Shown here in pieces: positions 1 to 64,000 of a DNA stretch of 64,000 nucleotides. This DNA is from Nitrospirota bacterium. Lineage in GTDB: Bacteria > Nitrospirota > UBA9217. Both the position numbers and the translations under genes were made by a program. Location of the stretch: assembly GCA_963741205.1 (NCBI GenBank), contig CAVUHW010000028.1:1-64000 (forward strand), given 5' to 3'. The notes under the pieces are model-generated. The model did no database searches, was not told the origin of the DNA, and was given only the letters and a program-made list of their open reading frames with translations. Every line of letters begins with the position of its first letter. The first letter of the stretch is position 1.

Positions 1-180
1 GGGGCGATACTGCGGCGCCCGTTGCGGCGAGGATTTGGTTCCCGGTAACGGCAGGGACCGGTTCAATGGGCAAAAAGATCCAGATTTTCCTTTACTCCTG
101 ACAAATTGTCTTGAATTTGATTTAAGACATAACTATAATGTGTCACCGGGCTACCAACTCTGTCGTGAGGGGAGTGCGAT

Positions 181-802
181 ATGGCATTAAAAAAAGGGGC
201 ACAGAAGAAAAAAGCGGCCAAAGCCGCAGCGAAAAAAAAGACCGCAAAAAAACCATTGAAGAAAACGGCCACAAAGGCACGAAAGCCGGCGGCAAAAAAA
301 GCCGCAAAGAAAGCCGCAAAGAAACCGGCAAAAACGATTGGCAGGACGGCCCGCTCCTCATCTCCTTCCCAGACGGCGGAGGTTAAGCCGCCGAGGCTTT
401 CCGCAACCGTGCAGAAGCGCCACGAACTTCTGAAGAAGCTGCTGCTGAAAAAAAGGAATGAGGTCGTGGCAGGCCTGGAGACCCAGATGGGCCGGAGGCT
501 TATCCGTGGAAACGGGGCAGAAAATCGACTCTGCCATGGACAGCGCCGATCAGTCGGCACTCGATATGGACCAGGGCATCGATTCCTCCCTTCTGGAGAT
601 GAAGTACGAACAGTACAAGGACATCGCCGATGCCTTCCGCAAACTCCAGAACAACACCTACGGCCTGTGCGAGGAGTGCGGCCAGGAAATCGACATCAAA
701 AGGCTGCAGGTCAATCCTCTGGCGCGTTTCTGCATCGCCTGCAAGACAAAAAAAGAAGAATTAGAGCGCATCCAAAAAGAGGAGACGCGTTTCAAGGAAT
801 AA
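181..802 (+). CDS. dksA: DksA/TraR family C4 zinc-finger protein with Lys/Ala-rich histone-like N-terminus (frameshift near 500)
   Basis: ORF 181 gives KKAAKK repeats; ORF 458..802 gives DSADQSA coiled-coil tip and YGLCEECG..CIAC zinc finger. Confidence 0.8.
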
Positions 803-878
803 GGACCACGTTACATTCACCATGAGCCTGTTGCACGAATGTCGAATCGGTGCAGTTTCTCATTCAGACCGCTCGCTG

Positions 879-989
879 GTCATTCTGAGGCGAAGCCGAA
901 GACTCTCGTATTTAATCGCTCAAGGGAAACTCCGCGAAGAATCTTGTTTTCCCGATAGTTGCGAGACCCTTCGCTTCGCTCCAGGTGAC
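879..989. repeat. REP-like palindromic element (GTCATT..GTGAC family)
   Basis: gtcattctgaggcgaagccgaag ... cttcgcttcgctccaggtgac imperfect inverted arms, intergenic. Confidence 0.6.
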
Positions 990-1017
990 GGTTTCAGATT
1001 TAAACTGTCACTTTTTC

Positions 1018-1046
1018 TTGACAAAAAAGCTTCAATACAGTATCTT
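1018..1046 (+). promoter_or_regulatory. sigma70-type promoter of tRNA/tilS operon
   Basis: TTGACA (1018-1023), 17 nt, TATCTT (1041-1046) just upstream of the tRNA. Confidence 0.6.
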
Positions 1047-1067
1047 ATGCCTCTATAATTTTCCGGG

Positions 1068-1143
1068 GGCGGTGTAGCTCAGCTGGTAGAGCAGGGGAAT
1101 CATAATCCCTGTGTCCGGGGTTCGAGTCCCTGCACCGCCACCA
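1068..1143 (+). tRNA. tRNA with CAT anticodon, probably elongator tRNA-Met
   Basis: GGCGGTG..CACCGCC acceptor stem, D arm, loop ATCATAA, GTTCGAGTC T loop, encoded CCA. Confidence 0.93.
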
Positions 1144-1230
1144 TTTTTCTTCCCTGCCCAAATGCCTCCGGATATCATCTTTCGCCAGAGAGTAGTACGG
1201 AACTGACAAAACCTATTGTTGTTTCTTCGC

Positions 1231-2640
1231 ATGTTGCTGACAAAAGTCAAACAGACCATCAAGAAATACCGTATGCTTGCCCCCGGGGACCGGGTGCTCG
1301 TCGCCGTCTCGGGCGGCCCCGACTCGGTCTGCCTCCTCTCCGTCCTTCAGAAATTCGCGAACGGACCTCGGCCTCGAGCTTCACCTGGCGCATCTCGACC
1401 ATATGTTCCGCGGACGAGAATCGGCGGACGAGGCGCTGTTCGTCGACGCTCTCGCAAGGAAGCTCGGGATCCCCGCGATCGTCGAACGGATCGATGTTCC
1501 CGCTTACTGCCGCGAACACGGCCTGTCTTCTCAGGCGGGCGCGCGTGAGGCGCGGTATGGATTCCTCTCCCGCGTCGCGGCGGAGACCGGCGCGTCCCGC
1601 ATCGCCATCGGCCACACGGCCTCGGACCAGGCCGAAACTTTCCTCATGCGGCTCATACGCGGAGCGGGAGTCCCGGGACTTTCCGCCATTCCGCCGCACG
1701 CGAGAGCATCATCCGGCCCCTGATCGAGGTCACGAGAGAAGAGGTGATGGAGTACCTGACGTCGAACAGGATCTCTCCTATGTTACCGATTCATCGAACG
1801 CAAAACCAATCTATACAAGAAACAGGATACGGATGGAGGTGCTGCCTGTCCTTGCAAAGTTCAATCCGCGGATCGTCGAGACCCTCGCATCCGAGGCCTG
1901 CTCTGCTCCGGGATGAAGAAGAGGCCATGGAGGCTCACCTTGCCGGCGTGCTCCCCGGGATCATGACGCAGGAGCGTGAAACCGTCGTGCTGAAGAGGGC
2001 GGAATTCCTTTCCCTCCTCCCGGCCCTCCGGAAGAGGGTCCTCAAAAAAGCTGTTGACGGCCTGGGCGCGGAATCGCCGGCACTGTCATCGGTTCAGCTC
2101 GACGAAGCGGTCACTTTCCTGTCCGAAGCCCGGACCGGGAGGAACCTGCGCCTGCCCCGCGGTCTTTCGGTCGAACGGGAATACGACCGTTTCCTGATCA
2201 GCGCTGCGGAAACAGCCGGCCCCTTCTCCCGTGAGCTCCTCGTCCCCGGCGTCACCGTGGTCCCGGAACCGGGATGGAGGTGGAAACTGAAGTACGTCGA
2301 TACGTTCGCCCTCCCCTTTGAGTCGACAGGAAAAAATTATCGCTGGCAGGCCGTGTTCGATTATGATAAAATGGAGTTCCACTTGACGCTCAGAAACAGG
2401 CGCCCCGGCGACTGGTTCTGTCCTTCCGGCATGCAGGGCAGGCATAAAAAAATCCAGGATTATCTCGTGGACAAAAAAGTCCCTCGCCGGCTGCGTGACC
2501 GGGTTCCGCTGCTCTGCGCAGGCGAAAACATCCTCTGGGTAGTCGGCCACAGGACTGATGAGCGGTTTCTCCCCGGGCCGGGAACGAAGAGACTATTGAT
2601 CGTACGAATGCGGAATTCGGAAAGCGTCCTGCACTCGTGA
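1231..2640 (+). CDS. tilS: tRNA(Ile)-lysidine synthetase (several frameshifts)
   Basis: [10 protein letters not shown]-loop, [29 protein letters not shown]-terminal RRPGD..KKIQD..VPRRLR across ORF pieces. Confidence 0.92.
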
Positions 2641-2719
2641 CTGCCGCACTCGTAAGGCCGGGTGCAGGCAGGATCGCCCCTCACACCCTTACGAAAAGAA
2701 ATTCATGGAGGTTTACAAG

Positions 2720-3274
2720 ATGGTAGGTATCGATTTCGGAAAGCCGCTTTTTACCCTGAGGAGATCCAGCGGAAGATTCAGGAGCTCGGGGCCAGGATAT
2801 CCGACGGACTACGCGGACAAGGACCTGCTCGTCGTCGGCGTGCTCAAGGGCGCCATTTTTTTCATGTCCGACCTGCTCCGATCCCTCCGGATATCCGTTC
2901 AGGATGGATTTCATCCACTGCACCAGCTCATCCTCCAAAGGCAAAGGCGGGATCCCGTACGAATGATCTGCGACATCAAGGAGGACATCCGGGGCAAGCA
3001 CGTCCTTCTGGTCGAGGACATCATGGACTCGGGCGTGACCCTCGATTATCTCAAGAAGATGCTGCAGGAGCGAGGCCCGGCTTCGCTCAAGGTCTGCGTG
3101 CTCCTGGACAAGGCCGAGCGCCGGCAGGTGCAGATCGAGGCGGATTACGCCGGTTTCCGGATCCCGAACAAATATGTGGTCGGCTACGGCCTGGACTACA
3201 AGGACCGCTACCGGAACCTCCCCTACATCGCCGTGCTTCCCGTGGAGCAGAGCGGAGGGGTAAACCGCTCATAA
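2720..3274 (+). CDS. hpt: hypoxanthine phosphoribosyltransferase
   Basis: GVLKGA, VLLVEDIMDSGVTL, VVGYGLDY..YRNLPYI; GGAGG SD; between tilS and ftsH. Confidence 0.92.
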   Translation: MVGIDFGKPLFTLRRSSGRFRSSGPGYPTDYADKDLLVVGVLKGAIFFMSDLLRSLRISVQDGFHPLHQLILQRQRRDPVRMICDIKEDIRGKHVLLVEDIMDSGVTLDYLKKMLQERGPASLKVCVLLDKAERRQVQIEADYAGFRIPNKYVVGYGLDYKDRYRNLPYIAVLPVEQSGGVNRS

Positions 3275-3426
3275 ACTGTTGTCATTGAGGAAGGAATATG
3301 TTACTATTCAGGTCGATGCGAATTGCAGGTTGTAACTTGAAATACGATTCCATACGGTCAATCTTCACTTTCTAATCTTCAATCCTGATTATTTCCAATC
3401 GAGACGTTACGCGGAGGTTTCAATTC

Positions 3427-5230
<1,804 letters not shown>

Positions 5231-5239
5231 GAGGCGGGC

Positions 5240-6379
5240 ATGGGGCCTGTTCTCCGGATCTGTCGCGCGGCGGGGCGCTCTCCCTGACCGTGAGCGGCCT
5301 GACCCCCGGACAGGCGGCGGCCATTCGCGACATTATCATCTCCTTGAACCATCTCACAGCGGGGCAGGTCTCGGACCTGCCCCGACTTTTTCTCCTCCGG
5401 CGCCCCGCCGGAACTCCGTCTGCGGGTCCTGACCGGCACTGCGGCGCATCGAGCCGCCGCCTCGCGGCCGCCAGCGGCCTCTTCGAAGGTCTTGCCGAAA
5501 AAATCGATTCTCTGCTTGACAACTATCTGCGCTCGGACTATAAGATTGATTGCAGAGGGAAAGTCCTCGACCTCGGCAGCCGCACGCATATCATGGGGGT
5601 CCTGAACGTGACGCCCGATTCCTTTTCCGACGGCGGACGCTACGCCGACTCCGGACCAGGCCCTTGCCCGCGCGCGGGAGATGGCGGCTGCCGGCGCGGA
5701 CATCATCGATATCGGCGGCGAGTCCACCCGTCCCGGGCGCCGATCCGGTGCCGGAGGACGAAGAGCTTCGGAGGACCATCCCGCTCATCGAACGGCTCGC
5801 CGCCGAGCTGGCCGTTCCCCTGTCCGTCGACACCTACAAATCCTCGGTCGCGAGAAAAGCGCTCGAGGCCGGCGCCTCGATCGTAAACGACATCAGCGGG
5901 CTCCGGTTCTCGCCCGACATGGCGGAAACGGCGGCGCGATTACGGGGCCGCGGTCGTCATCATGCACATCAAGGGAACGCCGCAGAAACATGCAGCAGAA
6001 CCCCGTCTATGACCGATGTGGTCGGATGAGGTCCGGGAGTATCTCGAAGAAGGCATCGAGATCGCCGTTAAGGCCGGCGTGGACCGGGAAAAGATCATGA
6101 TCGACCCGGGCATCGGTTTCGGCAAGAATCTCGACGCACAACCTCGCGCTCCTGAACCGGCTCGACGAGTTCCGGGGCCTCGGCAGGCCGGTCGTGCTGG
6201 GGACGTCGAGAAAAAAGTTCATCGGCACGGTCCTCGGCATTCCCGTGCCCGAACGAGCGCGGTTGACGGCACTGCGGCCACCGTGGCGCTCGGGATCGAG
6301 CGCGGCGCCGCGCGTCGTGCGGGTCCACGACGTGGCGCGCATGGCGCAGGTGGCGCGGATGACGGATGCGATGTACTGA
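5240..6379 (+). CDS. folP: dihydropteroate synthase with N-terminal extension (frameshifts)
   Basis: [51 protein letters not shown]. Confidence 0.92.
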
Positions 6380-6439
6380 AACAAAGCACCAAATAACAAA
6401 CACCGAATCGCCAAAAACACTACGACTACAGATTATCTT

Positions 6440-6534
6440 GTCATTCCCGAATGCTTCTATCGGGAATCCAGTTTTGCAATGACAATAAAAAATACAAGAG
6501 CACTGGATTCCGGCTAGAATCATGCCGGAATGAC
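6440..6534. repeat. REP-like palindromic pair
   Basis: gtcattcccgaa..tcgggaatccag ... ctggattccggc..gccggaatgac. Confidence 0.7.
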
Positions 6535-6566
6535 GGCTTAATTGAGTGGGACTTTGACGTAAACCC

Positions 6567-7354
6567 ATGAACAACTTCACTCGAAATACGCGAGGCCCTT
6601 GCGCACTACCGCTGGTTCAACGACACGGTGGACATCGCGCTCGTCTACTATCTCTTCTACCGGCTGCTGCTGCTCATCAAGGGCACGCGCGCGTTCCAGA
6701 TGCTCATCGGCATCGGACTCATCGTCCTGGTGCTCATCGCCTCGCAGGCCTCGAGTTCTACACCCTCGACTGGCTCATCCACAGTTTCTGGTCCCAGATC
6801 GTGCTCGCCGTCGTGGTCCTGTTCCAGCCCGAGATCCGGCGCACCCTGGCCCGGGTCGGCGAACGCCAGCTCTTCCGGTCGCTGTCCGCCGTCGAGGGCT
6901 CCAAGTTCATCGAGGAAACGGTCAAAGCGGCGGTCTCCATGGCGAACAAGCGGATCGGCGCGCTCATCGTCCTCGAACGCGACACGGACCTCTCGACGAT
7001 CGTCGAGATGGGCACGGAGCTCGACGCCAAGGTCACCAAGGAAATCCTCGTCAGCATCTTCCTCCCCTATTCGCCGATCCACGACGGGGCCGCGATCATC
7101 CGGAGCGGGAGGATCGTCGCCGCCGGCTGCTTTCCTGCCGCTCACGCTGTCGTCGAACCTCTCAAAAGCTCTCGGCACGCGCCACCGGGCCGCCGTGGGT
7201 CTCACCGAGGAGAGCCGATGCCGTCGTGGTGGTCGTATCCGAGGAAACAGGGGAGATCTCCGTGGTCAGCAACGGCGTCGTCGAGCACAACGCGGACGCG
7301 CCCGCGCTCAGGAAGACGCTGTCCGATATCTTTATGCAGAAGAAGGACAGGTGA
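6567..7354 (+). CDS. cdaA: diadenylate cyclase CdaA (frameshifts)
   Basis: N-terminal TM helices, VLFQPEIRR, GALIV, PIHDGA, GTRHRAA, VVSEETG. Confidence 0.92.
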
Positions 7355-7361
7355 CCGTGCC

Positions 7362-8019
7362 ATGAACATCCGGAGACTCCTGTTCGACAACTGGGGCATC
7401 AAGCTTTTGTCGCTGGCCTGTCGCTCTCCCTCTGGTTTTACGTCACCTCGAAGGGAAAAACCGAGATGACGCTCACGGTCCCGCTTGAACTCCGGAACAT
7501 CCCCCAGAACATGGCGGTGGTCGGCGATGTGACAGGGACCCTGGAAGTGCGCGTGCAGGGCCAGGAGCGGGCTCTCAGGGACATTTCGAGCGGGAAAAAG
7601 GTGGTCGGCGTCATGGATCTGTCCATGGCGAAAGTCGGCGAGAACACCGTGCGCCTTTCTCCCGACGATATCGTGCGGCCGTCGGGCGTCGCCGTCACTT
7701 ACATGTCCCCGTCGGAGGTCAAGGTGAAGCTCGAACCGCTCGTCCGGAAGACCTTCCGGCTGAAGCCGGTCCTCCACGGGACTCCCGCGGCGGGATACCG
7801 TGTCGCGAAAATCACCGTCCTCGCCCGCCCGAGATAACCGTGGAAGGGCCCGCCAGCGTGATGGACAAGCTGGAGAGCCTCCAGACCATGCCGATCGACA
7901 TCCAGGGCGCCACCGGGGACGTGACCGTGGAGCCGAAGATCGACTACCAGGGCATGCAGGTGAAAGATCACTCGAAAAAAACATATCGGTGCGCATCAGC
8001 ATGGAAAGGAAGTCCATGA
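7362..8019 (+). CDS. cdaR: CdaR/YbbR domain protein (frameshifts)
   Basis: [11 protein letters not shown] start, YbbR-type beta repeats, located between cdaA and glmM. Confidence 0.8.
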
Positions 8020-9370
8020 TGAAGAAGCTGTTCGGGACCGACGGCGTGCGGGGCGTGGCGAACCAGGACCCCATGACCTCGGAGATGGCGCTGCGCATCG
8101 GCAGGGCCGCGGCGCATGTGTTCCGCGATTCCGCCCGCAGGCACCGCATCGTGATCGGCAAGGACACAAGGCTCTCGGGGTACATGATCGAAAGCGCGCT
8201 CACCGCCGGGCTCTGCTCCATGGGCATGGACGTGCTGCTCGTCGGCCCCGTGCCGACGCCGGGGATCGCGTTCCTCACGCGAAGCCTCAGGGCCGACGCG
8301 GGCGTCGTGATCTCGGCGTCGCACAACCCCTACGAGGACAACGGCATCAAGTTCTTCGGCAGGGACGGGTTCAAGCTCCCGGACGAGGTCGAGAAGAAGA
8401 TGGAGGACCTGATCTTCTCCGGCGCCATCGACTCCATCCGTCCGACGGCCTGCCGAGATCGGCAAGGCCTTCAGGATCGACGACGCCATCGGCAGGTACA
8501 ACGAGTTCGTAAAATCGTCGATCCCCCGCGGCATGGACCTCTCCGGACTCCGCATCGTCGTGGACTCGGCCAACGGCGCGGCATACAAGATCGGACCGCG
8601 CATCCTGACCGAGCTCGGCGCGGACGTCATCTCGCTCTATGACCAGCCGAACGGCATGAACATCAACCAGGGCTGCGGCTCGCTCCACCCCGAGGTCATC
8701 TCCCGCGCGGTGGTCGCGAACAAGGCCCAGATCGGCATCGCCTTTGACGGCGACGCGGACCGGGTGATCTTGTGCGATGAGAAAGGCGCAGTCGTTGACG
8801 GCGACGCGGTCATGGCCATCTGCGCGCTCCAGATGATGAAGCAAGGACGGCTCAGGCAGAACACGCTCGTTGCCACGGTCATGAGCAATCTCGGCCTCGA
8901 GCTCGCGATGCAGCAGGCCGGCGGCAGACTTGTCCGCGCCGCCGTCGGCGACCGCTACGTCATGGAGAAGATGATCGACGGGGGCTACAACCTCGGCGGC
9001 GAGCAGTCCGGCCATATCATCTTCCTGGACCACAACACCACCGGCGACGGGCTCATCTCCGCGCTCCAGGTCCTCTCGATCATGAAGCAGACCGGGAAAC
9101 CGCTGTCCGAACTGGCGGCCTGCATGAAGACCTATCCCCAGGTGCTCGTGAACGTGAAGGTGAAGGAGCGGCGGGACCTCGACGTCGATCCCCGAGATCG
9201 CGCAGCGCATGGCCGAGATCGAGAAGAAGCTTGACGGCACCGGCCGCCTCCTCGTCCGCTATTCCGGCACCGAGCCCAAGGTCCGCGTCATGATCGAGGG
9301 CGAGAACCAGAACGAGATCAAGGCGCTTGCCGAGGACCTTGCGGGGATCATCAAGGAGAAGCTGGGATAG
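8016..9370 (+). CDS. glmM: phosphoglucosamine mutase (frameshifts)
   Basis: [45 protein letters not shown]. Confidence 0.96.
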
Positions 9371-9390
9371 TGCGATTCCCCCACCACGGT

Positions 9391-9469
9391 GTCATACCCG
9401 CGAAAGCGGGTATCCATTGGCTTTTTCTCAGCTAAATCAAAAATGGATTCCTGCTTTTGCAGGAATGAC
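9391..9469. repeat. REP-like palindromic pair
   Basis: gtcatacccgcgaaagcgggtatccat ... atggattcctgcttttgcaggaatgac. Confidence 0.7.
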
Positions 9470-9713
9470 AAAAAGTGTTTCGCTGTGGTGGTAGGAAGGA
9501 GTATTTTTCGCTTTGCAAGCGTAATTACTTCGGCGGTGCATGGCAATTTACGAAAATACCGACCCCCTTCGCCCCCGCCCCGTGTCTCCTGCAGTAACTC
9601 CTCCCCTTGCCTGCCCTACGTCAAACAATATTTATCCTTGAATGAAAATAAGTATTCTGTTACAGTCTGGTACTGTAACTGTCTACGTAAGAACAAAGCT
9701 TAAGAATAAACTA

Positions 9714-9772
9714 ACACAACAAGCCCCTGCACGTGTCAGCGAAAAACCGCGTCACGTGAGGCGCAGTTCCGG
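9714..9772 (+). other. degenerate solitary attC-like site
   Basis: AAC-5nt-CCT[G]CACGTG...CACGTGAGG-4nt-GTT, inner arms pair with one extrahelical G; follows a TAA ending at 9703. Confidence 0.4.
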
Positions 9773-9877
9773 CTCCGGCATACTGCCGCTCTACTGGATG
9801 ACGGTGCGGGAATGAAAGTTAAGAAGTTTAGACACACGAGACTTGCCGTGTTCAAGAAGACTCTTTAATCAACAGAG

Positions 9878-10422
9878 ATGCCAACGGAATTCGACATCAT
9901 TAAAGAAGTTGTCAGCAGGCTTGACGAAGCGGCGGTCCCTTACATGATCACCGGCTCCATCGCGGCCAATTTCTACGCGGTGCCGAGGATGACGCGGGAT
10001 ATCGATGTTATTATTGAGTTGAGCCCGTCGAATGTCGAGCGTCTGGCCGGCCTTTTTGAGGGAGATTTTTACATCGACAAGGAGATGGTAAGGAGGCCGT
10101 TCAACAGGGCGGGATGTTCAACATCATTCACCTGAAATCGGTTTTCAAGGTTGATTTCATTATCCGCAAGAACGATCCGTACCGCATCGAGGAATTCAGG
10201 AGAAAAAGACGGGTGACGGTCGGCGATGTCAACCTCTTCATAACAGCGCCTGAAGATCTGATTTTGTCGAAGCTTTATTGGGCGAAAGAAAGTCACTCGG
10301 AGCTTCAATTGCGCGACGTCGCTAATCTGCTCAGCCAGGTCGGGGATTTGGATCATGCCTATCTGGAACGCTGGGCCGAGTACCTGGGCATCACAGAGCT
10401 TTACAAGAGGGCCTCATCATGA
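9878..10422 (+). CDS. nucleotidyltransferase-superfamily protein, putative TA component (frameshift near 10100)
   Basis: YMITGS.A..PRMTRDID motif, KVDF, APEDLILSKL, QLRDV. Confidence 0.75.
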
Positions 10423-10667
10423 CCGACACGGACCCGCGTATCGAACAACTGTTTACTCAAATGATCATGTCCAAGACCGGGGAGGAACGCCTGCGCATGG
10501 GTTTTGAGATGTATGAAACCGCGCGAAAGTTCGTCGAGGCATCCATCCCGGCACCCGAGGGCTCAGTGGATTTCCTGCAGGCCCTTTTCCTCCGTTTTTA
10601 TGGTACGGATCTGCCACAGCAGTTCAAGCAGAATTTCATCACGACTCTCACGAATAAAAAAGCTTGA
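10419..10667 (+). CDS. small helical partner of the nucleotidyltransferase
   Basis: ATGA overlap with upstream gene; MTDT..EERLRMG..M..FLRFYG. Confidence 0.7.
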   Translation: MTDTDPRIEQLFTQMIMSKTGEERLRMGFEMYETARKFVEASIPAPEGSVDFLQALFLRFYGTDLPQQFKQNFITTLTNKKA

Positions 10668-11460
10668 CCCTCTATGCACAAACCCATCATACCTATCACC
10701 CTTGCGTACCTTTAGGGAATCGTGCTTGGTTATGGATTTCTGTATTTGCCCTATACGACCGGCGCTCTCGTAATCCTCTTGATCGCAACAGCCGGAATTT
10801 TCGGGCACTCCGTAAGAAATGAGTCTACCTCGGCGTTCTCCTCGATCCTGCGGGTTGACTATGCCGAATCACTGGCAAAGCGGCTTTTATTTATCCACGG
10901 GGGATATCGGAACGGCGACGACTTGCGGTCATGACGAGAATCTGGCGTGTTCAGGAGCGGACAGGACTGGCGCGAGCGATCAGACAGTGTTCGACGGGAG
11001 ACTAAAGGTCCCGGCTCGGCAATCACGGAAGCCATGGTTCTGGGCGATCGGAGTCGTTCGTCTCGCTTGCCAGACCGGAGCCTCGCGACCGGTTGCGTGG
11101 CAGCCGGGGTAACAGGGATATAATTCCCGTACCGGATCCACCCGGGCGATGGTCGAGCTCATTGTTCGGCTATGAGAGGTGGGAACCCGTTTCTGCCGGA
11201 CGGACCGTGACGGCGCGGTACGTCATCACGACGGGCCGTGAGAGGTGGATGTCTCGCGGTGGAGCGAATTGATGCTGCAAGGATACGCTGACGAACCTGG
11301 TAGAATGGGGAAATTTTGCGCATCTAAACTGGCGGCGGCTACCGCGGCAGCTTGATTGCCAACAGATGAAACGCAGCTTCTGACACCCAACATATTCCCT
11401 GTCCGCTGTCATACTTCTATCCTTCTTACTTCATACTTCTTACTTCTCACTTCTCCCTTC

Positions 11461-12309
11461 TTACCAGTCCCCGCAGTATTCAAAAGCCTGCGTCGTTGTC
11501 AGTCGCTGTATATGTTCCCCGGTTTCAGACATCCGGTAGAGATTAGCGAACGATTCAGACTCCTCCCAGTCGCAGCTGCTGGAAAAGACGATCTCCCTTC
11601 CTGACCAGATGGGAGACGAATCAGTTCCCCGTGCAGGAGGCTCGAACAAAACGATCTCCCCGGTATCGACATTGAGTTTGCGGAGATGGGGCGTACCCAG
11701 ATCGCAGCCATAGATGAGCCATGACCCGTCCGGCGACCATGAAGGGTTCGCATGCAGCGCTTCATCCGTCGTAAGCTTCCTCTGATTGTCGCCTGCGGGG
11801 TCCATGACCCGGATATGGGAAGACTTGGCGCCGGGCATGAATTCTACGAACGCGATCAGATCGCCTCGCGGCGACCACATTGGACTCATGTGCTCGGAAG
11901 GCCCCGTGGTAAGTCTGGTGAATCCCGTCCCATCCATATTGACGACGTGCACCTGCTGCAGCCCCTTTTCGTCAACCCCCGCAAACACAAGCCGGCTGTC
12001 ATCGCCTGACCAGTCAACGCTGCTGATGTTGAGATCACCGGCCGTGATCTGGGCTGTTTTCCGGGTTGCGAGATCCATGAAGAATATGTTGTACAATTTC
12101 CTGGCGTTGTTTTTCGTGCTTACGAAGGCGATCATGGTCCTGTCCGTGTTATAACGGGGGGCCGCGTTGTCGGTGTATTCCCCGTTGGCCCCCGGGTTCA
12201 TCGTGAGGCGGGTCTCGTTCTTCCCGTCCGGGTCGACGGCATAGATGTCGTTGAACATCTCGTTGCCGTCTTGGGTAAACCGGGTAAATACAATGCGGGC
12301 TTGGTCCAT
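11461..12309 (-). CDS. TolB-like beta-propeller (PD40 repeats), no obvious signal peptide
   Basis: repeated PxWSPDG / RLT motifs. Confidence 0.85.
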   Translation of the reverse strand: MDQARIVFTRFTQDGNEMFNDIYAVDPDGKNETRLTMNPGANGEYTDNAAPRYNTDRTMIAFVSTKNNARKLYNIFFMDLATRKTAQITAGDLNISSVDWSGDDSRLVFAGVDEKGLQQVHVVNMDGTGFTRLTTGPSEHMSPMWSPRGDLIAFVEFMPGAKSSHIRVMDPAGDNQRKLTTDEALHANPSWSPDGSWLIYGCDLGTPHLRKLNVDTGEIVLFEPPARGTDSSPIWSGREIVFSSSCDWEESESFANLYRMSETGEHIQRLTTTQAFEYCGDW

Positions 12310-12773
12310 GCGAAAACCTCTTTCTGTTCTTAGGAACGCTGATTGCGGAAGGACAGATTAACAAGGAATGAGGATAATGTCAAACCGGAATGTGCGGAAA
12401 TTTCCGCAGGAGATCGAGCGGCAACGAATGTCGTCAATGCGGTGAAGGCAGGAAGTCATACCCTGCTATTGCTCATCATCTTCCTTCACAACTTCCTTCA
12501 ACTGACCGTAGGGACCCGGCCCGAAATGTTTTTTGAAAGGTTCCTACGATCCAAGCGCCCCTCTGATTTTCCTGGCCAGGTCGATCATGCGTCGGACCTC
12601 TCCGGGACACCTGTGGAGACAGCCCTAGCGCGCGGACTCTTTGCCCTGAAAGTATGCCCGTTCCATACACATGCCTGGTTGCGTCATCAGCCCCGTGGAC
12701 CGCGTAGAAATACACGTGCTCGATCAAGGAATGTATCTCACTACGGGAAATCGGAAAAACAGCCCGAGTCCTG

Positions 12774-12911
12774 TTATACGCTTCCGCTTTTTGCCTCGAA
12801 CGAGTTCTTCTGCTGCTGCTTCTCCTTCTGCTGCTGCACATCATGCACGTGCTTCGTTGCTTTCTGCTTCTGGCTCTTTTCCTTGCCCTTCTTGCCGCCC
12901 TTGTCTCCCAT
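12774..12911 (-). CDS. 45-aa Lys/Gln-rich small protein (absent from ORF track)
   Basis: AAAGGAGG SD then MGDKGGKKGKEKSQKQKATKHVHDVQQQKEKQQQKNSFEAKSGSV*. Confidence 0.65.
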   Translation of the reverse strand: MGDKGGKKGKEKSQKQKATKHVHDVQQQKEKQQQKNSFEAKSGSV

Positions 12912-13127
12912 TCTGCGCCTCCTTTTTGCACCTGGATATCGTGCCTCAGATCATTATAGCATGTTATTTTTTCCGTTCGATGCAAAAGAGGGATTGGGAG
13001 GAGATGGTATTGTGCTGACAGGGAAAGACGTAAATCGGTTTTTCTGGTTCGGATTCATTCTGGAGCGCATCTCGATCCCGGACTTTCATTTCAAACAGAA
13101 GGAAGCGGCTCCGATACTCACCGCTGA

Positions 13128-13337
13128 TCATTTGACAACGACCGTATGACCTTCGAATTCCACTGCTTGCCCTGTGCGGAGCTTTCGTCGTCTGCGCAAT
13201 TCCACATGACCATCAACCGTGACACGGCCTTCCATGATCGCCGTCTTTGCCGAACCGCCGCTTTCGCACAGCCCCATCACTTTCAACAGATTATCGAGCT
13301 CGATAAATTCCTTGCCTTCCAGCTTAAAGTCGTCCAT
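13128..13337 (-). CDS. S4-like RNA-binding protein (YbcJ/YaaA family)
   Basis: FIELDNLLK..GLCESGGSAK..I.EG.V.VDG.VE.RRRRKL. Confidence 0.88.
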   Translation of the reverse strand: MDDFKLEGKEFIELDNLLKVMGLCESGGSAKTAIMEGRVTVDGHVELRRRRKLRTGQAVEFEGHTVVVK

Positions 13338-13351
13338 GAACTTCGCCGCCT

Positions 13352-13825
13352 CTATTTGATCTTTTCCCCTATGTTTCGAACCGCGGGTTTGTCCAGGGGT
13401 TTCTTGAATTCGGGTTTTGACATCAGTGTCGCAAAATCATTATTTTTGACCGCTTGAATGATCTCCGGGTCCGCAAGAATTTTCTTAAAGTCCGGATCGT
13501 CCTGCAGCCCCTCGATCATGGCCATGATCTCTTTGTCGCTCATCATTCTATCCGTGAGCGACCCTGCCTGCGCTGAGGACGCGCTCTTCGACTGCGAACC
13601 TGAGGAAGTCGGCGTCCTTGACCGGACTACCCGTATTTTCGCTTCCTCGATGCGCAAGGTCCCGAGGCTTTCGGACTTTATCGTGTAGATCCCGCCGGAC
13701 AGCGACTGAACCTCTCCGGTAATAACGCTGCCGTCGTTTAGCTCGATTTCGCGGATTTCTCCAGCAAGCGCAGCCTGGGCCGAAATTGCCAGAACGAATA
13801 GCGCACCTGCCACGATACTTCGCAT
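13352..13825 (-). CDS. exported hypothetical protein
   Basis: signal peptide (..AQAALA), IELNDGSVITGEV beta domain, helical C-terminus; AAGGAG SD abuts the IS right end. Confidence 0.7.
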   Translation of the reverse strand: MRSIVAGALFVLAISAQAALAGEIREIELNDGSVITGEVQSLSGGIYTIKSESLGTLRIEEAKIRVVRSRTPTSSGSQSKSASSAQAGSLTDRMMSDKEIMAMIEGLQDDPDFKKILADPEIIQAVKNNDFATLMSKPEFKKPLDKPAVRNIGEKIK

Positions 13826-13840
13826 AGGGTTCTCCTTATT

Positions 13841-13985
13841 ATGAACTACCCGCCACTGAACCAATTACATGGTTGCAGTGGGGGTTTCACGGATCATAGA
13901 AGCATGCAGTCCCTGAGTAGTTCCCAAGTCCTGTCTTATCTGCTTCTCCCCGCGCGTAACTTCGGCCGGTTCCCGGCCTAGTGTT
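13841..13985 (-). ncRNA. putative TnpB omega/reRNA scaffold, copy 1 (5' boundary uncertain)
   Basis: GGCCGGGAACCGGCC hairpin, GAGAAGCA..TGCTTCT stem, CCCCCACTG..CAGTGGCGGG stem ending TAGTTCA; overlaps tnpB 3' end. Confidence 0.7.
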
Positions 13986-15308
13986 TCCTTCTTCCTTAAC
14001 CGCATGGCGCGTTTGCGATGCTTTACGGCAATTACGCCGGACACAAGCATTTTTATGCCGCGCCTCTTGATAACGAGAGACGCATTGGTATCGGCGTTTT
14101 CCGTAAAGCCACAGCTCTGGCAATCGAACACCGCCTGTGACTGGCGATTGTCCGGGTGAGTGTGCGAACACTTCGAACACTCCTGTGAGGTGCCGTGCGG
14201 CGGTATGGCGATAACGAGCTTGTTGCGTCGCGAGGCTTTGTACGTCGTAAAGAGTTTTACCTTGCCCCACGCTGATTCGAGTATGGACTTGTTGAGACCG
14301 GCCTTGGCCTTTGCCCCGTTCGCAATATACGTCCCGCCGGCTGACTTCTTAGGTTTTGGCGCTCTGGTCATGTTCTTGACCTTGAGGTCCTCGAAGACGA
14401 ACACCTCCGCGGGTGAATCCACGAGCTTGCGGCTGGCCTTATGCGCGAAATCATGCCTCACATTGGCAGCATACAGCCTGGCACCGGGCTGATTTCGCAG
14501 CTGATTGCTTAAAGCGGCCGGATCCTTTGATCCGCCTCGCCAATTGCCTCTGATATCTCTTCTTCCGGGCATCCTTTTTTGCCAGACGCTCTTTTTGGAC
14601 GCCGGAGAAGTCATGCACCGAGCCGTCGCTTGTTGCCAGCGGGATTACAACCCCTCGGTCCATTCCCAGGGTAACGGTATTAAGACTCTCTGATGACATG
14701 CCGCCGTAAAGCTCGAGAAGTTCCTGCTCGCTCAAAACTGTGCCTTGCTTCTCATAGGAGAAGGAGACATACCATTTCCCGGACTCCCGGGTAATGGTGA
14801 TAGCCGCCGGAATTTCGTACTCGTCGTGAGCCTTGAACTTAAGTTCGCCCAGATCGACCGACTTCGTGCCAAGCATCAGCCGGTGCTCATATATTGTTTT
14901 GTCCTGCCGCTGTTTTGAGCCTCCAGTAGGAACGAACCTGAATAGCTCGCTGGTAATCCAGACGGACTGCCGTCCCGCCTTCTTTTTATAAGCAGGGCGA
15001 CCAGCCAGTCCTGTCAGGTACCTCTTGTAGGAGCCCATGAACCTGGTTGCGCCATTCCTTAGGATCTGAGACGGCACATCGTATAAAAACGGAGTGAGTT
15101 CCTTGTCCTTGAACTGGGAGTACTGCTGATCGATCGGCGGCTGTAGTCCGGTTAGCGACAGCGAGTGGTTTCGGAATGTTCGGAAATAACGCTCTTCGGC
15201 AACCTTGGCGTTGTAGATAAACCGCTGGCAGCCCATCCACTGCGCGAGAATATCGGACTGCTCCGTTGTCGGGTAGCAACGGAATTTTATGCCGCTTAAA
15301 ATCGCCAT
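13865..15308 (-). CDS. tnpB: RNA-guided endonuclease TnpB (frameshift near 14475)
   Basis: KFRCYPT HTH, LGMDRG, VFEDL, TSQECSKC..CQSCG zinc finger, NADTNAS. Confidence 0.92.
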
Positions 15309-15803
15309 ATCTCTAATATAGGTGATGAATCCTGATAGTGCAACTCAATAATACGCTGCAGCCATCGGTACTATATTATAAGATTGCATATCGTTTCGTA
15401 GCACAGACAACGCACCAATCCACATCCAAAACAGTCCGCTTGACCCCTCCTGGCGCTTCGCCCCTAGCAGGGGGAATGCGCGGACTTTAGTTCAAAAAAA
15501 AGTGAATTAGCGTTGTCGATAATATCTTCCCTGCCGCCCTTTTCTTCCGGCACGCCAGACAACAATAGCACTCAGGAGGAGAAAAGGTCAAGGGGATTGA
15601 GTGGCAGGACTTTACTGTTCGCATCAGCCGCGAGGTAACGTCAATTGTCAAGCCGCAAGACCTATCGCTTCCAATCGGTGACCACAGGACGTTTGAGTAC
15701 TTTTGTTGCATTGATGTTATTTCAGGCGGTGCTATCTTTTAATCAGAAGTGTTGCGCATCAAGGGCCGCATCGCGCTCAATTGAGTAAAAAGGAGATGAG
15801 GAT

Positions 15804-16466
15804 ATGAAAATAAATAAAATCGGTATCGTGGGATCAGGTAATATCGGGGGCACTCTTGGAATTCTGCTCGCAAAGGCAGGATACGAAATCTTCTATAGCT
15901 CACGACACCCGGATACTCTCAAAGACCTTGCCAGGACCGCCGGGCCCAAAGCCCGCACCGGGTCCGTTGCTGAAGCAATCGCATTTGGAGATGTGATCGT
16001 GCTGTCGCTTCCGTTGAAGGCGTTGCCGGAGCTTGACGCTGAGAAAAAGAAAGCCCTGAAAGGCAAGATCGTGATTGACACGTCGAATCCTTACCCGGAA
16101 AGGGACGGGGTGATCGCAGAAGAGGCAAGAAAAGAACCGGGCGGCATGGGCGTCTTTGTGTCCCGTCTTCTGCCGGGCGCCAGAATAGTACGGGCATTCA
16201 ATACGGTTTATTTTAAAGACCTCAAAAAAACAACGAACAAAAGCGGTGAAAAGATCGGGATCCCGATAGCCAGCGACGATCAGGAGGGATTGAAAGCGTG
16301 CGTCGAGCTTGTGGAGCGTGCGGGTCTTGACCCTGTTGTCGTCGGGAGCTTGAGCACATCGAAATTGTTCGATGTTGGAGCAGCCGTGTATGCAACGAGC
16401 GCCCCGGCAAAAGAGATCAAAGAAAAACTAAACTTAAAACCCGCGGGGTCAAAGCGTGCGGCGTAG
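15804..16466 (+). CDS. NADPH-dependent F420 reductase-like dinucleotide-binding oxidoreductase
   Basis: IGIVGSGNIG, GKIVIDTSNP, IVRAFNT, ASDD. Confidence 0.85.
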   Translation: MKINKIGIVGSGNIGGTLGILLAKAGYEIFYSSRHPDTLKDLARTAGPKARTGSVAEAIAFGDVIVLSLPLKALPELDAEKKKALKGKIVIDTSNPYPERDGVIAEEARKEPGGMGVFVSRLLPGARIVRAFNTVYFKDLKKTTNKSGEKIGIPIASDDQEGLKACVELVERAGLDPVVVGSLSTSKLFDVGAAVYATSAPAKEIKEKLNLKPAGSKRAA

Positions 16467-16609
16467 CCGGCTCGAACAGCGTCGCGGAATGGGTCTGTGA
16501 AAGCTTCACCTTATCCTTGAGGAAAAGAGATAATTCTGCCGTTAAAGACCTAAGAGGTGCAATCGACATCCCGCCACCTGAGAGGGTTCTTCGTGCGGCA
16601 TCCTGGGCC

Positions 16610-17614
16610 TCATCGTGCGATGTAATCGGCAAGATCGAGCAGGCGCCGCGCATAACCGTATTCGTTGTCATACCAGACAAACGCCTTGACCACCCGGTCC
16701 GTAAGGACCTTGGTGGCGTTGGCGTCCAGGATGCCCGAATGTTCGTCCCCGATAATATCGGCGGACACCAACTCATCCTCTGTGTATCCCAGGATGCCCC
16801 TCATGTCTCCCTCTGAAGCCCTTTTAAATACCGCGTTCACCATCTCAGAGGTCACGTCTTGTTTCACATGGGCCGTGATGTCGGTGAGTGAGCCGTTGGC
16901 AACGGGCACGCGCACCGCTATGGCGGATATTCTCCCCTTGAGTTCGGGAAGCACCCGCTCCGTGGCCGTGGCGGCCCCGGTGCTGGATGGTATCAGCGAG
17001 ACAGCGGCAGCCCGTCCCCGTCGCCTGTGCCGCGGGGAAGAGCTGTCTATGAGGGCCTGGCTGGCGGTATAGGCATGGATTGTCGTGGCCATCAGGTAAT
17101 CGATGCCGAAGGCGTCATTCAGTACCTTGACGGCCGTTGCCAGACAGTTCGTCGTACAGGAAGCGTTGGAGAGGATATGGTGTTTTTGAGGGTTGTAGGC
17201 TTTCTCGTTCACTCCCAGGACCACGGTCAGATCTTCGTTTTTCGCTTCAGCGCTGATAATGACTTTCGACGCGCCGGCTGTCAAGTGTTTGGCTGCGTCT
17301 TCCCTCTTTAAGAAAAGTCCGGTGCATTCCAGGACGATGTCAACGCCCAAAGCCCGCCAGGGTAATTTTTCAGGGTCCCTTTCATGGGAGATTGCCACTC
17401 TCGTAGACCCGAGTTGGAGATAGTCCGATCCTGTTTTTATGTCGAAGGGGGCCCGTCCGTGGACAGAATCGTATTTGATAAGATAGGCGAGCTCTTCAAC
17501 CGGGGCCGGGCTGTTGGCCGCAACTAAGATCACATGCTCCGGTGTGTTTGATAGATACTGGCGCAAGGCCAGGCGTCCGATGCGTCCAAGGCCATTAATG
17601 GCGATTTTTTTCAT
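16610..17614 (-). CDS. gap: type I glyceraldehyde-3-phosphate dehydrogenase (divergent paralogue)
   Basis: AINGLGRIGR, YDSVHG, SNASCTTNCLA, HAYT, RVPV, WYDNE. Confidence 0.93.
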   Translation of the reverse strand: MKKIAINGLGRIGRLALRQYLSNTPEHVILVAANSPAPVEELAYLIKYDSVHGRAPFDIKTGSDYLQLGSTRVAISHERDPEKLPWRALGVDIVLECTGLFLKREDAAKHLTAGASKVIISAEAKNEDLTVVLGVNEKAYNPQKHHILSNASCTTNCLATAVKVLNDAFGIDYLMATTIHAYTASQALIDSSSPRHRRRGRAAAVSLIPSSTGAATATERVLPELKGRISAIAVRVPVANGSLTDITAHVKQDVTSEMVNAVFKRASEGDMRGILGYTEDELVSADIIGDEHSGILDANATKVLTDRVVKAFVWYDNEYGYARRLLDLADYIAR

Positions 17615-17705
17615 GAAGGGCCTCCTCATAGCACTCCGTTCACATTTCAACGAAAAGACCTAAAGGAAGTCATGGCCGTTTCTTCCCCAACCTCCTGCAA
17701 GCCGG

Positions 17706-18107
17706 TTAAACGCTCCAGTCCACAATTTTCAGATTCTTTATTTGCTTAAACTCTTTGGTATTATTGGTAACGAGGGTCGCGCCAAGCGCGTGAGCGTGCG
17801 CTCCGATCAGCATGTCCATCGACCCGATGGGCTTTCCTGCTCTTTCGAGCTCCGCCCGGATTGCTCCATATTCCTGAGCCGCCTTTTCATCGAAGTCCGC
17901 GATTTCAAGGGGGAGAATGAACTCATCGAGGGCTTGCTGGTTTTTCTCGACGTGCCGGCTCTTGGATACACCATAGCGAAGTTCCGCAAGGGTTATGGAA
18001 GAAATGCCGATATCGCCAATAGCATGAGATTTAAAATGCTTAAGCACTTTGGCGGGATTTTGTTTGATGAGGTAAATGCAGATATTCGTATCCAGCATGT
18101 ACTTCAC
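17706..18107 (-). CDS. vapC: VapC PIN-domain toxin
   Basis: YMLDTNICIY, ITLAELRYG, IGSMDMLIGAHA, LVTNNTKEF. Confidence 0.95.
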   Translation of the reverse strand: MKYMLDTNICIYLIKQNPAKVLKHFKSHAIGDIGISSITLAELRYGVSKSRHVEKNQQALDEFILPLEIADFDEKAAQEYGAIRAELERAGKPIGSMDMLIGAHAHALGATLVTNNTKEFKQIKNLKIVDWSV

Positions 18108-18334
18108 TAAAAGTCCTCCCTTTTCTGCATCTTCGGTTGCTTTCTTTCAACCATGAAGTCATCGGAGAATTTGTCGAGGCTGTGAATCAGGGTATCCCAT
18201 GAGTTCTTTGTCGGGATCAGCACCACGACGTTCCCCGATTTCTTAACGAACACATGGTCGTCCTCGAAACGGAATTCCTTGGGCAGACGGACTGCCTGGC
18301 TTTGTCCGTTTTGGAACAGTTTTGCGGTCTTCAT
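18107..18334 (-). CDS. vapB: VapB/VagC AbrB-type antitoxin
   Basis: MKTAKLFQNGQSQAVRLPKEFRF; overlaps vapC start. Confidence 0.95.
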   Translation of the reverse strand: MKTAKLFQNGQSQAVRLPKEFRFEDDHVFVKKSGNVVVLIPTKNSWDTLIHSLDKFSDDFMVERKQPKMQKREDF

Positions 18335-18345
18335 TACGCACCTCC

Positions 18346-18358
18346 GTATAGTCTATAC
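18346..18358. promoter_or_regulatory. probable VapBC operator
   Basis: GTATAG-T-CTATAC palindrome immediately upstream of the vapB SD. Confidence 0.5.
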
Positions 18359-18579
18359 CAATAATATATACTAGTTGACGCCGGATTGCAAAGGGTTTTT
18401 CGGTGATTGCAGCAAGATCAGTTGGCAACGTACAAAGTCTAACAATAAGGACCTGACCCCATCGCTTCGAAACAACATTCCCTATCAATCTGAACCTGTG
18501 AAGTGCCGAACCGTGGAGGGTCGTGGTATAATTTAAATATACTTGAATCATCTTTGCTTGAAGGGAGGATGGCATTTTA

Positions 18580-18849
18580 ATGAAAGGTATGCTTCCTGCG
18601 TTTTATCCGAAACGGCTTCCCGTCTATCTCGTCGTTGCACCGATCGCCGTTTCCTTAAACACGGGCACAAGTGAGGCGATGTTCATGCCCGCAGCTCCTC
18701 AGACCCAGTCGGCTCCGCTCGTTGACCGGGCGTCCGATCTGACCAAAATTCAGAAGGCGCAGACCGTTGCAGAGAAGGCCAATGTCAACAGTAAAGACCT
18801 GAGCCTAAGTTCCACTCTCAGGTACGGTAAGGCAAAGGTGAGGGAATGA
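18580..18849 (+). pseudogene. truncated exported-protein fragment (PA2779-like N-terminus)
   Basis: signal-like start and DRASDLTKIQ, then runs into the 34-bp repeat at 18776. Confidence 0.35.
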
Positions 18850-19406
18850 GAAATATATTATTCATAGCATTACTCATTACTATTTTCCCGAACGGTGCAA
18901 AAGTTCAGGCGGCGGATTGGAAATTTTATGGAAGCAGCGATCTGTCAGAGAGCGAATCCGTGATCGCGTATTATGATGCTGAGAGCATTGAACGTTTATC
19001 TGATGGTCATGTTAGGGCGTGGACTAAAACTATTAGCCTATCGGAAGTAGAAAGGATAATGAAAGTAGAAGAGGTTTCCAAAAAAGCAGAACGCAAGATC
19101 AAAGCCGGATATGGCCCTCCTTATATTTTATCGAACCCTAACCCCAAACCAAGTTTTGAAAATAACATGACAATAGTAGTGTGGGAAGAAGCGGCTAATT
19201 ATGATGTAATCAAATCAAAAACAAAAGCGTCTTATGAATTAGACTGCAAGGAAAATAAGATCCGAATTCTTTCAATTCCCGGTTATAAAAATGAAGGCGG
19301 GCCGGAAACCAGGCCAAAGATTGACGAGTGGACCTCAATTAGTCCAAAATCTAATGCTGAAACACTCAAGAATATTCTATGCAGGCAACGGGACAGGATT
19401 AAATAA
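18846..19406 (+). CDS. exported protein, surface-adhesin E-like
   Basis: signal peptide, ADWKFYG, YYDAESI, VRAWTK, ELDC, W..I.P.S..E.L...LC. Confidence 0.7.
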   Translation: MRNILFIALLITIFPNGAKVQAADWKFYGSSDLSESESVIAYYDAESIERLSDGHVRAWTKTISLSEVERIMKVEEVSKKAERKIKAGYGPPYILSNPNPKPSFENNMTIVVWEEAANYDVIKSKTKASYELDCKENKIRILSIPGYKNEGGPETRPKIDEWTSISPKSNAETLKNILCRQRDRIK

Positions 19407-19469
19407 GATTGATAGGCACCACTACGTCCGGTTTCTTCATGAACTCCCTCCGCGACCGTCGCGCCTCCG

Positions 19470-19612
19470 TGTGAACCCAAATCCCCCACTATCTCCCTGT
19501 ACTGCTCCAATGCCGCTTCCAGATCTTCAACAATCTCCTGCGCGATGACGTCGAGATAGGAGAGGTTGTCGGAGGCTTCGAGGGATTCGTCTTTGGGCCA
19601 GAAGATGTCGAC
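19470..19612 (-). pseudogene. hsdM: type I RM methyltransferase HsdM C-terminal remnant, short copy
   Basis: DIFWPKDESLEASDNL..DVIAQEIVEDLEAALEQYREIVGDLG, near-duplicate of 20430-20572. Confidence 0.7.
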
Positions 19613-19717
19613 CTGACTAACTTCCTTCCAGCAGGAAAAGAGGCCAAAGTCAACAGTAAAGACCTGCCCCTAAGATGTTCCGGTTGACTACAGGTCCAGT
19701 AAAGTATTCCGCCGGCT

Positions 19718-19912
19718 TTATGAGAGAATCAATTGTACACGCCCTACTGCCCCGCTTTCCAGGCGCACTTTGATCCCGTGGGGATGAGTGGAAGAATTCG
19801 TCAGGATCTCGGCGACGATTCCCTCTGTCATGTTTCCAGTCTGTTGGTCCTGCTTCAACAGGATTTTAACGCGCAATCCTGGCCTGATGTCGGCACGCCT
19901 CGTTCCATCCAT
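19718..19912 (-). CDS. YwbE family protein
   Basis: LKQDQ.TG..TEG.V..ILT.S..HPHGIKVRLESG.VGRV. Confidence 0.88.
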   Translation of the reverse strand: MDGTRRADIRPGLRVKILLKQDQQTGNMTEGIVAEILTNSSTHPHGIKVRLESGAVGRVQLILS

Positions 19913-19985
19913 AGTCCACCTTTTGGGTCGCCCATGTAAAGGGCACCATCCAGATCAGCTGATTCGTAATCCTGAGATGTTCCCC

Positions 19986-20270
19986 TTAAGCGGTTCCCAA
20001 CGGCTGCACTAACTTCCCCTTTGTGTTTCCTTTTTTAATTGGTCCTTTTTTTATCTTACCGGCGTTAACTGCTAAACCTTCAATAGTCGATTCTCGTTTG
20101 GCAACAATGGTGGTTTGATCGCTCGTTGACATCTGCTTGAGTTCTTGGAGCAACTGACGTGCCTGTCCAATCTGCTCCATGGAGTCAGAAATGGATTTCT
20201 GTTGAATCGACAATTTTGTCCCATCGATTAAAGAATCTATGGCAACTCTTATCCGTAAAAATTCTTGCAT
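19986..20270 (-). CDS. hypothetical helical protein
   Basis: 94-aa ORF with AAGGAGAGAGG SD. Confidence 0.55.
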   Translation of the reverse strand: MQEFLRIRVAIDSLIDGTKLSIQQKSISDSMEQIGQARQLLQELKQMSTSDQTTIVAKRESTIEGLAVNAGKIKKGPIKKGNTKGKLVQPLGTA

Positions 20271-20403
20271 AGTATCACCCTCTCTCCTTTTTAAATAGTA
20301 ACGCTCGTATTCTACGGCATGTTGTCGGTAAAAGCTCGTGAAAAGAGCAAGTCAAACATTAAAGACCCTACCCTCAATCCTCCCCAGATCAGCTGACTCT
20401 TAA

Positions 20404-20928
20404 TCAGCGGGTAGTCTTTTCAACCTTTGAATCGCCCAAATCCACGACAATCTCCCTGAACTGCTCCAACGCCGCTTCCAGGTCTTCCACGATCTCCTGG
20501 GCGATGACATCGGGATCGGGGAGGTTGTCGGAGGCTTCGAGGGATTCGTCCTTGAGCCAGAAGATGTCGAGGCTGGCCTTGTCGCGGCTCACGAGCTCAT
20601 CGTAGTTATATGACCGCCAGCGGCCTTCATTACCAACCCCCTCTCCCCTTGCGGGAGAGGGTTGGGGTGAGGGGGCGTTTTGCTTCTTCTTTCCCTTCTC
20701 CGTCATTCCGGCCTCCGAGCCGGAATCCAGTTCAGGCTTCCAAGTCGCCTTGCGCTGGTGCCGGTTCTCAGGGATTGTAGTTCTTCACAAACTCGTCGAG
20801 GTCAGTGCGCTGGAGGGAGCTCGTCTTGAGCGTGAAGTGCATGTTCGTGCGGAGGTAGTAGATCCAGAGCTTCTTGGTCCAGGGCGTTTCGCTTGCCGGC
20901 TTTTTATCGAAGAACAGCACGTTCGCCT
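20404..20928 (-). pseudogene. hsdM: HsdM C-terminal remnant with in-frame palindromic insertions
   Basis: ANVLFFDKKPASETPWTKKLWIY.LRTNMHFTLK..EGRWRSY..RDKASLDIFWLKDESLE..LPDPDVIAQEIVEDLEAALEQF; no N-terminus. Confidence 0.8.
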
Positions 20929-21147
20929 GAGAGGGACGAGTGAGGAAGATAGCCGGCCCGCCTGGAGGCCAACGCCATGATTTCAGAAGACTTTACTCTA
21001 CTTGCCTCCAAAGGGCAAGAAAAGAAATGGGGGATATTCGGGTATACATCTATTGCAAATTTTGAATTGCGGATAGCGGATTTACCGGCTATTGCGTGAT
21101 GGTGCTCTTGAAATGCTGACTAAGAATATCGGCGAGCGGATTGACGA

Positions 21148-22057
21148 CTAGGAAATGGGCGATTTGATGGGGTATACCTTAAGGAAGTTCAGGAATTCCT
21201 TGGCCGTATGGGTGCAGTAATTGCGCTTCGGCGAGATGATGCTGAAGTTCCGGTGGAACTTGACGTCCTTGAACGTGAGGGCCTTGAGGGTGCCGTGCTT
21301 GATCGCCTGACGGGCCGCCCAGGCGGACAGGATGGAGACGCCCATGCCCTCCTCCACCGCGCTCTTGATGGATTCGGTGCTGCCCAGGACGAGCGAGATC
21401 CGGAGGTGGTCCAGCTTGATGCCGTGGTCCTCGAGATGTTTCAGAATGACCTGGCGCGTGCCTGACCCCTCTTCCCGCATGATGAGCGGTTCCTTGATCA
21501 GTTCCATGGCCGGGATATTTCTTCGCTCCGCCCAGGGATGGGCGGGGGACATGATCACGACCAGTTCGTCGGAAAGCAGGATATCGACGGCTGAATCGCT
21601 GTTTGCTCACGTCTCCCTCCACCAGGGCGATATCGATTTCTCCGGCGTTCAGCTTTTCGGTGATCGTCTTCGTATTGCTCACGAGGAGAGAGATATTGAC
21701 CTGGGGGACCTTTTTCTTGAACGCGGAGATGATCTGGGGAAGAAGATAGTTGCCGATCGTCGAACTGGCGCCGATGGAGAGGGACCCTTTGATGGAGCCC
21801 GTGATTTCGCTGATGTTCTTCTGCGCCTCGGCGTACAGGGCAAGGATTTCCTTGGCCCGCTTGTAGAGGATCTCGCCGGCCGGGGTGAGGTTGATGGAGT
21901 TCCCCGAGCGGTCGAAGAGACGCGTCTCGTAGAGTTCCTCCATGGCCTGCACCTGGAGGCTCACCGCGGGCTGGGTCAGATGGATAAGCTCCGAGGCCTT
22001 GGAAAAGCTCTTCGTATCCGCAACAGCGCAGAACACTCTTAGTTTATGGTCTTCCAT
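21148..22057 (-). CDS. LysR family regulator (CysL/YeiE-like; frameshift near 21590)
   Basis: SFSKASELIHLTQPAVSLQ, GASSTIGNY.LP, MREEGSGTR, STESIKSAV. Confidence 0.92.
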
Positions 22058-22225
22058 CGTTTCGTTAGGTGCTGCTGCAGACGGGGTTAATTCGTATGGA
22101 CTTTCAATAAGTTCCGAAGACTCCAACGTATGTCTTATATATAAATCAAACACCTGCCGTTGTCAAGGGGATTGTCGATAAACGCCCTGCACCGCACGCC
22201 TGCTGACGCGGTAATCAAAATTTTC

Positions 22226-22253
22226 TTGACATTTTCTCATTTACGGTTACAAT
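22226..22253 (+). promoter_or_regulatory. sigma70-type promoter of the small Zn-ribbon gene
   Basis: TTGACA-16nt-TACAAT. Confidence 0.6.
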
Positions 22254-22292
22254 GCACAGGTTTTCGCGATATTCCCCGGAGGTGAATCAACC

Positions 22293-22466
22293 ATGGCAGA
22301 AATGAGTAAAACCGCAAAAGCAGCCACCAAGAAGGCCATTGTCAATCTGAACGTGCCTCAGTGCTGCGGAAAGCCGATGCAGGCGGCGAAGATGATGACG
22401 ACGACCGGCAAAGTCCGCGGCATGATGTGGCTGTGCGATAAGTGCTGGAAAGAAAAAGCCATCTGA
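22293..22466 (+). CDS. 57-aa basic Cys-containing (Zn-ribbon-like) protein, absent from ORF track
   Basis: GGAGGTG SD; MAEMSKTAKAATKKAIVNLNVPQCCGKPMQAAKMMTTTGKVRGMMWLCDKCWKEKAI*. Confidence 0.75.
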   Translation: MAEMSKTAKAATKKAIVNLNVPQCCGKPMQAAKMMTTTGKVRGMMWLCDKCWKEKAI

Positions 22467-22495
22467 AATCCGGCCTACGATCCGATTTGCACCAG

Positions 22496-22525
22496 GGCGG
22501 TGAACGTGTTCACCGCCTTTTTTTT
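22496..22525 (+). terminator. rho-independent terminator
   Basis: GGCGGTGAAC-GT-GTTCACCGCC followed by a T run. Confidence 0.8.
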
Positions 22526-22661
22526 GTCCGGCTCCGTCTCGCTGCGTCAGGATCGTAAAGGAGTTCTCCGTCAGAAGTAATTTGTCCCGCTGCCGGTGCT
22601 CCCGCATGCGCATCTCTTGGTGATTCGCCGTGTTCCGGGTGTCGCTTCCGCATCGTTGTTT

Positions 22662-23546
22662 CTATCTCTTCCTCACATCAGGGTAGAGTTTCTGCGCACA
22701 GTCCGGACAAATGCCATGACTGAAGTCGGCTTCGGAATGGTTCCGTATGTATGCTTCGATCTGGTTCCAATACCCTTTGTCGTCCCTGATTTTCTTGCAC
22801 GAAGCGCAGATCGGAAGCATGCCGGTCAGCATTTTAACTTTGGACAAAGCCTCCCGCATTTCGACATAAGCCGCATTCAGTGTTTCATTGATACTCTGCC
22901 AGTATTTTTCCTTTCCCGTCGTCTGATTTTCCAGATGCTTAAATCTCCATTCGATTTCCTCCAGAACGCCTCCGTGATGCCACGAGAGCGTGGTCCGGTT
23001 TTGCCTGGTGACAAAGCAAATATCGAAATGGTCCGCATGCGAGGCGTTGCTGACATCATAATAGAGCAGTTCGCCCGCGAGGCCCAGGCCTCCCAGGAGC
23101 ACGCCGCGTTCTATCTCACGCGGGAAAACAGTTGAACTGAAAATTCCCGCCGTACCCCCTGCTTCATTCAACTCCAGGAGATCGAAATGTCCGATACTCC
23201 CGGGCGGCCCCTTGATAACGCTTCGGAAGCCCTTTGAACTGGTCTGAAACTTTAAAAAATCAACGCCTGAAGAAATAAGGCTTTTGCCCGGTCCGTGATA
23301 ATACCATCCTTTCATCATTTCAATGCCGATCTGTTCGAGAATGCTTTCCTGGTTTTTGTATTGAGAGACCCGTCGCAGTAATTTCTGGAATACCTCGAGC
23401 GGATACCATGTGTCCGGCTCAAACGATTCCATCTCATCCGCATCTCCCCGCAAGAGCAGCTTTAAGCTCTCGCCAGCGTCCAGGAAGGATCGAAGTAACG
23501 CACCGTGTATTTTAACGTGACTGTTCATTTTAGGTATCGCCCGCAT
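22662..23546 (-). CDS. putative sensor domain fused to LPICxxCKKIR..SHGICPxC Cys-rich tail (start uncertain)
   Basis: tail motif typical of Desulfobacterota/Nitrospirota signalling proteins; PDTWYP N-terminal domain. Confidence 0.65.
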   Translation of the reverse strand: MRAIPKMNSHVKIHGALLRSFLDAGESLKLLLRGDADEMESFEPDTWYPLEVFQKLLRRVSQYKNQESILEQIGIEMMKGWYYHGPGKSLISSGVDFLKFQTSSKGFRSVIKGPPGSIGHFDLLELNEAGGTAGIFSSTVFPREIERGVLLGGLGLAGELLYYDVSNASHADHFDICFVTRQNRTTLSWHHGGVLEEIEWRFKHLENQTTGKEKYWQSINETLNAAYVEMREALSKVKMLTGMLPICASCKKIRDDKGYWNQIEAYIRNHSEADFSHGICPDCAQKLYPDVRKR

Positions 23547-23799
23547 GGTTACTTTTGATGCCTCCTGAGCAAGTTTCTGGACTTTATCAGATTTTTTCAT
23601 TTCCGGCAAGGAATTTACAAAATCGAACCGGCCCAACCGCTTCAGACGGCTTCCCGGTGAACAAGCGAGTTCCCTGTTGCAAATCATCGCGGCTTGTGAT
23701 AATTTAGGGGCGTTTTAAATCGTAACCGCGGCGGTCCTGAATCGCGGCCCTCCCGCTGTTCCACTCTTGTGCCCTCAAAGGAGCGATGCGGATAGACCT

Positions 23800-24420
23800 A
23801 TGGCACTCTTCCCGAAAAAAATAGATTTTTTTGAGCAGTTCGACCGGGCGCTCGAAAACCTGTCGCGGACGGCCAATGTCCTGGTCGACACCTTCAACAA
23901 CTTCGACAGCACTTCGAGAAAAAAGCGAAGGTGATCTACGAGTTCGAGCAGGAAGGCGACATGCTCACCCACGACATCATGAAGGACCTGAACAAGACCT
24001 TCCTCACCCCCATCGACCGCGAAGACATCCATGCCCTGGCGTCGCGCATCGACGACGTCGTCGACCTGATCTGGGCCGCCGTGGACAGGATGGTGGTGTA
24101 CAAGATCGAGAAGCCGACGCCGGAGGTCATTTCCATAGCCGAAGACCTGCAGATGACCGCGGACGTTTTGAAAAAGGCGCTCCGGGAGCTCCGGGCGAAG
24201 CAATATTCCCACGTGCAGGAGCACTGCATCGAAGTCAACCGGCTCGAAAACCGCATCGACCGCAAATACCGCGACGCCCTCGGCAAGCTCGTCAACGAGC
24301 AGCAACGACCCCGTGTATATCATCAAATGGAAAGACATCTACCAGCTCTTTGAAGACGCCTCGGACCGGGCCGAAGACATCGCCAACATTCTCGAAAGCA
24401 TCGTCCTGAAACATGCATGA
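23800..24420 (+). CDS. DUF47 phosphate transport regulator (frameshifts)
   Basis: EQEGD..TH..LNKTFLTPIDREDI..L...IDDVVD, ENRID, KWKDIY; upstream of pit. Confidence 0.88.
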
Positions 24421-25407
24421 AATCCTGATCCTCATCATCGTCCTCGCGGTGTTTTTCGATATCGCGAACGGCTGGCACGACTGCGCGAACGCCATCGCCA
24501 CCGTGGTGTCGACCAAGGTCCTCTCGCCCATGACGGCGGTGGTCCTCGCCGCAGGCATGAACATCCTCGGCGCCTTCCTCTCGACGGCCGTGGCAAAGAC
24601 CATCGGCATCGGGCATCGTGGACCCCATGGCGGTCACCGACGTCGTCATCATCTCCGCCCTGCTCTCCGCCATCCTCTGGAACATCATCACGATCCTCAT
24701 GGGGCTTCCCGTCAGCTCCTCGCACGCGCTCGTTCGGCGGGCATCGCAGGAGCGGCCATGGCCCACGGCGGCGCGGCGCATCCTGAACGTCGGCGGCATC
24801 GTGAAGATCCTCACTTCGCTCCTCATCTCCCCGGTCTTCGGCATCGTCATCGGATATCTCTTCATGAAGCTGATCTTGTATCTTTTCGGCCAGCTCTCCC
24901 CCGGCATCATCAGCAAGTACTTCGGCAGGCTCCAGATCCTCTCGTCGTCCTTCATGGCCTTCGGCCACGGCTCCAACGACGCCCAGAAGGCCATGGGCAT
25001 CATCACCATGGCCCTGGTCTCCGGCGGCGAGATCAAGACACTCGATGTGCCGACGTGGGTCGTCCTCATCTGCGCTGTTGGCCATGGGTTTCGGCACGCT
25101 CTTCGGCGGGTGGAAGATCATCAAGACCCTCGGCGTCAAGATGCTGAAGCTCGAGCCCATTCACGGGTTCGCTGCGGAGACGTCATCGGCCGTGATCATC
25201 ATAGCGGCAAGCCACTGGGGCATGCCCGTGAGCACGACCCATGTCGTCTCATCCGCGATCCTCGGCGTCGGCGCGACGAAGCGACTTTCGGCCGTCCGCT
25301 GGGGCATCGCGGGCAAGATCGTCATGGCATGGGTCCTGACGCTGCCGGCCTGCATCGGCATGGCATGGGGGATCCAGAAGATCCTGACGTCTTATCATCT
25401 CGGATAG
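24413..25407 (+). CDS. pit: PiT family inorganic phosphate transporter (frameshifts)
   Basis: NGWHDCANAIAT, GLPVSSSHAL, HGSNDAQKAMG, PVSTTH. Confidence 0.92.
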
Positions 25408-25432
25408 GGGATTGAGGGGCTTCGCGGCCGGG

Positions 25433-26067
25433 CTACGTGAGGTTTAGCATCCTTGATATTTTTCTTGAATCCACACCCTGAAACTTTCCCGCCTTCAACG
25501 CGTCGATAAAATTATCATACGTCACTGCCCTGCGAAACTCGGTATAGCAGGAGCCCACCTCGCGGGGCTCATGCGCGTCCGACCCGCCGGTATAGGGAAG
25601 ATGCAGCTCCTTCGCCGCGTTGATCGCCTTGACATTAAAGGCGTACATGTTGCGCCGTTGCACCCTTCAAGGCCGGCAATGCCGTTCACGCTCCGCACCA
25701 GGTCGCCGAGGCTCGTTCCCGGTCGATAGGGATGGGACGGGATCACGACGCCTCCGGCCTCGTTGACGAAGCGCATCACGTCCGCGACAGGGGCGTATTT
25801 GATGCCCAGCTTGTCCGTATCCACGCCGAAAATAAGGCAGTGGCCCTCGATCGCGGAGAACTCAACCCCCCGAAGGATCAGGATTTTCTCTCCGTATTTT
25901 TCCCTTAGAATCTCCGGCTGACTCGGACGCCTCGTAGTAATAATGCTCGGTCAAGGCGATGCCGTGAAGGCCGAGCTTCGATGGCGCGGACAATCGTCTT
26001 CCTCCGGATCGGCGTCGTTGTCGCCGCTGTGTTTCGAATGAACGTGAAGGTCGATCTTGAATTTCAT
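25433..26067 (-). CDS. PHP-domain phosphoesterase (frameshifts)
   Basis: IDLHVHS, ALTEH, GVEF..EGH, PSHPYR, GGSDAH. Confidence 0.85.
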
Positions 26068-26133
26068 GATGTTGATTTATCCGCCCGGATGAACACTCGA
26101 TTGTCACAAAGTCGCTGCAGCCGATGCAAAAAC

Positions 26134-26211
26134 GCACCCTAAAGTGTCGCGGCTACCTTGTTGATTATCGATAACGTCGCATTCGGTAGCCGCAGGCTTT
26201 AGCCGCGCGAT
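26134..26211. repeat. GTAG-type REP pair
   Basis: cgcaccctaaagtgtcgcggctac and gtagccgcaggctttagccgcgcg between two genes. Confidence 0.5.
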
Positions 26212-26934
26212 GGCAGCTTTTCAACAGCCTCGCTAGACCCTTGATAAGAACTACCGACCTTTCGTCCTCGCAACTCCCGCCGCAGGTGCAGGCGAAGGAC
26301 CGGGCCCTGGCCTTCTCGAACGCCTCTCTTCCCTTCCCGGAAGCAGATGGCGCCGATGACGAGGGCGCCGGCCGAGTCGAGCCCGCCGATGCCCGTGAAC
26401 TGGTACCCCGCGCTCGCGACCAGCAAGACAACCGAGAGCTGCAGACACGCCCGCGTGCAGGCGGCGTCGGCGAGGATGGCCGGGGAATTCAGGCCCTCTC
26501 CCGACCTTCACCTTCGCCCGGATGAGCGCCCACATGGAGACGATGGAGACGACCGAGACGACCATGCCCCAGAAGGTGCTCTCCGGCCGGTGCCCGCGGG
26601 AGAGGTCGACGATGGACGTAATGGCAAGACCGGCCGTGAGGACGTAAAAGGCCGTGCCCGTGATCCTGAGCGCCCGCTGCTCGAACTGGTCGGGATTCTC
26701 TCCGCCGTTTCGCCTGATCCTTCGGATCATGTGCCAGATGCCGATGCCGGAGACGACCTCGACGAAAGAGTCGAGACCGAAGCCGAAGAGCGACATGCTC
26801 TCGTCTTTCATGCCGAATAAAACCGAGACAAGTCCTTCGGCGATATTGTAGAGGATCGTGATCAGCGCCAGCGTCGCTGCCCTGGCGTAAAGTTTATTGT
26901 TTCCCGGCGCGAAACGGGGCAAGAGGGTCGTCAT
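26199..26934 (-). CDS. cation efflux (CDF transmembrane-only) protein, 3' end uncertain
   Basis: YNIAEG, L.GFGLDS.VEV.S, ERRA-like motif, about 6 TMs, Cys-rich tail. Confidence 0.75.
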
Positions 26935-27103
26935 GGATTCAGTGTTCCAGAAAAGGCATCGTCGTTTATACCACGCCGCGATCCGAAATATCAAGGGGAA
27001 CAGGAGAAGAGGGCCAGACGGGCTCTTTTTCAATCCGCGATCCGAAAGAGGAGTGTCTACTTTGCTCAATCAGGCGCCACATGCTGTATTTCCCAGAATC
27101 ACC

Positions 27104-27181
27104 GGATCCCCGATTAAACCATCTGGAATGACATTTGACAAATCATGTATTTGTCATCCCCGAGTGCTTCTATCGCGGATA
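27104..27181. repeat. REP-like palindromic pair (same family as 6440)
   Basis: ggatccccgatt..ggaatgac and gtcatccccgagtgcttctatcgcggat. Confidence 0.55.
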
Positions 27182-27234
27182 TGGCTTCAAGTGTGGAATA
27201 GTTGGAGTCGGTGAATATCCTAATTCGATGCGCC

Positions 27235-28438
27235 CTAATCGATCACGGTGTTCGTCTCCCGCAGCCGCGCCGCCATGTCCCGCAGTATCTCGACGATGTA
27301 AGCGGGGTATTCGTTCATCAGGTTTTCGATGTTCTCGTTGCCGACGGCTACCAGTTCCACGTCCTCCAGAGCCACCGCCTGGGCCATGCGCGGCGACGAC
27401 AGAAGGAACGACATGCCTCCGAAACACCGCCCCTCCGTGATCACGGCAAGTTCCCGGCCGCCCTTGCGGATGGCCACCTTTCCCTTGAGGACCGAAAACA
27501 TCTCCGTGCCCGGCTCCCCCTCGTTGAAAATGACGCTTCCTTTTTCCCGGGTCAGGACGTACTTGCTGATGATCCGGGCGGGAACGCCCTTCTTGCCTTC
27601 CATCAGTTTCTTGATAAAGGCCGTCTCGTCCCGTCCCAGGGCCGCGGCGAATTCCGCCCCGAGCAGGAAAACGACGAGGGAGCAATAGATCCAGATGATC
27701 ACGACGAACAGCGACTTGAAGGACCCGAACGCGAAGCCGTAACCGGGATTGTACAGCAGGAACAGGTGGAACAGGGGGCGCATCGCAAACCAGAGCAGCG
27801 ACGTCGCCAGAGCGCCGATTACGAGATTGATCTTGGGGACGCCCTTCGAGAACATGGCGTAGAGCGAAAAGACCACAACGGTCATGAAGACGAACGGAGC
27901 GGCGATCTCGAAACTGGCTGATGGCCAGGCGCAGATGGCTCTTTGTTTCGAGAAGGGTGATGACGATGTCGGCCACGACGATGACGGACACGCCGATCAG
28001 AAATACGATGCTGATCGCCACGTCGAACAGCTTTTCCAGGAGAAAAGGCCGGGTCGGCTTTTTCCGGAAAACGGTCCCGAGCGATATGCGCAGGTCGGCG
28101 ATGAGCGGCGTAATGCTCCAGAGCAGCACCAGGGCATTCACGAGGCCGATGGCGCCCAGATGGGACGATATGGACCGTACTTCGCTCACGATGTCCTGGC
28201 TGTAAGCCGGGATCAGCTGCCCGAGCAGTTCCTGAGTCTTGGCCAGGGCGCCCGCCGACGATCCGATCGCGGCGCTCAGGACGAAGGTGAGAAGAAAGAG
28301 AGACGGGATGAGCGTAAGGGTCGCGGAAAAAGCGAGAGATGACGCCGCGGTCAGGTCGTTGTTCTTCTGGAAGGACCAGAACGTTTCGGACAGGGCCATC
28401 CGGAGTTTCGCAAAGAAGTCTGCGGCTGATGTGATCAT
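27235..28438 (-). CDS. YihY/BrkB membrane protein fused to a cyclic-nucleotide-binding domain (frameshift near 27910)
   Basis: ASSLAF..L.P, YG..FGS..V.IIWIY..FLLGAEF; then IFNEGEPG, FGGMSFL, PRMA. Confidence 0.82.
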
Positions 28439-29226
28439 GGGGCCTGGATATCTTTCGTAATCTGGCTCTTGATGAAGCTCCTGATCCGCTCCCGGTCCGC
28501 ATCCGGAATATCGACAAACTTCATCCCCATTCCGGGCTCCTTAAACGGCCCCTTATGCATCGAAAACGCATACAGGACCTCCCCGCGCGCTCTAATCAGG
28601 CTGCTCTCAACCATGAACGCGACGGGATGGACGGAATTGATCTCCCTCGGCGTCAGGGTCCGGAGGTACATGCCGTTTTCCGAAAGGGCCGTGATGACTT
28701 CCGGGGTTCCGGTTCCGCCGGACGCAGGACGTCCCGCCACATCCGCCGGAAGAAACGTCCTGAGACGGAAATAATTTCGCGGCATGACCTCCGTCGCATG
28801 CTGGATGGCGCTGTAGAGGCTGTCGGGTTCGACCGGTTTCCTGAGAAATGACGCGCATCCGTAAGAAAGACAGAGTTCCTCTACCTTCGGGTCCGCAAGA
28901 GACGTCTGGAGAATGACGGGGACCGACCGGGTATCGGGCTCCTGTTTGATGCGGGTAAGCAGCTCGATGCCGTTCATCTTCGGCAGCAGCAAGTCCGCGA
29001 TGACCAGCCTCGGCGGTGCACCGGCCATGATTTCGAGAGCGTCCTCGGCGCTGTTCGATACGTAGACATCGTATCCGAGCCGCTGAAGTATCATGCCGGT
29101 AGAGAACAGGTCCTTGGCGTTGCCGTCCACGAGAAGGATAAAACGTTTCTTGGCATCCCACAGCTTTGCGTCGTTTCCGGCCCGGTCAGGCGCGGCGCTG
29201 GGGCTGTTCTTCCCGTTTTCGATCAT
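28435..29226 (-). CDS. response regulator, REC + PilZ-like domain
   Basis: ILLVD, IADLLLPKMNG, FLRKP; RNYFR, LSENG, PGMGMKF. Confidence 0.85.
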   Translation of the reverse strand: MIENGKNSPSAAPDRAGNDAKLWDAKKRFILLVDGNAKDLFSTGMILQRLGYDVYVSNSAEDALEIMAGAPPRLVIADLLLPKMNGIELLTRIKQEPDTRSVPVILQTSLADPKVEELCLSYGCASFLRKPVEPDSLYSAIQHATEVMPRNYFRLRTFLPADVAGRPASGGTGTPEVITALSENGMYLRTLTPREINSVHPVAFMVESSLIRARGEVLYAFSMHKGPFKEPGMGMKFVDIPDADRERIRSFIKSQITKDIQAP

Positions 29227-29243
29227 ATCGGCCCGCTTCCTTA

Positions 29244-29990
29244 TCAGCGCACTACCCCACTCTCATGATGGGCAAGGTCCCCCGTCAACTGCTCCCTGAT
29301 GAACTCCCTGATGTGCGACCGGTCCTCATCGGAAATCTCGACGAACTTCATCCCCATCCCCGGCTCTTTGAAGGGCCCCTCTGACTGGGCATAACTGTAA
29401 AGTACGACGCCCTTGGCCTGGATCTCACGGTCTCGGATAATGATGCGGAGGGGGGTAAGGGCATTTGACGGCTGGGGATAAAGCGTTTTGATATAGAGCC
29501 CGCCTTCGGAAATGGCCGTGGCGAACTCGGTCCGTTTCGCCCCCCCGGCCGGACTGTCATCCCCGATGATGACCTTCAGCGACGTGTGCAGGCGAATGTT
29601 CACACGGGGCACGGACTCCGACGCGGACTGGAGTGCCCGGTAGAGCGCGTCAGGATCCGCGGGCTTGCCGAGGTAGGCGGCGCAGCCCATGCGGATGCAG
29701 GACTCCCTGGTTCCGGGATCGTTTTCCGACGTCAGGATGACGACGGGTACGGCCTTGAACCGCTCGGATTGCTTCACCTTCCCGAGAAACTGGATGCCGC
29801 TCATCCGCGGCAGCGAAAGCTCGGTCAGCACGATTGAAGGGACGGAGTCCTCCATCATCTGGAGGGCATCCTCGCCGGACCGCGCCGTTGCTACTTTGTA
29901 CTCCAGCCGCCTCAGCAGCATGGCAAAATAAAAAAGAGCGGAAACGCTGCCATCAACCAGGAGTATCGTGCGGATTTCACGGTCCGGCAT
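29244..29990 (-). CDS. atypical response regulator, REC (Asp to Glu) + PilZ-like domain
   Basis: VLTELSLPRMSG, YLGKP; RVNIR, ISEGG, PGMGMKF; paralogue of the neighbour. Confidence 0.85.
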   Translation of the reverse strand: MPDREIRTILLVDGSVSALFYFAMLLRRLEYKVATARSGEDALQMMEDSVPSIVLTELSLPRMSGIQFLGKVKQSERFKAVPVVILTSENDPGTRESCIRMGCAAYLGKPADPDALYRALQSASESVPRVNIRLHTSLKVIIGDDSPAGGAKRTEFATAISEGGLYIKTLYPQPSNALTPLRIIIRDREIQAKGVVLYSYAQSEGPFKEPGMGMKFVEISDEDRSHIREFIREQLTGDLAHHESGVVR

Positions 29991-30003
29991 AGCTATCCTC
30001 TCC

Positions 30004-31650
30004 ATGAACTACCCGCCACTGAACCAATTACATGGTTGCAGTGGGGGTTTCACGGATCATAGAAGCATGCAGTCCCTGAGTAGTTCCCAAGGCCTGTCTT
30101 ATCTGCTTCTCCCCGCGCGTAACTTCGGCCGGTTCCCGGCCTAGTGTTTCCTTCTTCCTTAGCCGCATGGCGCGCTTGCTGATGCTTTACGGCAATTTCG
30201 CCGGACACAAGCATTTCTATGCCGCGCTTCTTAATAACGAGAGACGCATTGGTATCGGCGTTTTCCGTAAAGCCACAGCTCTGGCAATCGAACACCGCCT
30301 GTGACTGGCGATTGTCCGGGTGAGTGTGCGAACACTTCGAACACTCCTGTGAGGTGCCGTGCGGCGGTATGGCGATAACGAGCTTGTTGCGTCGCGAGGC
30401 TTTGTACGTCGTAAAGAGTTTTACCTTGCCCCACGCTGATTCGAGTATGGACTTGTTGAGACCGGCCTTGGCCTTTGACCCGTTCGGAATATACGTACCG
30501 CCGGCTGACTTCTTAGGCTTTGGCGCTCTGGTCATGTTCTTGACCTTGAGGTCCTCGAAGACGAACACCTCCGCGGGTGAATCCACGAGCTTGCGGCTGG
30601 CCTTATGCGCGAAATCATGCCTTACATTGGCAGCATAAGCCTGGCAGCGGGCTGATTTCGCAGCTGATTGCCTAAATGCGGCCGGATCCTTTGATCCGCC
30701 TCGCCATTTGCCTCTGATATCTCCTCTTCCGGGTATCCTTTTTTGCCAGTCGCTCTTTTTGGATGCTGGAGAAGTCCTACACAAATCCGTCGCTCGTTGC
30801 CAGCGGGATTACAACTCCTCGGTCCATTCCCAGGGCAACGGTATTGAGACTCTCCGAAGACATGCCGCCGTAAAGCTCGAGAAGTTCCTGCTCGCTCAAA
30901 ACTGTGCCTTGCTTCTCATAGGAGAAGGAGACATACCATTTCCCGGACTCCTGGGAAATGGTGATAGCCGCCGGAACCTCGTACTCATCATGAGCCTTGA
31001 ACTTAAGTTCGCCCAGATCGACAGGCTTTGTGCCAAGCATCAGCCGGTGCTCATAAATTGTTTTGTCTTGCCGCTGTTTTGAGCCTCCAGTAGGAACGAA
31101 CCTGAATAGCTCGCTGGTAACAGACGGACTGCCGCCCCGCCTTCTTTTTATAAGCAGGGCGACGAGCGAGTCCTGTGAGGTACCTCTTGTAGGAACCCAT
31201 GAACCTTGTTGCGCCGTTTCTTAGCATTTGTGATGGCACATCGTAGAGAAACGGGGTGAGTTTCTTGTCCTTGAACTGGGCGTATTGCTGATCAATCGGC
31301 GGCTGTAGTCCGGTCAGTGACAGCGAATGATTCCGGAAAGTACGGAAATAACGCTCTTCGGCAACCTTGGCGTTGTAGATAAGCCGTTGGCAACCCATCC
31401 ACTGCGCGAGAATATCAGCCTGCTCCGTTGTCGGGTAACAACGGAATTTTATGCCGCTTGAAAACGCCACATCTCTAATATAGGTGATGAATCCTGATAG
31501 TGCAACTCAATAAGACGCTGCAGCCATCGGTCCTATATTATAAGATTGCATATCGTTTCGTAGCACAGACAACGCACCAATCCGCATCCAAAACAGTCCG
31601 CTTGACTCCCTCCTGGCGCTTTGCCTCTAGCAGGGGAATGCGGGATTTAG
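30004..31650 (-). mobile_element. IS200/IS605-family tnpB-only element, copy 2
   Basis: collinear with 13841-15490, similar but not identical; same ends, different flanks. Confidence 0.88.
30028..31470 (-). CDS. tnpB: TnpB copy 2 (GTG start, several frameshifts)
   Basis: same LGMDRG / VFEDL / NADTNAS motifs and zinc finger. Confidence 0.88.
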
Positions 31651-31796
31651 TTCAATGTTCACCGGCAGTGCCGCGGGGTTCGCGAGCAAATACAGGATAA
31701 CATCTCCAGCGCGTTTGTCAAGCAAAACAGCGGGATGAGGCTGAGCGTGAAAAGAATCAGGAAGGAAGGTTGTATCCCGGGACCATCGTCGGTCCG

Positions 31797-32183
31797 TCAT
31801 CCGATTTCCTCCAGCGCTTCCCTGGCCGCTTCCCTGACCCCCGCATGACCGTCGTCCTTCAAGCATGCGTCGAGAGCTTCCTTTGCACCCGGGTCCCCGA
31901 TGATGCCGAGAACCGAAGCGGCATCTCCCCTGATCGTCGGGTTCTCGTGCGCGAGGAGCTTCATGAGTCCCGGGACCGCGTCCTTAAGCCCGGTCCGGCG
32001 CTCTCGAACAAGCTCTTCAACCAGCGCCGTCGCTCCGAGACGGACCCGGATATTGTCATCGCCGAGCATATCGGCGATGAACGGGAACAGCGACGCGTCC
32101 TGACGGAACAGGGCGATGATGTTGTCCAGAAAACCCCTCTTCATGTAATCGATGAGCAGGGACCGCATCTCGGCGTCATTCAT
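31797..32183 (-). CDS. HEAT repeat protein
   Basis: D.NIRVRLGA, ENPTIRGDAA..LG.IG, VREAAREAL. Confidence 0.8.
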   Translation of the reverse strand: MNDAEMRSLLIDYMKRGFLDNIIALFRQDASLFPFIADMLGDDNIRVRLGATALVEELVRERRTGLKDAVPGLMKLLAHENPTIRGDAASVLGIIGDPGAKEALDACLKDDGHAGVREAAREALEEIG

Positions 32184-32197
32184 GGTATGAAAAGCCG

Positions 32198-33166
32198 TCA
32201 CTTTTTATGGCAGGATTGGCAGAATTGCTGCCGCGGTTTGGCCTCGTCGTAGCCGTTGAGAAAAAAATTCGAATTTCCGGCATGAGGGTTATGGCAGGAA
32301 ACGCAGGTTAAGTCGGTCCCGGGATTTAAAGGATCGGGGCTCTTTTGCAGGGGATGTCCGCCGTTGCCCGAAAAGCTGACGACAACATGAGGCCGGGAGA
32401 AAACTTCTTCATGGCACGACCCGCATAGTGCCACGACGCCCAACCTCAGAAAATACGGTGCATCCGCCGCATGAGGATTATGGCAGGTGGTGCATAAGCC
32501 GGCGGCGGCCGGGGCGTGCATGTATTTTTTTTGCTCCCAGTCGTTTTCATGGCAGTTCGCGCAGAGTTTATCTACGGGCTTGTTGACGGCCAATTTCGAG
32601 TCCTGTGATTTTCCGTCGTGGCACATGAGGCAGGACCATACAGCCGACGGGCCGTGGACGAATGTATGGCCGCTCAGGATCTTTTTATGGCACAACGAAC
32701 AGGGAGACTGGTCAGGACCTCCCCCCTGCTTCGCGCCCTCCTTCCGGAAATCGAGATCATGGCAGGAGAGGCATTCTTTTTCGTTTTTGTCGACATGGAA
32801 GAAAAACCGCTTGTATCCGGCCGGAGCGTCTGCTGGAATCCGATGAAAGGTCGGAACGTTGAAATACCTTAACCGTCGCTTCCTGGTTTTTTTGCCTTTC
32901 TTAAAGGCAACGATCTTGATACTGTTCAGACCGCTGGAAAGACGGACCCCGTCGTAGCAGACCACGGACTGGTCAAGCTGTTTCGCGGAAACGGGCTGTT
33001 TTCTGTCATTGACAAAGAGCTGTATTTCGTCGACCTCGGTCGACCACGCTTTTAGAACAAGCGTGACCAACTCGCTCTCGACGAACGACCGGTCAGGCGG
33101 GACCACGATGGTCAAACCGCCGGCAGCGGACGTCCCCGGGTGTGAGAAGAACAGCAAACGGCGCAA
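32198..33166 (-). CDS. multiheme cytochrome c (8 CxxCH) with N-terminal beta domain; start uncertain
   Basis: CLSCH, CSLCH, CLMCH, CANCH, CTTCH, CGSCH, CVSCH, CQSCH; HGP/HAP/HNPH spacers. Confidence 0.9.
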   Translation of the reverse strand: MRRLLFFSHPGTSAAGGLTIVVPPDRSFVESELVTLVLKAWSTEVDEIQLFVNDRKQPVSAKQLDQSVVCYDGVRLSSGLNSIKIVAFKKGKKTRKRRLRYFNVPTFHRIPADAPAGYKRFFFHVDKNEKECLSCHDLDFRKEGAKQGGGPDQSPCSLCHKKILSGHTFVHGPSAVWSCLMCHDGKSQDSKLAVNKPVDKLCANCHENDWEQKKYMHAPAAAGLCTTCHNPHAADAPYFLRLGVVALCGSCHEEVFSRPHVVVSFSGNGGHPLQKSPDPLNPGTDLTCVSCHNPHAGNSNFFLNGYDEAKPRQQFCQSCHKK

Positions 33167-33245
33167 GCAGCAGCCATGAACGAAAGAAGGTCCCTTCCCC
33201 CCGCGCTACGCCGGGGGCATTTTTCGAAGAGCGGCCGGGCGCGAT

Positions 33246-34432
33246 TCAGTTGAGCTGGAGAATAATTTCAAGAGCCTTTTTATACGCTTCAAAAGCATTC
33301 CTCTGGTCCTTTTGCCCCTCGAAAACCCTGCCTTTGTAAACAAAGTTCTTATAGTCGTTCGGGTTCATTTTTTCGGCCTCATCGAACATCTTGAGCGCGT
33401 CCGCCAGCATGCCCTCTTTCCCGTAGGCATATCCGGCGTAGTAGTAGCAGGGGGCATAGGTCTCTTCCACCTTCCTGGCCTTTTCAAACAGGGCGGCGCC
33501 TTCCTTTCCCTTCCCCTCGTTCACCAGGATCATGCCCAATTCACAGAGGGCGATGGGATTTTCCGGCTCCCGGACGAGCGCCTCGTTAAACGCCCCCTTC
33601 GCAAGCGCCGCATCCCCCCGGTCCAGATACAGGGTGCCGAAGCTCAAATAAGGAAGCACGAATCCTGCATCCGCTTCCATTGCCTTCTTGAACCACATCT
33701 CGGCAGTATCGGCCGTGCGCCTCGATTTCAGGGCGGTCTTGCCCATATTGTAAAAACGGAGGGCGCTTGTGCCCGGCTGGTAGCCGGCCTTCGCCCTGCG
33801 GAAGCCGCTTTTTTCCCTTCAATGGTCGATGCTACAAAATCGTCCAGCGTTTCGGCCCCCATGAGCGGATACCCCGAGAGTTCAAAGGAGATGACCCTCT
33901 CCCCGTTCAGGATTACGGTCGACGGGAGGGCGATCACGCCGTAATCATGGAAGGCGACCAGTCCGCGGTCGATGAGGATGGGGAAGCCGATTTTAAGCTT
34001 ATCGGAAAAGGCCCGTATCGCGGCAAGCGTCTCGTCGGAGATATTCTGACCGTCGGCATTCACGCCGATGACCGAAAGGCCCTGCCGCTTGTATTTTTCA
34101 TGGAGCTGCTGCATCCTCGCCAATATTTTTTCTGATTTCGGATTCCACGTTGACCAGAAGACGAGAACGGTGAGCTTCTCCCCCTTGACATCGGCGAATG
34201 ATTTCGCTTCGCCGTTGATGGTTTTGAGGGAAAAATCAGGCGCCTGCATGCCGGTCTGGAGTGATTGCAGGGTGGCTGCGGCGGGAGCGAAGGAGAGGAC
34301 CCCGTAGAAGGCTGCGAAGACAGTCATGATCAGTGCTCGATTGAGGCGAAAAGGCATAGGACAGCGGTTCTCCCTCGGCCCGCGGATCCCCTTCAGCATC
34401 ACGCGCAGGCGGTTGTCCGGCGGCGGGATCAT
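33246..34432 (-). CDS. redoxin-fold + TPR protein lacking CxxC (frameshift near 33760)
   Basis: APDFSLK, FWSTWNPKS, YGVIALPST; TPR repeats in ORF 33246..33746. Confidence 0.8.
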
Positions 34433-34956
34433 CTCCCCTGCTCGTGCTTTCTGATCCCCTCTTTGAACTCCGCGACGGCCTTGTTCAGGTCGCCAAGCCT
34501 CTCATAAACAAGACCGAGTTCATAGTGGGTCAAAACCGGGTTCGGGTTCAGGAGCAGGGCGTCCTTCAGCGCCAGTTCGGCCTCCGCCAGCTGTCCCTTC
34601 CGAGCCAGGACGATCCCTTTTCCGGTCTTTGCGCTGCTCGATCGGGGATTGAGCTTCAGGGCCTCGTCAAAGGAACTTTTGGCCCCGTCAAGGTCTCCCT
34701 TGCGTAAAAGGAGCTGGCCCAACTGGACACGGAGCTGTGCGTCGGAGGGGTCTGTCTTGACGGCCGTTCTGGCTGCAGCAAGCTCCTCCTCGATCTTGCC
34801 GTTATTTTCCGCCGTCGTGGTAGATTGTGTCACCGCCGCTTCTTTTGTCTCACCCTTGCCACCAACTCCCCATGCAGCAGGAGGCAAAAACGCCAGGAAA
34901 GCCCAAAAAACAACGATGCAGATCGTGATTGATTGACGACCGGATCGCGGCATCAT
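34429..34956 (-). CDS. exported TPR protein
   Basis: signal peptide and three TPRs (ALKLNP, ALLLNP, HYELG). Confidence 0.85.
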   Translation of the reverse strand: MMPRSGRQSITICIVVFWAFLAFLPPAAWGVGGKGETKEAAVTQSTTTAENNGKIEEELAAARTAVKTDPSDAQLRVQLGQLLLRKGDLDGAKSSFDEALKLNPRSSSAKTGKGIVLARKGQLAEAELALKDALLLNPNPVLTHYELGLVYERLGDLNKAVAEFKEGIRKHEQGR

Positions 34957-34982
34957 TTCCCCATCCCTCTAAAAAAAATCAC

Positions 34983-36350
34983 CTAGCGCGCGGCGGCCGG
35001 CGGCTTATTGACCACCGGCTTGGCCCTGTCGTAAGAGAACTTCTGATGGCAACCCGGTTGACAGCTCCCGCCGGATTCCGTTTTCTTAAAGCCTACCGGC
35101 AGCTGCCAAGTCGCAAAAGGCACTTTATCGCGAATATGCCTCGGGTTGTTCGTGGCATGCGCGTCATGGCACGCCCGGCACGTGCGGCCTTTCACTGCTT
35201 TATTGACGTGGACAAAATGCAGATTTTGGCTGCCGTTTCTGAAATTCGTGAGTGTCGTGGTGCTCTCGTCGCTGGCGATGGTCTTTTCATGGCACATAAA
35301 GCAAAGCTTGTAATTGTCGGGGTTGTAGCCGGCGTAGAAGAGCTGCGGGTAGAATTCGCGCAGCATTCTGAAATTCTTGGACCCGTGAGGATTGTGACAG
35401 CCCGAGCAGTCGCCCTGCTTAATCGGGCCGTGGCGGTCGGTGTTGCTCTCGAGGATCGCCTTCATGTTCGCGATCCGCCCGTTCTGTCCGTTGTATTCCT
35501 TGTCATGGCAGCTGAGGCAGAGGTCCATCGGTGGTTTTAACAGCTGCTTTACGTTGTTCGAGGCATGGGCGTCGTGGCAGGCAAGGCACTTTCTGTCCGT
35601 ATCGAGCGCCTTGTGCGGCACGGTCGCCTCCCTGATTTCCGCGTCCTTGTCCATGTGGCAGGTCAGGCAAAGACCGCGCGTATTCTCGGCGTTGAGATTG
35701 TACCGGAAATTACCGCTGTGAGGACTATGGCAATTCACGCAGCTCTGCTTCACCGGCGTATGAATGTGCTTCGTGCTTTTCAGGGTATTGGCCTTGTCCG
35801 CATGGCAGGTGAAGCAGACGTCATTTACTTCCGCAACGAGCATCTTCGGAAAATCGCTCTGGTGAACGGCGTGGCAGGCGCTGCAGCTTCCGACGGCGGC
35901 GGGACCATGGACAATTTCCGGCCACGAGTGATTTATTGTGACAGAGAAAGCAGAGGTCGCCTCCCGCGGCGCGGAGCTGAAACTTGTTTGGGGACTGATG
36001 AGGGTCATGGCACTTCGTACAGTTACCTTTTTTCACGGGCGCATGGACGAACTTCTTCGTGTTCATCTGCTCGTGGCACTGCGAACAGAGCTTGCCCACA
36101 TCCGCTATCGGTTCGAACTTATGCTTTGCCTTCTGCTTATGACAGGAGGTACAATCACCCACCGCCACCGGCCCATGGACGAACTTTTCCTTCCCCATGG
36201 CAGCATGACAACTGGCGGTCACACAGGAATCCTTTGCCGGAGCGGCTTCTTTTCCAGGGCAACAACGCGGCCGGCGGCGCCGTATATCGGCAGCGCGAAG
36301 GCCAGCGCAGCCAAGACACTAAATAATAATTGTTTTTTCCCCCACCTTCG
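34983..36350 (-). CDS. large multiheme cytochrome c (13 CxxCH plus CVTASCH and CQPGCH; frameshifts)
   Basis: heme motifs counted across ORFs 35821..36222 and 34983..36008; signal peptide near 36300. Confidence 0.9.
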
Positions 36351-36727
36351 TTTACCCCTAGAACAATTTAACCTGTGTTCCACGCCCCGTCGGAGCAGTG
36401 ACAGTCGACACGACATTATAGCCAATTTGTTGCATCTGTCAAATATTTTTTTGGTGAGAGGGAAAAAAGGAAGGAATGAGCGAATGCCGCAGCGCTTCCC
36501 GCTATCCCCGCCGTTTCCCTTCATTTCCCATAGCTCATTACATCTTTCTTGACACCCTTCCGTGATTGATCTATCCTCAAATATGCACACCTGCCTTGAA
36601 GAGCCCGACTTTCCACCAGTTTCCAGTTAGTTGATTGGGAAATAGCCTGGAGAGAATGACATCAAGGTAGACACTGGCCGTCCTCGGGAAACGGGTCAAG
36701 GGGGCATACTATAAAAAAGGAGGCCGC

Positions 36728-39190
36728 ATGACACAAGGCATGGAGGACAGCCATGGCAGGAGCGGGAACGTCCGGACGGGGAACGATCCCGCAGAGATCA
36801 AGCAATCGATTCTGGACAATCTCTATTTCAGCCAGGCCCGCATCCCTCAAACAGCGACCCTCAACGACTGGTACATGGCTCTTGCGTACACCGTCCGTGA
36901 CCGGATGCTCGATAACTGGCTTAGGTCGAATATACATCGGGGAAGGAAAGACCTGAAGATCGTAAGCTACTTGTCCGCTGAGTATCTCATGGGACCCCAC
37001 CTCGGCAACAACCTGATAAATCTCGGCATCCGGGAGCAGGCCCAACAGGCTGTATCGGAACTGGGGCTCGATATGGAAGCGCTGCTCCGGCAGGAGGCAG
37101 AGCCTGGGCTCGGCAACGGCGGGCTCGGCAGGCTCGCGGCCTGTTACATGGATTCGCTCGCGACACTCCAGATTCCCGCCATCGGCTACGGCATCCGTTA
37201 CGAATTCGGCATCTTCGATCAGGAGATCGTGACGGCTGGCAGATGGAAAAAACAGACAAGTGGCTGCGCTGGGCAACCCCTGGGAGATCTGCCGCCCCGA
37301 GATCGTCTATGCTGTGAAGTGCGGCGGCCACACCGAGCACTATCCGGACGATCAGGGGCGGTTCAGGGTGCGCTGGGTCCCGAGCCGGGTGTCAAGGGAG
37401 TGGCCTACGACACGCCCATTGCCGGATATCACGCGGGCATGACGAACTGCTCCGTCTCTGGAAGTCCGAGGCTGTTGAGTCCTTCGATTTTCAGGCATTC
37501 AACGTGGGCGACTACTACGGCGCCGTCGACGAGAAGATCGTTTCCGAGACCATCACCAAGGTCCTCTACCCGAATGACGAGCCTGCCATCGGCAAGCGCC
37601 TCCGCCTTGCACAGCAATACTTCTTCGTCTCCTGCTCACTCCGGGACATGATCCGGATCCATGAACTCCAGGGCAACACCAGCCTCGAAATTTTCAGGAG
37701 AGGTTTGCCGCCCAGCTCAACGACACCCATCCCGCCATCGCCGTGGCCGAACTCATGCGGCTTCTCGTGGACGAGCGCCGCATCGATTGGGACGAGGCAT
37801 GGGACATCACCCAGAGGACTCTTCTCCTACACCAATCACACCCTGCTCCCGAGGCGCTCGAGAACTGGCCTCTGCCGCTTTTGCCGGCCTCCTGCCGCGC
37901 CATCTGGAGATTATCTTCGAGATCAACCGGCGGTTTCTCGAATGAGGTACGCGCGGAAGTCCCGGACGACGACGACGCGTCGGCGCCTGTCGCTCATCGA
38001 TGAGGCGGGGGAAAAATCGGTGCGCATGGCCAACCTGGCCACGGTGGGCAGCCATGCCGTCAACGGCGTGGCCGCGTCTCCACACGGAGCTGCTGAAGGA
38101 GACCGTTCTCCGGGATTTCCACGAAATATCCCGAAAAATTCCACAACATCACCAATGGCGTGACGCCCCGCCGCTGGATGGCGCTTAGCAACCCGGGCCT
38201 TGCGGAGCTCATCACCGGCAGGATCGGCGACGAGTGGATCTGCGGCTCGATCAGATCGCGCAAGCTGGAGCCATTTCGCAGCGACCCGGGTTCCGGGAGC
38301 GCTGGCGTGCGGTCAAGCGGGCCAACAAGGAAGCGCCTCGCTGGCCTCATCCGGGAGCGGACCGGCGTCACCGTGGCCCCCGCGAGCCTCTTCGACATTC
38401 AGGTGAAGCGGATCCACGAATACAAGCGCCAGCATCTGAACGTCCTCCACATCATCACCCTCTACAGCCGGCTCAGGCAAAACCCGGGCCTCGAACGTGC
38501 CGCGCGACCGTTGATTTTCGGCGGCAAGGCCGCTCCCGGCTACCTCATGGCCAAGCTGATCATCAAGCTGATCAATGCCGTCGCCGAGGTCGTGAACCAC
38601 GACCCGGCAGTCACGAGACCGCCTGAAGGTGGTCTTCTTCCCCGATTTCAACGTCAAGAACGCCCAGCGGATCTACCCGGCCGCCGATCTCTCGGAACAG
38701 ATCTCACGGCCGGCAAGGAGGCCTCGGGAACCGGGAACATGAAGTTCTCGATGAACGGCGCCCTCACGATCGGGACGTTGGACGGCGCCAATGTCGAGAT
38801 CCGGAGGAGGTCGGGGAGGAGAACTTCTTCCTCTTCGGCCTCAAGACGGAAGAAGTCGAAAGAATAATGTCTGCGGTTACAACCCGCTCGCGAGCTACAA
38901 ACCAAACCCGGAACTGGGGAGGTCATCGAGGCGCTCGCCTCGGGCCTCTTCTCCCGGGGCGACCGGGCTTTTCAGCCCCTGGTCGATTCTCGATGGACCG
39001 CGACAAGTACCTGGTCTTCGCGGACTACCAGTCCTATGTCGATAGCCAGGACCGAGTGTCCGAGGCGTTCCGGGATCAGGAACGATGGACGCGCATGTCG
39101 ATCTTGAATGGGCGCGCATGGGCAAATTCTCCTCGGACCGCTCGATCCGGGAATACTGCGCCCGCATCTGGCAGGCGAAGGCAGTTACTG
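36728..39190 (+). CDS. glgP: glycogen/starch phosphorylase (many frameshifts)
   Basis: GLGNGGLGRLAAC, VLYPND, YTNHT, QVKRIHEYKRQ, EASGTGNMKF, KFSSDR. Confidence 0.95.
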
Positions 39191-39232
39191 ACGGCCCGCG
39201 CGGAAAAATGAATACCGTTTTAACTTGAGGAA

Positions 39233-39540
<308 letters not shown>

Positions 39541-39627
39541 CCCCCCCTTCAGTACAGGTATCAATCGCCGGATCACCCATGGAAGAGACTTAGGAGAGCA
39601 TCGCAACGACTTCCCGGCGTTTCATAA

Positions 39628-39680
39628 AACAGGACATTTCTACTTTGGTAAGAACAGGGCATTTCTACTTTGGCTTGACA
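39628..39680 (-). mobile_element. solo IS terminus (IS1202/ISNCY-like) truncating the NHL gene
   Basis: minus strand TGTCAAG then two copies of CCAAAGTAGAAATGYCCTGTT at 25-bp spacing. Confidence 0.55.
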
Positions 39681-40317
39681 CACCCGCCACTGTTGTGATC
39701 ACACCGGTCGAGGCATTAACCTTTCGGATGCGCTGGTTGAAAGTATCCGCAATGTAGATGTTTCCAGCAGCATCAACTGCTACACTTTCAGGCCCATTAA
39801 GGCTTGCCGACGTGGCAGGGCCGTTATCGCCGCTGAACATTGGTGAATATTGATTCCCGTTTCCTGCCACGGTCGTTATTACGCCAGTCGATGCATTTAC
39901 CTTCCTGATGCGACCGTTGTTGTGATCCGCTATATAAATATTTCCCGCGGAATCGACGGCTACACTTTGTGGATAACTGAGGTTTGCCGACGTGGCAGGC
40001 CGTTATCACCGCTAAAGCCCGACACCCCGTTGCCTGCTACTGTCGCTATGATTCCGGTCGATGAATTCACCTTCCGGATGCGATGGTTGTCGGTATCCGC
40101 TATGTAAATGTTTCCAGCGGCATCAACCGCAACACTCCAGCGGTGATTTTATGACCGCGCTTGTCGCTGCGCCGCCATCGCCAGTATAACCACCAGCAAC
40201 TGTTACAATATCCCCCCGTGCAGCCCAAGAAGTTACCGGTATTACCATGGCTAAATAAAGAAGCAGCGCTACCAGCCAGTACGAACGAGTATTTCGTGCG
40301 TCGTAATCTTTCCTCAT
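39681..40317 (-). pseudogene. secreted NHL-repeat protein, truncated
   Basis: signal peptide; repeats of GD.GPATSA.L..P..VAVD.AGNIYIAD..N.RIRKV. Confidence 0.8.
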
Positions 40318-40468
40318 GACCTAACCCTCAATTTTTGTTTTTCAAAATGATTACAAACAAAAATTATATATTGAACTGCATTTGTTGCTTCTTCTCAGCA
40401 CCCTCGAAAACACATAATCTTATTCGAAGCCAGTGAAACTAGAACAGCTACTTTCAAGTCACGAATTA

Positions 40469-40654
40469 TCATGTGAGTCTCCTGCTATCCGAATCCGGAG
40501 CGGAAGAATTTCCTTCGGGACAGAGGATATCGACAAGCTCATCGGCATGCGTGAAGGTCCTTGTTTCCGAGGTCTCCACGACCTCAACCATCCCGACCGG
40601 CTTGAGCGGATCATCGGGATCGCGGCGGTATATGCGAATGACGTAACTTTCCAT
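40469..40654 (-). CDS. small hypothetical protein
   Basis: AAAGGA SD; MESYVIRIYRRD..VGMVE..F....EL..IL. Confidence 0.65.
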   Translation of the reverse strand: MESYVIRIYRRDPDDPLKPVGMVEVVETSETRTFTHADELVDILCPEGNSSAPDSDSRRLT

Positions 40655-40694
40655 AGTTGATCCTTTTTCGTTCGCACGTTTATAACATGGTTCG

Positions 40695-40712
40695 ACTTAC
40701 AGATTACTTACA
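40695..40712 (-). promoter_or_regulatory. heptamer direct repeat, candidate SARP-type activator site
   Basis: TGTAAGT-N4-TGTAAGT about 10 nt upstream of TATAAA. Confidence 0.45.
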
Positions 40713-40808
40713 TATGGAGCAAAAAATATACTTTTTTATAAAAATATAATGTGTAGAAAAGTTACAAGAAGTGTCGAATGAGGGGGAAAAGCAGACAAAT
40801 GCCGGGAA

Positions 40809-43800
40809 TTACCCGTTCCGGCGTATGGAGGAATATATTTCCTTGGTTTTTGTGGAGGGCTCAAGCCCGAAGGCTTTTTGAAGCATGGCGCGGCAGCGGT
40901 AATAGACTTTGACAACCTCTGCTTCCTGGCCGAGTTTATGGTGGCAGATCATAAGCTGCTGGTACAGCTCCTCGGCAAGGTCGTCTATCTCGATCCCTTT
41001 CTGGTAACACTCTACCGCGAGGTCGTAGCGGCCTGACTGCTGCCGGTATTTGCCGAGGGCCTTCGTGTAATAGAGAAATTTCGTGCGCAGGCGCTCTCTC
41101 AGGGAAATAGTCCAAGGTTCCTTGGCGTCTCCGGGAAGAAAATGACCTTTATAAAGAGCAAGGGCCTTTTCAGTCAGTCGTATCGTTTCCTCGATATCGG
41201 CCTGCGGACGGCGGAACGCCGGATCGGGACATGCCGGATCTTTCGCGGCTACGAACTCATGCCCTTGCTCCTTCTGTTTCCACATATCTTCCACCCGGCA
41301 CAGGAGACGCTCGAACCCCCACGCATCAGTCCATACGCGCTGATCGTTCAGGCTCACCTGTCCTTCCTGCAGCAGGATCGCTTCATCATCACCTAAAAGT
41401 TTCCGTAAGCGGTGGAGCGTGGTATCCAGGTTCCGGTTGGCGGCGTCGCCTTCTGCTTCGGGCCACAGGGCATCGATGAGCTGTGACTCAGAAACGCTCT
41501 TCCCGCCGAAGGCGATCAATGTCTTGAGCATCGAGAGCGGCTTCTGCTGCACCTTGCCTGGAGACACAACAGGCTTCTCGTCCCTGAGCAACTCAAACCC
41601 GCCGAGAGTGTAGACCTTAACCGGCCAGGGCCACTGATCAAGATGCAGCGGGGGTGTAAGCGGCATTAATTGCCGTTTTCTAATGAGGTGTCGCACATAC
41701 TCAACCTCAATCCCCGATTCAAGGGCCTTCATGCACAGCCTGGCCATAATGGATGGCCTCCAAAAATACATGTTATCTATCCCGTGGTCTCTGCCCAGGC
41801 TGAATGCTTTACGGAGAGACTCAAGCCCCTTCACTTCGTTTTCACGTTTGAAGTGAAGGCAGGATTCGCAATTGAATAGCTATATAGAAGGTATGCGCTG
41901 CCCATGCTTTGAATCAGAGGGAATACCTTTTCAAGACATTCAGCGGCATCGTGATCGAGCCCCTGTTCAAGGCAGATCTCCGCCAAGTTGATCCGGATGG
42001 CTGCTTCCGGTGCACGAATCCGATTTTCACTGCACCGTTCAGTGAAAGCTCCAGGAATTGGCGGGCTTGCGAATAATTTGCACTGAGGGCGGATTTCCAT
42101 GCAATTAGCCAATAATAGTACCCCTTGTCCACGGCTCGGCATGCGCCAAGCCCAGCCGTGATTTTCGGCAGAAATTCCCCGATGAGCTTTTCGTCCCCCT
42201 CGGAAAGCGCCGCGGCAAGCATATGGCCATAGATGTATGTGTCCCAAAAATGTACCCCGCTCTTGTCGGCTAGGGCCAGAGCTTCGTGTGCCTTTTTCAT
42301 GCCCTCATCGAGTGCACAGGTGACGAAAGAATAGTGGGCCTCGATTGCTTTCACCATGAGTTGCACGAGTTCGGTCGCTTCCCCGGACTTGGCAGACTCA
42401 CGAAGCAGGCTGAGGATCATCCCCGCCTTGGTGAAATTCCCCTGGTAAATGTAATGAGCGATGAGGTGCAATCCGGAATTGAGGAACAGATCGGCGTCCG
42501 AAATCATCCCTGCGCAAACAATCGAAAAGGCCCGTTCCCGTATCTCGTGAATATCGGGATGATCAGGTTGTCCGAAGGCGACTGCGTTAAAATAGCTCAA
42601 CGCGACCCGATGCTCTATATCGTTCGATGGAAATGAGGGATCCTCTGCGAGCACCCTCTCCAGGATTTCAGTCCAAGGCCTCATGTGCACATATACGCAT
42701 TCGTGAAACGCTGTGTCGACGACAGCGCACCAGGAAAGGAAAAGGCCCGTCCTATCCCCCTGCATCCGGAAGAGCGCAAACGCCTTCTCAAAAGAGGCCC
42801 TGCTCTCACGAGGATTAAAAGCCAGCAAGCAGGCGCCTTGCCAGAACAGGAGGTAGGGAGTTTGTTCAATCAGCTCGCGAGGCATGGCGTCAAGCCATGC
42901 ACGAACCGCTCCGGTCCTGCCCTCGGAGAGGAGCGCCGGCGCTCCAGTACAGATAAGCCGTGCCGCTTCAGGCCAATCCCGTGCTCGAAGGAAAAGTCCA
43001 ATGGCATCTTCAACTTTGCCGGATTTTTCCAGGATAGCCGCCGCGCGCCGTTCGATCGCAGCGACTCCGTCCTGCGTGAACTCGTCACGCGCCCGGGTCA
43101 TGAGAAATTCGCGGAACAGGGGATGGAACTGGTAGGAAGCGTCATGATGCATGTGCCGGGTCGTAAAAAAGTTATTTTTCGATAGATCGTCGAGGAGTGC
43201 GCCTGCCGAAGATAGACCGGTCAATTCGGCGGCGGCCGCAGGGCTTATCCCCGGAAGGAGCGATGTCTGCATCAGGAAACGTTGTGTGGTTTCGTCCATC
43301 TTGATGAATATTTCTGATGCGAAGTAATTAAAAATGCTCTCCCTCGTTGAACCGGTCAATACAGTGTCAATATCACTATTCTTGAGCGACTCCAGAATGA
43401 GCACGAGCCCAGCTGCCCAGCCATCTGTTTTTTCGTGCAAGCGCTCGAGGGTGCTAACCGCGATGCCCTTCACACTGCTTCTGAGGGCCAGATCTCTAGT
43501 TTCCGTCAGGGAAAGCCGGATGTCATCCCATCCGATAAAGGGCATATCGTTGTTTGTATGGCCATGAGAAAAAATCGGTAGCGGTCCTCTTCTGCTAATA
43601 ACGATCATAGTGAAACCCTCAGGCAAAACCGATATCCCTGTGCTGATCGCGTGATGGAGCATCGAGTCAGATGGCGCGTCCTGATAATTGTCGAGTACGA
43701 GTACGAGAGGTGGTTTAAACTTCCGGCAAAGTTCTTCAAAATATCTGCGAGTGAACGTCTCTATGCCGGGAATATGAGCGGGAGTCAGCATCGGCAATGG

Positions 43801-44085
43801 TTTATTATTTCGGGGAGACGAATGGAGAACGGCTTGCCCCAGGTAATGAAAAAAGGAAGCGGGGTCTCCATCACCTTCATCTACCTGGTACCACAGACAG
43901 GGTAGCTTGCGAGATTGGAGCCAACTCGCGATAAGTGTGGTCTTGCCCGATCCGCCAGGCGCCGAGACCCAGACTACGCGCTTCGACCGGCATTTGTCGA
44001 GGAGGCGGAAAAGCCTTAGCCGCTCCATTACGCCGGTGATGGTAGGACGGCTGATCTTGGCTATAGATGCATTTTGGTTCGCCAT
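40809..44085 (-). CDS. MalT-like STAND ATPase-TPR regulator with C-terminal wHTH/BTAD (frameshifts near 41850-42010)
   Basis: APGGSGKTT, LVLDNYQ, TDGWAAGL, YQFHPLFREFL; TLGGF, LWPE, TLHRLRKLL, LYKGHFL, G.EPS. Confidence 0.88.
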
Positions 44086-44354
44086 ACGATGGAATCAGGA
44101 TGAGTCTTTATAGGGAGTGTTGTTTTAACCGGGCAGTGATGGATGTATTGACTAAGCAAGACTACCAAAAATAATAGGCAATGTCAACAAAATATAGCAC
44201 AATGTTGAATGTTTTTTTATTGGCAGATCTTAATAGTAGAACCTTGTTCTATTATGAATATTGTAATTTCCAGCGTGTCTATTAAAGATTTCTTTATGGG
44301 ACACCCTGACTGCTGTATTCGGTCCGCAATTTATCAAGCAGTTCTAACAACGAA

Positions 44355-45026
44355 TTACAATACCCTTTTGGGACGGTACCAAACAACCGCAAAACCATCT
44401 CGACCAAGCATGCCCGCCTTATAGAGCTTCAATGTCCTGTGAACGGTCGCCCGCGGTATTCGCACCTTCTCAACGATCTGCCTGACGGATAGCTTCTCGC
44501 TCTCATGTGCGTCGATGATCTTCGCCAGGGAAGCCGGTGCGGATGACTTCCTCCCGATCTTTATGCCCTTCTGTTTTGCGAGTGCCATACCCGCCTTCAC
44601 CCGCTCCTGAATTAGGGAACGCTCAAATTCCGCCATTGCGCCGATAATAGGAAACATCATCCTGCCCGCAGGTGTAGATAGGTCAATATTTTCCTGATAG
44701 GATACAAAGGACACTCCAAGGCTTTGCAATTCGCTCAGGGAATTAATGAGATGCTTTAAGGACCTCCCCCACTCGTCGAGTTTCCAGACGACTATGCAAT
44801 CGATTTTCCTTTTTCGAGCATCGTCTAATAGCCTGTCGAGTTGAGGTCTCCGGTCTTTTGCGCCTGACTGCCCGATATCAACATACTCACCTATTATTGA
44901 CCAGCCCCTCACTTGGCAAAATTCATTGATAGGGTTTAATTGAAGATCGGGTTCTGGCTTTTATCAGCCGTTGATATCCTGGCGTAAATGCCGACACGAG
45001 CAATTCTTATTTTCCAATTCGTTCAT
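44355..45026 (-). CDS. small serine recombinase/resolvase (5' frameshifts, possibly decayed)
   Basis: GIYARIST upstream of the ORF, SGAKDRRPQL, WKLD.WGRS, AEFERSLI.ERV.AG, C-terminal HTH. Confidence 0.82.
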
Positions 45027-45069
45027 AATATGCTCCTTCCGATATGAATCTCATGGTTGTCGGTGCAAG

Positions 45070-45246
45070 TTACTTCTTCTTTGCCTTGTCAAGACTTAAC
45101 TCTTCCTCAGTCAGCGCGCTGGAGAACTACGACAGGTTTTCCCAACTTAGTGATGATGATCTGCCTGCCGGTACGCTAGACTCGGCCACGATCTGCGTGG
45201 CCCTCTGCCGTAACTCTGAAACCGTCACGAATTTCAAATTAACCAT
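45070..45246 (-). CDS. orphan Phd/YefM-like antitoxin (frameshifted, absent from ORF track)
   Basis: GGAG SD; MVNLKFVTVSELRQRATQIVAE then QIIITKLGKPVVVL in another frame. Confidence 0.6.
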
Positions 45247-45700
45247 GTCTACTCCCTTCCAGCATGATAGACAATATTATAGACATTATTTTAGCTATTG
45301 TCAAGAGTAGAAAGGGAGTAAGACTGGTCTGGGTGTGAACTCAATGATCTTTGCCTTCGTCGGTTCCCCTGTTCGCAAGGTGGCGGCTTCTTTGCTTGAG
45401 GCCGTTACTCAACTTTGGTTTACGAATACCCACAAAATACACAACTCATTTCTATTGACATCACCCATCATCACATATATAATTTTGTCCATCACCGTTT
45501 TTTTCAAGCTACGCAATTAGCCTTGAATTAAATACCAGCAGACCACCACTCTACACCAACGAATAACTCAAATGGTCAAGTTAGCTTAACTTTCAAAGAA
45601 AACGGAGATTCTAAATTTGTCTTTGTATACGCGACGAAGGATAACCTTAATGTAGTAACATCTCAACCATTTCAAAAAAGTTATTAGGATGGGGGAAACG

Positions 45701-46578
45701 ATGTCAATTAATTGTAGGGTTTTACGAGTTGTGACAGTGATGGTTTTCGGTGCTCTCTTTATCTTCGCATCGAGCGTTTATGCAGATACTATTTATCTCA
45801 AAGATGGGACGTTGACAAAAAGGGGCGGTCAAGAGCGAAGATGAAAAAACAATATTAATTGAAATCGGCAATACTTGGAAGAGAGTTGATAAAAGCAATA
45901 TTGAAAGCATGACCAAAGATGCAGTCCCCGCAGTTCCTGCAGAACAGCAGGCCGAAACAAACGTCCCGGCTCAACAACCAAGCGCAAAAACGTCTAAAGA
46001 AGTAACAGATTTACGTTTAAAGTTCGGAACTGCTGCGCAGGTAGAAAAAATAATCGAAAACGGCACCTCTTTTGATTTGAATAGTGAGAATCACCGCAAC
46101 ATTCAAATAGATGTTAATACAATAATGTATGGACAGTCGGATATAGGGCTATTACTAAGTGCTGGCCTTTTTGGGAGGCAACATTCCGGCCACGATAAAG
46201 ACGTATCCCAACTTAAAGTCGATTACCGTGCTGGTGGCGTCAGTCTTGGCATTGGTGTGGGGATGAAGGCTAACGAGCATCTGCATTTTGAAGGTAAAGG
46301 AGAACTCGGTTTGGGAGACGGGAAATGCGACGATAAAAGTTCCGGGACCGGGACCAATTAGCATTACAACGGAAAGGGGGGAGTATGTATCATTTTCGTT
46401 CATTGCTGGCGCGTACTATACATTCAGCAAACCAGGTCTTCAAATTGGTTTAGAACTTGGGGCTCAATCATTCAGCGGAAAATTTACAATAAAAGATAAC
46501 ACCGTTAATCAGACCTCCAACGAAGAAGTAAAGGGAACTGGTGGTACTGCAAACTTAGTTGTTGGCTATCGTTTCTAA
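45701..46578 (+). CDS. putative outer-membrane beta-barrel protein (frameshifts)
   Basis: signal peptide, ADTIYLKDG domain, amphipathic strands, terminal VGYRF. Confidence 0.6.
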
Positions 46579-46725
46579 AAGATAAATATAGAATCGAGAC
46601 TCGGAGATTATTGAGCCGCATTTTCAGTAAGTGTCCTTCGGCTTGATTTCAGGTTCTGGCATCACCATAAGAGAGGATACAGGCAAGCGGTCGGTATTAA
46701 ACTACTTAACTCTGAAAAGGAGGAA

Positions 46726-47449
46726 ATGACAATGAGGAAGAGCATTGCATGGGCTGTCATTTGTTTATTGGCTGAAATAGGCTTGACCGCTTGCGGTGGT
46801 AGCGGTGGTGGCGGTGGGAATTCGACGCCTGAACTACGCCTGCTAGGCACTGTCGTTAACCTTAGCCAGATCAAGAATTTCGCGGAAGCAACAACACCAG
46901 GGAGTACAATTTCCTTTACTGTGGCAGGCTCAATCGATACCCACGAAACTGACAGGGTTATTCTCTTTAGCGATCTCTTCGCCATCCATCACATCAACGC
47001 CCACAGGCACACAAACTGTTAATGTGCTGGTGCAAAACGTATCTTTAACGAACCCGAGTACGGGCGCGTCTGTGTCAGCCACGACTACTTACTACTGCTA
47101 TCAAACAGGCTACCTCTATAAAATAGTTCATGATGATGGAACTATATCTACCCCAACCTCTCAGACATTATTACCCTCATCTGCAAAAGTAGGAGATTTC
47201 GGTGACGACATGGTGCTAAGCAACTCCGATGGAACCACTGAAACAAGTACCTGGAGAATAGACCCAGGCACAAATGGAGATGCCATATTCGTCTACTCTT
47301 TCACCGACAGGGATAGCTCTAATGTAGTGACGGAAACATCGGAAGATGCCTATACAATAAAGCCAGATGGGTCGATAACAGCGATATCGACAAAATTCAA
47401 TGATCCGGGGACAGGTAGGTCCGGGATCATGTCCGGCAATAAGAATTAA
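46726..47449 (+). CDS. Ser/Thr-rich lipoprotein (frameshift near 46950-47020)
   Basis: AGGAGG SD, lipobox LTAC followed by GGSGGGGG. Confidence 0.7.
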
Positions 47450-47991
47450 GCAATTATTGCCTATCGGTTTGAGTTACAATCGACTATTTAATGGAAAGGG
47501 ACGGCAAATTGTACCTTCCTATCGAAGCGATTTCACTAAAGAAATTGCGATAACACACACAAAAGGGATTCGAGCCATCGTTATCGCCGCGTCCCTTATC
47601 TTTACCTAGCAGGTCACTGACTCCACATCGCCGTCTTCGGGAACTCGATGATGGTAAAAAGACTTTTTTCAATTCTATCAATCCTGTAAGAAAAGGCCCA
47701 CGGTTGCCCAAGGACGTTATCAACGTATTGCTTGTGTCGGTTCGTGTGTCAGAAGAGGGTTCAAATCAGAGTAAACATCACCACGCTTTTTTCGGCATCT
47801 CTTAGGTATTCTGTCCGACTGTGAATGTATCTGTCAGTACGGGATGATAGCTGGATTATATGTATTGCTCAAGTAATAAAAAAAAGCCCGGAATGTCTTT
47901 GTCCGAGTCTTGTCCGATGAATATTTGTACCATTTGTGTACCAAAAAAAATAAGAAAGCGCCGTAAAGGCTCTGATTCTTTTAAGAATTAT

Positions 47992-48069
47992 TGGCGTCCC
48001 CAGGGGGATTCGAACCCCTGTTATCGCCGTGAAAGGGCGGTGTCCTGGGCCGGGCTAGACGATGGGGAC
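47992..48069 (-). tRNA. tRNA-Glu(TTC)
   Basis: GTCCCCA..TGGGGAC acceptor, loop CTTTCAC, GTTCGAATC, CCA. Confidence 0.95.
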
Positions 48070-48181
48070 GTACTAACATATGAACTCAGAGTTCAAAGTA
48101 AAGTGCAAATTAACAAATCTCTCAGATGCAACTTTCTACTTTGCACTTTTTTCTAACTCTGTACTCTCAACTGTTTTTAAA

Positions 48182-48257
48182 TGGTGAGCCGGCTGGGACT
48201 CGAACCCAGGACACCCGCCTTAAAAGGGCGGTGCTCTACCAACTGAGCTACCGGCCC
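48182..48257 (-). tRNA. tRNA-Lys(TTT)
   Basis: GGGCCGG..CCGGCTC acceptor, CCGCC-CTTTTAA-GGCGG arm, CCA. Confidence 0.95.
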
Positions 48258-48399
48258 ATCGACCTCGATTAAAGACGCGTATATTAACAGAGAATTCCGC
48301 TCTCTGTCAATAGAAAACCAGGCAGGGTCATGCCAGGGGCAAGGGTCACGGAGCTTCAAATCAAAGGCGGTCCAGCCAGTTCTTTGCGAGAAACTCCGA

Positions 48400-49715
48400 T
48401 TACTGTTTTGTCGCCTTCTTCTTGAACGGCTGCTCAAGGATGATGGTCTCGTCCCTGCGCGCGCCGGTCGAGATGATGGCCGGCTTGACCCCGCAGAGCT
48501 TGCAGAGCTTCTCCACGTAGGCCCGGGCCTTTTTCGGCAGGTCGTCGTATTTCCTGACGCCGATGGTGGTCTGCTTCCAGCCGGGCATGGTGATGTACTG
48601 CGGCTCCCTTTTTCCAGCACGGCGAGCTCCGACGGCATCTCTTCGTAGAGTTTCCCCTTGTACTTGTAGCCCACGCAGATCTTGAGCTCGTCGAGGGTGT
48701 CGAGCACGTCGAGCTTGGTGATGGCCGACGCTCGTCATGCCGTTTACGCGCACGGCATGGCGGATGATGAGGGTGTCCGCCCAGCCGCACCGCCGCGGCC
48801 TGCCGGTCGTGGCGCCGTATTCCTTGCCGCGGGCGCGGAGCAGCTCTCCCAGCTCGTTCTCCTGCTCCGTGGGGAAGGGTCCGCTGCCCACGCGGGTGGT
48901 ATAGGCCTTGACGATGCCCATCACCTCGGTGATCGAGTTCGGGCCGATGCCGAGGCCCGTGCAGGCGCCGCCCGCCGTGGGGCTGGACGAGGTCACAAAG
49001 GGATAGGTCCCGTGGTCCACGTCCAGGTGCGTGCCCTGCGCCCCTTCGGCAAGGATCTTTCTTGTTTTTGCCGATCGACTGATTGAGGAACAGCGTGGTA
49101 TCGGCGATATACTTTTTGAGGCGTCTTGGCATATCCCAGGTATTCCTCGTACACCTGGTCCAGGTGCACCACGCGGCGCATTGTAGAAACGTTCGAGCAG
49201 GAAGTTCGCCTCGCCGGTGTTGCTCGCGAGCTTTTCGCGGAACATCGCCGGATCCAGGAGATCGGCCATCCTGATGCCCTTGCGGTTGATCTTGTCGGCA
49301 TAGGCCGGGCCGATGCCGCGGCCCGTGGTCCCGATCTTCTTGTTGCCCTTGAGCTTCTCGCTCGCGACATCGAGCGCCTTGTGGTACGGCATGATCAGAT
49401 GGGCGTTCTTGCTGATCAGGAGGCTGTCGTCGAACTTGATGCCGCGCTTTGGCCATGGCGTCCATTTCTTCGAGGAGCGCGGACGGGATCGATCGACCAC
49501 GCCGTTTCCGATGATGCATTTCTTGCCCCTGTGCAGGATGCCCGGAGGGGACCAGGTGCAGGATGAACTCGTCCATGCCCGACCACGACCGTATGACCGG
49601 CGTTGTGGCCCCCCTGGTAGCGCGCGACGATATCCGCCCGCTCGGTCAGGAGGTCGATGATCTTTCCCTTGCCTTCATCGCCCCACTGGGCGCCGACAAC
49701 GACTAAAACTGGCAT
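48400..49715 (-). CDS. purA: adenylosuccinate synthetase (frameshifts)
   Basis: [46 protein letters not shown]. Confidence 0.96.
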
Positions 49716-49891
49716 TGCAAACTCCTTTATTGGAAATTGCAAATTGGAAATTGACAGATGAACGAATGCTTCATTTCCAATTTCCAATATTGCCTGCACT
49801 GCGCTTCCACACCTGCATTCGCGCTATGCTTCATACGCTGGCCGCACTTCGCTGGTGCAGGCAATTCAATTCATTCCGCCAAAGCGGAATG

Positions 49892-51476
49892 CTATATCTT
49901 GATCTGCTTCACCGACAGCACGTTCGGCAGCTGTCTTGATCTTTGCCATGAGCTCGTCGGACACGACGCTGTCGATGCTTACCACCGACATGGCCAGGCC
50001 GCCCTGCTTCTCGCGGCCGAACTGCATGCGCGCGATGTTGATCGCCGTTCTGGCCGAGGAGCATGCCGATGCCGCCGATAACGCCCGGTTTGTCGTTGTT
50101 CATGAGCACCAGCATGTCGCCCTCGGGCACCGTCTCCATGGGGAAATTGTCCACCTGGATGATGCGCGGCTCTTTCTTGCTGTTCAGCGTGCCCGGAAGC
50201 GGACACGTCCCTGCCGCCCGCCTTGATCCGGAGCGTGACGAGGCTCGTATACTCGGTAGCCCCGGTGGACTTGGACACCTTGACCTCGATGCCCCGGTCC
50301 TTGGCGATGAGCGGCGCGTTCACGTAGTTCACGTTCTCCTGCAGGGTCGGCGTGAGCAGGCCCTTGAGCGCCGCGAGCGTGATCGGCTCCTGTTTGAGGT
50401 TCGCCACCTCCCCGCTGTACTCCACGGTCACCTGGGTGAGGCCGCCCTCGGAGAGCTGGGCGATGAACAGGCCCATGCGCTCCGCAAGGTTGATGTAGGG
50501 AGAGAGCGTCGGGAGCTGGTCCGCGGGCACCGACGGCACGTTCACGGCGTTCCGCACGGTCCCGGCGACGAGGTAATCCACGATCTGCTCGGCCACGGCA
50601 ACGGCCACGTTCTCCTGGGCCTCCCGGGTGGAAGCGCCGAGATGCGGCGTGGCGATAAAGTTGTCGAGGGTCAGGAGCGGATGGTTCTCCGGCGGCTCCT
50701 TCTCGAACACGTCGAAGGCCGCTGCCGCGACCTTGCCGCTCTTCAAGCGCCTCGTAAGAGATCCTGCTCGTTCACGATGCCGCCGCGGGCGCAGTTGATG
50801 ATGCGCACGCCGTCCTTCATCTGGGCGATCGTGTCCTTGTTGATCAGGTTCGCCGTTTCCTTGGTCTTGGGCGTATGGATCGTGATGAAGTCGGACCGCT
50901 TGTAGAGCGTCGGCAGGTCCGCGAGCTCGATGCCGAGGCGACTTCGCCTTTTCCGCGGAGATGAACGGGATCATAGGCCAGGACCTTCATGCCGAGCCCG
51001 ATGGCCCGGTTCGCGACCACGCCGCCGATCGCGCCCAGCCCGACGATCCCCAGGGTCTTGTCGTAGAGCTCGACGCCCTCGAACTTCTTCTTTTCCCACT
51101 TGCCCGCCTTGAGCGAGGCGTAGGACTGGGGGATCATCCGGGCGCAGGCGAAGATCATGCCGATGGTGTGCTCCGCCGTGGTGACCGTGTTGCCGCCGGG
51201 CGTGTTCATCACCACAACGCCCTTCTTGGTGGCCGCCGGGATGTCCACGTTGTCCAGGCCGCTGCCCGCGCGGCCCACGACCTTGAGCTTCGCCGCCTTC
51301 TCGAGCAGCCCCGCCGTGACCTTGGTGGCCGAGCGGATGATCAGCGCGTCGTAGTCGCCGATGATCTTCTCGATCTCCTCGACCGAGGTCTTGCTCCGGG
51401 CGTCCACCTCGAGCCCGGCCTTTTTCAAGATCTCCACCCCGACGGGGGAGAGGTTGTCGCTGATGAGAACCTTCAT
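49892..51476 (-). CDS. serA: D-3-phosphoglycerate dehydrogenase with ASB/ACT domains (frameshifts)
   Basis: GRAGSGLDNVD, NTPGGN, GLGAIG, DVFEKEPP, TPHLGAST.EAQ, N.DKPGVIG. Confidence 0.95.
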
Positions 51477-51498
51477 GATACCTCCTAAATGCAGATGT

Positions 51499-51578
51499 AA
51501 CCACAGATGAACACGGATGGACACAAAATTAAATCCTTAATTCAGCTTTAAATAGCTTTACCGTGTTCATCTGTGGTT
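51499..51578. repeat. 18-bp perfect inverted repeat
   Basis: AACCACAGATGAACACGG (51499-51516) / CCGTGTTCATCTGTGGTT (51561-51578). Confidence 0.8.
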
Positions 51579-51584
51579 AATAAT

Positions 51585-52724
51585 TTATTTCATCAATATT
51601 TCCTGCGCCGCGCCGACGCCCGTACCGAGCTTCACCGGATGGCCCAGGCCCTTCAGGACCATCTCGATGCCGGCAATGGCCGTGATCACGTCGAAGGTAT
51701 CGGCATAGCCCAGGTGCGCGATGCGGAAGATCTTGCCCTTGAGCTTGTCCTGGCCTCCGGCGCCGGTGATGCCGTACTTCACGCGAAGGTCCTTATAGAT
51801 CGCCTGGCCGTCAACGCCCGCGGGCGCTTCAATGGCCGTGAGCGCATTGCTCGGAGCTTTCCTTCGGGAAGAGCTTGAGGCCGAGGGCCGCGGCCCCCGC
51901 GCGGGTCGCCCGGGCGAGACGGTCGTGGCGGCGCAAACACCTTCTCGAGCCCTTCATCCTGGAGCATCTTGATGCAGGAGTTGAGCCCGATGATGAGCGT
52001 CACCGCCGAGGTGAAATTCGTCTGGTTCTTGGCCAGGTTCTCGCGCTCTTTCTTGAAATTGAAATAGAACTTCGGCGTCTTGGCCGTATCGGCCATCTTC
52101 CATGCCTTGTCGGAGACGGACACGAAGGCGAGCCCCGGGCGGAAGCATCACGCCCTTCTGCGAGCCGCCGATCATGACGTCGATGCCCCACTCGTCGGTC
52201 CTGATGTCGTGCGCCACGAGGGCCGAGATCGCATCGACGACAAAGAGCGCGTCGGTCTTCTTGACGACCGCCGCGACGGACTTGACGTCATGGTACACGC
52301 CGGTGGACGTCTCGTTCGCCTGGATGAAGACGGCCTTGATCTTCGGGTTCTTCTTGAGCGCGGCCTCGACCTGCTCGGCCTTCACCGCATGGCCCCACTC
52401 CACGATGAGCTCTTCGACCTTCATGCCGTAGGCCTGGCAGATCTTGGTCCAGCGTTCGCCGAACTTACCGCCGTTGACGACCAGCACGTCGTCGCCGGGG
52501 CTCAGGAAGTTGGTCACCGAGCCGACCATGCCGCCGGTGCCGGTGGAGCAGAGGATGAGCACGTCGTTCTTGGTCTGGTAGAGCCACTGAAGGCCCTTTT
52601 TTGCGGAATCGAGCACCGGAAGGAAATCCGGCGCCCGGTGGTGGATGATCGGCATGGCCATGGCCAGAAGCGCCTCAGGGGGCACCGGGGTCGGGCCAGG
52701 GGCCAGAAGATATTTTTTCTGCAT
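51585..52724 (-). CDS. class V PLP aminotransferase, probable phosphoserine aminotransferase (frameshifts)
   Basis: LAPGPTPVP, NETSTGV, VDAIS, GSQKG.MLPPG, FRIAHLG; upstream of serA. Confidence 0.9.
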
Positions 52725-53029
52725 GGGTATATCCTCCATTAATAAGGGTAAGCGAAAACGCCTGTCAGGTTGTTTATCTGGTACAGCGCTGATATACGTA
52801 ATCGTATTATGCTGAAGAAGATTATAGTCCCGCCGGGGCGGGACCTATGCCCGGGGTTGGCGTGTCGCTGGGATATTGTGGGTGTCTGTGCTGTTTCAAG
52901 AGGTGCTGCCTTTCTTTAGCTTATTCAGGCCAAAAACCATGTGACAGTAGCATAAGCCGATGAAAATTGTCAAGAAAATAGTTCCCCGGAACAGCAAGCT
53001 GCTCCAGGGCATCATGAAGCGAAATAATC

Positions 53030-53425
53030 CTACTTTTGCATGATGTCCATAATCAGGCTTAATGAAACCACGGGGTTCGTGCGGTCATTGGAATACACGC
53101 TGACGTGCTTTTCGAGAGGACCGTTCTTCCCGGTCGTATCAACACTCGCCTTGATCTGCCCGACGGCCCCCGGATCCAGGTGATCCGAACTGATCACCGC
53201 GGCGGTGCACCCTCAGGAGGTCTGGACCCGCTCTATGATCAGCGGTTCCGTGCCCGCATTGCGCACCTCGAAAACATGGGTGGCCTGCGTCCCCTGAACG
53301 ACTTTGCCGAAATCATACTTCCATTCCTTGATCTCGATCTTCGGTGCCTTGGCCTCCTGGGCCGCAATCAGGCCGGCGTAAAGGAAGAAGGCCATGAGAA
53401 TGCTTAACCATGCCATCCTTTTCAT
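53030..53425 (-). CDS. secreted DUF1573-like protein with in-frame UGA, candidate selenoprotein (131 aa)
   Basis: YDFGKV..F.VRNAG.EPLII..VQTS-UGA-GCTAA..L.PG..G.I..DT..K.V.VYSND..NP; frame continues 60 codons to TAG. Confidence 0.8.
53179..53198 (-). promoter_or_regulatory. SECIS-like hairpin
   Basis: GGUGAUC-AGUUCG-GAUCACC starting 14 nt after the UGA; G at loop position 2. Confidence 0.65.
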
Positions 53426-53479
53426 ACGTCAGCTTCCTCTCTGCGAAGATGTTTCACATCCTTCATTTATTCCGCATCC

Positions 53480-54187
53480 TCAAAATCCTATTTTTTTCTG
53501 ATAGATCATGCTGACGAGTTCATCGCGGGAAATAATCCCTTTTTCCACGAGCAGGCTGGTGATTGCGTCGATCCGGACCCTGCAGTCCTGCAGCGCCTGC
53601 TGTGCGGTCTCTTCCTTGGACAGGATTGGCGACTTCGCATCGTTCGTCTCCGATTTCGGCATGCTGAGGTCGCTTCCGCGGATAATTTCCATTTTCCCCT
53701 CCGAGGCATGTTCTCTCTGGTAAAAAGGGTTTAGTGTTTGTTTCCGGACGATTTTCTCGTGGTCGTAGTATGTCCTGATGGCGTCCAGGATCTCGGATTC
53801 CATGGCCAAAGTCGGTTTGATGTTCAGTCCTGTAATGAAGCGGATCTCGTCGATCGCTTTGATGTCAAGAGGATCCGACATGGCTAGCATGAGCATCCCC
53901 TTCTCCCGCCGGGCCGGAACCACGTGATATTTCCTGGCAACCTCGGCTTTGACGAGCTTAATAACGCCTTCGTGGATTTCCGGTTCGAACAGATTGATGT
54001 AGGGGGTCTTAAGTTTTTCGGCAATGACGCGGGCGATGTCCTCCTCCTGCACAAATTCCAGTTCTATCAGGATGGAGCCCAGTTTGCCTCCCCAGTTCCG
54101 CTGATGAGAAAGAGCCGCAGAGAGTTGAAATTCATCGATGAGACCAGCTTCTTTCAGCAATTCGCCGAGTTTCCTGGCCTCTGGCAT
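53480..54187 (-). CDS. stand-alone MshEN/GspE N-terminal domain protein
   Basis: RKLGELLKEAGLI...QL..AL..Q...GGKLG.IL, LAMSDPLD; no ATPase. Confidence 0.82.
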   Translation of the reverse strand: MPEARKLGELLKEAGLIDEFQLSAALSHQRNWGGKLGSILIELEFVQEEDIARVIAEKLKTPYINLFEPEIHEGVIKLVKAEVARKYHVVPARREKGMLMLAMSDPLDIKAIDEIRFITGLNIKPTLAMESEILDAIRTYYDHEKIVRKQTLNPFYQREHASEGKMEIIRGSDLSMPKSETNDAKSPILSKEETAQQALQDCRVRIDAITSLLVEKGIISRDELVSMIYQKKIGF

Positions 54188-54359
54188 GGGTCCGGACCTC
54201 CACCAAAAATCGCGTTCTCGAGCTGATTGTCGGTAATTATATGCTTCGGGAGCGCCGGATGTCAATAAGTATTGGAGGAAAAGAGTAATGGGGGGAGCGT
54301 TCCCCTGAAAAAAATCCGTTGCCGCCATCGAGCTTCGCCACGGTCAATGCCGGATTCGG

Positions 54360-54893
54360 TTAATCACCTTCAAACTCCGTAAGGGTGAAGACCTTGTAGC
54401 CCTTTTCCAGAAGCTTCTTTTTCCCGCCGATGTCCGGCAGATCCACGACAAAGGCCAACTCCACGACGACCGCGCCGAGCTTTTCGACAAGCGCCGCCGC
54501 GGCCAAGGCCGTCCCGCCCGTTGCCAGGAGGTCGTCCACAAGGAGGACCCTCTCGCCTTTTTTCAGGGCGTCCCGGTGAATCTCGATCTTGTCGGTTCCG
54601 TACTCGAGGCAATACTCCTGCGACACGACCTCCGCGGGGAGCTTGCCTTTCTTGCGGATGGGGATGAAGCCTTTGCCGAGGGTATATGCCAGCGCCGATC
54701 CGATGATGAACCCCCTCGACTCGATGCCGACGACCGTATCGAAATCAAAGTCCGCATGGGCATACCGCTGCGTCAGCGTGTCGATGACCAGCCTGAACCC
54801 GACGGGGTCCTTGATGAGCGTGGTTATGTCGCGGAACATGATACCCTTCTTGGGATAATTCGGCACCGTCCTGATCTTTGATTTTATCGGCAT
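54360..54893 (-). CDS. apt: adenine phosphoribosyltransferase
   Basis: PKKGIMFRDIT, ESRGF, RKKGKLP, LEYG, VDDLLATGGT. Confidence 0.96.
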   Translation of the reverse strand: MPIKSKIRTVPNYPKKGIMFRDITTLIKDPVGFRLVIDTLTQRYAHADFDFDTVVGIESRGFIIGSALAYTLGKGFIPIRKKGKLPAEVVSQEYCLEYGTDKIEIHRDALKKGERVLLVDDLLATGGTALAAAALVEKLGAVVVELAFVVDLPDIGGKKKLLEKGYKVFTLTEFEGD

Positions 54894-55488
54894 GATTTCC
54901 TTTCTCCTTCAGCAGACTCGCCCTCTTCGTCACCGCCGTCGCCATACTGGTCCACACCGATACGGTAAAGGTCTTCCCCGTGCACATCATTCACGACGAT
55001 CGCGGGAAAATCCTCGACTTCAAGCCGCATGACAGCCTCGGTCCCGAGTTCCGGATAGGCGACGATCTCGGCCTTCTTGATCGTCTTCGAGATGAGCGCT
55101 CCGGCCCCACCGATGGCTGCGAAATAGACGGCCTTGTATTTAACGATCGCGTCCTTCACGGACTGCCCGCGCGGCCCCTTGCCGATCATTCCCTTGAGGC
55201 CGAGTTCAAGCAAGGCGGGCGTGTACTTGTCCATGCGGTAGCTTGTCGTCGGACCCGCGGAACCGATCGCCCTTCCCGGCGACGCGGGCGTCGGCCCCGT
55301 GTAGTAGAGGATCTGCCCTTCAAGTCGAACGGCGGCTTCTCGCCCTTCTGGCGCCCCTCGACGAGTTGTTTGTGGGCCATGTCCCGGCCCGTGAATATGG
55401 TCCCGGTAATGACGACCCGATCGCCGGCCCTGAGCTTCATAACAACGTCGTCGGTCAAGGGAGGGGTGAGTTTAATGGGATCAGCCAT
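54884..55488 (-). CDS. class I fumarate hydratase beta subunit (frameshift)
   Basis: TGRD.AH, GPTT.YRMD, MIGKG, IGGAGAL, LG.EAV, ND.HG. Confidence 0.9.
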
Positions 55489-55614
55489 GGTCACATGACC
55501 TCGTCATCTCACGAAAGTCATCCAGCGAAGGCATCCTAAGACAATTCTCAATTCGAATAAATTTTATTCCGTGTCAAGTTCGAATGACGAATACGAGGAA
55601 ATTCCGAAATTTCT

Positions 55615-56454
55615 TTACAAAATGATCGTCTTGTGCCTTGCGGCGTGGCAGTTGATGTTCACGGCCACGGGCAGGCTCGCGATGTGGCAGGGAAAGCTTT
55701 CCACGTGCACGGCCATGGCCGTCACTTTCCCCCCCAGGCCTTCAGGGCCGATGCCCGTCTTGTTTACGGCCTTGAGCAGCATTTCCTCGATTGCGGCGAG
55801 CTCCAGCCTGGCGTTCGGGCTGCCGACTGGCCGGAGGAGCGCCTTTTTCGCGATGAGCGCCGCCTTCTCGAAATCGCCGCCGATGCCGACGCCGATCACC
55901 ACCGGAGGACAGGGGTTTGCACCCGCTTTTCGCACGCATTCGAGGACGAAGTCTTTGATCCCCTCCACGCCCTCCGTCGGCCGCAGCATGCGGATCACGC
56001 TCATGTTTTCGCTCCCCGCGCCCTTGGCCATGAACGAGATCTTCAGCTTGTCGCCCGGCACCAGCTCGGTATAAATGATGGCCGGCGTATTGTCGCCGGT
56101 GTTTTTGCGCGTCAGCGGGTCGACGACGGACTTTCTGAGATAGCCCTCTTTATATCCCTTGCGAACGCCTTCGTTGATGGCGTCCACGATAAATCCGTTC
56201 TTGATCCTCAGGTCCTGACCGATCTCGACGAAAAAAATGGCGATACCCGTGTCCTGGCAGACGGGAATGTGCTCTTCGCGGGCGATGCGCGCGTTTTCCT
56301 TGAGGAGCTCGATGATCTCCCTGGCCGCGGGCGCCGTCTCCGTTTCGGTCGCCCGGTCGAACGCCGTCAGAACGTCGTCGCTCACGTTGTATGCCGCATC
56401 GATGCAGATCTGCGCGACGTGGTCGATGATCGCGCTTACATGAATTTCGCGCAT
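55615..56454 (-). CDS. class I fumarate hydratase alpha subunit
   Basis: [30 protein letters not shown]. Confidence 0.92.
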
Positions 56455-57359
56455 CCTGATCTCACCGCCTCAATGGACTTCATGAAAGCCGCCTTTTCTG
56501 CGGCGGTCAGGTTGATCTCGATCACCTGTTCCATGCCTTTCTCGCCGAGTTTCACCGGCACTCCGGCGAACACGTCCCTTACGCCGTACTCTCCTGCGAG
56601 CCAGGCGGAACAGGGAAGGATCTTCTTTTTGTCCAGGAGCACCGCTTCCACCATCTCGAGCGTGGCCGCCGACGGCGCGTAATAGGCGCTCCCGGTCTTT
56701 AAGAGCGCAACGATCTCAGCGCCGCCGTTCCGCGTGCGGTCGACAAGCTTGTTGATCCGGTCCTCGCTCATGAGTTCCGTGATCGGGATCCCGGCCACGG
56801 TCGAGTAACGCGGCAGCGGCACCATCGTGTCGCCGTGCCCGCCCAGGACGAAGGCATGGGTGTTCTCCACGGACACCCCGAGTTCCCCGGCTATGAACGT
56901 CCTGAACCTCGCCGAATCGAGGACACCGCCCATTCCGATCACGCGCTCGCGAGGGAAACCTGCGGCCTTCATCGCCACGAATGCCATCACGTCCATGGGG
57001 TTCGTGACGACGATCATGACGGCCTTCGGGGACCGCCTGCCCGTCTCCGCGGCGACCTTCTTCACGATATCTCCGTTCGCTGCCAGGAGATCGTCGCGGC
57101 TCATGCCCGGCTTTCTCGCCAGGCCGGCCGTGATCACGATGACATCGGACCCGGCCGTTTCCTCATAGTCGTTTGAACCCGTGATCGTTGCGTCGTAGCC
57201 GAGTACGGGCCCTGCTTCCATGAGATCGAGCCCCTTGCCCTGCGGCACGCCCTCAACCACGTCGACGAGAACGACATCCGCGAGCCGGGCCTCGGCGATC
57301 CGTTGCGCGAGCGTCGCCCCTACATTGCCCGCGCCCACAACCGTAACTTTCTTTCTCAC
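56436..57359 (-). CDS. mdh: malate dehydrogenase (LDH-like)
   Basis: [38 protein letters not shown]. Confidence 0.95.
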
Positions 57360-57379
57360 TCCAACACCTCCAAAGAATG

Positions 57380-57452
57380 GCATAGCGCAGAGCGCATAGA
57401 GCATGGCGTTTAAATCTTTTTCGCTTTGCGCTATGCGCCATGCGCTTTGCGA
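57380..57452. repeat. inverted arrays of degenerate heptamers (GCATAGC/GCTATGC)
   Basis: gcatagcgcagagcgcatagagcatggc ... gctttgcgctatgcgccatgcgctttgc. Confidence 0.75.
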
Positions 57453-57467
57453 TTTCAGCATTGCGCA

Positions 57468-58746
57468 TTACAGCTTCGTGATTTTTACTTTGGTGATCTT
57501 TCTCCCCTCGAGTTCCAGGACCTCGAGCTTAAGGTTCCGGTACCTGAGTTGCTCGCCCACCTTCGGCATTCTTCCGAAAAGACCGAACACGAAACCGCCG
57601 AGCGTATTGAACTCCGTGGACTGGAGGTTTGTGTCGAGTAGCTCGTTAACCTCATCGAGCGCCGATTGGCCCGAGACCACGAAGTTCTTCTCGTCGACGA
57701 TCTGGACGTCCTTCTCCTCGGCTTCGAGTTCGTCGTGGATGCTGCCGACGATCTCCTCAATCAGGTCTTCCAGCGTCACGAGGCCGGCCGTGCCGCCGTA
57801 TTCGTCGATGACGATGGCGAGTTGAAAGCGCTCACGCTGCATCTCCGAGAGGAGTTCGCTCACGCGCTTGTTCTCCGGGATGAAGTACGCCGGCCTGATG
57901 AATTGCCGGATGCCGTCTTCCCGCTTCACCTCGCCCGACCGCCATGGCGACCAGGATGTCCTTGATATACAGCGTGCCGATGACCGTGTCCACCGTGTCC
58001 TCGATCACGGGATATCGGGAAAACCCGTGCTCCGACACGAGGGCGAACACTTCCTGAAGGGTAACATTCGACGGAACGCTCACGATTTCGGTCCGCGGCC
58101 GCATCGCCTGAGAAGCCAGCGTGTCGCCGAATTCGAAGACCTTGTGCAGCAGCTCCTTCTCCTCTTCCTTGAGCGAGCCCCGCTCCTCGCCGAGATTGAT
58201 CATGGCCTTGATATCCTCTTCCGTGACCGCCGCCGAGCAGGACACTCCCTGCGGTCCCGGACCGGCGAGCACATCGGCCGTACGGACCAGAAAACGCGCC
58301 GCGGGCGACAGGAGCGCGACCGCGGCCCGCAGCGACGGCGCCGCGGCGAGCGCAAAACCGTCGGGATTCCTGCAGGCGAGTCCCTTGGGCACAAGTTTGG
58401 CGATGAACACGACGATTGCGCTCATGGCCGTTACGGTAACCAGCGCCGCTACGGAGACATAGGCAAAGGCATGTATCGCGACAACCGTGCCGATCACCGC
58501 TGACAGCACGATGAAGAAGTTCTCGGCCAGCAGGAGGGTCGCATGGAGGCCGTCCCGCTCCTGCACCAGCTCTAGTGCCACCGCCGCCCGGCGGTTCCCG
58601 GTTTCAGCCAGCTGCTGCAGGTGCGCCTTGTTGGACAAGACGAGGGCCGTCTCCGCGGCCGCGCTCAAGGCCGCGATGAGAACGCTCATCCCCGCCGCCC
58701 CCATCAGCAGCCAGTTATCGGATATGAATGTGAGGAAGGTGTCCAT
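57468..58746 (-). CDS. CNNM/HlyC (DUF21-CBS-CorC) membrane protein (frameshift near 57935)
   Basis: SAAAETAL, MRPRTEI, FSRYPV, IDEYGGTAGLVTLEDLIEEIVG, TLGG. Confidence 0.92.
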
Positions 58747-58754
58747 GATTTCGA

Positions 58755-58852
58755 TTGCGGATTTCGGATTGCGGAATGCGGAATAAAGGCAAAGAATTGC
58801 CGCAGTCGCTACGGTTTTTCAATCCGCAATCCGCAATTCCGAAATCCGCAAT
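58755..58852. repeat. inverted arrays of heptamers (TTGCGGA/TCCGCAA)
   Basis: ttgcggatttcggattgcggaatgcgga ... tccgcaatccgcaattccgaaatccgcaa. Confidence 0.8.
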
Positions 58853-58853
58853 T

Positions 58854-60650
58854 TCATGTCTTCTCTCCCGTCACCCGGATGACTTCGTCGAACGTGGTCT
58901 CGCCTTTCAGCATTTTTTTCACGGCGGCCTCGCGCAGACCGACCATGCCGTCGGCAACGGCCGTTTTCCGAATGAGTTCGTCATCCGCCTTGTCCCGGAT
59001 GATGTTCCTGATCTTCTCGTTCACTTCCAGGACCTCGAAGATGCCGGTGCGTCCCAGGTATCCCGTACCCCGGCACTGGGTGCACCCTTCGCCGAATTTT
59101 ACCACGATCCTGCAGTCCCTGCTCGAAGCGAGCCCCACGGCCTGGGCCTCCTCGGGCAGCAGTTCGTATTCCTTCTCGCAGTGTTTGCAGACCTTCCGGA
59201 CCAGCCGCTGCGCCATCACGCCGATGACCGTCGAGGAGATCAGGTACGGAGGCACCCCGAGATCGAGGAGCCTCGTAATCGTGCTCGCCGCATCGTTCGT
59301 GTGGAGCGTCGAGAAGACAAGATGGCCCGTCAAGGCCGCCTGCACCGCGTTCTCCGCCGTCTCGAGGTCGCGGATCTCGCCGACCATGATGATGTCCGGG
59401 TCCTGGCGCAGGATCGTCCGGAGCGTGCTGCCGAAGGTAATGCCGATCTGGGGCTGGACCCCCACCTGGTTGAACTTGTCGTAGACCATTTCGATGGGGT
59501 CCTCGATCGTCACGACATTCACCTCGGGTGTGGCAATGGTCTTGAGGGCGGAATACAGCGTCGTGGTCTTCCCGCTGCCCGTCGGACCGGTCACCAGGAC
59601 GATGCCGTAGGGCCTCGCAATGAAAGAACGGAACAGCTCGTACTCGCGCGGCTCGAACCCGATCTCCTCGAGGTCCTGGAGCACGATATCAGGGTCGAAG
59701 ATCCTGATCACCACCTTCTCGCCGAAGGCCGTCGGCATGGTGGACACGCGGAGCTCGACCTCCCGCGACTTGTATTCGGTCTTGATCCTGCCGTCCTGGG
59801 GCCGCCGCTTCTCGGCGATGTCCATGCGGGAGAGCATTTTGACGCGGGAGACAAAGGCCGGATGGACGGCCTTGGGTATCCGGTGGATGGTATTCAGCAT
59901 GCCGTCGATCCTGAGGCGGACCTCGCTCGCGTCGCGCTTGGGCTCAATGTGGATGTCGCTGGCCCGCTGGTCGAAGGCATAGCGGAACAGGAACTCAACG
60001 GCATTAATGACGTGTTTGTCCGTGGCCTCGATCTCGGACACGGACTTCATCTTGACGAACTGCTCGAGGTTCCCGAGGTCGACATCGGCGGACATCTCTT
60101 TTGCCGCCGCGGTCACCGAGGAGCGGAAGCCGTAGAATTCAGTGATGATCTTCAGGATATCGGTCTTCGGGGAAACGACGCGGTTTACCTTGTAGCCCAT
60201 GCACTCGATGTTCTCGACGACTTCAATATTAAGGGATCCGCAACGGCAAGGGTCAGGCTTTCCTCATTGCGTTCGATGGGTATGGAAATACTGCGCCTGC
60301 GCAAAGGCCCGCGACAGGATCTGCGTCGTCACCTCGGGATTGAGTTTGAGGGGGTCGATTTTCCTGAACGGCAGGCCGGCGTGGACTGCCACCGCTTCGG
60401 TGATGATGTCTTCGGTCAGGATCTGGCCCGGGGCGCCGGGCATCTCCAGGTTCAACGATGCGGCGACTTCGATGGCAGATACCTCATCCTCGATATGCAT
60501 CCTGCCGCGGTGCAGTGTTTCCCCTCTTGCCTTCAAGAGCTTCATCCGCTGAACATCCTGTTTTACTTTGATCTCCTTGGCCTGCGCGGGCGAAAGCTTT
60601 CCAGCCTTGATCAGGATGTCGCAGAGCATGTCGGTCGTCAGTCTTTTCAT
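58854..60650 (-). CDS. GspE/PilB family secretion ATPase (frameshifts near 60200-60290)
   Basis: ASDIHIEP, PQDGR, GPTGSGKTTT, EDPIE, LRQDPD..MVGEIRD, CKHC..CTQC. Confidence 0.93.
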
Positions 60651-60730
60651 AAAATATATCTGCACCCCCCGGACAGGGGAAAATCATACGCATTATTATA
60701 CAACAACCGGCCCGAACGAAGCGTCAAATA

Positions 60731-60756
60731 TAAAAGGCCCCCGGAGGAGGGGGGCC
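60731..60756 (-). terminator. rho-independent terminator
   Basis: GGCCCCC..GGGGGCC followed by TTTTA on the minus strand. Confidence 0.65.
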
Positions 60757-60790
60757 ATCTCGTGTCTGGAAGCCGGGACTGTCAGCGAAA

Positions 60791-60992
60791 CTACATCTTC
60801 GCCGGTTTGGCAGGCGCGGGCGTCGGCGCGGGCGCCGGCGTTGGAGCAGGAGCGGGCGCCGGTGCCGGAGCAGGCGTGCGTCATGATCGGTTGCGGAGCC
60901 GGCTGGGGGGTCTCTGCCTTTTTCTCGCAGCCGGTAAGCATCACCGCAATACCGATGACCAAAATCTGAATGAGCGATAAATATTTTTTCAA
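60791..60992 (-). CDS. small Pro/Ala-rich lipoprotein (frameshift near 60878)
   Basis: AAAGGAGG SD, TTG start, LTGC lipobox, PAPAP tail ending KPAKM*. Confidence 0.65.
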
Positions 60993-61099
60993 GAACGTAC
61001 CTCCTTTCGGACTATTGCCTGCATCGTGCGAATTGATAGAAGCGCCTCGGTTCGATAAAACGAGGGGCACGCATTCATTTGCCGGGTGCGGCGATTCGC

Positions 61100-61327
61100 C
61101 TAGAGGATCCTTGTCGCGACCGAACGGGTAACGGTGAGCTCCCTCACTTTCTGGCCAAGCTTTTCTTCCAATGCTACCTGCTGTTCTTCGTTAAGACGGA
61201 GGCGGAAGACCCGGAGCTTGTTCAGGGACTTCTTCGTGAGATGAATCTCCCGAAGCTCAAAACCGATCTGTTTTTTTATTTCAGCGCTCTGCTGCGGGGT
61301 CAACTCAAGTTTTACAAAATCTTCCAC
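61100..61327 (-). CDS. hypothetical protein with an internal repeat
   Basis: 75 aa; L.LT..Q...IK..IG...REI / L.LN..Q...LE..LG...REL. Confidence 0.55.
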   Translation of the reverse strand: MEDFVKLELTPQQSAEIKKQIGFELREIHLTKKSLNKLRVFRLRLNEEQQVALEEKLGQKVRELTVTRSVATRIL

Positions 61328-61451
61328 TCTAGGTGCCCTCCATAGACGGCAATTATAGGCTCTTTCCCGTGCAAATACAAGACTTATTTGTTTCTCATAA
61401 TGATTTTCGGGCTGTGATCGCCGTCACCTTTTCAACACAGCAAAGCGCTCT

Positions 61452-63144
<1,693 letters not shown>

Positions 63145-63259
63145 GAAACCCCCTTCGGGTAAATTCCAAATAGCAAATCACAAGTTCAAATAACAATCAG
63201 ATTCAAAATGTCCAGGGGAAAACGTCAAGTCTGCTGCTTCTCACTTTGAACTTATTGTT

Positions 63260-64000
63260 ACTTTGACTTTGTTTTGTTTCGTAAACGATCTCTTCCACTT
63301 CCTTCACCAGCACATCGGCAAGCTCTCTTCTCGTCGAACTTTCTTAAGGATCTCGCCGTGCTTGAACAGAAGCCCCACGCCCTTGCCGCCGGCGATGCCG
63401 ACGTCGGCCTCGCGCGCCTCGCCGGGCCCGTTCACCACGCAGCCCATGACCGCAACGGTGACCGGCTCCTTGATGTGGGCAAGCCTCTTCTCCACTTTTT
63501 CCGCGAGGCCGATGATGTCGATCTCGGTCCTGCCGCAGGTGGGGCAGGAGATGATGTTCACCCCGCGCTGGCTGATCTTGAGCGATTTCAGTATCTCGTA
63601 GGCCACGCGCACTTCCTCCACCGGGTCGGCGGTAAGCGACACCCGCAGGGTATCGCCGATGCCCTCGGAAAGCAGGATGCCCAGGCCGACGCTCGATTTG
63701 ATCGTGCCCGAAAAGAGCGTTCCGGCCTCGGAGATGCCGATATGGAGCGGATAGTCGGACTTCTCCGAAAAGAGCCGGTAGGCCGCGACGGTCGTGAGCA
63801 CGTCCGATGCCTTGAGAGACACCTTGATGTTCCGTGTAATCCAGGTCTTCGAGGATCCGGATATGGCCGAAAGCGCTTTCGACGATGGCTGCAGGCGTCG
63901 GATGGCCGTACTTTTCGAGCAGATGCTTTTCGAGCGAGCCGGCATTCACGCCGATCCGGATGGGGATGCTCCGTGTCCCTGCACGCCCGGACAACTTCGG
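63260..64000 (-). CDS. ispG: HMB-PP synthase, 5'-truncated by the window; 3' end approximate
   Basis: [47 protein letters not shown]. Confidence 0.96.

Follow-up and report, generated by a model that had tools for sequence, protein, structure and literature searches.

The question raised by this locus is whether the TGA codon that closes a short open reading frame ends a gene or encodes selenocysteine (Sec) within a longer one. The window, i.e. the whole stretch of 64,000 nucleotides that was analysed, belongs to contig C28 of a Nitrospirota genome assembly of 4.27 Mb in 50 contigs (84.5% complete, 4.9% contamination). Its list of open reading frames (ORFs) includes a 70-aa ORF on the minus strand (53425..53213), which terminates at the TGA at 53213-53215. 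An earlier note on this DNA, made from the sequence alone, had proposed that the same frame goes on past this codon without an indel and so completes a DUF1573 domain, that DUF1573 proteins carry a CGC motif at this site, and that the product is an exported selenoprotein with a UxC motif. The continuation of the frame could be confirmed: it runs with no indel from the ATG at 53425 to the TAG at 53030-53032 and encodes 131 aa, with S-U-G-C-T at residues 70–74. The Pfam profile PF07610 (DUF1573) matches residues 30–119 with 91.9 bits (cut-off 26.1), covering profile positions 1–90 of 98; because this match spans the TGA, the domain is complete only with read-through. Orthologues in 29 related genomes have the same ends and are 126–137 aa long. 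The elements of the gene are as follows.

53030..53425, minus strand: coding sequence of the predicted DUF1573 selenoprotein, 131 codons plus the TAG at 53030-53032, with the ATG at 53423-53425.
53213..53215, minus strand: in-frame UGA, codon 71, the first position of the U-G-C motif, read as Sec from the comparison with homologues.
53433..53439, minus strand: Shine-Dalgarno-like GAGGAAG, a few bases upstream of the ATG, read from the sequence.
53360..53425, minus strand: predicted Sec-type signal peptide, residues 1–22, read from the sequence (K/R-rich start, hydrophobic core, and IAA followed by QE at the junction).

A GTG-started ORF of 55 aa (53030..53197) also exists downstream of the TGA. 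The lesions elsewhere in this part of the assembly are indels, as the earlier note had held: the neighbouring genes are broken by frame changes and not by stops, and the class V aminotransferase gene at 51585-52739 is spread over different frames in the window but occupies a single frame in relatives.

The distribution of the TGA among homologues was analysed by searching the read-through protein against the window's own genome and 60 relatives (61 genomes) and counting the stops inside each match. Matches were found in 46 of the 61 genomes; among the 60 matches listed, 42 contain exactly one in-frame TGA and 18 are free of stops. All 42 TGA matches were cut out, comprising 30 orthologous loci and 12 further orthologues or paralogues, and every one of them has the TGA at the position of residue 71, i.e. 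the first Cys of S/T-x-G-C, at identities to the window protein that range from 73% down to about 36%. The same column holds TGC or TGT in all eight of the stop-free matches examined (8 of 18). Cys/TGA pairs, for which the earlier note had suggested a search, do exist, and the homologues do carry C-G-C at this site. Over 37 aligned sequences the positions C71, G72 and C73 are invariant, with U-G-C aligned to C-G-C. The nearest named record comes from a Nitrospirota metagenome-assembled genome (73% identity). Public Cys forms reading SCGCT include P0001 (64% identity) and P0002 (58%), and public protein sets also contain many fragments of 72–90 aa that end at the TGA and cover 53% of the query (P0003, for instance, ends in VQTS). 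A search for related loci in contigs used patterns back-translated with Cys and hence returned almost only Cys forms, which makes it unfit for counting TGA forms.

Conservation 3' of the TGA, the other comparative check that had been suggested, is strong in the 30 orthologues. Over 435 orthologue pairs (Nei-Gojobori method) the downstream residues 72–129 have a mean pN of 0.251 and a mean pS of 0.633, as expected under purifying selection, and the upstream part has 0.304 and 0.711, respectively. Against the nearest relative, the part downstream of the TGA gives dN 0.089 and dS 0.959. As judged from these comparisons, the region past the TGA is clearly translated.

Bacterial SECIS (bSECIS) elements are stem-loops that follow the UGA closely on its 3' side and have a G near the start of the apical loop. 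A perfect 7-bp stem at such a place had been claimed for this gene, and we found it exactly so, at the following position.

53179..53198, minus strand: bSECIS-like hairpin within the coding sequence, with a 7-bp stem (53198-53192 paired to 53185-53179) and the loop AGUUCG (53191-53186).

The stem-loop (GGUGAUC, loop AGUUCG, GAUCACC) starts 14 nt past the UGA and is part of the minimum-free-energy fold (-34.5 kcal/mol, z = -2.5), a stability matched by 3 of 200 shuffled sequences. RNAalifold, applied to the alignment of the 30 orthologues, independently gave the same 7-bp stem. In these orthologues 97.6% of the 210 cells form standard pairs, and three of the seven pairs show compensatory double changes: 5 sequences have C-G in place of G-C, 9 have G-C in place of A-U, and 9 have C-G in place of U-A. 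The covariation score and the paired fraction were reached by none of 500 column shuffles, which ignore the relatedness of the sequences, and sliding the 3' partner columns by 1–3 positions lowered the pairing to 21–50%. The stem also encodes the conserved residues A-V-I-S-S-D/N-H-L, and because of this overlap with conserved codons a part of its conservation is driven by the protein. In the paralogous TGA forms the register is unchanged but the stems differ greatly in sequence (e.g. GAUGGCU/AGCCAUC), and the loop reads AGUUCN in most sequences. All seven pairs form at the fixed positions in 36 of the 42 TGA forms, whereas all eight Cys forms have four pairs or fewer; of the six other TGA forms, L158 and L164 form a hairpin with a 5-nt loop in a register shifted by one base. 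A hairpin that is kept with TGA and missing with TGC or TGT is what a SECIS element should look like, and comparison of the homologous sequences thereby documents both the recoding signal and its conservation. An Rfam scan of 53000-53450 gave no match at E-values up to 10, a result that carries little weight for a lineage-specific bacterial SECIS.

Support for the codon at the level of sequencing was sought in public runs; the two richest contained shares of 0.25 and 0.22 of the sampled words, and no run reached a half. A 151-nt DNA contig from run X1 (53103-53250) and a 269-nt contig from an RNA library, run X15 (53053-53308), both bridge 53213-53215 with no change at the codon. The latter contig derives from a relative (~93% identical), because it shows 17 differences. 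The earlier note had called for an inspection of the reads at 53213; as far as assembled contigs of other runs can answer, the TGA is retained, but the support is thin, since it comes from Logan assembled contigs with a depth of 2–8, none of which extends over the entire stretch and which leave parts of it uncovered; the origin of one contig from an RNA library is no proof of transcription.

The genome contains the genes expected for Sec incorporation, all of which the earlier note had listed as something to look for. A canonical tRNA-Sec is encoded on contig C45 (99 nt, anticodon UCA, discriminator G73, 63.5 bits), and profile searches identified selA (531 bits), selB (372 bits) and selD (352 bits), the last with one in-frame TGA. 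In this assembly the reading frame of selA changes close to the 3' end of the gene, at about 86275-86282 of contig C26. If that break were real, Sec-tRNA could not be made; an assembly indel is the likelier explanation, because housekeeping genes near the selenoprotein gene show similar breaks that are absent in relatives. The presence of the machinery is also documented by comparison among genomes. Of the 23 genomes of the same family (G000–G022), 20 have the TGA form (G000 and 19 relatives), and a tRNA-Sec was found in 18 of these 20; in the other two TGA-form genomes, G004 (87% complete) and G016 (89% complete), the search for tRNA-Sec gave no match. G005, G017 and G022 have no match to the protein, yet a tRNA-Sec was found in each. 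Among 14 genomes from other families of the phylum (G037–G050), Cys forms occur in seven, two of which (G037 and G046) have a tRNA-Sec, and the TGA form occurs in one (G039), together with a tRNA-Sec.

The genome encodes a second tRNA with the anticodon UCA, on contig C30, which is 95 nt long, has a long variable arm and ends in U73-CCA; it scores 57.8 bits with the Rfam model RF01852, and ARAGORN draws its acceptor stem with 7 bp. Near-identical U73/UCA tRNAs are present in two genomes of the same genus (G003 and G008), which argues that the C30 tRNA is not a contaminant, and a long-arm tRNA with U73 and the anticodon GCA is found in G010. The neighbours of the C30 tRNA are genes for a TusA-DsrE protein and a LysR regulator. 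Passages of Mukai et al. 2017 (PMC5389517) define SelC* tRNA-Cys by U73 together with a GCA or UCA anticodon, report it from Thermodesulfovibrio/Nitrospirae genomes that also hold the full Sec apparatus, describe opal suppression with Cys for a deltaproteobacterial SelC*, and call the function of these tRNAs uncharted. The C30 tRNA resembles them in its U73, long variable arm, opal anticodon and occurrence in a member of Nitrospirota with the full Sec apparatus, and differs in its 7-bp acceptor stem and in having no dedicated selB* or cysS* beside it; this assignment to a class is made from the sequence of the tRNA.

With these data at hand, the possible readings of the TGA can be compared. 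If it were a genuine stop, due to a nonsense mutation, the decay of a pseudogene or a sequencing error, the locus would encode a 70-residue fragment or two small genes. The other lesions in nearby genes of the assembly could be quoted in favour of this, as could the public gene calls, which mostly end at the TGA after 72–90 aa, and the GTG-started 55-aa ORF at 53030..53197. A genuine stop is nonetheless hardly credible for a codon whose aligned position is constant in all 42 TGA-bearing homologues, the most distant of them at about 36% identity, and past which both the frame and purifying selection go on; moreover, DUF1573 is complete only by read-through, the covarying hairpin is specific to TGA forms, and contigs from other runs keep the TGA. 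The comparative data thus effectively refute a pseudogene, an error or a pair of small genes, and the opinion of the earlier note that a TGA at a Cys position followed by a hairpin is unlikely to be an error was well founded. The idea that TGA is a sense codon everywhere in this genome, e.g. for Trp or Gly, in which case no special recoding would be needed, draws on the open frame itself and on nothing further, and its probability is close to nil: TGA ends 31 of the 53 open frames of at least 250 codons in the window and closes the reading frame of 5 of the 30 orthologues, homologues have Cys in the aligned position and neither Trp nor Gly, and each TGA-bearing homologue has exactly one such codon, always at the same site. 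A reassigned code is refuted by this usage of stop codons. We therefore regard it as highly probable, from sequence comparison, that the gene is genuine and intact, that its UGA is recoded and that it encodes an exported DUF1573 selenoprotein; the TGA/Cys pairs, the covarying stem, the selection past the TGA and the sel genes all support the selenoprotein with a UxC motif that the earlier note had put forward.

Another question is whether the codon could be read as Cys, either always or when selenium is scarce, by the selC*-like U73/UCA tRNA, which would yield C-G-C or a mixture of U-G-C and C-G-C. Points in favour are that the C30 tRNA combines the anticodon UCA with U73, the identity base for CysRS, while the C45 tRNA is the canonical G73 tRNA-Sec; that U73 tRNAs recur in G003, G008 and G010; that selA is frame-broken in the assembly; and that a precedent for SelC*, including opal suppression with Cys, is described in passages of PMC5389517. 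Against it, we saw no second paralogue of selB or cysS: a single selB match exceeded the cut-off in the genome, and the C30 tRNA has the TusA-DsrE and LysR genes, and neither selB nor cysS, as its neighbours. Most of the relatives that keep the TGA showed the canonical tRNA-Sec only, among the tRNAs examined, which implies that the TGA is maintained without a U73 tRNA, and for a product that normally carried Cys, TGC would be the simpler codon. On balance, decoding as Cys is unlikely, and it is compatible with, not opposed to, the reading as Sec. A rather less probable elaboration, built by analogy, is that codon 71 is dual-use, being read as Sec via SelB when selenium is available and as Cys via the U73/UCA tRNA when it is short, so that the cell would have a U-G-C or C-G-C form of a periplasmic CxC-type exchange protein working with a membrane redox partner; the analogy for such a partner is with paired genes for MauE and DUF1573 in Ignavibacteria, described below.

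Returning to the reading of codon 71 as Sec, we asked how the protein relates to known selenoproteins. The earlier note knew of no characterised selenoprotein in this family, but the novelty that this implies does not hold: DUF1573/OS_HP2 with UGC has been catalogued since 2007–2008 (Zhang and Gladyshev 2007, 2008), and an NCBIfam model exists. Table 2 of PMC1976440 presents OS_HP2 among new selenoprotein families, and the selenoproteome table of the GOS study (PMC2398784) lists it with pfam07610, UxC, 2 Sec and 354 Cys sequences. Listings in two reviews (PMC9312934 and PMC13188914) include a DUF1573 domain-containing protein (pfam07610/PF07610) with UGC. The names OS_HP2, DUF1573 and HP2 were not found in the main text of PMC13326102 (BSepDB) or in one of its supplementary files, which may use other names or be truncated, so that their absence says nothing about the coverage of that resource. 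The best NCBIfam match of the window protein is NF041425 (OS_HP2 family (seleno)protein), with 86.1 bits, below the curated cut-off of 100; all seven orthologues scored with this model reached 72.8–87.2 bits, barely more than ordinary Cys forms with 68.8–81.3, which agrees with the truncation of the public gene calls. The window protein shares with OS_HP2 the PF07610 domain, the Sec in U-x-C (U-G-C) and the many Cys homologues, a likeness that is one of description and model score. OS_HP2 was described from deltaproteobacterial symbionts of a worm and from marine metagenomes, whereas the window protein belongs to a Nitrospirota clade with conserved neighbours of its own. The gene is a well-supported member of the described DUF1573/OS_HP2 (UGC) selenoprotein family.

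The Cys forms of DUF1573 from Ignavibacteria and Bacteroidota are likewise single-domain proteins of ~130–150 aa with a signal peptide and S/T-C-G-C-T, and differ from the window gene in having TGC or TGT instead of TGA and in lacking the hairpin at that place. A solved structure of a Cys-form DUF1573 protein, 2qsv from Porphyromonas gingivalis, has the same fold (profile E-value 1.6e-4, Foldseek E-value 6.4e-7, TM-score 0.69), although its aligned part is devoid of the C-G-C motif. The AlphaFold model of the window protein, calculated with the 37-sequence alignment, is an eight-strand sandwich with a mean pLDDT of 90.8, in which residues 3–21 form an isolated helix, modelled with lower confidence, before the domain begins, and U71-G72-C73 lies between the strands 62–69 and 73–77. 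The nearest solved folds are 2qsv and the Ig-like domains of the HYDIN/ASH/PapD type, and the structure searches retrieved only this generic Ig-like ASH/PapD/HYDIN fold, with no match to a functional site. The model thus agrees with the proposal of an exported protein with an Ig-like fold, in showing such a fold preceded by a helix that resembles a signal peptide, and the N-terminus looks like a Sec-type signal peptide that lacks a lipobox.

The following features were identified around the gene.

53480..54328, minus strand: MshEN-domain protein, the upstream neighbour, in coordinates of the maximal ORF; translation probably starts further downstream.
54265..54236, minus strand: promoter-like site with a 12/12 match, inside the maximal ORF of the MshEN protein, a match to the consensus only.
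52984..53009, minus strand: terminator-like, G+C-rich hairpin with a T-rich tail just past the TAG, from a consensus scan only.

The upstream neighbour matches the Pfam MshEN profile with 75.6 bits. In 27 of the 29 relatives' loci a homologue of it occupies the upstream position on the same strand (one more locus has a weak match and one has no flank), and a class V aminotransferase gene follows in 26 of the 29. The promoter-like and terminator-like sites bracket two genes on the same strand, encoding the MshEN protein and the selenoprotein, with the reservation that the terminator scan found one site where 2.0 were expected from shuffled sequences. The selenoprotein is predicted to be exported, and its MshEN neighbour has no signal peptide. 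These own neighbours, the MshEN protein and the aminotransferase, offer no hint of redox function. In the Cys-form loci of other phyla, both neighbours were scanned in 39 of the 79 loci (L046–L124), and a gene for a MauE/DoxX membrane protein was found directly upstream, on the same strand, in 7 of these 39, all seven being Ignavibacteria-type records of one lineage. The 39 loci also include one with a DsbA-like neighbour, one with a rhodanese neighbour and several with tandem copies of DUF1573. MauE works with the thioredoxin-like MauD in the formation of disulfides for methylamine dehydrogenase.

Both export and the chemistry of the motif are inferred from these data. Replacement of Cys by Sec is typical of redox-active sites in selenoproteins, and exchange motifs of the CxC type are exemplified by C-G-C in Erv2, C-P-C in Mia40 and the CGC peptide mimics of protein disulfide isomerase. 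The window protein resembles the CxC proteins of the Erv2/Mia40 type in having two chalcogens one residue apart on an exposed turn; its fold is unrelated to theirs and there is no sequence relationship, so the likeness is one of possible working and not of membership. We give a role in thiol-disulfide exchange about an even chance, and favour it because of the MauE/DoxX context and because Sec takes the place of one of the two Cys in a CxC motif. A role in binding a soft metal is less likely, and some different role accounts for the rest. A full-text search of the literature on DUF1573 retrieved no statement of function; it did retrieve a DUF1573 gene of B. thetaiotaomicron among iron-responsive genes.

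In the mechanism that we propose, the hairpin at 53198-53179, located 14 nt past the UGA of codon 71, would act as a bacterial SECIS element and recruit SelB with Sec-tRNA(Sec), so that Sec would be inserted and translation would go on to the TAG at 53030. The resulting 131-aa precursor, with its Sec-type signal peptide, would be exported to the periplasm and probably cut after Ala22. The mature product would be a single Ig-like (ASH/PapD-like) DUF1573 domain of ~109 aa, presenting S-U-G-C-T in the turn between two β-strands. Sec71 and Cys73 would most likely form a reversible selenenylsulfide, and the protein would carry out thiol-disulfide exchange of the CxC type in the cell envelope; the main alternative is that the Se/S pair binds a soft metal.

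The understanding of how selenoproteins are made is unchanged by these results. What is new is modest: a Nitrospirota clade that falls short of the NF041425 threshold and whose public protein records mostly stop at the TGA. This clade of exported selenoproteins is probably under-annotated, and annotation of the gene ought to extend past the TGA. Two concrete leads for further study are the MauE/DoxX neighbours and the selC*-like tRNA, and if codon 71 were dual-use, SelC* tRNAs would gain a natural target and DUF1573 a first function. For the family as a whole, the conserved Sec marks the C-G-C motif as the functional site of DUF1573, a widespread secreted domain.

A second DUF1573 subfamily, found in the same bacterial family as the window's genome, likewise has TGA at the U-G-C position. 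Its members (excised loci L156, L157, L159-L163 and L165) come from the relatives G004, G011, G029, G033, G008, G016, G003 and G010, and exhibit the motif N-T-S/T-U-G-C-A/G-A together with a hairpin of their own sequence, of the GAUGGCU/AGCCAUC type, in an unchanged register. In the window's genome (G000), a single DUF1573 copy was seen.

The following genes of the selenocysteine machinery and a second tRNA gene are found on other contigs of G000:

C26, 85156-86524 (loci L009, L010): selA, in two pieces in different frames
C14, 97717-98643 (locus L013): selD, with one in-frame TGA
C30, 27060-27152, minus strand (locus L002, 1498-1592): second tRNA-Sec-like gene

The selA pieces cover profile positions 1-369 and 374-454, and the first frame runs on open into selB; either the Sec synthase gene carries a genuine frameshift, or the split is an indel of the assembly. 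The in-frame TGA in selD indicates that the selenophosphate synthetase of G000 is also a selenoprotein, which is common among Sec-using anaerobes. The tRNA gene on C30 exhibits a long variable arm, discriminator U73 and the anticodon UCA, and fits the SelC* tRNA-Cys class (PMC5389517). Its counterparts have UCA in G003 and G008 and GCA in G010, and it is adjoined by a LysR regulator and a TusA-DsrE fusion.

Around the selenoprotein gene, the window contains:

51585-52739, minus strand: class V aminotransferase gene, frame break near 52125-52135
53480-54328, minus strand: MshEN-domain protein gene (maximal ORF)
54265..54236: promoter-like site (12/12 sigma-70 consensus), inside the MshEN maximal ORF

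The MshEN-domain gene, directly upstream of the selenoprotein gene, is conserved there in 27 of 29 relatives; given the perfect promoter consensus within its maximal ORF, translation probably begins downstream of 54236. The aminotransferase occupies more than one frame in the window, but a single one in the relatives' loci (87-95% identity). Next to it, the ORF of a 2-hydroxyacid dehydrogenase (50844-51524) likewise looks truncated: of the 178 positions in the profile of the NAD-binding domain, it matches just 1-73.

In Ignavibacteria-type genomes, the gene for the Cys form of DUF1573 (TGC or TGT in place of TGA) has a same-strand neighbour directly upstream at seven loci:

L052, L055, L059, L064, L073, L074, L090, about 2400-2930, plus strand: MauE/DoxX-family membrane-protein gene

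The count comes from scanning 39 of the 79 loci L046-L124, and the seven cases represent one lineage. The MauE/DoxX-family protein is possibly a redox partner of the Cys-form DUF1573.
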